From the NCBI GenBank assembly GCA_963924565.1, contig OZ004615.1, positions 16,182,001 through 16,246,000 of the forward strand: DNA of 64,000 bases, written 5' to 3'. Shown here in pieces: positions 1 through 64,000 of the stretch (positions within the stretch are counted from its first letter, which is position 1; each line of letters starts with the position of its first letter). The notes beneath the pieces were generated by a model. That model was not told the origin of the DNA. It made no database searches and saw only the letters and a program-made list of their open reading frames with translations. The translations under genes and the position numbers were made by a program. This DNA comes from Ascidiella aspersa. Lineage: Eukaryota.

Positions 1-40
1 TAACGGCCCAAATAGACATAAAAAGCGACATGCTTTATTA

Positions 41-80
41 TTCAAACGTTTCGGCAAATGCTCATGCCATCATCAGTGAT
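41..80 (-). ncRNA. Minimal type I hammerhead ribozyme motif in a Penelope-like pLTR remnant
   Basis: The minus strand reads UCA-CUGAUGA-U-GGCA-(loop)-UGCC-GAAACGUU-UGA. TATATAAA lies ~30 nt upstream (106-113) and AATAAA immediately downstream. Confidence 0.65.
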
Positions 81-442
81 ATGAAGGCCACATCAGTTAC
101 ACCCGTTTATATACACTTTAGTCGCACAAAGGAATGATAAAAAGGTTGGAAACAAGCGTCACAAAAACGATAGATAAAAAGGTGCGCAGAAGCGAGGTGT
201 AAGCCACCTGCGAGTGTGCGTCTGACGAAGATCCGTATATAGTGTTCCAAAATAAATAACCTTATTTTTTAATTTTCCGAGTAAATAAAATAACGTCCAT
301 TTCGTAACTCAATAAGTTACAGGCTTTGGGCGAGCTATACTAATTTTAATCGTGATTGGGTATTTCATATATATTGCTACCAACAATTTGGTATCGAATG
401 ATTTCCCAGGCCTAATAGATATATAATGTCAACAATCTTTAC

Positions 443-3400
443 CTGAAATTTCCTGTGACCGTGTTCACCCACACCAATGCACCTGTAAAGTGTTCTGCTC
501 CCACGCTTCCCGATTCGTCCATGACGAACATGATGTCAACCGAAAGTGTATTAGAGCAAGTGGAATCTAATGCAGAAAGAAGTTGAGGCTATACCAGTGC
601 GGCACACCAACAGAGCTAAAAGTATTCGGCGGCACACCTACGAAATATATGACGATCGACAATAGACAACAAACCAAATATTTTATGATTAAACGCGTCA
701 ACTTAGGAATAAAACAAATTTCGGAATAAGACCAAAATAGAACTATAATACCTATAATCGTAATAAAGTCGAAATCGGAAGTCCTAAACTCATCGGGAAA
801 ATACCTAAATGGCCAAGGTCAATACATCTCTTTACCTAACCTCAAACCCCACCCCTAAATTCATCACTAACTTCTCTAGTAATTTCGACTTAATTTCTTA
901 CCCCGCGCACCTATTACCCATCAATAACACCAAACAGGAGAAAATAACTCGGTTCAAACCATCCAAAGCATGACCAATTGCTCCCCAAACGTCCCATACC
1001 CCATGAATTTAACTTTTTCCGACTTGTTAGGTATTTTTTAGAAGATTTTAGATTTTAATCTGTCGTGGATATTGCTGCGATTTTGGCGTTATTATGACGT
1101 TGGCCTAAATACTATTGTAAATTATCTTGCTTTAGATACGGTACTGTTACTTTGTAGGCCTTATTGGACCATATATGGTCCTGGCCAAAGTCCTGCAAAT
1201 TGATAAAAGAATTACCTATAGAACGAAAGTTCATGAAGTTACATGTGGATAATTGCATAGGGTCTATTCTAAATGCCTGCCTTGAAGTACCATTTTTATG
1301 TTAATTCTGCTGAAAAAAGTACCCTTAAAAACACAATCAAAACCTACGGAAACGCCGCGGCACACCGGTTGCGGAGCACTGGGCTAAACTACGGAATTAA
1401 TCTAGCATTCCAAGTTCAACGCCTATTTAGGGCCAAAGGTTACCCTTATGCTTATATTGCGCCACAGTATTATATGTCTATGGTAAAATTACGATTTTTT
1501 TTGGATGATTACAGTCCTTTTTTATGAAAAACTTGCTCCACCGCTCGTTGAAAAACTTTCTCACGTATTTTCACGCTTCGTGAAAGACAATTTAATTTTT
1601 AAACGCATCGTTAGGACCTACGTCAATGTAGTCCCAGCATTTTGTAAGTTGTTGGTGTCAAATTCGTTTAAAAGTTATCTACTGACATTCAATCATAAAG
1701 AAATAGCATAAAAACGAAAAAAGAGATTAAAAATGTTTACCCGCCGCGCAGGGATTAGGTACTTCATGTACTCCGGTTGAGTTAACTTTATAACATGCAC
1801 CGTACATCCAAGGATCTGTGTTCGTCGAATAAGGACAAGTATAGCTGTATCCCGATCCACAAACCTTAAGAAATGTGTCATCGTTGGTTGAAAATTTAAA
1901 GAATTTTCTCAGATTTAACTGGACGGTATTGTTCTTCAGAAATTAATAAAATAACAAAAAAAAGTATTTTTAAAGACACTTACCCCACCACCCCTGAGGC
2001 ACCTGAGCCCTCAAAAAGTATTTTTAAAGAAAGTTTCGACCTAAACGTAAATACCTTAAATCTCAATATTTAAACTTCAAACGTTCGTCGAACAAGTATA
2101 TTTACCCACGACTTTTTTTGTGGTTGCTATAAAAATAATAAGTTTAACTATACTTACCATGACTTCTTTTCCAGTACTCGACGTATCAACAGACATACCA
2201 ATTGCTCCGACTTTTTCTAAAGTAAAATAAACGAAAATGGTAATAAAGCACAGTAATCTTTACAATGGAAACCTATTTTTGGTAAAAGAAGATTTGTTTA
2301 TCGCTCACATTGCTGTGACGTAATACACAGAGTTACTAGTGTAGCAGCTTGCCAAATTTCAAGCTGTTGCTTAATTTAGAGCAATTTGCGCAAGGAATTT
2401 ATAACTCGATAAAACTTACTTCTTTTATTATAGCCTGAACAGGGGTGGATCAAGAATTTTATTTAAACATTTTCAGAAATTACGCCGCAAAGTCACGTCA
2501 AAACGTGATGTCATAATAAAGCAAAGGAATCCTTTTGTTATTGGCATCACTCATGCGCCTATGTGCTATTAAAATGAAAGTATATACATTAAAAAGACAG
2601 CGCGAAGGTCGAAAAAAAATTTGCTTATTTGGATTGAATTGGCAATAGGTTTAGAAGCGAAACGATTTGTGCAAAAAAAATATAGCTTGCTCAATATTAT
2701 GGTAGTATTAAGATGATTTTGGCAAACCTCATACCATTGACCCGGCAAATGTATTACAACGAAGACAGGTAAAACTTTGCTTAAAGAGAAAAGGCACGAA
2801 GTGTATTTATTTTGCTAAAATATTGGGTTGAAGAGGTGCTACTTATGCGTTTCAGCCATGATTTGTGATCCAACGCCGTGCTTCTACGTCAAAAGGTAAC
2901 TTTTTCAAAAAAGTTAGCAACATAAAGTAACTTAACTTCATAATGCTTAAGTAAATTTTGACGTAAAAACCTGGAAAAGAATACGTAGAGCGTTTTGATT
3001 TCTTTTTATTTATTTTGTTTGTTTAAGAAGTAATGCCATTTGGTACATTTTTTTAAACAATATCGGGTATCGCTATCGTTATAAAATATAAAGTTTCGGA
3101 CATCCCTAAACGTAGTACGTTATGCAAAACACAATATTGATTTTCAAAACGTAAGGACAAAAAAAAGATCGTTATAGACTGAAATTGCATTCGAGAATGG
3201 TCACATAAGTAGGTTATACAAAGTTTTTTAATTTTTTTCATTATTTTTACACTGTATTATAACAAAACTGTTTGCTCTTGAATTTTATGGAAAAGCTGTC
3301 GTAGTTCTTTTAAGTTGGACTTTCATAGTATAGCTATTTGTAAGCACAGCAACACTAACTGCTGTAATTATAGATTAACGATAACAAAGTCTTTTATAAA

Positions 3401-4304
3401 ACATTTTATTGTTATCGTGGATGATCTCGTGTGGACTCAACTCTTAAAACAAACAAACGCATTTTCGCGCTTTGCTCGAAAGCTTTGCTGTCTTAATTGC
3501 AGTCCTTGAAAAAAACGCGTTGTTTAATTCAATGATACATCAATATGTTTTCAATCAAAAATTGTTTCGCCCTACTAAATGACACATACAACAACCATCC
3601 AAAATATTAATTACTTCCGACATGATAAACGTACAAACAATGTAACCGCAAAATAAGAACAAAATCAAGACATACTTGTTGGAATTATATGAGTGCAAGT
3701 TGGATTCCTTGCGGAACACGTGTAGAAGGCGCCAGGTGGCACCGTGGCCACACGAACCCCGTAAGTAGGAGCGCCAATGTAGAACGACGGCTCTTGACCC
3801 CTGATCAACACAATTCACTCTTAAAATATCGCAAAGTAACAAAAAAATACGATAATCTCAGTTTCTAAAGACAACACAAAAATACTGTAGTACGCGGTAC
3901 ACGGTTTTTAATTGCGATTATAAATGGCATCTTTTATTGTATTGGTAATTGATCTTCATTATATTTTCAATTTTTTATCAAACTCCGTGCCAACATTCGC
4001 TCACTCGTATAGGTACAGTGTCAGTGTATATCTTATTTTAATGAATAAATTAAAGTGAACTCTTGAGTGTAACCCACGAGTTCGCAAAGGACCAAATCGT
4101 GTTGAGATTGAACATTTTACCAAAAAACAATACATACGGTCGAACGACGGCAGTGGTTGAAGCACCGAAGTTCGAGACTATTCCAGAGGATGATTTTGGT
4201 GGCGCCATCACGGCCGGGTTTCGAGACTCGATATTCTGAGCCCAAACGACATTAACAAAAATAAACGGTAACGATAACAACAGTGTTGCATATATGTGCT
4301 CCAT
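443..4304 (-). CDS. Integrin alpha subunit with I (vWA) domain, paralog B; first five coding exons only, gene continues past the left window edge
   Basis: GT-AG exons 4138-4304, 3676-3800, 2158-2216, 1741-1864 and 443-566 splice in frame. They give a signal peptide (MEHIYATLLLSLPFIFVNVVWA-QNIESRNP), propeller sequence FYIGAP, and the I-domain start DIMFVMDESGS (MIDAS DxSxS). Exon lengths and phases are identical to the paralog at 8185-27849. Confidence 0.93.
595..1381. mobile_element. hAT-type MITE
   Basis: Ends CAGTGC/GCACTG, internal GCGGCACACC repeats, 8-bp TSD GGCTATAC/GGCTAAAC. Confidence 0.7.
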
Positions 4305-4700
4305 TATGAAAGTTCGGAAGCCTGTAAAAGTAGAGACATCAATTAACTACCCAAGATAATCGCTTACCCTTTACATTCGTGCGGCTCTTTCATCATAACA
4401 TAAAATGCTGCAATGACGTCGTTTTATCAGAGAACGTTTTAACCTATAAATGCTTTGCCGGCCCAAGACTACGTTTAATTATATGAGCATTGGACCCACA
4501 AACTATAATCCTGACCACTTTGCAGAAACAAAATTTTATCACGAAAAATTTGATTTCTACCATAAGGCGGGCAAACAAACATATCAAATTTCCATGTAAT
4601 GTAGTTTCGTACAAATGCAATTCTCAAATAGAACGTAACGAAAAAGCTATTGTCTTCCGATTAGGCTAAGTATGATATACCTTTATATAACTGCTATGAT

Positions 4701-4820
4701 CATTTCCTTGTGAAGGGCCTTTATAGGTGACTGACAACAAGTTTTTTAAATAGGAAATTGCGCTTGAGGCTCGTCATTTGTTTAACATACATACTCATAA
4801 CCTCTTCCGCCACGAGTAGG
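4701..4820 (-). promoter_or_regulatory. Non-coding block conserved between the two integrin paralogs (5'UTR exon/proximal promoter)
   Basis: Aligns with 28105-28225 (TTAAATAGGAAATTGCG..GAG.CTC.TC.TTTGTTTAA..CTTCCGC.ACGAG), with a donor-like site at the same position. Confidence 0.6.
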
Positions 4821-5994
4821 CCCGCCTAACACAAAATTCAGGAAAGGCCCACAGTCATTAAAATCAGATTCCATACAGTTAACTTATTTGCCAGCAATTA
4901 CTCAACGTGCCATTCTCTTGTTAATGAAGTTAACATTTAGTTGAAACCGATCGAAAATTTTGCCTCACATAGGCATAAAAAGAAAAGAAAATTTAGAAGA
5001 TTTTACCCGTTTTCTTACGCCCTTGTTGAGTGTTTGAAGGCAGTCAATCCAAGGACTGTATCATAGTCCACAAAACAAAGTAAATGTGTCATCGGAAGCT
5101 GAACTCAAAAACGGGTTTCCAAACTGTCAACTGGGTGACTGGGTCGTAGTTGTGAAATTGTTTACCATATTTTCGACTTTTGACCAATTAAAGTTGTTAT
5201 TTTCGAGTAGGCTAAACCTATTCAGTTTTTTGAGTTACTTAGAGCTTCCTTGTTACGTGTTAAGTGCTCATAGCGATTCTATTGTCTTCACCTTGTTAGC
5301 CGCTCCTACATTTGGCAGGCGGTGAACAATGACTGATGAACGCTGAAAAGATTAAAGTACTATTTTTAATTATGTACATTACTCACAAAAAGCTGGTACC
5401 TACATAGGCAAGTATATATTATGTTGAATCCAATGTTATTTTACATTTTGTAACCAAATAGTAACCATATAGTGTGTTGCATAGTAATCTAAACATTGAA
5501 ACAGCAATTATCGTAAATACATATAAGTTTAACCCCACACTAATAATTACTGCAGTGTCGTATTTGGTAGTTGTCACAATAATTAATGTACAAGTAAACC
5601 CATGCTTAAAAGCATTCGGGTACAGCGTTTGTCTCCATTTGCTTTTAACATTGCTTTTTTTCAACGTACGGGATAAGTGCCACAAAACCAGTAAAATAAA
5701 CGTGTCCAACACGTCATAACAATGTCATCCATATTCCTTATGTAACAGAAGTTTAAAATACTTCGAGACACTCGAGATTGGTCTCAAACTAAATAATATA
5801 TTATTGTTAACAAAAAACTCATTTGAGTCAAATCGATTAAAATAACTTATGACGTCATTAAGAAGTCGTTAAACAAACAAATCCTGTAATTGACGCAAAA
5901 ATTCCACTTAAAAAATACGCAATCACTTCTGCTTTCTGCTAATTAAAAAATTAAGAACAATTAAAGGCACCTCATGGATGTTATTAACAGTTGT

Positions 5995-6873
5995 CACTTA
6001 CAGATTATCGTCCAAGGTTTTTTCTTGGACAACAACATTTCTACAGGACATTCCCTTGCATTGACCGCATGCAAACGTACACCGCAAATTATGCTTTCTG
6101 CACGTACATTTTACGGTTGTGCATGTCGTTGTACAATTACATCGTATCACCAAGGAGGTTCTGTGGAGCTGCTCTTAAATCTGTCATAATAAAAATTTCC
6201 CTTTTCAACCTGAAAGTAGCCTACGTGCGCATGGGTAAGATATTTTATTGCAGTGGGTGTAGGGGGCAAATTTTAAGGTTCAGCACACTTTGTCGAATTG
6301 GTAGCTATCTCCAAGTAGACGCTTTTGTGTCTTAACTGGTCTAACGTTTCACCGGCATCACCATTATAAAGAAGAGCTACAGCCTTTGTACCCACTTTCA
6401 ATGACATGGATAAAAGACGATGCAGATGAATAGAATGTTATGCACAATCAGGAAACCCCGACGTCGTGTCGCATCCTAGTATTGTGTGTAGGAATAATAT
6501 ACTCCGTGACAAGTATTTTTAGAGTTGACACTTCAGAAGTGTGTTATGCCAAGTTTTGGTGCTGGAGGAATTATTTTTTGGAGCGGGACAAAAATACAAC
6601 TTATTTAGGGACAATCCTCATCTAGGTGAGCGTGTTAGATTAAGATAACTAGAAGATCTTTGTCATCTCCAACTACAATTGTGTTGATTTCTTTAAATGG
6701 CTGGACAGCCTTTTGAACAATGAGGACGTCCGTATCTTCCGGAGCTTGAAGGAATGTACATTTGCTTTTAGTGAGATATGACCCAAGCAATTTAATCAAT
6801 TGTTCCTTGTTTTTTAATTTCTCACAAACTCCTCCTTTTGCATGTTACATAGCATGTCACCACGGATGTCAAC
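5995..6873 (-). mobile_element. Decayed Academ-type (AcademX-like) DNA transposon fragment: XPG/FEN1-like nuclease plus Cys-rich zinc finger
   Basis: Minus-strand translation across stops and frameshifts gives KEEFVRN.KNKEQLIKLL...QAPEDTDVLIVQKA...VVGDDKDLLVIL...ILFLHTILGCDTTSGF...LDQLRH...NLPPT...AAPQNLL.IRCNCTTTCTTVKCTCRKHNLRCTFACGQCKGMSCRN. Confidence 0.75.
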
Positions 6874-8184
6874 AGTTACTCCAGTATTTCCATACGAGAC
6901 CAAAATTCTAGTAGAGTAACGTAATCGTCGAAATGAGACACAATAGGACCAAAATATTTTCAAATGGTAAACCTAACCTGTCAAACTTGAAAGTTTAACA
7001 GAACAAGCACAGTGTGTGTCATCATGTAAAAAATCTAGACCGTTGTAAAAAATCTAGAGCTACCAAATCAAACAAAATGTAGTCATGTCACCCAAACCTG
7101 TATTTATTGCCGTACGTAAATCCCTTTTTTTATATTCTAATATGTTTCTATAGAATGAAGCCCATTTTGATCAATCGTTTTAGCCCAAAGGCGTCATGTG
7201 TCCCATCGTACCTTGAAAACTAAAAGTTTTTTTTTAACTCAATCGATGTTAAGGCCATGTTTTCTCTTTGCGCAAATGGATAACTTCCCGTAGCTTTTGC
7301 ATAGTGTTTCGACGTGACGTCGACGTGATATTGTGGCTTGAGACGGCTACGTATTATATTTATTTAATAATTTTATGATTTTTATCGCTAATTTATAACG
7401 ATCTCAAGTTTGAACTGACCAAAGGTAATTTAAATTAGTCTCAAAACCAAATGTTGCATTGTTATATCTATATATACATTTATTCTGCATTTTAAGAACC
7501 TTTAATTAATGTTATTTAGTTTTCTATATATTTTTTTTAAATCTACAGAAGGAATTTAAATAAGCACACGTCACTTGTGTAATTCTATCTATATACGTAT
7601 AAGTGCAACGTAAATGGTAAATTAAACATAAAACCAATATTAGGATATAAAAACAAACAGCGGGCAACAGTAATAGATTTAAAACAAAATCAATAACAAC
7701 TCTATTTTCATTAAAATAAATGTAAATCAAAAAACTAATTGTTTTTAAAGTTGCAAATGCAGTGTAATTTCACATTAAGAACATATTTAGCATGGTTAAA
7801 GTGTAGGATGCGCATTACTCTTTTCTAACATTTTTCAGGGACGCAAACACTAAAAAAGTGCCACTATTCACGCACTTGTAGCGTTTTTTGTTGTGTAGGG
7901 CAAGAGATGAATCGCAGTTCATTCCGATTTAATAACAATACTTTCATCGAATAATTAATAAGTATTTTCTAACCCTAAAACAACGAGCTTCTAATACACT
8001 AACTGCACCGAAAAACGTAAACAATTAAAGTTAAACTGATTTAAAAGGGTTGAATAATAATTAGTAAAAAATTCTTAATTTTGACACATAATGCAAATTG
8101 ATTATTGATCGCCTAATTAAAGCTCGCATTCAGTCTTATTTTCGCTTACTCGGCTAAAAACATGTAGCGCTGTTATTTCAATTC

Positions 8185-11100
8185 TTATTCAGCGACGAGG
8201 TCTGCAGTACTTCGTGTGACGTCAGTGCCCATGTCTTCCATCGGTCCTGGCTCCGCAGCGCCATCGTTGGCAGCTTTCGCCTCCTGCAACTTATCCTGGT
8301 ACTTGCTGTTGAAAAATCCGAGCTGAAAAAATAACATTGTTATTTGTATGTACTTACACAACTAGCGCGGCAATAGTGCTACACACAGTTCTGAAATTCT
8401 GCTTGTTAAGTTTTTATACACAATTAATTTTTTTTATAAAACTATCTATGCAGTGTCATATTAAAATGACTTAAGTCCCAGTCTAAACACTTTTTACACC
8501 AAGGTCATTTCTCGAAAATACTTAAGTCCCTCATTTGAAAACCATGACGTAAGATAAATCTTTAATTCAAGTCAAGTCATTGATTTAAGTTTAAGTAATT
8601 AGCACACTGCTTCACACACAACACTGCTTCAATTTAGTTTGTCTTTGCCTCACCTTTGCATATATACCTTAATCCTAAGTTAAGTTAAACACTTATTTTA
8701 ACGCCTAAATGCTGGAAATCGCATTTCTTATCCGTAGCTTGAACTTCACGTCAAAAGTAAATAAGTTAACGGCATTGTGATGAGTAGGGCGATTAATCAA
8801 AATTTATTCAAGTCAAAATCTACAAAATGCACAAAAAACGTTTACAAAATTAACAAAAACTGTGGTGGAGTTTTTAAAATTGTCGTCCAGTTAAATATTT
8901 CATTAAATTTAGTTTTTGAATCACATCCAAAATTAGGCTCATTTCGAAACTTTTTTTTTTCAGATAGTTTTTTTATTTGGACAAATTAATTGAAGATTAT
9001 TTGCCGTGTCTTATTTCGGTGGTGGTTTGTAATTAGCCCATTTCATATAACTGTTTACTTAACAAATTTGTACATTTCTATGACTTTTTGTCATTTTGTT
9101 AAGCCACAAATATCAACTAATATTTTCAAGAAAATAGGAACTCGAAAAAATAATTGATTTGTGTTCCACCGGTCGTCAGTTAAACCCCAAAAAGAAATGT
9201 CTGACGATGCAAAGACACTTCAATACAGTACTTCATCGATTTAGAACAATGCGTTGCCAATTTATCCTAGTTGGCCAAATGTTTGTCAAAAAAATCGTTA
9301 GGACAGAATTGTATTTATAGGACAAAATTGCTCATTGGTAGGTCAAAAAGTAATCGCCCTATTATAAGCTATCCTTATAGGCGTGACCATGAATGAAAAA
9401 ATGTCAAATACAGCATTGAGATAAAAGTATTTGTTATATGATGTAACGTAATTAGAGAAAAAAATGTTAAAAAGTGTAATTCAGGAGGTTGAAAACACGA
9501 AAACAAGCAATCCTGTTACCTTCCACATAGCCAGGGCAACAATAGCAAGGAGAGCAACTCCACCGAGCACTGCTCCTATGATAGCTCCGATGTCAGTAGT
9601 GTTGGTGTTTCCTTTTGGTTGCGTGGCGACATTCCAACTCGTTACCAAGGTTGATGTCTTATAGAGCATTTAAAAATCAAAGAGAATAAACAAAATTATC
9701 TTATAGAAAAATAAAGACAGAAAATATCAGCTTTTGATTCCTTGAAGTCGATTTATGCGTTTTGTTTATACTTTATTTTATAAAATATATAACAATCCTT
9801 TCGAACAATGAAAAAAATAGTATTTGATCAAACTCAGTGTACCGAAACAGCGAAGTTGTCAAAGTTTGAATCTAAATGTAGATATGTGAGTTATAGTAAG
9901 CATGCAAATAAATATACCTGAAAGGTCTTTGCGTTGACGGCTGGCACAATAGGCGAGGCTGAAGCATTGAGGTAGAGTGAACTTGCCATCGCACTCTTGA
10001 CGCTTGACTGTTCAACACAAATATGTTATAAAAAAAAAAACTATATAATCAATTCAAAAAATCTAGATAAAAATCTCTTTTTTGTTTGACTTTTCATAAC
10101 ACTGTCACCAGTTAAACTTTTTTAATACCAAAAAGATGAATGGCCCACAAAAAAATATTTTAAGCGATTTAGCATATGTTTTGTTTCTTTCCATCATAGC
10201 GCCCCCATAAAAAAACAATGTAGTGACAGGCTTGTATTCGTTTAGCGTGTGATAAATTACTGTTGACTGGCGAACAATTTCATTTTGTTGTTATCTCCCC
10301 TCAATTTAAGTTTTATTGTGAATTACCGGTACTAAAAAAGTCAATCGCTACGAATAAACAGATGCGTGAAAGTTAAAACTAACCTGAGCCAAAGACGGTA
10401 GCCACAATTTAAAGAATGCTCGAGCAACCACTTTCCTGAAAACTGATTGGTTGAAAACTTGACAAGTAATCTCCCCGCAAACGACGTTGTTGCAATTCTA
10501 AAATCAACATTTTACCTGACTGACTTGTCCCGTTTAGAAACATTGCAACTTACGATAATGGTAATATTGTTCTTTTTTAAATTGTTGGTCAAAAAGTATT
10601 GAAATTGAACTTATTTATAACACACCGTGCAATGCACGAACTTCAAAACTTGCAAACAACAAATATGCGTATGACAATGTTCTAGCAAGTTATCAAATAA
10701 ACCAAATACCGTTAAAGTGGGCAAAGCTGCTTGGTTCTTCGGAGGAAATTGTATTGTAAAGTTTGACGGAAACAGAGGCTTGTATGTGGGAATGTTCATC
10801 GGGTTTAACTTGTTCGCCATCCCGCATCGACAAGAAGAAGACGGCTTGAATGAAAAAAAAAACATTTGTGGAAATAAGGGACGTTAACGCAAACAATCAC
10901 AATTTTCCGCACTAACGCTTAACAGTCACAGAAAGAATTATCAAATGTGCGCCCAGGCATTGAAAGGATTTACGCCAAACTCAAGCGCAAAGTTCGCACT
11001 GACTTTGTTTGAAATAAAATTCAATAAAATTGTTCATGATATTATACGTGGCTGTAGTTTTTTAGGCAGAAGCTTTTTGGTTCGACTGTGGGTGTATATT

Positions 11101-14100
11101 TTGGTTGTTTGCAGGGTGTCCTAAGACAACAAAGGTTGACAACCACTGACTTAAGCGAGTAGAAGTGGCATGTACAACTATTTTGACAAGTTTGTACAAT
11201 CAAAAATTAAAACATGTCTTTGAAAACCGGGTCAAAAAGTGATATTTTTTAACTAAACGCTTTTCTTTAGAAAATTTATTAGTTTCTAAATATACACTAA
11301 CATTTGAATTAGGCCTTTAAGGACCCCCTAAAACTTGTTCACGGACCTACAAGGGGTCCATGACACCAGCTTAAGAAAACTTTGTTTAATTAAAAAAAAC
11401 GTTTATTGAAAAATGAGACGCGGGCCGGGTAAAGTTCTTATAAAGGGTCGGACCCATAGCGTACATTCCTGCTACAATCAATTATAAACTGTTATTGCTA
11501 TTGATATTAAAAAGTATTTGTGGCAGTAGAATAGAGGAGTTATATACGATATACTCTACCGAAATTATCGCATTCCAAGTTGCATACCGGTAACCCAAAA
11601 GTGCGTATTTACTATACGAATAAATCGACTTTTTAGCTTACTTTTATTCTTATCAAAACTTACTAAGCATTGAAAATCATACAAGTAAAAAAGGTAAAAG
11701 CCATCCTTGGTGGTGTTAGGCCACGTAAACTTCAGCCAGGCCGAAGATAACATGTTGGGTCCTCTGTTATCAATCTAAACAATAACAATCCAATAGTAAT
11801 GTTAAAATGTGTAATAAATACAGGTTTATGCACGCAATCAATGCCTCGCTGATGGATTTTTTAATTGTTTGACTATGGGTTGTGCAGCTAAAGTAAAACG
11901 AATTGTTTTCATTATAAATATTTAGCGTGTCAGTGTGCATAATACTGTGTAATACAGGTTTTTATGCACTTAATCAGTGTCTTGCTTATGTTTTTTTTAA
12001 ATGGTTGAATATGTGGGTTGTGCTGCTAAACGAATAGTTTTCATTATACATATTTACCGTGTATGTGTGCATGATGTTGGTTGCATTTCCGCCCAAAACG
12101 GGATCAGTTAGGCTGTTTACAATGTTTGTTGATGTTGAATGATTGAATTCCAGCGTATTCGGTGTCGACAGCCTGTTGATTCAAACAAACCACAATTTAA
12201 GACTTTTTTTTCAATTTTTGGAAATTAAGTGACCAACAAATTGGTATGTTAAATACCGCGACTGTTGGTTATTTTAACTATCCGAAATAAATGCCGTAGT
12301 TCACCACAAAATTGTAAGATATGATAATAGCGTGTTAAATTTCCAACGTTTTAAATCAAGGGCCGGCAACATACGCGCGTTTGACGGATCCGGACCGGCA
12401 ATGTAAATTATCCGTCGCGCAACCTCTTGTACAAACTGCATGGGCACTCGCCCGCAAACGTAAAACTTTTTGCGCTTCGCTAGAATCTACTTTATGCATT
12501 AGTAGTACATTTTCAGGGAATCTGCTTAGCTTAAATGCGCAGTCCATGCCCATAAAGAATTAAAGTTTAACCGATTTAGCATATATGAATGCATTGCTGT
12601 GCATATTTGCATTTTACACGAACTCGTTGTGTCTTTTAAATGTCAAATTAGTACATCTTTTAAAACGATTACACACTTTCATTGTGATGATGGAGGACGC
12701 CGTGTGTAATAAAATATGTCACCAAACGAACCCAATGTTCCCGCGAACACATTACCGCCATACTCTTTAATGTAAATAAACCAATTAAAAAAGTACATTC
12801 CTTATTTACAGTAAGTATAATTATACATTGTTGAAAATTACATGTTACAACAACAAAACTGCGTGATAAAATTGATTACTGCCCTCCGAGACTTATTTGA
12901 GTATAACTATAGGAAACCGTTTACTAACTCTTGCATTATATCGATGTCAAAATGATATTATATCCTACATACTTTGTGTACTCGTTAGGTGGTTTAGGTC
13001 TGTTTATGTTGTTTATTAATATTTCACTTTTTTACTTACGATCCAAACACAAGGTTGACATCATATTTTAAAGGTCGCGTGAAGGTGAATAGATTATTTC
13101 CAGGGTTTGAATCAACAGAAGAGTTGGAACTAGAAAACATTAGGTAAACCAGAATGTTAGCTGAAATATATGGAGCAGACCTAGATGTTTAAATAAAGAC
13201 TGTTTGAAGCACGTCCGTACTCAATGTTATAGTAAAAATCGCTGATAAAACGTTTCAATTTTTCTTGACGTCCTTTAGTTTGTATCACTTAGAATATAGT
13301 TCCTGCAGGACGAAACAAACAATCTTCACGAATAGGTATCGTTGAACAGACCAAAGAGAATGATAACCAATCAGTTTGATGAATTTCGGTCAATTGGTAT
13401 ATTTACCTAATTAGCATATACTACGCCAACTCTTTATTAATTTTTGACAGACCAATAACAGCAAACACATTACTGCGATGTCTTATCTTTATAACACTCA
13501 CATACAGTTTTTTTTTGAATGTTTGGTTTGGGTGACCGCTAAGTAGTTTTAAGAGACCGCAAGTGTTTTATTTAAATACCAAAAAATAGCCATATTTGCT
13601 TAAACGAATTATTTATTATTTTTTAGGAAACCGCTGGAGAAATTTGGGGGACCGTTTCGGAAAACACCTTCAAAAAAACACTGCTCACATATTTAATCGG
13701 CTACAAATGAAACAACAACGGCAAACTTACTCCGAGAAAATTCTAGCAGTTATGTCCAATGACGTCTGCCTTGAGTAAACGGCCAAATCGTTGAGAGCAA
13801 ACTTAAAAACGATATCGCACTGGAAGAAAACATAATTTAAAAAAATAGTTATTTTATGGTTTTAATATTTTCAATTAAAATTAATATATACTTTTATATA
13901 TATATATTTTTTAAAGTCTGTATGTGGCTGAAAGAGAGATTTATGTAGGATTTTCATTTTAAAGACAGACACCAGACATCATTAGCTGTTAAAATAACAA
14001 AAAGTTTAAGATTCATGCTTGGAATATTCTCTTTTTATTTTGTTTGTGGTGTACACTTTAAAATCATTGTAGTCGCGTGTCGTTACCGCGCGGTTATTTA

Positions 14101-17100
14101 CGTAACTATTAAAGTTGAAACCAATTGTACCTTTGAGTTGTTTTGAAACAGCGAGGCAACCTTATTGATCAAGACGATGCTGCTTCCTAAACCTGCGATT
14201 GATGATTTTACAACACAGGGGTTGTTCACCTTAAACAAAATATGATCGCGTTACATTTGCATCAAAACATAATTTCCTAACCGCGATAAAACATTTAGAA
14301 ATATGGACAAAGTAACTTCTAAAAAAGAACAATAGTAGACCTTCGTAAAATAACCAAAATACACCGAAATCAAGGCAAGCATTGCTTAACTTTTTACAAT
14401 ACCTTCAATGAAATTGTTTTTCTCTTTTTCTATATACCTACTCTATATATTTACATTTTTTCATGACTGTGTACAAAACGTATTATTCAAGCTTCTAGAT
14501 GTGCTATATAGTACTTAGTATCTTACCAGAGTCAGCCTTAGACCGGGCGATTGAACAAGGATTTTTGTGTAAAAGGAATGATCTGGTCCATTGTTGATAA
14601 TTGTAACGTTTAAAGTCATCACAGCCGGCGTAGCTCCAATCACGTATGTCGCGGACGACATTGGAATCCTGAAGACATAGCAGAAGTTTCAAATTTTACA
14701 AATATAGGCCCAGTGGGGTTGTTATGGCTGCATCGGATAACACACGTTCCGTACTAATTGGCTTAGGTATCTTGAAAATGCTTTTAAAGCCAGGAAATAA
14801 ACAGGAAACAAAAGATTTTGTTATAATCCAGAGGTACCCGCTAAACAATTGGGGTAGATTACGACTTTTTCATTTTAGGCCAGTGGTCGGCAACCTTTTT
14901 CTAGTCGCGGGCAAAAACCAAACTCAGAAAGATTTCACAAAATGATAACTAAGAATTGTGTTATTTTCATGTTAAAACTACTGTGAATCAGACGGACCTC
15001 GGATCGTAATAACATTTAAGAAGTCTGTAAAGTGTTGGCTCAAAGAGCGAAAAAAAAAATTGTTTGGTTTAAAATTCGAGTTCACACGTCTTTGTCCATA
15101 CTATTAACGAAAAGTAATAAAACTGCTTTGAGGGAACGGGTTAACATTTAAAGTTAATCTAGCTGAGTGCTGACACACCTGACGAGCGAAGCGAGCGTGA
15201 TTTTTTTGGTATACCGACATTTCTTTTAAATTTCTTGCAAGTTTTTATTACATTGCCGAAAATAAAAAAAAATGTTAAAAAATATACGTCCAACATTTTT
15301 AATACGTTTTTCGTGACGCACTTGGCTGCCTTCCACGGCGCAACGGTTAAGAAGCGCTGATCTAGGTGAAAAGACAACATTAAAACATAAACAAACAGGA
15401 TTTAGTGTGTTGTTGCTCGGAGCGCGAACAATTTTCGCACTTACGTAGTTAAAATAGTCAAAAAGTATGTGAAACGGACTCGTATCTAAATTGTCAAAGA
15501 GGCGGCGAGCCCGATGAATTACATCGGCGGCCGGGCAGTAGGTTGCCGACCCCTGTTTTAGGCAATACGTTTCATCTCTTCTTCTTAGAAAGTATGAGAC
15601 CGTAAAAAAACTTACCAATTGAGAATGTCAAAGATCACACCACAAAGTTAAACATTGAACTGTAACATTAAAAAACTATTCTTCAGAATAAGACAGCTGT
15701 TCTCAAGCGTATTTACGCACAAATCTGCAAATATGTAAATAATTTGCGTTTCATTGGTAAGCGCAAAAAAACGTTTATTTGGGAAAAACTGGCAAAACTT
15801 CCCACTTATAAGGATACTCGACAAACTGGAAACAGTAAGAGATATGCACATTGTTTCACGGATCGAATGACATTTATCTACTAAGTTGTTTGAACAAGTC
15901 CAGACACCCATTGGTCTACACATCTCTGTGACTGAACACACAGTTTGAGATATTTTGTTTAAAAGAATGCATTACTGACGACGCAATGGCCATATTGCAA
16001 AGATGTGACAGAATTCCACAAATGCATTGTGTAGATCGTTCAAGTGCACACTGTGCTGTAGCCTGTGAGTGTCAGCTTATGCGACACGGGCAAAAATGCT
16101 TTTGTAGATCGTTCAAGTGCACACTGTGCTGTAGCCTGTGAGTGTCAGCTTATGCGACACGGGCAAAAATGCTTTTGTAGATCGTTCAAGTGCACACTGT
16201 GCTGTAGCCTGTGAGTGTCAGCTTATGCGACACGGGCAAAAATGCTTTTAGAAGGCGGGATAACTTTTTTCCTCGAAATTTTTCAAGTTGACATGGGATA
16301 AAATTTAATTTGATCTACAAGCCGCAACTGCTATGAGTCTTTATAGCACCGAGAAAAACTCACGAAGTTGTCGCTGCAAGGGAAAGGTCGTGAACGCATT
16401 TGCCGTCGGCTCCCGTGCAACCAGTTGTCAACATCAAATCAGTCTGCCTAAATTTGGCTGCAAGCGGATCAATTATGGGCGAGAGTACTCGATTGAGATG
16501 CGTGCTGGTCAGGTGGTAGCTGTACAGCAGCCTCAACGGCGAGTTGATGATGGTGGCGCCCAGTGAAGGAGCATACGAAGCACCCTAAAACATGCGAACA
16601 AATTAAGTAATTAACGGCGAAGGGTTTGGTTGGTTTACCTGTTTCTAGTAATATGCATCTGGAAAAACAATGGAATTTGACGACTTACGTTAAGTGTGAT
16701 ACCGTATGTAGTGCACTGAAGGTTAAAGTTCAAAAACTTTGTGACGTTCAGAACAGAAGTTGTTCTTGCGTTTCCGAAAAATATAACTCGTTTATTGCTT
16801 TGTGTTGTAACGAGACTATCTAGGTCCAACAGCGTCACCATTTCTTTACAGAGAACATAAAACAGATTATTACAATACGAGTACAGCTTGTAAAATGTCA
16901 AACATAATTCTATTATCACAATTGGACAAATACACAAACAATTAGTACACTTACCACTGTTAAAGAAGGTAGTAAGTCAAACAATATTTTAAAATGTTTT
17001 TTTTTCGTTAAACACAATTAATAACAACTTACGAATGGTGGGTGGGTCGTTTTGTGCCCTTTGGACGGCTTTAATGCAGACCGTGACATCTGCACACGAA

Positions 17101-20100
17101 CCATTGGAAAGCAAGCAATTAAGAAGATTAACAGTGGGCGGGTTTACAGTCACCGAGGCGGTCACATCGAGAATTGGCCTCGAATGAAGCGCGTACACTT
17201 TGTCGCTAGCTGGCGCTGACACGACAATGTCTGGGTAAGTGTCTGAATTGACGTCCACGCCTTGTTGGCTTGGAGTTTTTACAAGGGCGTAACCAAAGCT
17301 TACAAGGCCGACTGCCACTGTGCTTCCAAGTAAGCGCTGAAATGAACCAAAATCACGTTTTTTATATTTTACCTTGAGCAAACTTCACTTAAAAAACTAA
17401 GGATACAAGCAAACGGGCAAACAATCAAAATAAAAAAATATGTTCTATTCAGTAGATGTTCGTTTACTTCTTATTCAGATCACAGTAAAGGGATATATGT
17501 TTTAACACTGAAAAAAAAGATAGTTTTTACCTGCTTATAATTTTCACTCAGGCCCTGGGCACTTCCGTAATACAGATAAATGGCTCCGCTGCTGCTTGAC
17601 GTAAGAGCTTCGCGCGGCGCTCCAATCACAATATCGGTGAAATTGTTTTTGTCGACGTCACCCACTGCAGTGATGCTCATTCCAAATCTTGCACCCACCG
17701 CGTTCGACCCCGACAGTAGCAACGCTTGGTAGTTTGTTGAAACCTAAAAGTTCCATTGATCATTTATCCAAATCAAACCCACAGACATATGATGAAAAGA
17801 TGTAGCCCACCGTCGAAACTTCATGTGAAACACCGGGTCTACCCTCTGTATAACAACTTTAAAACAAACATTTATAACTAGAGAGGGAAAATTATTGCTT
17901 ATGGTGGTTTTTAATTATGAAAAATTTTATTATGAATATTTGTGTGCGTGCTATATTCTGTGCCCAAACGGATAATGTTTATGTTTTATTTTCGGGCATG
18001 TTTGGCCGGCACGTATAAGCTAAACAAACACAAGCTTTTTTGTAAAACGTTTTGTCAAGTCGGTTTATTTTTGGGCTACATACAGTTATTCTTACCCAGT
18101 TCATCGGGCCGAGATTTTTCGGGTCGTTCATATATACGAAAACCCTTCCTTGGTCGTAACCCTTCACGTCGCTGTAAAGGGGGGCAGAAACGAGTAGGTC
18201 GTCGTACGCGTCGTTGTTTAGGTCAACTGTCAGAACAGAATGACCGTAGTAAGCTCCCAGTTGCCATGTTTTACCGTTTGGGTGCAACGAAAAGAAATTT
18301 GAAGTCGGAGTTAGAATTTGATCCACCAGTGAAAAAACAACCTAAATCGGAAATGAGGTATTTATTATGTACCGGTAGTTGCTAAAAATGTAAGTTACAT
18401 TTTGGGGTAATAAAATTTGATGGTACCAAACTACGACCTTTTTCTTTAAAACGTCAAGTTTGTCTTAATCAGCAAGTATTTTATGTTAATGCTTTTAAAA
18501 AAAATATAGCAATTTGGAACATTAGACTTAGATATTTATTTATGTTTACCTGTCCTCTGGATTGGTACCGTGGCATTCCACTTGCAACAAACATTTGTGA
18601 GCTTCCAAGGTACTTGCCACTAGTAACCGAATAACCTGACAAATCAACGGAGTACATCGAAATCATCTTAATTAAGACGTTTCGATATGAACTTGTATCA
18701 TCTTTAGCTAAAGTGACTCTCGTATCGAAAGACAATGTTTGGATGTAACAATGACTTTGAAGAGCACATTTTCCAAAAAAAACGATAATTTGTAGTCACG
18801 ATAATGAATTTCAAAGCAAAAAAGTTCGAGTGGATCGACATCATCTTGATTAAGACGTTTCGAAACAAACTTGTATCCTCTTCAGTTAAAGTCTAAACGT
18901 CTTAATCAAGATGACGTCGATCTACTCGACCTTTTTGGCTTTGCAATTCATTATCAAGCTACATTACAGATCCGTACATAGTATACCCACTTAAATATAC
19001 TCCACATCGATAGAGTTTGTTCTCCACATGGATAGAGTTTGTTCACCTGTTACCAACAACGCTAAACGACATTTAAACAACCGCCCCAACTGACATCTTA
19101 TTTTTTCGTTCTTCGTATTTTTTCGCTGTCAATTCATTTTTCAGAAAAGGTTTCATTGAACAAATGGCAAGCACTTACCTAGGTAGGAATCTCGTAATTG
19201 ACTGATGTTTTGTGGACTCAGTATGGTTTCCAGACCAGTAAGATTGAGAAGTTGCGGCAGTTTATCGAGCGACTGGTAAGCGGCGAAAGATCCAGCTCGG
19301 TCGTATGAGCCGACAGCCCCCACGATTGGGCTGGAATTCTGTAAAAAGAAACTTGTCTGAAATTTGATTTACGATATTGATTGAGGGTAGTAGTTCTCAA
19401 CCGGGGTGTCATTTCTAATGCTCATGGGTGCCGAGAGATATTTGATAATCTTTAAGAATCTGATTTTTCAAGTCTTACAACTTTTTATGTAAGATTAGAG
19501 TGGAAGAAATCCAATTATAACTTCCTACGTTGGGTGTGATGTGTGTTGTTATTGTGACATTCTAGTGAATTACCTACGGAAAAATCTTGTACGGGTGCCG
19601 CAATCTATATATTATTTTTGAGGGGTGCCGCAGGCCATAATGGGTTGGGAATCAGTGATTTAGGGGGCCTTTAAACAAAATTTGTATATATTGATTTTTT
19701 TAATAGAAATGTAATTTTTTAAAGTTTTGATTCAGGCTAAATTATTTAAATGATTAATGTAGTTAGATTGTATATAAAATAAAACCACGACAAACATGAG
19801 CGACCTAATTATAAAGGCGGTTTGATTTTTTTTGCTGTCATAGCAAACATGTACATGTAATATTGAAAACTAATTACAAATTCGTTCAAATACCTTAGGT
19901 GTGTGCAACGAGAGGCCAAACTGTCCGTTTAGAAATTGAGAAGTTGTGTTGGAAACTTTACCTGCACACAAATAACAACAAGATATACAAAACGACGCTT
20001 TAAGTTACTTACTGAGCAGGGGTTGGCCAACCAGTTAAAGACCACGAATGTATTTCTTACTTTGCGAACCAGCGAGATGATACGCTTTACATATTAAGAG

Positions 20101-23100
20101 AAAGTGAACATAACTCTGTTTTTTTAAGTATAGGCTACATAAAGCGTATGGGTATCAAATTTGAGAACTATGGTAAATAAATGCACTAAGTTAACGCCAC
20201 GACCCAATATACTAACCATGAATATGACAGCCAAGCTTTGGCGACTCAATTAACTTCATTAAACTTTTTGTAAGCCTATACAGAGTAAGAACCGCGGGTT
20301 GGCTACCTCATCACTCGTAAAATAAGTAGAGTTAACAGCAGGGTTGGCTACCTCGTCACTCGTAAAATAAGTAGAGTTGACAGCAGTTTACTCGTATTAT
20401 TCAAATATTTATATAAATAAAAAACTTTCATGACTTGATGAAATACCAGTTCAACTATTGTTCTACAGACCGGCTCAACTAATGTACGAAGTACACTTGT
20501 TATAGGTACTTACTCTCCAGCTGAACAGTGGCTGATGCAGTGATGACTTTAGTTAGGGTGGCGAGAATCGAATTGAGTTGGTCGAAGTTGGTTGCTTGAA
20601 GTACTCTATTTTGGTCGCCGGCAATTTGTCGTAGCTCTTCTATGCCTATGCCAGTACCGACTCCGACAGCAACCATTGTGATGTTTTCCTTCCTGGCGTT
20701 TATGTTAAAACAAGACGTTACTTTGAAATGGTTTAATGTCAAGGTATACTACACCGTAACACATGTAAGAATTTTAATGTTTGACCAGTAACCAGAGGAA
20801 AGTTGGAAAAAACATATTTAAAATTTGAGACCACACGGCGTCTCAATCCGTCTCATACATGATCACAATAAAAAGTGTAATATAAATTGAATATTGTTGA
20901 TAATTCCAGGTTATGCCCGACGCCTTTAGACTGAAAAGATTCGCTCCAAACTCAAACATAGTTTTGCAGTAAGATTTTCGCAAAGTGTGTATTTTTTACA
21001 TTTGTTGTCAAAAAACGTATAGTTAGTCCTCGTGCCATGCAGTTTGTAAAAGATGTGACGGCCCGCCAAATATGATTAAATCATTTTTATTACAGTATTT
21101 TTTTTTCATTTGTTTTTTTTAACAATACTTTAAAATGCCTAAAAGGCGAGCTAAAGAAAAATTTAAAACTCGCATTGCTTTGCTGTTACATGCGGTTTAT
21201 TTAAGCCTTTAAGGAATGTTCATAGAATATTACTGTGCCAAATATGGTCGTCTGGAAGTTTCTATTGAAAGCAGCGGCGAGACGTATGGTTACCAGCACG
21301 TGATATCACGTAACAAAACCTAATAGTATCTATGCACAATTGCACGTGACCAAATACACAACAATCATTACAAGTTGACCAGATTTATTATTTTAGTTAA
21401 ACTATAGCCGTGGCGCTAACAATTAAAATTAGAAGCATAGGTGTGTGTTATCGTACAACATAGACATCCATATATCTTGTGCTTACCTAGCATTTTTTGC
21501 TTCTTTTACTGTGAGTTGGTAGTCGGTTGATTCTCCATCGGTAACCACTACCATCAGCTTAGGAACGCCCTTTCGTCCGTTTGTTCTAAATTCGCTTACA
21601 GTCAACTTGATGCCTTTGTCTGTGAAGGTCGCACCCTGACTGTACTTGATGTTAGAAACGGACTCTGCAATGTGGGTTGAAAAACTAAATTAGAAACACT
21701 AAAAGCAACGGCAGCACTACGCGATCGAAATAACTTATGGTATGCAAGGTTTCCTAAGCCTACAGACAAGTTACTCTATTTTATCATTTTCACTGTGCAA
21801 CTACATTGAATATAGAGACTATATAAACAAACCGTAACTGTGCCAAAAACGTGATGTTATCCGTTGACAAAAAATCTTAAAGTCCGATAAATATTTTTAG
21901 TTTTATTGTTCGCAGAAAGTAAAATCGTCTGTTATACAAATCCAAAAATTGTGGTTAACAGTCACCAGGGATTTTACCCATTGCGTATCCAGACTATGCA
22001 AATAAGAAAAGTTACATGTAACTGCATAAAAAAGCATTTTGAATTAAAACTTCGGGTATAATCATGTGCCAGAAACTTTGTATGTACATTGGCCGCAACT
22101 TAGCTTAATACCTTCTAAATTGAGGTAAGAGCGCTCCTGGAGAGAAACAGAGAGAACTGCGTTCCAGGCAAATTTTACCACCCCGACGCGGACGTGTCCA
22201 GCGTTAATTTCGTTCCTACAACAAGACACTATATAAGAGCAAAAAACACACGATTCAAATAGTTTATGTTACATGCACTTACGAACTTAGCGCTTAAAGC
22301 AGAGGTTCCCAACGTGGGCGGTACCGGCCCCTTGTGGGCGTTGGTGAGCTACAAGGGGGCGTTTTGGGTTTGTTTCTAATTTGGGGGGCGCTGAATGCAC
22401 CTAAGGGGGCGTTACAAAAACGTTACATAAAAGTACTTATAGGCTAAATTTTATAAAAAGTTCACATAAAATTAGTAACAAACAGCACTATAGGTAACTT
22501 TTAACCTTATATGGCAACTTTCGTACTGCGAACTTGTAGTAGTTTTTCGACCATTGTTACGTAATAATTAACTTTCTTATGTAAAGTTGTTGGTTGTTGT
22601 TGTGTTTCACAGTTTTATACGCGGTAAAATGTTTGTATATTTAAAGCAGGGGTCGCCAACTTACGGCCCGCCACCTCTTTGACAACTAGACACGAGTCCA
22701 TTTTAAATACCTTTTGACTATTTTAACTTAGTACCGGCAAAAATTTTCGCGTTTCGCGCGAATGCTCTTACTACCTGCAGTTTGTTAACGTTTTGATGCT
22801 GTCTTTGCAATAAAATAGCGCTTTTTTACAGTTGCGGACAAACGGAAAACGTATTCAAAAATATTAGACATACATTTTTTTAACATTTTTTTTATTTTTT
22901 TCGGCAATGTAATCAATACTAGCACGAAATTTGAAAGAAATGTTGATAAACCCCCCAAAAATCGCGTTCGCTTCGCTCGCCAGATGCGCCAGGACTTAGA
23001 GAGCTTACAAACGCTGAATTACACTATCTATAAACACTAAGGTTATCGAGTTTCTTCAAACTAGCTTTATTACACTTTTCATATGTACTAACACTATGGA

Positions 23101-26100
23101 TGAAAAAAATACGAGTGCCGCCTGACCTGATTCACAGTTGTTCTAACATTCCAATAACACAATTCTTAGTCAACATTTTGTGCGCCCCACAGAAACCTTT
23201 CTCAGTTTGATTGGTGCCCGTGACAAAAAAAGTTTGCCGAGCCCTGATTTTAAAGTATTTGGTGCAAATTTTTCCTCGTAATGACATAACCTAGTGAATT
23301 AATGTATCTATAAATTCCCATAGTGAATGTAGGTTAAACAACCTAAAATATGACTGACAGCTTATCGAAACGAAAAAGACAATATGATGTTAGGCAACGA
23401 TTAATATAATACTTTACTGTAAAGCTAGATGAGGGGGGCGATATGAAATAATATTGAGCCCAAGGGCACTAGTGTCAAAAAGGTTGGGAAACACTGGCTT
23501 AAATGGTTTGTTGATTTGGAAATTTTGGAGTGAACACACAAAAATCGCCATAAGTACATTAATTATTTCAAAACCATCATTGTGTGATTATAGTTCTTGG
23601 AAACCACACACAGTAGTATAGGATAGGCTATGAATATTCTCGCTGATACTATTGTTGTTCATATTTAACTGTTGGTATAATTTTTGGTCACAAGAGTTTT
23701 GCTTGCCAACAAGACAAAAAAATCGTCATTCACTTAATGCTTTGGAGGATTGCAGACCTTCGGTAATAACTTTTATTGTTATTTGAATTTTGATTTTGTC
23801 GTCGCCTACTATATTTAGCGCCACCTGTCGTAAAATTTACGCGTTTTAGATACAGGCCTTTAACAATATTTACCTGAAATTCGCAGTGACCGTGTTCACC
23901 CATAGAAGTGCCTTGGTGAAGTAATATTGTTGCACGCTCCCCGATTCGTCCATGACGAACATGATGTCGACCACGAGCGTGTTAGAGCAGGTGGAGGCTA
24001 ATCAAAAAAGTTTACTAGTTTTTGCCTAGACGAGGGTAGTGTAACATGCGGTCTACAGAGAAAATATGTGGCCCGCAGCAGGCTTTAATTTTAGGCCTGC
24101 GATACGAATCCTTGGTTCATTTGGCAAACTTTTTATTTGCATTTATGGAAAAAGGCACTTATTCTGTAAAATATGTTGAAGCATATGGCCTTGCAACTCC
24201 CGTGGCTGTGTCATTTGTTTAACTCACTTGGATAAGCGTTTTCTGCCAACTATAATAGGGTTAACGTATTCCCTCTTTGATCAGTAATCACTTATAAATG
24301 CTCGAAAACGGACTTGGTTGCTCGCACTTCAGTTAGGCTAAATCTGTTCGATGGGAAATGTACTTGATCCGGAAGTGTACTACGGATAGACATAATTGGC
24401 CTGACAACATGCACAAACACGTGTCATAGCTATTGTGGCATTTTTATGACGTAAAAAACGGAATTAAAGGTGATCGTTTTTTTACCTGCCGCGCAGGGAT
24501 TAGGTACTTCGTACGCCCCGGTTGAGTTTGCTTGAAAGCAGGCACCGTACATCCAAGGGTCCGTGTTGGTTGAGTTGGAACAAGTATAGCTGTATCCCGA
24601 TCCGCAAACCTGTTATCGCAAGTTAAACCAGAAAGGTTTTTCATCTCAACAAGTTTTTTGATCATTTTTCATAGCTTAACACGTTTAAATAGATAAGCCA
24701 CGTAAAACCCAAACGTCCATTTTAAGCGCTTGTAATCAGGTGCGCCTCAGGCAAATGGTAAAATAAAAAAATTAAAACCAACATATATTTTAATTATTTT
24801 TGCTTGTTTCGGATTAGCCCATTAGACATGCAGCACTTCCTGGGTATGCAACAATGAGGTCTATGCAATGAAACTTGCAAGAAATTCACTGTATATACCG
24901 GAAAACCTAACAAATTTCGCGCACGCAACGCTGGTCAGTTTACCACCACAATGTTAGACGCCCTCCCCGCCCCTCAGCGTTGCAGTGTTTCTAAGCCTTA
25001 TTACGTCAGGGCAAACCGAAGGACGTAGACTTTTTATCATCGCCAAACATTTTACTGCGGAATATTTTTGCCTACATAGCTATGAGATTTTAAGGTCAAC
25101 CACTTACCATTACATCTTTGCCAGAATACAAGGAATCAACAGACATGCCGATTGCTCCCACTTTTTCTAAAAAATAAACGTAACATTATAAACAAACTGA
25201 AGCATACCAAAATTAAAAGCAACTATTTGTCATTATTTAAGCCAATAAATAGCTTGGGACAATTAGGAAGTCTATAGTTTAATACCGTAAATACCTAAAT
25301 ACCAGAATATGCGTAGGGGAAGTGCGGGACCTATGGAACACCGGCATATTGCGCCCCTGTTTGCAGAACTAAATAAAATGTTGGTTGTAGGAATGAGATT
25401 TTGTGTATGGAACTTTGTCCAAAAAGTTCTACAGCGTGCTTTTGGAAATGATTGATTTATTCCAAAGTTTCACTTTTCTAGGTGAAAAATGTACTTTTTA
25501 GCTTGATATTCGTAAGGTGTTTTGATAGTCTTTAGGTAATTGTAAAGCAGTGAATATTTTTTTGGTGGAGAGAGGGGATATCTAGGTACATGTTGAAAGT
25601 AAGTTTGACTAATTGTATTCAGAGTACTGGCTAGCCGTGAGTGTTTTTATTAAAAATAGCGAATAGAGGACCTTTGGAACAATCTGTTCCATTAATCTCT
25701 CGATCATTTTATTATTCTAAGATTTTAAGGATAGTAGTATGCCAACTTTTAAGACAAGAACATCTAATAAGGGGTTGTTCACTGAGGACCAGAGCTGTGT
25801 AGTCGGACTCGGACTCGAACTAGAGAATTTTGTGCTTGTTTCCATGTGTTTTTATTTTATTTCTTAAAAAATTTCTTGTGTCACTATTTCTACACCATTT
25901 ACTGAGTAGTTATACACTTCAGGAATACTCAGCGCACTGGTTTTAGATGCAGTCATGCTCTGTTCCATCGGTCCCATGGGGTGTTCCATAGGTCCTGCGA
26001 GGTGGGACCGATGGAACAAAAAGTTACGTTTTTTATATTTAAAAAAAAACTTAGAAGGATATTTCAGATTTAAATTATTTTTTTCATGTTGGTACCCATG

Positions 26101-27849
26101 GCTGTATACTTTCCAAAATAACCGCGAGTATTTTTGAGTCGTATTTCGAAAGATATTATCGAAAAAACAAATTCGTTCCATGAGTCCCGCACTTCCCCTA
26201 CTTTGTTGTTAACTTTATCTGTATACTCAATGGATTACCAGGAAGTATGGAGTTAAAGAAGTGTCTATACAATTTATCAAAAACGTGCATAACACTTTGT
26301 CGTGACGAATGTAAAGGTTGGGCTTGTGCTTAGGTCAAAGATTGACGTTATTTTGGCCGTTTCGGTCCTTATTTGACGGGATTAGGTCTTCCTTATTTCA
26401 ATATTGGCATTAGTCCTATTTTTTTGTGAATTGTATTTTATTTCTATGTTGCATTTATTTTAATTTCGGTCTTATTACTTGGGACCGATGAAAGAGGCTT
26501 AAACAAAACAGAACGATAATTTACTTGGCCTTTGCAATCAATATTATCCTAAAGTACAATCCGCAGCTCATGGTTTTGCAAACTACTATAAGGAAATTGG
26601 AAACAAATCGCCAAAGACTTTTACTGCAAATCATAAAATTTACATGTTCCCTAAAATGACTAAGAACATCGTGCTTTTATCAAATTTTATTTGGATGTTC
26701 ATATAAGCACACCGTACACACCGTCACCACCAGACACAAAGCTGACAAGCACCACAGCGATTTTGTGTCTTTTTGAGAAAGCAAGAATACACGCTTCCAG
26801 TATTAAAATGCTGGCCTAAAGCTTAAAACATTATAGGAAAACAAGTATGGCTAGATCTCAGTTGTTGTACACGTAGGCGTATGTGTTTTTTAATGGTCAA
26901 ATGTGGAGCTGTAGATTCCCATTAATATGTAGTGATTTGTAATAAACACAATGCAGCAAGCAACAGTGTCTTGTTGTTTCTCGACTCGTTCCCGTCTTAA
27001 CCTGTGTAGGTATGTTCGCAGATCGACGGTCAATTTAGGCCTGGGTCGTCAGTTCGAACCTTACGACAGGCTAGTTGTTTTTTCAGCCTTGCTTGCATCA
27101 TTGATCGAATGATTCGGTTAGTTTTTGAAGGCTTCCGGTATAATTTGTTACTATTTGTCATTTATTTATAAATCAAGACATACTTGTTGGAATCCTATTG
27201 GTGCAAGTCGGATTCCTTGCCGAACACCTGTAGAAAGCGCCAGGTGGTACCGTGGCCACACGAACCCCGTAAGTGGGAGCGCCAATGTAAAATGCCGGCT
27301 CTTGAAACCTGAACAACAAAATCCGCTTTAAATTCGTAAAGGAAAGTTTTATAACTGACATTAAATCAATACCGGTTCTACTTTATATATTTTGTTTTAA
27401 TATCAATAAAATTGCAGTGTTACCACAGATATTTTTTGTGTGGTATTGGTACAGTTATGTAAATAAACTATATGTACTATAAATCGTCACACTATTATAG
27501 GCCATTTGCATGTCTCCTTCTGTATTACACGACCTGTGGTACCTCATTTTTCTTTTAAAGGACCAATGCATAATATATGTTAAGGAAGGGCGCATTTATA
27601 CACATATTTATGTGGACAAATTATGTGGCACACATAAAAAATCGTTTTACGTTAATAATTCGCCTGACAACAATATACATACGGTCGAACGACGGCAGTG
27701 GTTGAAGCACCGAAGTTCGTCACTATTCCAGAGGATGATTTTGGTGGCGCCATAACAGCCGGGTTGCGAGACTCGATATTTTGAGCCAAAGCGATATTAA
27801 CTAAAATTAACGGCAGCGATAATAACAATAATTTATGTCTGTGCTCCAT
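8185..27849 (-). CDS. Integrin alpha subunit with I (vWA) domain, paralog A; complete, 27 coding exons, ~1257 aa
   Basis: Exons read by eye: 27683-27849, 27184-27308, 25108-25166, 24486-24609, 23874-23997, 22112-22215, 21487-21664, 20514-20692, 19894-19961, 19179-19338, 18550-18635, 18096-18341, 17531-17743, 17033-17336, 16689-16843, 16364-16584, 14527-14668, 14131-14229, 13731-13819, 13040-13129, 12058-12172, 11664-11774, 10710-10844, 10384-10497, 9918-10007, 9520-9657, 8185-8322. They sum to 3774 nt in frame. Features: signal peptide; MIDAS DESGS...GATFT...VVVTDGES; FG-GAP repeats with Ca-binding loops DLNNDAYDD, DVDKNNFTD and DVNSDTYPD; genu region KCVHDLSL; TM IGAIIGAVLGGVALLAIVALAMWK; tail LGFFNSKY. 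An alternative in-frame ATG lies at 27876. Confidence 0.95.
8785..9361. mobile_element. MITE-like element
   Basis: Terminal inverted repeat TAGGGCGATTA / TAATCGCCCTA; non-coding interior. Confidence 0.5.
11817..12075. repeat. Diverged ~130-bp tandem duplication that includes the 3' end of an integrin exon
   Basis: Two copies start AATACAGGTTT(TT)ATGCAC at 11817 and 11951. They end TATTTAGCGTGTCAGTGTGCAT and TATTTACCGTGTATGTGTGCAT. Confidence 0.8.
14881..15555. mobile_element. hAT-type MITE
   Basis: TIR CAGTGGTCGGCAACCT / AGGTTGCCGACCCCTG and a perfect 8-bp TSD TTTTAGGC. The interior is homologous (inverted) to 22647-23246. Confidence 0.85.
16030..16248. repeat. Perfect tandem repeat, 3 x 73 bp
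   Basis: The unit GTAGATCGTTCAAGTGCACACTG...GGGCAAAAATGCTTTT starts at 16031, 16104 and 16177. Confidence 0.95.
18655..18960 (-). ncRNA. Cluster of a ~95-bp hammerhead-containing repeat (two minus-strand copies plus one inverted partial copy)
   Basis: The minus strand of 18850-18889 reads UUAA-CUGAAGA-G-GAUAC-AAGUUU-GUUUC-GAAAC-GUC-UUAA. A degenerate copy lies at 18655-18710 and an inverted tail at 18894-18960. Confidence 0.7.
19388..19657. mobile_element. hAT-type MITE (degenerate)
   Basis: Ends TAGTAGTTCTCAACC / GGTTGGGAATCAGTG, internal GGGTGCCG repeats, TSD ATTGAGGG/ATTTAGGG. Confidence 0.6.
20296..20385. repeat. 45-bp tandem duplication at the end of a MITE remnant (from ~20017)
   Basis: GGGTTGGCTACCTC(A/G)TCACTCGTAAAATAAGTAGAGTT(A/G)ACAGCA occurs twice. 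Confidence 0.8.
22300..23496. mobile_element. hAT-type MITE containing a nested second MITE (22647-23246)
   Basis: Outer TIR CAGAGGTTCCCAAC / GTTGGGAAACACTG with TSD GCTTAAAG/GCTTAAAT. Inner ends CAGGGGTCGCCAAC / TTTGCCGAGCCCTG with TSD ATTTAAAG/ATTTTAAAG. Confidence 0.75.
25314..26200. mobile_element. MITE with perfect 17-bp TIR (possible TA target)
   Basis: TAGGGGAAGTGCGGGAC / GTCCCGCACTTCCCCTA, with subterminal and internal CC(T)ATGGAACA repeats. Confidence 0.8.
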
Positions 27850-28104
27850 TTCTATGGTATCTATATAATTAGACATATGCCTGCAAAATTTGAAACGTTA
27901 AGTTAAACAGCAAAGAGCTACACATTGGCGGCTGTTACGGCTCTTAATGCGTATGACTTGAAACTCTTACAATAAACAATACTTTGTTTGTAAGTATAGA
28001 ATCCAGTTTTAGGGCTATTCAGCATATTATGTAAATTACATTAAGAACGAATGAAAGACGTCATTGTGTTTTTATAGCTTCCCTTTCGGTAGGTGCTTCT
28101 AATA

Positions 28105-28450
28105 ATTCCTTGTATAGAGCCTATGGCGGTCTAAACTTACAACGAGTTTCTTAAATAGGAAATTGCGATTGAGACTCATCCTTTGTTTAATATTGATGCT
28201 TATAAGCACTTCCGCTACGAGCAAGCTACTTATAGCACACGACGTAAAAGCAAAATTCCCCGCCAACAGTGGCGGAAAGTATTCTCGCAGAGTTTACCAA
28301 TTTGATTTTTGTATAGTTACCTAAGAAAAAAAGCTACTGCTCTGCCTGTTACATTTTGTTGAAACGGTTTCAGCGAATCTATTGTTAACAGCGTGTTAGA
28401 CTCTCCTATACATTTGGCAGGCAACGAACGCTGAGTGATGAACGCTGAGC
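28105..28450 (-). promoter_or_regulatory. Integrin paralog A 5'UTR exon/promoter region conserved with paralog B
   Basis: 28105-28225 matches 4701-4820. 28403-28450 (CTCCTATACATTTGGCAGGC..GAAC..TGA.TGATGAACGCTGA) matches 5303-5350. ETS-like CGGAAG cores are present. Confidence 0.6.
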
Positions 28451-30493
28451 AAGCTTCGTGAGGTGACTCTTATCATTTTCTCAAGCGCCGTTATCCCTAT
28501 GCTCTATTTTATGTTGTTGTATCCGCAAATTCGCGACGTACTCGTTTGCGCAACACAAATACACTGTCGACTTTTAGTAGCTTTACGTCGCATGTAGTAA
28601 GCTCTATATGTTTTATTACTCAGCTCGTTAGTTTTAAATATCTTTACTTAAGTTGCGATCTTAGTTTTATCAACCAACAATATTTCTGTTTAAAAATTTA
28701 ATTGGGTTTAAGTAACGTTTCCCATCCAAATATAATTCGAGATTTTAAGGTCAATGCGTTTTGCAAGCAAAGAATCTGGTCAAATTTGCTCACAATAATG
28801 GTTGAAATTAAAGCTGTCTCTTTCGCTTAGCGAATAACGTTTTCGTCACTTTTACCCTGTTTCCAAAACAATTGTGCTCTTCTGTTTTTGCTAAATATAA
28901 TTTATCTCTATCAAAATAGGGAATCAATTTGCATCATTATAGCTGAGTTCAACCGAAATACGAGTTTAACCGTCTACTTTGCTCCTTTTGCGATTTACAT
29001 TGTTCTACGTATAAGCTCACAAAATTAATAGACCTTTGCCTATAATACATTCCAGTCAGCTCCCTCCGACTCGTTGTGTTCTATGACTTAAATTATACAT
29101 CCCAGTTCGTTTGCGCTTGCAATTGTCACGGATTTAGCGGTCCACCTGAAAGTTTCCATTTCAAACACAGAGCCACTTGTGATGGTACAACTCAATGACG
29201 CAAACGCCGGATGCGATAAACTGGAGCGAGTGTGCTATAACAAACCTACTCACAAGTAACGCAAACGTCACTCACTCCTTGCTGTGGAATGTAAAATAGT
29301 TTTATGGCGTGTCGCTTTCACCAGTAAATTTTGCTAGTTAAATAAGGCTACGCCGGTCTCTAATAAAAGGAATCGCGTACTGCGTTTGTAATTGCGTGAT
29401 GCACGCTGTTTATTTTCAGTGATAAAATCCGGATACAGGTGTTGCACCGGGTAACACGAAACATAAAGTATCGATGCTGGTGACAGGCTGGTTCCCTACT
29501 CCAGAGTTTTAGAGCAATATTTAAACCATATTATCTAAGGACATTTTTAGGGCTTAACACCTCGGTCGATTTCAACCATTAAAATAACCGGTTGAACTTT
29601 GTTATTTTGGATTTCATCCGCATGAAACAAGCAAAGTAAGTTTGTAACCTTCAGTTTCCTTTTTTGTGAAATAACAATGAAACGTTTGTGTATTGAAACC
29701 GAGCCTCAACTGGCTTGAAAGATGTAAGCTTGTAATAAGCCAATGAGAGACTATTACTGTACCTGTAAATCATAAGTGGGCACACCAGCTTATTTGATTA
29801 CCTTATTATACATAATGAAAAATAACAATATGCACCAGTTTAATCTGCACGACGTTTGCCATCCGCATTACAGTTGGTTTTCATCCGCACAAGTGCGTAC
29901 CATCCCACGTATTGAAAACCCTACTCTATGTGGACTATAATTTTACTTACAGTTTTAAATAAATTATTAACGGTTTAATTATAGGGAGATTTTGAAACTC
30001 GTTAAGCCTTGTAATGAATCATCTGCTTAGAACTAAAACTTTACTTCCTTCTAGGCTAGTGCCTACGCACATAGGTTTACCAATGCCTAAAAATGTTGCT
30101 ATACATGCGTGTGACATCCTGTCTGAAAATGGCGTCTCGTTGAAAAATATTCGTTTAGGTCGTTGGTGTCATACGCGGGTATCTTTTTCAGTGCGGTAAT
30201 GTACAATGTTTTATCTAATTTTTTCCAAAAAGTTCAAACTAGTGCAGCGATTACATATGTTTTTTAAAAACGGCGAAAATGCAATACACAATTACTTTAT
30301 TCTTATTTGCATATTGTTTTTCAGTGCGACTACTATGCCATACACTTTTTTAAATGCTGCTTTAGTTTTTTCTTGTTCAAGGTCTTTTGTTAAGACCGAC
30401 GATGGTGTTTTCATGCTTTTGTGACGCCATAGTGGTCTACTTCAATCGAATATCAGTCATACTGTAATAACATTTATCATAAAATGGAAAGAA

Positions 30494-33400
30494 ATGTCTC
30501 TTCACGTATGCATATATTTAATGCTATTAGCTCTGTATAAACCCGTCATCGGTCAGCCGTACCAGCTAAAATGCCAGCAAAATGGTAGGAATGTAGATAT
30601 TATTGAAATTCAAGCTGCAATTCAACAGGTAAATATGTTATTTGCTTTGCAAAAATAATATATTTTGCACCAAATGTTTGTGGCCCAAGATAGTGTTCCT
30701 TTCAAAGATTTTTTATACTACACAAACGCTTGTTTTAGTTAGCATGAATACTTTAACACAGTCGTGGAAAAGTCCAACAGAGAAATTTCGTGTATTAGTA
30801 AAATTAGTACTAATCGACCAAAAAACAAAATCACGTTGAATACAAAATGCTATATTGTCCTTGTTTGCTGTGCACCTTGCTTGGACTTAGACCAGTGTTT
30901 CTTCGCCGTAGTAGTCGCACATCGCCCAAGCCTTGCTGGTATACTTATGTTTAGGTTTCGGGTCGCCGTGAAAAAAGGTAAAAAGAAACACTGGTTTAAA
31001 CAAAACATTGGATTGGAGGAGTGGTTCTCAACCTTTTACTATTACTTGGCAAATACGCTCTGTGTATAACCCCTCTGTAATATTGGCCTAAATTGACCTC
31101 GAATAACCCTTCAGTGTCATTTATGCGTTTTACGATGAAATGTTTCTTTTCCTGTCCTTTAAGAAAATGCGAAATCTTTGCACTTGCCATAAACATTAGT
31201 TGCTCGCCCAACAGCATGAATTTTGACGGACACTTAATGATAAGGCAAAGGTTATCGACAAGTAATAGATGACCTTTAAGCAGGGTTTCCCAATCTTTTT
31301 TGGACCACGGACCACTATTTGTGAATCTGTGTTTTCGCGGACCGCACAATTACAGTTAAGTTACTGAAGTTAACAACTAATTTAATGGCAGCGTAATTAC
31401 ACAATTAAATTATCCTATAACCGCACTTCGTTTCTCATATCTGCCTCACAACCAACTAACTTTTGACTCACTAAACTTCGCGCAACAAGTATAAGAATAA
31501 CTGCGGCCATTATTAAAAAGGTACGTAGCCTATACTGCACAACGTATATGTGTAACTTTTCAATTTCTTGTCATATCGCCGCGGACCACCTGTGCAGTCG
31601 TCGCAGACCACCAATGGTCCGCGGACCACAGTTTGGGAAACCCTGACCTAAAGAACGTTAACGAGGCACTATATGGCTAACAATAAAAGATAGCTTTACA
31701 GTCATAATAATAAACACAGACTAAGGTTAACTGCAATTTTTTAAAATATTGTGACTTTGGTTTTGCAATACCACGTACTATAGTAAGAAGGTCATGCCCA
31801 TGGCCCCAATGACCGCTCCGAGAGCCATAAAAACATTTTGTCGATTAAGATACAGAAATGTTTCACTTCTACTCTAAAAGGTTCTATTTATTCCTGTAGA
31901 GCTCAGAAAAAAGGGAAAAATGAGCGCGCGTACGCGCGAGTATCGTTGCAAAACTCTTGCGAAGAGTCATGAAAATTTTTACTTTTTCACGCAAAATTTG
32001 ACAAAGATCGCAAAATGTCGTGTTTATTTAGGCGGTTTATCAGTAAGCAACGGATTTTCTTAGTTTGTACGTCATTTGGTACCAAGATTACGTGTTTTTT
32101 TTTAATATCACAAAAGTCGAGCAAATACTGCTACCAACTGAGTCGTTTCCTCAACATACTTTGATTAAGCATCAGAAAACTTACACGGATATTTCACATA
32201 AAAAATCTCCTAGAATAATTTCATGATAATTTAGGGATTTTCGGCCAGATTTACGCAGAGTTTGCAAAATATCGCATCTATGTAGCAATTTGAACTGTAT
32301 GGTAAACAATTTTTATTTTTAGAGAGATTTCATAAAAACGCAAACCTACAGAACCAGAAAACCAAAGACTCGCCCAATCCAAAAATTTGTTTTTGTTAGT
32401 ATAGCTAAAAATAGGGTTCATTGGTTCTCGGGTCGTATAGTTTACCGACCCCTGGACTAATCTTTAGTTTGACTTTGACCGCCTAAGAGGCATTTCCGTT
32501 GACATCCAGTCATTTTGTATTATATATACGTTGTGGTGTTATAGAAGGTTATATTTAAATTTTATTAGGATTCAAGTTAAATTGATTTATAAAAGTGTAA
32601 TAGAAAAGCAAGTCCTTACATTTTTTAATCCTAAATCGGCGCTCAATTTGCAAATTTAGTTCAATTGCAAATTTTGTATAACAAAAGAACGAATTAAGCC
32701 AAACCACTGTAGTGCGTTAAAGAAAGAAAAAATGTAACTTATTTCTAAATTCTAGAATATAGATAAAAAAGATTTAATTTTTAAAAATTGCGTTTTGTTA
32801 GCAAACATTGAGTTTTGTTATATTTCTAATTAAACTGTTTGACATTTTCGGTTCAGTTTTTTATTGGTTTTAAAAGTTTTCATTCATGCGGTTTATTTTC
32901 GTCTTAAAGGATAACCACCATCAAACACAGGTTAACTAATCAAAGTCATACAATGCTGACCGAACAAAGTTGGTACTTAATATTTTGCAATTAATTGTAT
33001 ATTTAAACATGAAATTGCCTGATTCATGAATGTTTCAGTTGGGGTGCCATACTGACGTGAACCGCATTTAAAGATAGGTTGGGGTTCAGGAAATGTTCGT
33101 ATTACTTCCAAATATGTGGTTCAGTTTTGGATCGACTTTTTAGATTTCTACAAATTTTTTTTCACGTTTGGTTAAGATTCGGACAAATTTAGCCAAAACT
33201 AGTTTATGAAAACCCAGTTCGGGTTCGATTTGAGTTGGTCCCGAACCTTCATATCGCCCACACTAGAGGTCCTCAATAATCTCCTGACGCGTCGTTATTA
33301 TTCCGGAACGTTACTTCACCCATATAGAAAGGATAGAAAACATTTGCAGATATGTTACTCTATTTATGAATACATTTTGTTGCCATTTGCGTGAATTTCA

Positions 33401-36400
33401 GGTTGCAATATGCCAAATTTTAAATGAAGACGATGTGGTGGTTGATTTCCAATTAGAAGATTTCAACCTTGAGCTTACCGCCTACAATTCCACATGGAAC
33501 ATAACCTATCAGTTCACCACTTCTACGGAAAAAGTGAGCAAATTTAAAATCACGCCAACCTTTCATTTAAAATGTCTAATACGACATGCTGTTTGATTGG
33601 AAAGTTGATGGAAGAATTCCTGAAAAGTAGTTGTATCATCTGAGAACGGTATACTTTTAACTAATACAATGGGCGGCTTCGGTTGTAAACTGCTGTTTAC
33701 GATCAACTTTAATTGAGGAAAACTATTCGTTTTTTTACTAGCAACCGAATTTGTATACTTTGCAATTTTTTTAATATTGACCGTGTGACATTATATCGCT
33801 TAAATCCTATATATCGGGCAAAATATTGGAAACAGAAACTTTTCGTTTTATACTTTTAAAATTAGCTTGCTTATATGTCTCTTAGCAGGACGTATTGTTG
33901 CAAACCTGTTTCTCCTTATATTTCTTTCCGCAAAGTAACTGCGTTTTTTACAAACTTCAGCGACAGTACCTAATCACGCAATGTTTTACTACAGACAGAG
34001 TGGAACCTCACTCTCCCAGTATCCGACTTTTTCTGTCACCTAACCGATTTCGACGACCCGCCAGCGCTTTCTCCCCTACACACGCATCGCTCTTTGAAGT
34101 GGCTGGCCACTTTGAAAGCCTGCCACCGAATGCTGGAGAAATGCGTCGTCAAAAATATGGCGCTCATCCACAAAGAGTCAGGTCGCTTCGCGTCGTTGTT
34201 TTTTAGTCTATAAATTTACTGGTCGTATGTCGCATTGTGTAAATCTTTCGCATTTAGATCAATAATAACTACAATTCGGTGTGACGGGATATAATTGCTA
34301 AAAATAAATGGCTGTCAAAAACTGATTACAATTTGCAGTATGTTGATGGCAGGCATTACTGATCATGTAACGTCGGCAAGATATTATTTTTTGCAAGAAA
34401 ACTTTCAACTAAGGCAGTATTTTACGATTTTTTTTATCTATTGATCAAATGCACGATATTATGTTTATGATGTATTTACAGCGCCGTGATCACACTGCCT
34501 TATACTAGACAATTTTAAAATGTTAATGTTTCACTTTGCAAAGGTTTGCTATACCTGTTACTTTTCTTTTCTTCAGTGTCACTTAACTACTCAAAAACAC
34601 AATAATATAATCTTGGCACTTTTCACGAACATTTTGTTTCAAAACCTATAAAATCAAACACCTCGAAACCGTTGGAGTGTGTGCAAATTATGGTTTGTTT
34701 TACCCAACAGAGATTTTAACAACACGGAACTGGGGCAACTTGCTTGCAATTCTGCCGGTTGACATCAATCAAATCTTTACGCAAGATACTCACGTCATCA
34801 ACGTAAAAGCCCCTTGCCAACCCGGGACCTCCATGGTTATACTTAGCTCACGAACTAAGACATGTGAGTAACATGTGATTAAGTATGCTAATGCCATAAA
34901 CCGATTTTTGCTTTACTAATACAGCTTTTGCCTTACCCCGGTCTTTAAGCGTGCATTGCTACATCTATTTTCACATAGTGTTACATTCATGTATACTGTT
35001 CTGTTTCTGATTTTCGTTATAAAAATTACAAAGATTAGTGCAAAAGAAACCCCTTGCGTTATTACAACAACACTACCTTTAAAACACATGGTTAAAACAT
35101 GTAGAAGCAAAATACCAAAAAAGGTTTGTTTATCACAGTCAAACGCGAAGCGAAAAGTTTTTATAAATGAAAAGGAGGTGGAACCTGAAAAGGTATATAT
35201 ATGTATAGCAATGTATACTCATGGGCGCCCCCACGGGGAAATTCAAAACGCCCTTATTATTATTATTGTTTTTAGGTGTAATATGTATTACTTATGAAGT
35301 TTATAGAATAATTGATATGTCTTTAAATTTTTACTGATATAAAATCGTATGTACATATTACTAAGGTACTGAAGTCAAATTAAGTAAAAATATTAATATT
35401 GCACCCCCCACACACTAAATAATTTTCTGCGGGCGGCTCTGTGTATACCAACTGTATTAAAAATATATATATATTAGCCATAGTCGTTCGTTTATGTTTT
35501 TCTAGACTTCGTTTCCACCCTAAATTCGTATGCCGACCAAACGGTGCGATGGCACCAGTGGAACTGTTCGTTAGCTGACTTGGCGCCTCCGTGCTCTGAC
35601 GCACGCATTCACAACGCGTACTTTGTGAATGACGTCATGCTCTTTGTGACGTCGGACGGGTTGTTGGCGTCGGATTCGTTGGATAATGTCGAGGCAAAAA
35701 ATAACTTATATTAACGTTATTTAGTTATGAAAAAAATATTTCTCAGTTCAAATAACGACATATATATTCTTCCAAAGAGCTGCAATAGGATCATTATGAA
35801 TTGAGTAAAAACGACCACTTATTTCATTGTCACCGAATTCTTGGTAGGCCTACAGCTATACTCCATGATCGACATGTCTTTTCGCTGTCTTTGTTTTCTT
35901 TTTTCCAAATGTTTTTAAGTTGCACAAAAATCAATTGAATCTTATCATGAAGCGATGTTTTACCTGCGACACATTTTATAGTCTTTGGATTTTCAAGACT
36001 TTACTGTACGTACGTTTCAAATCTAATTTTTTGTCTAACATAAGCATGGAGTATCATTTACATTGGTTTTCGTAATAAAACTAACCAATTACAATTACAG
36101 TACATGCGTGATATTAACCACTTTAAAAATAGCTCAAGTAAACCCTTTTGAACTGATGACATACAAGTTGTTCTTTCAGCGTGGTGCTTTACAGTTTTAT
36201 TCATTTTTTGGTCACATTGTTTTTAGGGTGTCGAGGTTGTTTCGACTATATTACAACTTGTAAAAACAAGCTAGAGCGACAGTCTGCACATTATTCATTT
36301 ATATATTTTTTGTATAGGTTTCTTACAAAAAGGTAACCTTGGCGCAGGACAACTTGGTTTGGTCTAGCGTCCAACTGGTTTCGTCGCCACTTTGCTCTAA

Positions 36401-39400
36401 TCTTGATCAAATTCTGCCTCAAGGTAATACCGGTACTTTAAAAGTTCAATTAATCGTAACTGGCGAAATCCGTGTGTTTCTGTTTTTTTTATTTTATTTA
36501 AACACACTTTATGTTCAGTAAACTTCGTACCCTACTTGGTTTTAATCTTACAAACGACCCCTTATTTAATAATTCATCTAGTTTGCATTTTTATCGTTTT
36601 CAGGTTTCAGTTCAAATTAATTTATATGTCGGTGCGCCGGTTGCCTAAAAACAAATATTTAATCATTTGTAAGTAACTTCCACAGCATTTAACGAAAAGT
36701 ATGATTTTCCAATGCAATTCCTATATTTTTTTATTGCTACAAAACCTACCAATTCCATAGACTTACGAATACTATTACTAGTGTGACTTTTAGGCAACAT
36801 TGTTCTGCTGCGCGGAAGCCTACCAAACGGAGATCAGGTTAGTGCTAAAGAGGTTGTATACCTACTTAGATGTTTAAATGAGAAATGAAAAACAGTGAAT
36901 GTGCTGCATGTTATTAGTGACAACGATAACTAACCTTTTTGTAGCACATTTTATAATAGGAATTATAATGTAATATAGCTACAATTGTTAACCTCTATAT
37001 AAATTGTTAAATTACCTGAATTGTGGTAATAATTTGCAGTTATTCATGCTATAATTTGCAGTTATTCATAATAATTTGCAGTTATTTATTCCTATTTGGT
37101 ATTTGGCCTTGTGACCAGCTTTACCTAAACAAAAGCAAAGCGTTTTTTTTATTTCAGGTGCTGTACAGTGCTTCGCCACCGTACCGCCAGTGGGCTCTGT
37201 TGAAGCATTTTTCGTCGCCCAAAAATCTGGTTAATGTTGCATTTGATAGCCAAACATCAAGTATAATCGCAATTACTGATGACGTGAGTCGCGTAGAAAA
37301 CTTTTTGGTATTAATGATAATATTACTAAAAGTTACTTTACTTTTTGTTTGTTTTGCCATATCCTTATGTGTTATAGGTGTATACCTATTTTTTTCTGAA
37401 AAATATTTACAACTTATAGATATTTAGATTAAGAGGGTTCGAAAATCTATTTGACCTATGTTATACAGGCGTCTGGCGTATGTATTTCATGGTTCAGGTA
37501 TAAACCTATATGTTAGACAAAGTTTAAATCAGCAGGTTACACTAATATCCAATTTCTATATACACAATGTGCTATATGACGAATATTTCAAATTAGGTTA
37601 ACTGTTCAATTTCCATGGATAATTTAAAGGCTTCTATTTGGGTAGATTAAGTCAACGAAATATCAGGATCTGCCAAACACTCATAAAAGCTACAAAATAT
37701 CTAACTGCAACTGTATGTTAACGTATTGTCATTAAAAACCGTGCGCATTTGCATAGCTGATCGAGCAGAGACTACAGTCTAACGTGCATCTCCTCTCCGA
37801 CTTGTTGGGAGGGCGAACATCACCAAAGTACGAGCCTTTTACCCTTAACGCCACTGGACCCTGTCGCAACATACTCCTTTCGAACCACTTTCTTTACTTG
37901 GCTGTGGGTCCGACTTTATGGCTTTCAACCGACGGCGGACACTTCTATAAACGGTGCGTCAGGATCCTTTTAAATTAGGGGTCGGGAAACTATGGCTCGC
38001 GAGCCATATATGGCTCTTTTTATGACACCATATCTGTTTTAATGAAAAATCTTGCTTGCAGATAAATCTAAGTTCTGGTTTATCAGCATGATCTAAAACT
38101 GCACGCAGTCATGGCGGCAAACTCAACTGATAATTTTTTTCGCGCTTAGTATGTCCTATCTTTTAAATCAGAACAAAATAAGGGGTCCTGTTGAAATTAC
38201 TATAATTTTTCCAACTATAACTAAAGATGTAATAAAAATAATATATGGCTTTCAACGTAATACCACTAAGAATATTTCACTTTTATGGCTTCCTTTGCTA
38301 AAAAGGTTCCCGAACCCTGCCTTAAATGTTTTGCTAACCAAACGATTCCAGGTTTTAAACTACCACCAACCTGCTTTTAATTATCTACTAAAAAACATAT
38401 ATACCTACCAATAAAAACGTCATAGTAGTTTTCTGTTTGAAAAACCTATTTAAAGAAATAAGAACTACAGACGTTTTGTAATTATAAGCCCACACAAACT
38501 GTTTTATTACGTTGAACAGGCTTGTTATTCCCTGTATGGTTTATATATACGCCTGTCATCAATTTATGACCAAAAAACATTTTAAGGTTAGTAACGTTGG
38601 ACGCTGCCGATCACATTATTGAGATAATAGGATACGAACCTCGAAAATCGTTTGCATTTTTGTCTTCGCGTGGCAACGTTTGGTTTGGCCAAGCTGGACT
38701 CAGCGAAGCGAAGCTCGTGTTGCAAATTGGACCGGTAAGGCTATACGAAATAGGTATTATTCTTAAATATTCCTAGCAACGTGTTTAATTTGCTTTAATT
38801 TGAAAATATTTCAAATATTACACAGAATTCAGAATTTTTTTATAAAATTTAGAAAGTATTTTAAAGTTATAGTTTATAAAAGATATTTGCTAGATTGAAG
38901 AGACATCAGCAGTATTTAGAATTTATGTTCTTCCATATACCGCCCTATAACTTTAATATACCACCCTATACTTCATAATCGATTATTTTCTAACTATGAA
39001 CTTCACGAAATATAACAAACTGTTGCAACGTGGTCTGGCCAACAGTTCAACTGTTTCTTTCCTCTGCCATCAGGTGTTGCGTGGTCGGAAGTTTCTATCG
39101 TTCAATCACATTGGAGACTTGTTTGTTATCGACACCGAGACCACACTGGGTGTGTTTCCCTCTCGTACTGCAATTGATGTAGGCCACCAAATCACCTGCA
39201 GGTACAAGATTAGCCTATCTGTCGGCAAAGCTGTTTTATCGATTACGAAAATCGGCACACTTCATTTTTGATTCGCTGTTCTTTGAAAACTTTAAGCGGC
39301 ATTTATGTAACTTTTAAATTAATTTGCACAGTTACAACTTGACCCAGCAAAGTGTGAAGCATAGCATTCAGTCTGGCGACCTCGGCACAACGGTGGAATA

Positions 39401-42400
39401 CAGTGTTTCCGTGTATCGAAAACCAACAGGTTTATTCATTTTTCTGAAGGCATTTTTGAGCCACCAGCTAGCATTCTTATTGACTTAATTAAACATAATT
39501 TAAGGGACGCTGAGTCTTACTGATGTGCTTTTTGACTGTAGAATCTGGTATACTCCGTGCACCAGTGTTATAAACAAGTTATTTAAAACTAATTAAGTCC
39601 CAATCCAAGTCATCAGTCAATCCCATTATAAGAGTAATCAACTAAATCTAGTTATTTAACAAAACTTTAAACTGTTAAAATTAGTGGTCCGATTTATAAA
39701 TATAAACTAAAAAGCAGATCACATATAGCAAGCAAGTGCATTTACGTGCAAAAATTAAAATAGCTAACCCAACTTTATTAAACAAAATGTCGAGTCTTTT
39801 GTCGGATAGACTTACGTCAAGACAATAGATATTGCGTAAAAGAAACGAGTAGAGTCAGTTCATTTGTAAGCAATGACTAAAGGTCCATTTAAGCCACGTT
39901 AAGTCGTTACAAACTGCCGTGCGCTGTCTCTGCGATGATTTTGTATTTATTTTTCGTTTTACTATCTGTGTGCTGTTAGAACTCCTCGCGCCGCAGCCGT
40001 GGATTTTGGTGACTTTTGGAAATCCTCGAATCTTTCTATCCGAAGTTACCAGAAGCCAGCTTTCCCCTTATCACTTAAAAGTGACAATCCGTCTGACGAG
40101 CCAGTATCTCATTCAGGTAGTTGTCGTCAATTTTCTCCATTTTATTGGAATACAAAGGGAAATGAACTGCAAAGTCAAAAAGGTCGAGTAGATCGACATA
40201 ATTTTGATTAAAACGTTTCGATACAAACTTGTATTATCTTGAGTTAATTCGACCGAGATTCTTTAGTTCATTGAAGATGATACAAAGGGAAATATTTTAA
40301 AAATACTTTCGAGTATGTAAGAAAATTGAAAGACACTCTTAGAATTTTTTATCCAAAATAAAACAGCCCCTATAGTCTTTTGAAGTCTTCAGTTATCATA
40401 CAATAGGATACATTTTATTCTTTTAGATTTCATTTTTATTATTCGAAAATTTCCTACTTTTGTTTTCGCAGGGCTTAACATCGGTAGCGATGAACTTGCG
40501 CCTTGCAAATGAGTCTTGTCCAATCACGTCACATAACGTCATCGTAATGGCGACCTGTCCGAGACACAAGAAGTTGCAATTTACCTACAGCTCGTTCCTC
40601 CGCCAGGTGGCGCCTCTCACAGTTGAGCAGTTCGTAGCATTGGAGGCAAACGCGTCAAAAAACCTGCTGGTTGATTTGCCGGTTAGAATATTTACTTATA
40701 CTTATGATAAAGTAACAGTAATTACCTTGTTTTTTTTTAATATGCGAGAAAAATACTATATATAATTGCAAAGTTATACATCTACGAGGTAATTAACGGT
40801 GGAAACGTATTTGACTAAAAAGCCTCTGGCAAATAATACTTCACTATTCTAGCTTGATAATGAATTTTAAAGCCAAAAAGGTCGGGTAGATCGACATCAT
40901 CTTAAAAAAGACGTTTCGATACGCACTTTATCATTAGTTAATGCGACGACCCAGACTTATAATACTCTACCACTTCGATATTCTGTTGGATGTAATGTAC
41001 TGGCAATATTTCAAAACATAATTGGGTATAACTTTCATTTTTCTCGACAACTGCACAGACAAACTACAGGCCTCCTTCTTCGATGGCGGTTTCCATCCCT
41101 ATTTCCAGTAACGTCTACAACGTCCACCAACGTCTTCTCAACCAATCGTCGGCCTCTTCACAATATGGATCTGCAGCGAAGCTTCAGTAAGTTATGGTCG
41201 GTTGCGTAACCAACAAGGGTGAGGTAAGAGGCAATTCCTCCTAAAAACATTTTTTGTAAAACATTTAAAATGTATTCTCCTTGAAAATATTTAGATTAAA
41301 CTTCAAACAAACAGAGTCCGTCACATAATTTATTTTATTACGCCACGTTGTGACGTATTATCTATCGTTATCTTTCAAAAGATACAAATCGCCTCCCCAA
41401 ATAAAGTTCCTGGATCCGCTCCTTTAGGACGTTTTTATCCCATTTAGGGTCAAAACAAAACGTATTTTAATCGCTTTTAGTTAATATCTCGAAAATCCTT
41501 TCTGGCCTAACCCTAGCTTTGTGACCTTCAATGTGTTGCTTGGATTTTTTGTGTGTTTTGCACAGTGGCAGATTTGATTCAAATGTATGTCTTATTGTTA
41601 AGTATATGGCAAAAAATCGTTGTTTTCCGAAATTGTAAACCGCACCTTTAGTATGAAAAAATGATTGAGATTATTGCAAATAACTATAGGCTTGTTTCAG
41701 TGCAAAATTTCGGTAATCTTCATGACAATTTTATGGTTAAGCCCTTGACTCTGAATAACCTTTTTCTTCTTAAAGTCAAACAGCTACATCGTGGGGACTT
41801 TTTTTTAGGTTGAAGGGATTTTGTGCCGGAAAGTCCAAGCGAAGCGAATGCTCGTGCACTTCTGCAAATAAGTTTTCGTCGCTCGCAAAGTACAGCGACT
41901 GCAAAGAAAAGGTTATTATAAAAGCTACGAATTTGTTCGCCAACACGAATTAATAAATTGATATAATCACCAAGACTCAAAATAAGCATGCCCCATGCTT
42001 ATTTTTTAAAACAGTGTAACGTTAGTGCGGTATATCAACAATAAGGGCATTTTTAAAGTCCGTGCGTTTATTGTCTGCCGGGATACCGTTCGTTAACTTG
42101 GTATTGCTTTGTAAAAGTAAACGCTTTACTTTGGTTAATTACTAACAAAATTTTAAGGCCTACTTTTGTAATTAATTGACTTATTTATTTCTCTAGCCAG
42201 CAAAGTTTAAATTACTGATTTAAAGTTTTTGTAATTCAAATAGGAAATAAATTACAATAACGTAAACGTAAAATATGGCGAAAGTTTAAAAGGCAAACAA
42301 TTTTGGCCAGTAATTTAAAATTCACCTACCAATTGTACTGGACACCATGCTTTTTTAGTAGTATCAATTTTATAAAAATAATATTTCGAAGATATGTAGT

Positions 42401-44909
42401 GTACATTGCGGCGTTTACAAAACGTACTTTCACTTTGCGTTTATTTTATTCAGGCGTACAAGGTCACCTACGATACCTTCTACCACATTAAACTCTCAAT
42501 ATCGACCGCAGAAGAGCTGACAGTCGCCAATATGACGTCAGAACCAATCAGTGACGTCAGTGTAGAAGACATGTCGCAATATTTGGTTTACCTGGAAGAG
42601 GTAAACGGAAGGGACGAATCGGTGTACTCCGCTGACGACAACGCCGAAACGTTTTGTAAGCTCGCTTCGAAATGATTTTAATAATAAAACATAACGTAAA
42701 ACCTCACGACACCTTGAGCTATGATTTTTAACATAATTTTTTCAAGGTAAACCGTTTGGCCTGTTATTTCTAATTTCTCACGTTTATATGGTATTTCTAC
42801 ATCACCTTGAAGTTGATTTGGTCCTCCTGTATAGTTCCAACACCATTATTGGGCATTGTAATAGATAGCCACATACATATTACTACTGCTGTCATAATAT
42901 TGTTTGCCTTTACTCGAATGCAGGTCTAACATACTCGTCTTATCCTATATGCCAAGTGCGCCAAGGTACACCATCTAGCGCCCAACTTTTGCATTTTATG
43001 ACGTCAGGACGCAGCAAGAGCGTTTACAATGCCAGCGAGCTGTCAATCAAATTCCAGGTATGATTTGTCTTTAAGCAAAACTCGTTTGCTAATTTTCGCG
43101 TAAAACTTGACAATTGTTAGAACTTTCGTTGCGGCTTTGGGTGTGTGTTAATGCCAACATGCAATAGTCAAAAATTTAGGCCACAGTTGGTGAAATTGTT
43201 TTCATTTGAAACGCTTTCGCAACGTGCATGACCAGGCGAAATAAATGTAAAAAGTATGAACCACAGCGAAGTAAGACAAGTTTCCAAATAATGACCTTAG
43301 TATGACATAAGAGCTCAAGGTTGCAATATAAAAGTAAAAAAAGAAGTTACTGCAAATATTATGTCAGTTATTACTCCTTATTAATAAAAGGTTTTCTTTT
43401 AAAGGGTTCTGGTCTTTTTCACTTTCGCGTTCGCGTTATCGCGGGACTTTCTTTCTGCGATTTGCAAGACGAATTCCAGGTAACGCAAAAGTACGAGCTG
43501 AACAGCATACCTCTTAAGTTATATTCAAAATTTAAGTCGATTCAATGATTTGAGAATTTTAAAATGGAAGCTCAAAGCCAAATTAAGGCACTAAAGTGCT
43601 ACGTATAACATATAGCCTAAACACGAGCAGCGTTGTAATAGCACTAGTCGCATTTTGGGACTTGAAAATACCAAGGCTGCGAAGTCAGAGTCGGACTCGG
43701 GACTCGACGGAGTCGTTTTGTTTTGCTGGAGTCGGACTCGGGACTCGAGTAAGGCCACGTAAAACTACCCAGTCCGACGTGCGCTGTTCCAAGTTTTTAA
43801 ACTAGTATTGCTGCAAACTGTAAATCGTCAAAGTGTATTAGCAAATGGTGGAATACTTTTCAAACCATGTATTGTGATTAAATGAATTGTATTCCTTACG
43901 TGGGGATTGCTGAAAGTCCACCTTAATTGAGTTAATTAAATTGGCGAAATATATTATGTTAAGTCAGAGCCGAAATCGGGGCTAGAGTTTATTTTATCGG
44001 CCGGGGTCGGACTCGGGTTATTTTTAACCGACTCCCAGTCCTGGAAAAGAACTTTGACGCATATCTTATGTTAACTGCCCTCAGGTCTACGTCATAAATC
44101 CTCCTCTCCCGTTTCCTACGGGCACGATCATCAGACTGGCGGTGTCGTTCGCCATGGGCACGGTCATGATCGTGATCTACATGAAGTTCCTCTTCTCTAA
44201 ACCGATAGAGAAAAAAGACGAGGCTGGGTCGGCCTTGCCAAAAGAAGGAACCGGGATACAGGTTACCTTTTTTGGCGGTCAAGCCCACTATTTGGGCTCT
44301 TGAAATTTTGGGTGATTTGTTTCGAAGCTAAATAGCCGATTCCAAAGATTCTTACTTTTAAAGTTTTGCTCTTGTCCATTCGTATAAATTCTCACTTCAA
44401 AGGTGATCTCAACGCTTTACGTTAACATAAAATATGTCATATTTGTTTACTGAGCGGACAAGAGCATTTCTCCCACGTTTTCGGTAACCAGGTGTGTTTT
44501 AAAACACCCGTCAAACAATTAAGACATAGATCTTATCAGTTTTGTTATATTTAGACTGCTGCACGTTTTTGTAATTCGCTACATGGTGAAATGTGAGGAT
44601 TTCGGCTTTTATCGTCGATAACCGATTGTAATATTTACAGTCGATCGCGGTCATTTTTAAACGCTTGTCACTTGCATAATTCAATTGTTATAATCACCTG
44701 GGAAGGCATTGATTTGCTTACCGTGTCAGTTTCGGGTCAAGTGCGGAAAACGCTAAAAAGTATTCCAATAATAACAAGTCGTTCCAATCACAAACAAACA
44801 ACACAGCGTATGTTTACAGCGTGCAAGCTTTCGACGGACCACGTCCTACGTTGCAGAGGATGACATCAAAGCTATCCGTTCCAAGTTAAGATCAAGTTTT
44901 CAATCCTAG
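30494..44909 (+). CDS. CATSPERB: Cation channel sperm-associated auxiliary subunit beta (CatSper-beta), ~21 exons, ~965 aa
   Basis: Exons approx. 30494-30628, 33402-33533, 33995-34181, 34711-34863, 35506-35693, 36318-36423, 36794-36837, 37158-37283, 37757-37953, 38587-38734, 39074-39201, 39332-39429, 39980-40116, 40472-40681, 41059-41186, 41809-41911, 42454-42655, 42924-43057, 43405-43479, 44085-44261, 44820-44909. Motifs match recalled mammalian CATSPERB in order: HFLYLAVGPTLWLSTDGG, FLSSRGNVW, VTFGNP, LPTNYRPPSSMAVSIP, CAGKSKRSECSCT...SDCKEK, GSGLFHFRVRVIAGLSFCDLQDEFQVYVINPPLPFP, then one TM helix. AATAAA lies at ~44939. The 5' exons and the last exon are less certain. Confidence 0.9.
31281..31645. 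mobile_element. hAT-type MITE
   Basis: Perfect TIR CAGGGTTTCCCAA / TTGGGAAACCCTG, subterminal CGGACC repeats, degenerate TSD. Confidence 0.75.
37976..38319. mobile_element. hAT-type MITE
   Basis: Ends TAGGGGTCGGGAA / TTCCCGAACCCTG, subterminal TGGCT repeats, TSD TTTTAAAT/CCTTAAAT. Confidence 0.65.
40160..40250 (-). repeat. Copy of the hammerhead-containing ~95-bp repeat (degenerate core)
   Basis: Minus strand TTAACTCAAGATAATACAAGTTTGTATCGAAACGTTTTAATC...GTCGATCTACTCGACCTTTTTG, homologous to 18800-18890. Confidence 0.75.
40851..40942 (-). repeat. Copy of the hammerhead-containing ~95-bp repeat (degenerate core)
   Basis: AGCTTGATAATGAATTTTAAAGCCAAAAAGGTCGGGTAGATCGACATCATCTT...AGACGTTTCGATAC, homologous to 18800-18890. 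Confidence 0.7.
43672..44044. mobile_element. Non-autonomous element with GAGTCGGACTCG units
   Basis: Ends CCAAGGCTG / CAGTCCTGG with repeated GAGTCGGACTCGG. A related fragment lies at ~25790-25820. Confidence 0.55.
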
Positions 44910-46792
44910 CAAAAAAACGATTTTCATTTGCAAAGTACAATAAATTAGTATGCATGACAATTTCGTGTTACACGAGTAAAAGGTACACGATGTTGCAGTT
45001 TGCAAATTTTAACCGTCTTGGGATTAAGCGTGACATTTTATGGTGCTCTGGGGACATTGGAGACATAGTCGATGTGGTAGCCTATTCCTTTGCTGGCCAA
45101 TTCGCGTTCAGTTTCAACCCTTAGAACGCACATTGCTTGATGAATAGGTTTTACCAGATGTTAAGAGGTAATCCATTTTAATTAACAAACAGCTTATGTT
45201 GCAGCCAAGCATCGATTATACGGGCTGTAGCACGAAACAAGAGGGGATTTGCCTTAGTTATAAAGCAGTTTTTTTACACTACGGTATTAGATTTTTTATT
45301 GTTTTCCTCTCTGCTTTTTAACGTTTTACTGATCTGTCAGTTAACACCAGAGATAACTATATCTAGGTGCATTAACAAAAAAATGTACGCAATGCAGAAG
45401 TATTTGACTACGTGGTATAGGCTATGTTTAGTGACACGGTTTATGTTACGCTGGTAAGTGCCTGATAAAATATTGCCAGTAAATAAAGTTCGTAAATTAA
45501 AATCAAATTAAACTGCACCATATTGTCTTTTGATATACAACCTTCTGTTCTAAATGGGATGTGTACCGAAATGTAATTTAGGATAAAACGGTAACCGATG
45601 TAAAAATACGAAAATAAAGATTAGAAGGTTAAAAGCCTGCTTTGAAGACTCAACCTGTTACAACAATTACTAAAGGCGTTTTTGGTTTCCATGACTCGGG
45701 TAATGACCTTTATTAAATAGTCTTAAATACATATTGAATGGGGCTATGTATCGATTAAGGGGTTTTGCACTCAGCGGCGGAGTATTTTTCAATATTACTA
45801 TAGGAATATCTCGATCAAATTGGTCGCCATTTTATATCTTATGTTTCGTTTTTAGGTAAACTCGAAGTTATTGTTATTTAAATTTGCAAAACTCTTGTTA
45901 ACCTGCAATAATAAATTCAGCGGAAGTCCGTCAGGCTTGTAACATACAACTAAGGATGTCGTAGTGTGATAGGAATGACGTTTCAGTATGACGTAATTTC
46001 CAGTCCAATAATGAAAGACAACGATAGGCTGAGGCGGAGGCGGAGCATTAAAAAGCACATGAGAAGCGAATTTTGACGTTATTTGTTTGCCTGCGGTCAA
46101 TATAATCAATAAGCTTGCTTAACGACAGGTCATTCCGTAAAGCGACCTTTACAATAAATGTGACAAAGGAATATTGACTATTATATAGGCTCAGGCTGCA
46201 TTTGGAGTTTGGACTATATTTAAGATAAGACAATAACGATGATAACGGCGCCGATGGTAACTAGAGTTTTATCGTAAAAATGCGTAAGAATTAAGTTTCT
46301 GTGCAGTTGACTTTCCAGCAGTCTCTTGATGGTACATGATATACTGTAGAGGTAAGGTACTGACCATTTAAGCCTAACTTTAAAGTACTGATTTCGGGGC
46401 TTCTTCGTTTTGATACGTGAAAAGTACCGAAAAAAAGCTAAATTAAATGAACTGTCTACAAATTATGCTCATTAAAATCCTACTGCAACGCACATTATTT
46501 GGGTTAGGGTGCGGGTTAATATTTAGGTGTGGGTGGGTCAAGGAATAATAATAATTATGCTTGACACACCCAAGCGCTAACCCTAACCCAGATATTGTGC
46601 CTGAAGCATAATTTGTAGACGGTGACCTTTTTTGTATTTGTTGTACCGAATTGAAAGAGCCCCCTGGTTCAAATGGTTGAATTATCTTTAAAATAGCAAA
46701 GGGGCTATTCATCTGCACCCCAAAGTAGTTCAATTTGACGTATATTAATCACTAATGGTGCAAGTGCAGAAGAGTGCTTCAAATAACCCCAA

Positions 46793-47077
46793 GGTATAGC
46801 CACTCCTGGAAAGTATGGCTGATTTCGACAAGATCTCGCGAGTCCACCACCGAAAAAATCTGGGTGACCGCGTGCAACAAAGGTCTAAAAAGTGCACCTC
46901 AGGTAGACTTTATGTTTTTCTGATAAACTGTGTACTGCATACATTGCACTGAATGTATGGCGCACAAGCATTTTACATATTTGGGGTGCAGTTCAAATAT
47001 TTTTCCGCTTGCACTTTTAAAAGTTTGAAATAAACTCGCGGGTGCACTTGCCATACTTTCCACAGTGGGGTATAGCC
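46793..47077. mobile_element. MITE-like element
   Basis: Imperfect ~27-bp inverted repeat containing TGGAAAGTATGGC / GCCATACTTTCCA. Confidence 0.5.
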
Positions 47078-50000
47078 ACTTCCTAAGGCTATTTCCCTGG
47101 CTAACAAAGTAATTTAAATCGATTTTGGATTAAATCATTGAATATTGCAACACTCGGGATATTAAATTTAATACTACTTGTCACCATCCAAATGCTGAAC
47201 CCCAACCCCAACCCAAATCAATAAATAATCACTGATCGATGCAAGAGCATAAAAGAGCGATTCCTTTAAATAACCACTTCCATGAAAATATGTAAGATGC
47301 ATATTTGTCTGCTGTACTCAACCGGCAATGATGATTATTCATATTAGAGATAGACCAAAATATCAGTATACCAATAATATCGGCCAATATTTTATGAAAA
47401 TATGGTATAGCTTTTCCTGAAAAACAAACAAATTTCTTGTTTTTTTTCACCAAAAATTTGTTCAGCATTATGTAATGTTAATATGCAAAATAAGGGTTTG
47501 GGGTTAATTAAATATAGGAAGGCTAGATAAACTAAAAAGCTATTTTGTTTTTTATTTTTACTCATTTAATTTATTAACATATCCCAGAAATATAAACAAT
47601 AGGTATCGAGTATCGGTTGGCACAAACACAAAAAACCTGTTATCAGAGTATTTCTCAGAAAAAGTGATATCGGCAGATCTTTAAGTCATATATATATTCC
47701 TAGAACACCCAACACTTTGAGTGAGGATTCAGGTTTAATTATAAAAAGAATACACATTTACCACCAACTCCAAACTTTTCTCGTTGGCACATGCTACACA
47801 AAATCTGCAGAATAAGCTAAAATAAGTTGGTTATTAGTACCCCACCACTTAAGGCTACAATGGTTACCAATAATTACTAAGCAACCTTTTTATAAACTTG
47901 TTAAGCAATGCCTGTATAGCTTTATTTAATATTTACTTCTGTCATGGAAATAATACTGTATCATCTATCATAGGATGTAATTAACATTCTGTACCAACTT
48001 GGCCTTGTCATGTCCATTTCGTAGTTAGCACCTCTTTGTTTATGAGGTTGTGGCCCAAGTCAATCTAATTCAATAACTGGATTCTGGGGTTGTAAGCTAT
48101 TGCAGATTGATTGTGCATACAGCAGACTTAACAGAACTTACCTATGTGTGAGATAATGCATGGGGAGTTTGGTGGGTTTAGGTAACTTTGCTAGCCTAAT
48201 GTGTTAAAAAAGGGAAGTTAAAGGTGAAACGTGTACCAGTACTATTGAATCTAAAGTTGTTGCTTTTTATTTATACAGTCTGTTGTTCTTTTAAAATATA
48301 ACCTGTGTTCTACCATACTGATTGTGCTAAAATAAATTCAGTATCCCACGAATAAAGTTTTTCATTGTTGTTGAGGTAGTAGTATTTTGCTGATTGTATA
48401 ATCACATTTGTGGTACAGTTTTAATATTTCTTGAGAAGAAATGAAATTTTTAATTTCATTTAGTATTGCCTCGTAGTTTCCTTTATTCCACTTTGTAAAA
48501 CTATATTAGGTAGTTTGCCATAAATAATTAACCAGTAACTTTTTAGGATAGTATTAAATATTCATTTCTTATTAATTAATATATATATATACCATTTCTG
48601 ACCTAACAAAGCACAGCATGCCATGACATAACATTTGAAGTTAGTATAAGAATAACCACAACCAGCTGTATTTTAGATATAACATTAGTTTGTGCAAACT
48701 TTGACATTTTAGTTGAGATTTTGATTGAAACATATTTTACAATATATAGATTTATGAATGTTTTGCAGAAACATGACAATAGCACAAAATATACAATTTC
48801 GAAAAACTTTTACCAGAAATTTATATTTATTTGTAAATAGAACTTTGAATGGTTGTGAAAGCAGATGAGGAACATTTCAAATATAAACTCCACAGAGTCT
48901 CTGCATTGTCAGAAAAAAGACATTCCTAAAAGCTACTATTCACATCAAAATGAGTTTTTGCAAAATCACACTGCAAAATGTCAGAAAGAGGCCTTATATA
49001 CTCTAGCAAGTTTAAACAATTATTATCAAAAACCTAAATTTAATGATGACAATCATCTGTTGGAGTATCATGAAAAGCATTATATGAATAAAAAGAATCA
49101 AGCCTGCACGACTTCCTACAAAAAGCCTGTTCAACACTTTCCAAACACAAAAGAAACACAACGCAAAAGAAAGTGAGTTTTGAAGAATCTTTTAAACTTT
49201 GTTTTCTTAATAAATTATTAAATTGGTATTATGTCGAAAGTTCTACAGTATTACAATTTATAAAACAAGTATATTCATTAGTCTTTGTGTATTTAAATTA
49301 TATATACTTGCTCTCATTGACAATTTTAGAGGACCACTTAATGAAAACTAATTACTGTCTTAGAGTTTAGTATCATATAACTATTTTTTAAAACCTTTTA
49401 AAATAAACAATTTTTTTACTTGTGTAGACGCATATTTACAACCATACCAGATTTTAAAAACTAACTTACTATTGAAAATAAATATTACCACTGATCTTAA
49501 TTCGCAATCTTGTTTTATTGAAATTCCTTGCTACAAGCACTGTGCGCACATTATTGTTTACCATGCTACACAAAAGACGCTGGAGAGAAGGCCTTTTAAA
49601 AGCATTGAGCCGTAACCAAAGCTGCCATCCTAACACAACATCTTAGCCTAGTATTAAACTTCCCTACGCAGCTGGAGTAGTTTGCTCTACATTTTAGACT
49701 CCTGGCATTGGAATAGTTGTACCTGTATTGAGTTTAAACAATATATTTGGTAATCTTTAGAGTAATTTAGTATGTTTATATAGCAGGATTTAGATTTCTG
49801 AAGCAATCAGGCTATTAATGCTTTTTGGTAATTTTGTAGTTTATGTAGCTGTATATACCTTGGATTTTTGAACACATTGCAGGAAACTCTTCTGCATTAT
49901 AAAACTGCTTCATAGGAAATGACTGTGTGCAGCATGAATACATCAGTATTACATGTTGTATCATGCTTGAAGAAGCTTGATCATTTCATTTGCAAATTGT

Positions 50001-50097
50001 TGTTTGATTCTGCAGATACAGTTCTTCAGCCTCACTGGAAGTCACCTTGTGTAGCTTAAACCTAAACGGACTTAGTTTGCCCGAAGTGCATCGTGCA

Positions 50098-59813
<9,716 letters not shown>

Positions 59814-61738
59814 TCAACTCGACACCTAACTTTAGTTGACTGCTCTTTAAGGCCGTTGCTGCTTGTTAGATTCGGGATCAACCAAACTTAAAAAGGCATT
59901 TTTGCCCAATACCTTTTTTTTACCTTCTGTTTTTTGAGTACATTTGCAGTCGCGGCAACTTGTAGGTCGAACCTTTTTTTCTTGCAATACTTTCCGTGAC
60001 ACTTATGCCGGGCTGCTCTGTTTTAATTAGGCAAGTCGAGCTCTATTTATATAGGTAGGTAATATGTACATTTTGTGACCTGGCGTTTACGTGGATGTTG
60101 TGTCTTGCATTATATTTTTTTACAAAATGGAGCACAATACTGGATGAGGCGCGCATCACGTCCATTTACCTGCCCCATTGCCAATTTTTTGCAATTAAAT
60201 GTGATAATACTTTTATAATGCGCTTTTTGGTTTACTCCTAAAGCATTTACCGAGTTATAACAGGGGCAATTTAAAAGGCAACTTCAACCATTTAGAATCA
60301 TTGCGCTTGCCGATATTTTGACCAATCCCAATTTTTTCAAACATTTTGTCAGAAAGCTACTACCTTTTCTTTTTTTAACGCAACATAGAAAATAAAATAC
60401 AAATTAAACTAGTCGGCATCCTGGTGTGTCATGCAGTGAGAATTAGACATCCTAACAACTATGATTTTGTCATATTTTGTTTGCGTATTTAATTTTAGAT
60501 GTCCATCGAAATGTAATGTCCATCCCAAAAAAATTAAAACTTTAGATGTCTATCGAAGTGTTTTGAACGTTTGCCTGGTTGACTCATTGTTTCAGTAAGT
60601 TGCACCTCATTACGTCACCATATAATTTGACCGATCGAGTTCAGTTGTATGTTGCGAGTGGCATCGTGGCACCGTTCTGATTTTGTAAAAGTTCTGATTT
60701 GTGAAGCTCCGCCGTAAACTCATGTAAATTCTGCGCACAAAAAAGGCCCAGGGCAATTTACAGGCAAACGTACTGAGGACTGAGGATATTTTATACCGAG
60801 TATGGTCACATCATACCTGGTTAAGTCGAAGCTTATAGAATGAAAATAAGTCCTGAAACAAATTCACCGCCATCTTGGCGGCTACCTTGCGTAGAGTTCC
60901 TACTGTCGTTTGTACATTTCGGTACTTCAGTTATTAATATTGTTCTTTCAGCAAGACAATAACCCTAGAAGACAATCACCGGTAACGTAATTTTGACAAT
61001 TTTCACCCTAACCTAAATGGTAGTTTATAATTACAGTATCTCGTGCAGTAAATACGTTGCCTGTCCCGTTCTTCGCAATGAGTTGGTGTCCGACTATATT
61101 TTCTCCCGCCCGGGTGTCTGAGAGGTTGAAGTAGTTTACTTTTTTAAAGCGGTTTTGGCCCTGTTGCTGTCAATATTTTTGTTGTTGCTGTTGTTGTCTT
61201 CGTCGTTATTGCCTAGCGTTGCATTTTATTGCCCTTATTTTCGACCCACGTCCAAAGTAGACCCGCGATTCGTCGTGAGTCATGCTGCGGTCATCTTTTA
61301 TTTCGAGTTGGGTCACAATCCCGTTGCGGGACAGAGCGTATTGTTTTGTGCACCCGATACCTGTTGCGGTGCTTGGCGGTTACGTTTTTTGATTAAGTTT
61401 TTCCTTGAATGTATTATGCTACACAACACTCCACTTGCTGTTGCCGTTGTGATTGGTGTAGTATAATATATATAAATGCAATTTTCTGTTCGTTTTAACA
61501 TTTTGCAAAATATCTGATTAGAATTGTGATTTTTCAAAAAGTTTTTGAAAAAAAATGAGGATAAGGTTGTTGTGTCTGAATATCGGACGTTGGAATGATG
61601 TACAATTTAATATGCAAATTTTCACATTCCCTTTCCTGTCAACCTCTCATGTTTGTCTTACTGTATGGCGCTGTTATTTATTTATTCTCCCTGCTTTTTT
61701 CTAATACAGCGAAATAAAACTTCGTTTTCATTTTACAA

Positions 61739-62129
61739 CAGTGATGTAAACAAGTCATTTCAAAGTCCCAGTCAAGTCTTTTTGAATAAATAACAAGTCA
61801 AGTCCCAGTCAAGTCATACTTAGAGCAAGTCAACCTCAACAGCCCTTGTCAAAAAAACTTTAAATTATGCAAACCGGAAAACTCCTCTGATTATTATGAG
61901 CAACTCAAGTAAAAAATAACACAAAAGCAACATATTACAAGCAAATTCATATATGCTCAAAGATTGGGATAAATAACGCAATTTTATAAAAAATTACTTA
62001 AAAGTCATTTGTCCAAATGACTTAAGTCAAGTCAAGTCATTTGCCCAAAAGACTTCAAGTCAAGTCATTTAAAAACAGTGACTTAAGTGCACTTAAGTCA
62101 AGTCATAGACTTAAGTCATTACAACACTG
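61739..62129. mobile_element. Non-autonomous element with AAGTC pentamer arrays
   Basis: Ends CAGTGATGTAA / TTACAACACTG with many AAGTC units. Related pieces lie at 8451-8610 and 58420-58450. Confidence 0.6.
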
Positions 62130-62811
62130 TTTTACAATGTAACATTTTAGCATGTTTTTTTAAACAGATTCCACCAAAACTAATTTCGTGTAAACAGGTA
62201 TACACCTATGTTCAGTATTTTTTAAGCCTTCGTTAAACATAGGTTACTAGAACAATCAAAGATTTAATCATGAATATGACGTTTCTAATTGAAAAATAGG
62301 GCAATGGAAATATGTCAAAACTAGCCAAAAAAAATGCACCTGACCCTGAATTCCCATAGCTGAAAGAAAATTGTAAAACAAAATTTCCTTGTTTATTTGT
62401 GTACAAGAAACGACATGAAAAAATATAAGTTAGAAAAATGTGTTGCAGATGGGAGTATACGAATGTGAAGCTCTAAACATCGCTTAGCAATAGAAGATAA
62501 CACAGAAAGGAAATCACAAGCACCATGTTAGATCACTTCACAAAAAGCCTTATTCATAAAGAAAACAGAATTGAAAACCCGGTGCTTTTAAAAATCGCAC
62601 AAATAAATGCAATAACCACAGCAAATTTCGCTTGGAAGAATTAATAAATGTTCATATACAAGTAAAACGATAATAATCATCACCACCATACATTTGAAAC
62701 TGGTCCTACATGTTTACAAGCATGCTTAGTTTTTATTATGGCACAAATGCATTTAGGACTTAGTAAAAATGTCTGATGCAGTTTGAAACAGTGTTTTTTG
62801 GTACAGTAAGG

Positions 62812-63975
62812 TTATTTACACACAAAGCCAGCTTTACAGTACTCCTTAATTTTTTCTGGAAGGGGCAGCCCATCCACTGCGGCATTCATCTTAGTGTGAA
62901 CATTGTCATCAAAATCAGAATCCTTGGAGCAACCGAACCCCTGCAACAGTGTGCTGCGTAAGGCCTGTTTGCACAAGCACAGAAGATTGGCAGGACTTCC
63001 CTTCAGAGCAAGCACTTCATAGTTGCGAAACAAGTACTCCTTCCCATCAAACGGGATGTATAGGCATTTGTGAGTTGGATGAACTTTTCCTGGTATCTGC
63101 ACAGAGTCGAAGCTTATCTCCAGTCTTTTACCCCGCCAGGTTCTTCCCTGGTTCAGTGAGCCAACTGTTCGCCCAATATAAAGCGGCTCCAGGTAGGAAC
63201 AGTCGATGCCCCCAATTACAGCGTTCAAGGGGACATTTCCTCCACTGCATCTCACCCAATGTACAGAATCACTGTCACTTGAAGCTAACACCTCATACTC
63301 ATTTGCTGTTCTTACTCCAGTTCCATATGAAACTAACAGACATCTAAAAAAACATATATAGTATTTTTGTCATAATGTTTATTTAATAATACATATGTAT
63401 TTACATAAACATACATATATAGTAATATAAACATATATTATTATAACTTTTAATACAATATAACTTTTGTTTACAAGAAATATAAAGTTACTGTTTGGAA
63501 TTAATTGGGATTGTTGGACTTTCATAATATATATATATATGTATGTTTACATTACTTATGAAAGTCCAACAAATCCCGCCATTGGCAAACTAAAACAGCG
63601 CACAATCCGTAGTGATGTACACTTTAAAAACCTCTGGAATATGTCATGTCACTTGTTTCTAGATGAATTTGGTGGATCCACTATATACTGTATTATATTC
63701 CTGAGTTAAAATGGTCATTATACTAGAACAAAATAAAAGTATTTTTACTTTTGGCTTGGAATGACGAGGCCCGGGGTCAACTGATTGTGATTCTCCAAAA
63801 GGCGAGTACGTCCGATGTAACAAATTTCCATGTTCGGCAAACAGCCACCTGCTATTGCACCCTTAGGGACATTTCCATCTTTGGCACTGTGCCAACATAA
63901 GTTGCTTGAAGGAACAGTAGTGGGCCCAGTACATTGATCCAATTCGAGCATAGTCCAACGACCACAGCAGAGCAT
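62812..63975 (-). CDS. DM9-repeat (DUF3421/natterin-N-like) protein with C-terminal SOCS box; two exons in window (63749 to ~63951/63975 and 62812-63343), start uncertain
   Basis: A phase-2 intron joins WHSAKDGNVPKGAIAGG..CYIGR..TPGLVIPSQK to CLLVSYGTGVRTANEYEVL (DM9 repeat 1). Repeat 2 is WVRCSGGNVPLNAVIGG..LYIGR..IPGKVHPTHKCLYIPFDGKEYLFRNYEVL. It is followed by a BC box (PANLLCLCKQALR) and a Cul5 box (VDGLPLPEKIKEY). Confidence 0.88.
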
Positions 63976-64000
63976 TAGAAAAATAGTATTATCAAAAAAT

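Follow-up and report, generated by a model that had tools for sequence, protein, structure and literature searches.

Tandem DM9 lectin repeats joined to a SOCS box in Ascidiella aspersa, a candidate glycan-reading Cullin-5 substrate receptor

The sugar-reading ubiquitin ligase receptors covered in the available text of a review (PMC6389600) are all F-box proteins on Cullin-1. Fbs1/FBXO2, Fbs2/FBXO6 and Fbs3/FBXO27 combine the FBA fold with Skp1-Cul1; in the same text their epitope is the inner Man3GlcNAc2 core, and Fbs1-3 act on ERAD substrates and damaged lysosomes. The receptors of Cullin-5 ligases (CRL5), including SOCS, ASB, SPSB, Rab40 and PCMTD1, carry a BC box and a Cul5 box after a recognition domain, and no lectin or DM9 domain is named among them in the available parts of PMC12590147, PMC4092859 and PMC13134007. 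The closest known DM9 protein is CGL1 (CgDM9CP-1) of Crassostrea gigas (PDB 5id8, 5idb and 5mh0-5mh3), a mannose lectin of two DM9 repeats. As far as the available text of the primary paper goes, its high-affinity site A consists of Asp22, Lys43, Glu59, His52, Phe126 and the Ala127 amide, while site B has no such Asp and is weaker (PMC4932603); a review gives Glu39 instead in its available part (PMC10377782), and the primary paper was followed here. The substitutions D22A and K43A are reported to abolish mannose binding (PMC5712788, available text), and the Kd of CGL1 is given as ~0.12 mM. Natterins join DM9 to an aerolysin domain.

The protein described here is encoded in a window of 64,000 nucleotides of the Ascidiella aspersa genome and, judged by its domains, is a member of both the DM9 family and the SOCS-box receptor family. 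It shares with CGL1 a two-repeat DM9 fold, complete site-A residues and the lack of a signal peptide. It differs from CGL1 in that the complete pocket lies in repeat 2 instead of repeat 1 and its counterpart is dead, in that a long insert is present in repeat 2, and in that the C-terminus is a SOCS box. Like the CRL5 receptors, it has its BC box and Cul5 box after the recognition domain, and the box is split, as in PCMTD1. The DM9 pair is shared with the natterins, and the Ciona intestinalis ortholog (LOC100184299; XP_002131710; UniProt F6ZPA1), 58% identical over exon 2, was auto-named 'natterin-4-like' though it has no aerolysin domain. A natterin toxin identity was rejected for the window protein: Pfam gave DM9 and SOCS_box only, with no aerolysin domain, and the protein ends after the SOCS box. 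F-box and FBA domains gave no Pfam match in the window protein at E up to 10.

The DM9-SOCS combination has been noted in passing and never studied. A SOCS domain in an ascidian (Ciona) DM9 protein is mentioned in one Results sentence of a 2025 paper, with no function, and the available Discussion does not return to it (PMC12379375); the UniRef name of the Clavelina ortholog is 'SOCS box domain-containing protein'. The original prediction, which knew of no characterized protein of this architecture, was thus inexact as to the architecture itself, while the available text of that paper holds neither a function nor a ligase reading. Ciona and Oikopleura proteins are among the 477 DM9 proteins of a 2017 supplement (PMC5712788), in whose available text files the term 'SOCS' is absent. 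SOCS, Ciona and tunicates are not mentioned in the main text of a natterin review (PMC8402412), and the DM9 and SOCS box mentions in the available text of PMC9024128 are unrelated. Literature on DM9CP and ubiquitin, including the available part of PMC11727788, gave no functional account of DM9-SOCS. The open-licence literature, outside which much DM9 work is published, held no functional account, ligase reading, pocket analysis or sponge form.

The DM9-SOCS gene was located at the right end of the window, on contig 9 of the 309-Mb genome. It consisted of two exons on the minus strand (63975-63749 and 63343-62812) encoding 252 aa, and the spliced frame was open between the ATG (63975) and the stop codon (62814-62812). 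Coding exon 1 (63749..63975, minus strand) contained the start ATG, a 27-residue hydrophilic leader and the first two thirds of DM9 repeat 1. Coding exon 2 (62812..63343, minus strand) contained the end of DM9 repeat 1, DM9 repeat 2, the SOCS box and the stop codon. The intron between them (63344..63748, minus strand) was 405 nt long, GT..AG and phase 2; it was predicted, and it was also skipped in a contig of run X2 (library not on record), which omitted exactly this stretch, reading CT..AC on the plus strand, at a depth of 233. In X4, an RNA run chosen by its species label and from a study other than that of X2, the exon bins had 8.5-12.6x coverage and the intron bin 0.13x. First mates fell on the plus strand, which is the orientation that transcription from the minus strand should give. 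In the row of the joint X4 gave 0 reads, at a sampling of about 6% of its reads. The probable 3' UTR covered 62371..62811 (minus strand), the X2 contig ending at 62371, with AATAAA starting at 62737 and 62397. The DM9-SOCS gene is real, expressed and conserved.

In the sequence past the window end, an in-frame stop was found 8 codons 5' of the ATG with no AG between them, and the Clavelina and Phallusia orthologs shared the same first residues; therefore the ATG is the true start and the protein is complete. An upstream coding exon, which could have added a signal peptide, was ruled out by the same stop without acceptor and by the ortholog starts. The absence of a signal peptide, originally stated for the visible part only, holds for the complete protein, in which a simple hydropathy scan (not a trained predictor) found neither a signal peptide nor a membrane segment. 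According to the available text of PMC12379375, the majority of oyster DM9 proteins are secreted, entering the haemolymph, so a cytosolic location cannot be concluded from the lack of a signal peptide alone. An N-terminal double cysteine was considered as well, which resembles the palmitoylation signal of GAP-43; it was rejected as such a signal, since at this place the Phallusia ortholog has a single cysteine and the Clavelina ortholog none. Just past the window end (L005 ~2818-2790, minus strand), a polypyrimidine tract and an AG 42 nt before the start codon were observed, the AG being followed by a five-codon upstream ORF; the tract and AG may belong to an intron within the 5' UTR or serve as a trans-splice acceptor.

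Pfam DM9 scored 85.6 bits in the exon-2 frame and 30.2 bits in the exon-1 frame (cut-off 26.2), in agreement with the two DM9 repeats predicted earlier. DM9 repeat 1 (63286..63894, minus strand; residues 28-95) was split by the intron and had lost its own pocket residues. DM9 repeat 2 (63010..63258, minus strand; residues 105-187) had an intact pocket of Asp123, Lys162, Tyr171 and Glu178. As a stand-in for the spliced window protein, its Phallusia ortholog, with 61% identity over exon 2, was modelled with AlphaFold (pLDDT 88). This model matched CGL1 with a Foldseek E of 1.5e-10 and a TM of 0.88 by target, and with a VIA Z of 22.1 (rmsd 1.8 over 140 residues); its match to the nematode sperm protein MFP2 was weaker (Z 13.9). 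The modelled fold is CGL1-like, with two tandem DM9 repeats.

The pockets were assigned by mapping residues through alignment. At the positions of CGL1 Asp22, Lys43, His52 and Glu59, repeat 1 had Leu46, Leu70, Leu79 and Val86, and the residues of the second CGL1-type pocket (Lys, Glu and an aromatic) were not kept. The Tyr82-Gly83 loop of repeat 1 lends the partner-loop residues to the repeat-2 pocket, and in this way the full CGL1 site-A set (Asp123, Lys162, Tyr171, Glu178, Tyr82 and Gly83) is present by alignment in a single pocket. As aligned, the window protein has one complete mannose-type pocket, and the reciprocal pocket is dead. The original prediction had left open how many of the DM9 pockets are intact; the residues survive in one of the two. 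With one pocket and the Kd of CGL1, low avidity is expected.

Among the relatives, repeat-2 residues were kept in the tunicate branch (21 rows) as Asp in 17, Lys in 20, Tyr/His in 21 and Glu in 20, and in a third branch (9 rows) as Asp in 9, Lys in 9, Tyr/His in 9 and Glu in 8. In the sponge-type rows (22), Lys was kept in 19, Tyr/His in 18 and Glu in 19, and Asp in only 2, so the family as a whole is without a high-affinity pocket. The 105 other, unrelated DM9 pairs kept repeat-2 Lys in 94, Tyr in 90 and Glu in 102, and these three residues are therefore not specific to the clade. In the same pairs the repeat-1 residues were common (Asp 73/100, Lys 87/104), while repeat-2 Asp was rare (11/102) in a gappy-loop column that is perhaps partly misaligned. 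The repeat-1 Lys was kept in 0/21 tunicate-branch rows, and loss of the first pocket was common to the whole SOCS-bearing clade. These counts indicate that the usual asymmetry of DM9 pockets is reversed in the SOCS clade; the fold tolerates the loss of pocket residues, yet one set was retained.

A clade-specific insert separates the GR motif from the PGK motif of repeat 2 (63097..63168, minus strand; residues ~135-158). It was at least 25 residues long in every one of the 43 SOCS-bearing rows that could be measured, out of 48, and the same region had a median of 8 residues in 90 measurable other rows (112 in the set), the longest inserts among the latter including tail-less members of the SOCS clade. 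The insert was strongly conserved among the closest orthologs; it probably adds selectivity or a second contact, which is speculative.

The insert bears on the main alternative, a rather unlikely one, in which the protein is a true Elongin BC-Cullin-5 receptor but its DM9 pair now reads a degron in a protein or some ligand other than mannose. Recognition would then fall to the insert, which is conserved, and to the first pocket, which has been remodelled and is hydrophobic, by analogy to the SPRY, ankyrin and WD40 domains of other SOCS-box proteins. The presence of the insert across the clade and its conservation among the closest orthologs are in keeping with this, as are the clade-wide loss of one pocket, the absence of the Asp from 20/22 sponge-type rows and the fold match to MFP2. 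DM9 proteins also bind proteins, namely 14-3-3, integrin and Pfs47 (PMC12379375, available text). FBXO44 is a further precedent: by the available text it has retained the Fbs residues yet does not bind glycans (PMC4603797), so kept pocket residues are no guarantee of sugar binding. Against this alternative, the window protein, its orthologs and a 39%-identical paralog all combine the partner loop with the complete set of four pocket residues, and the pocket residues were kept in 8-9 of the 9 third-branch rows.

Pfam SOCS_box scored 24.7 bits in the exon-2 frame and 29.0 bits in the last 62 residues (cut-off 23.5), a modest result just over the cut-off. A tail profile built from 12 sponge-type tails gave the window tail 25.5 bits, and 0/2000 shuffles reached this value (1714 scored; best 7.7 bits). 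The SOCS box claimed by the original prediction was thus recovered at the C-terminus, and the BC-box and Cul5-box peptides quoted there correspond to residues 195-204 and 232-244. The BC box (62959..62994, minus strand; residues 193-204) had Leu196, Cys200 and Leu204 in the predicted Elongin C-binding helix. It was followed by a lengthened, variable and acidic SOCS-box spacer (62878..62958, minus strand; residues 205-231). The Cul5 box (62836..62877, minus strand; residues 232-245) covered Pfam profile positions 23-39, with Leu-Pro-Leu-Pro at residues 235-238. The consensus of a BC box is a Leu..Cys..Leu spacing and that of a Cul5 box Leu-Pro-x-Pro. Both boxes had been described as directly following the DM9 repeats; this is correct for the BC box, which starts five residues past the last DM9 strand, but the Cul5 box lies 39 residues beyond the BC-box Leu.

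This distance was 35-54 residues in the closest orthologs. In 39/55 pattern-matched proteins it was 22, and the window spacer was 17 residues longer; the split of the SOCS box is accordingly a derived insertion. Across 30 tunicate and sponge-type rows, the BC-box Leu was invariant (30/30), the Cys nearly invariant, and the Leu-Pro-Leu-Pro of the Cul5 box nearly invariant. The BC box was helical in the Phallusia model and in a tail-only model (pLDDT 68). Structure lent the tail limited support. The structure rows for the tail included ASB9 (Z 4.1, 32% identity, rmsd 1.9 over 38 residues) and SOCS4 (Z 3.7, 26% identity, rmsd 2.1 over 39 residues), which stood among unrelated helical rows; the remaining rows had no more than 14% identity. 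With the tail-only model, Foldseek found nothing below E 0.001, and a phmmer search of the PDB with the tail sequence returned 0 SOCS-box chains at E 10; both results are uninformative for such a short interrupted motif.

It is quite improbable that the tail is only SOCS-like, with a long spacer and no Elongin C binding in this ortholog group, leaving a plain one-site lectin. The marginal Pfam score, the phmmer result and a spacer of 35-54 residues, set beside 22 in most others, are in keeping with such a lectin; the BC-box Leu is nevertheless invariant and the Cul5 box is kept on either side of a freely varying spacer, and relatives with an uninterrupted SOCS box score 30-37 bits. ASB9 and SOCS4 have the top identities to the tail, though with Z of only 4.1 and 3.7. 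The available text on PCMTD1 reports a split SOCS box with an 89-residue linker that still assembles CRL5 (PMC12590147), so a split SOCS box can work.

SOCS boxes differ in their affinity for Cul5 (PMC13134007, available text), and both Oikopleura and the third branch have a poorly conserved Cul5 box. These observations, together with the report that an oyster DM9 protein signals via 14-3-3 and Rel in the cytosol (PMC12379375, available text), would fit a cytosolic lectin whose SOCS box mainly stabilizes or turns over the lectin itself or damps a signalling complex. Against this explanation, which is improbable, stands the Leu-Pro-Leu-Pro, whose near-invariance throughout the 30 rows, tunicate and sponge-type alike, points to selection for cullin binding. 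On the reading as a Cullin-5 receptor, the BC box would very probably dock Elongin B/C and the Cul5 box Cullin-5, as judged from the two motifs.

A search with exon 2 returned 11 relatives, including proteins of Clavelina lepadiformis, Phallusia mammillata, Ciona intestinalis and Ciona savignyi. Profile searches revealed a second ascidian paralog group (Clavelina, Ciona and Styela), to which C. intestinalis LOC104265812, with the same architecture, belongs. The clade spanned Ciona, Phallusia, Clavelina, Styela, Oikopleura and the sponge Dysidea. The survey suggested in the original prediction thus returned tunicate relatives, and the range had been under-called, the fusion being carried by the Dysidea sponge too. 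The Dysidea avara form had four DM9 repeats, and the label 'sponge-type' (22 rows) was taken from this species alone. The Oikopleura dioica members had a degenerate tail with no Pfam SOCS hit. Among 55 relatives hand-picked from 161, SOCS_box was over the cut-off in 28, under it in 9 and without a hit in 18; among 30 further relatives the numbers were 15, 5 and 10. A feature search of the ESM Atlas (clusters of at least 50 members) with the Phallusia ortholog gave no usable match and no DM9-SOCS cluster.

A phylogenetic tree was constructed from the last DM9 pair; the columns of the insert were taken out, and three long branches were dropped, which left 158 rows and 134 columns. The SOCS-bearing or tail-truncated rows numbered 53, of which 49 were assigned by a tail profile built for this analysis and 4 were relabelled as truncated by hand. 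All 53, with 3 rows without a scored tail, fell on one branch (SH-aLRT 95), and a mixture model with 98 rows gave the same 56-row branch (SH-aLRT 95). Within it, the tunicate sub-branch had an SH-aLRT of 86, the sponge-type four-repeat sub-branch 95, and a third, with a C-terminal extra domain, 99. Branch support was SH-aLRT only, and the named members of the outgroup were mostly arthropod. The simplest reading of these sequences is a single origin of the DM9-SOCS fusion, on a tree of few columns.

The third branch (P0043, P0102, P0114, P0132, P0136, P0139, P0140, P0154 and P0157) had a DM9 pair, a BC box and a weak Cul5 box. Its C-terminal domain resembled bulb-type mannose lectins in predicted structure (TM 0.61-0.68), and 9/10 structure rows of this domain were clusters with B_lectin members, all of them under the naming bar; a PDB search with the third-branch profile gave no lectin match for the C-terminal part. 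Outside the SOCS clade, P0142 had two DM9 repeats and a C3HC4 RING finger over the Pfam cut-off; by its domain content, it connects DM9 with a ubiquitin ligase module a second time, independently of the SOCS fusion. For the receptor reading, both the bulb-lectin-like domain and this RING fusion count as circumstantial. P0098, a clade member, had a degenerate tail and then a weak jacalin-like match (E 0.029). P0069 (909 aa) combined DM9 with Receptor L, furin-like and growth-factor-receptor IV domains, and may be a gene-calling chimera.

The A. aspersa genome contained an Elongin C exon, a Cullin-5 exon (E 7.7e-25 to solved Cullin-5) and at least 9 other SOCS-box matches. A single-exon paralog on contig 4 (L001:1345-2049, plus strand) had two DM9 repeats and a SOCS-like tail. 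It was 39% identical to the window protein, with the same layout and pocket pattern, and its tail was uninterrupted, with a SOCS_box score of 20.9 bits, under the cut-off. The genome thus has at least two DM9 loci, both of the SOCS type. The paralog lies back to back with a PRMT3-like zinc-finger gene. An FBA (Fbs) search of the genome gave no match, but the controls were equally silent, so a replacement of Fbs by DM9-SOCS in tunicates is unsupported.

The surroundings of the gene were inspected as well. The last exons of a mitochondrial carrier (SLC25) gene (58447-59813, plus strand; Pfam Mito_carr) run toward the DM9-SOCS gene, and integrin alpha chain exons with FG-GAP repeats and Integrin_A_Ig_1 were found at 16989-18341 (minus strand). 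Dispersed AAGTC-type short repeats lie just downstream of the 3' UTR (61740-62130); they had a very high copy number in DNA runs and were present in RNA reads too. On the 5' side, a near-identical tandem duplication of ~940 bp with short internal repeats was located 2.3-4.1 kb from the start codon (L007:4232-6111), with high-copy repeats beyond it (about L007:6350-8700). Exons that by eye resemble an acid sphingomyelinase-type phosphoesterase lie 13-18 kb past the window end (L008:5113-9768, minus strand); the two of these exons that were tested gave no Pfam match.

Taken as a whole, the reading of the protein as a substrate receptor of Cullin-5 that recognizes glycans in the cytosol, much as the Fbs F-box proteins do, has about an even chance of being right. 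The logic proposed to be shared with Fbs1-3 is a cytosolic lectin with a cullin-docking module; the fold (DM9, not FBA) and the adaptor and cullin (predicted Elongin BC-Cul5, not Skp1-Cul1) are different, as is the epitope, CGL1-type pockets binding terminal mannose. As modelled, the two DM9 repeats would form one CGL1-type lectin unit, whose single working pocket is predicted to consist of repeat 2 and the repeat-1 loop, and it is fairly likely that this pocket binds terminal mannose. By analogy, the ligands would be high-mannose glycans appearing in the cytosol, bound through their terminal mannose, with retro-translocated glycoproteins, ruptured endosomes or lysosomes and escaped microbes as candidate sources; an oyster DM9 protein is described as a cytosolic microbe sensor in the available text of PMC12379375. 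The bound glycoprotein or membrane remnant might then be ubiquitinated, as with Fbs1-3.

For the family, a broader proposal is put forward tentatively, and it is somewhat doubtful: the glycan-reading Cullin-5 receptors would have arisen once before the sponge-chordate split (or moved between the lineages), with a patchy presence in sponges, tunicates and at least one other lineage. They would constitute a second route of mannose-directed ubiquitination, independent of Fbs, and DM9 would have been coupled to ligases at least twice, through the SOCS box and through RING. The sponge-tunicate range raises the question of deep loss versus transfer. The receptor reading is open to direct test in Ciona, which has two paralogs, and the BC box and the four residues of the pocket are suited to point-mutant controls. 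If that reading holds, Cullin-5 would take part in glycan sensing through a lectin fold other than that of the Fbs proteins and probably through another epitope, terminal mannose, and the DM9 proteins would gain a defined cytosolic effector.
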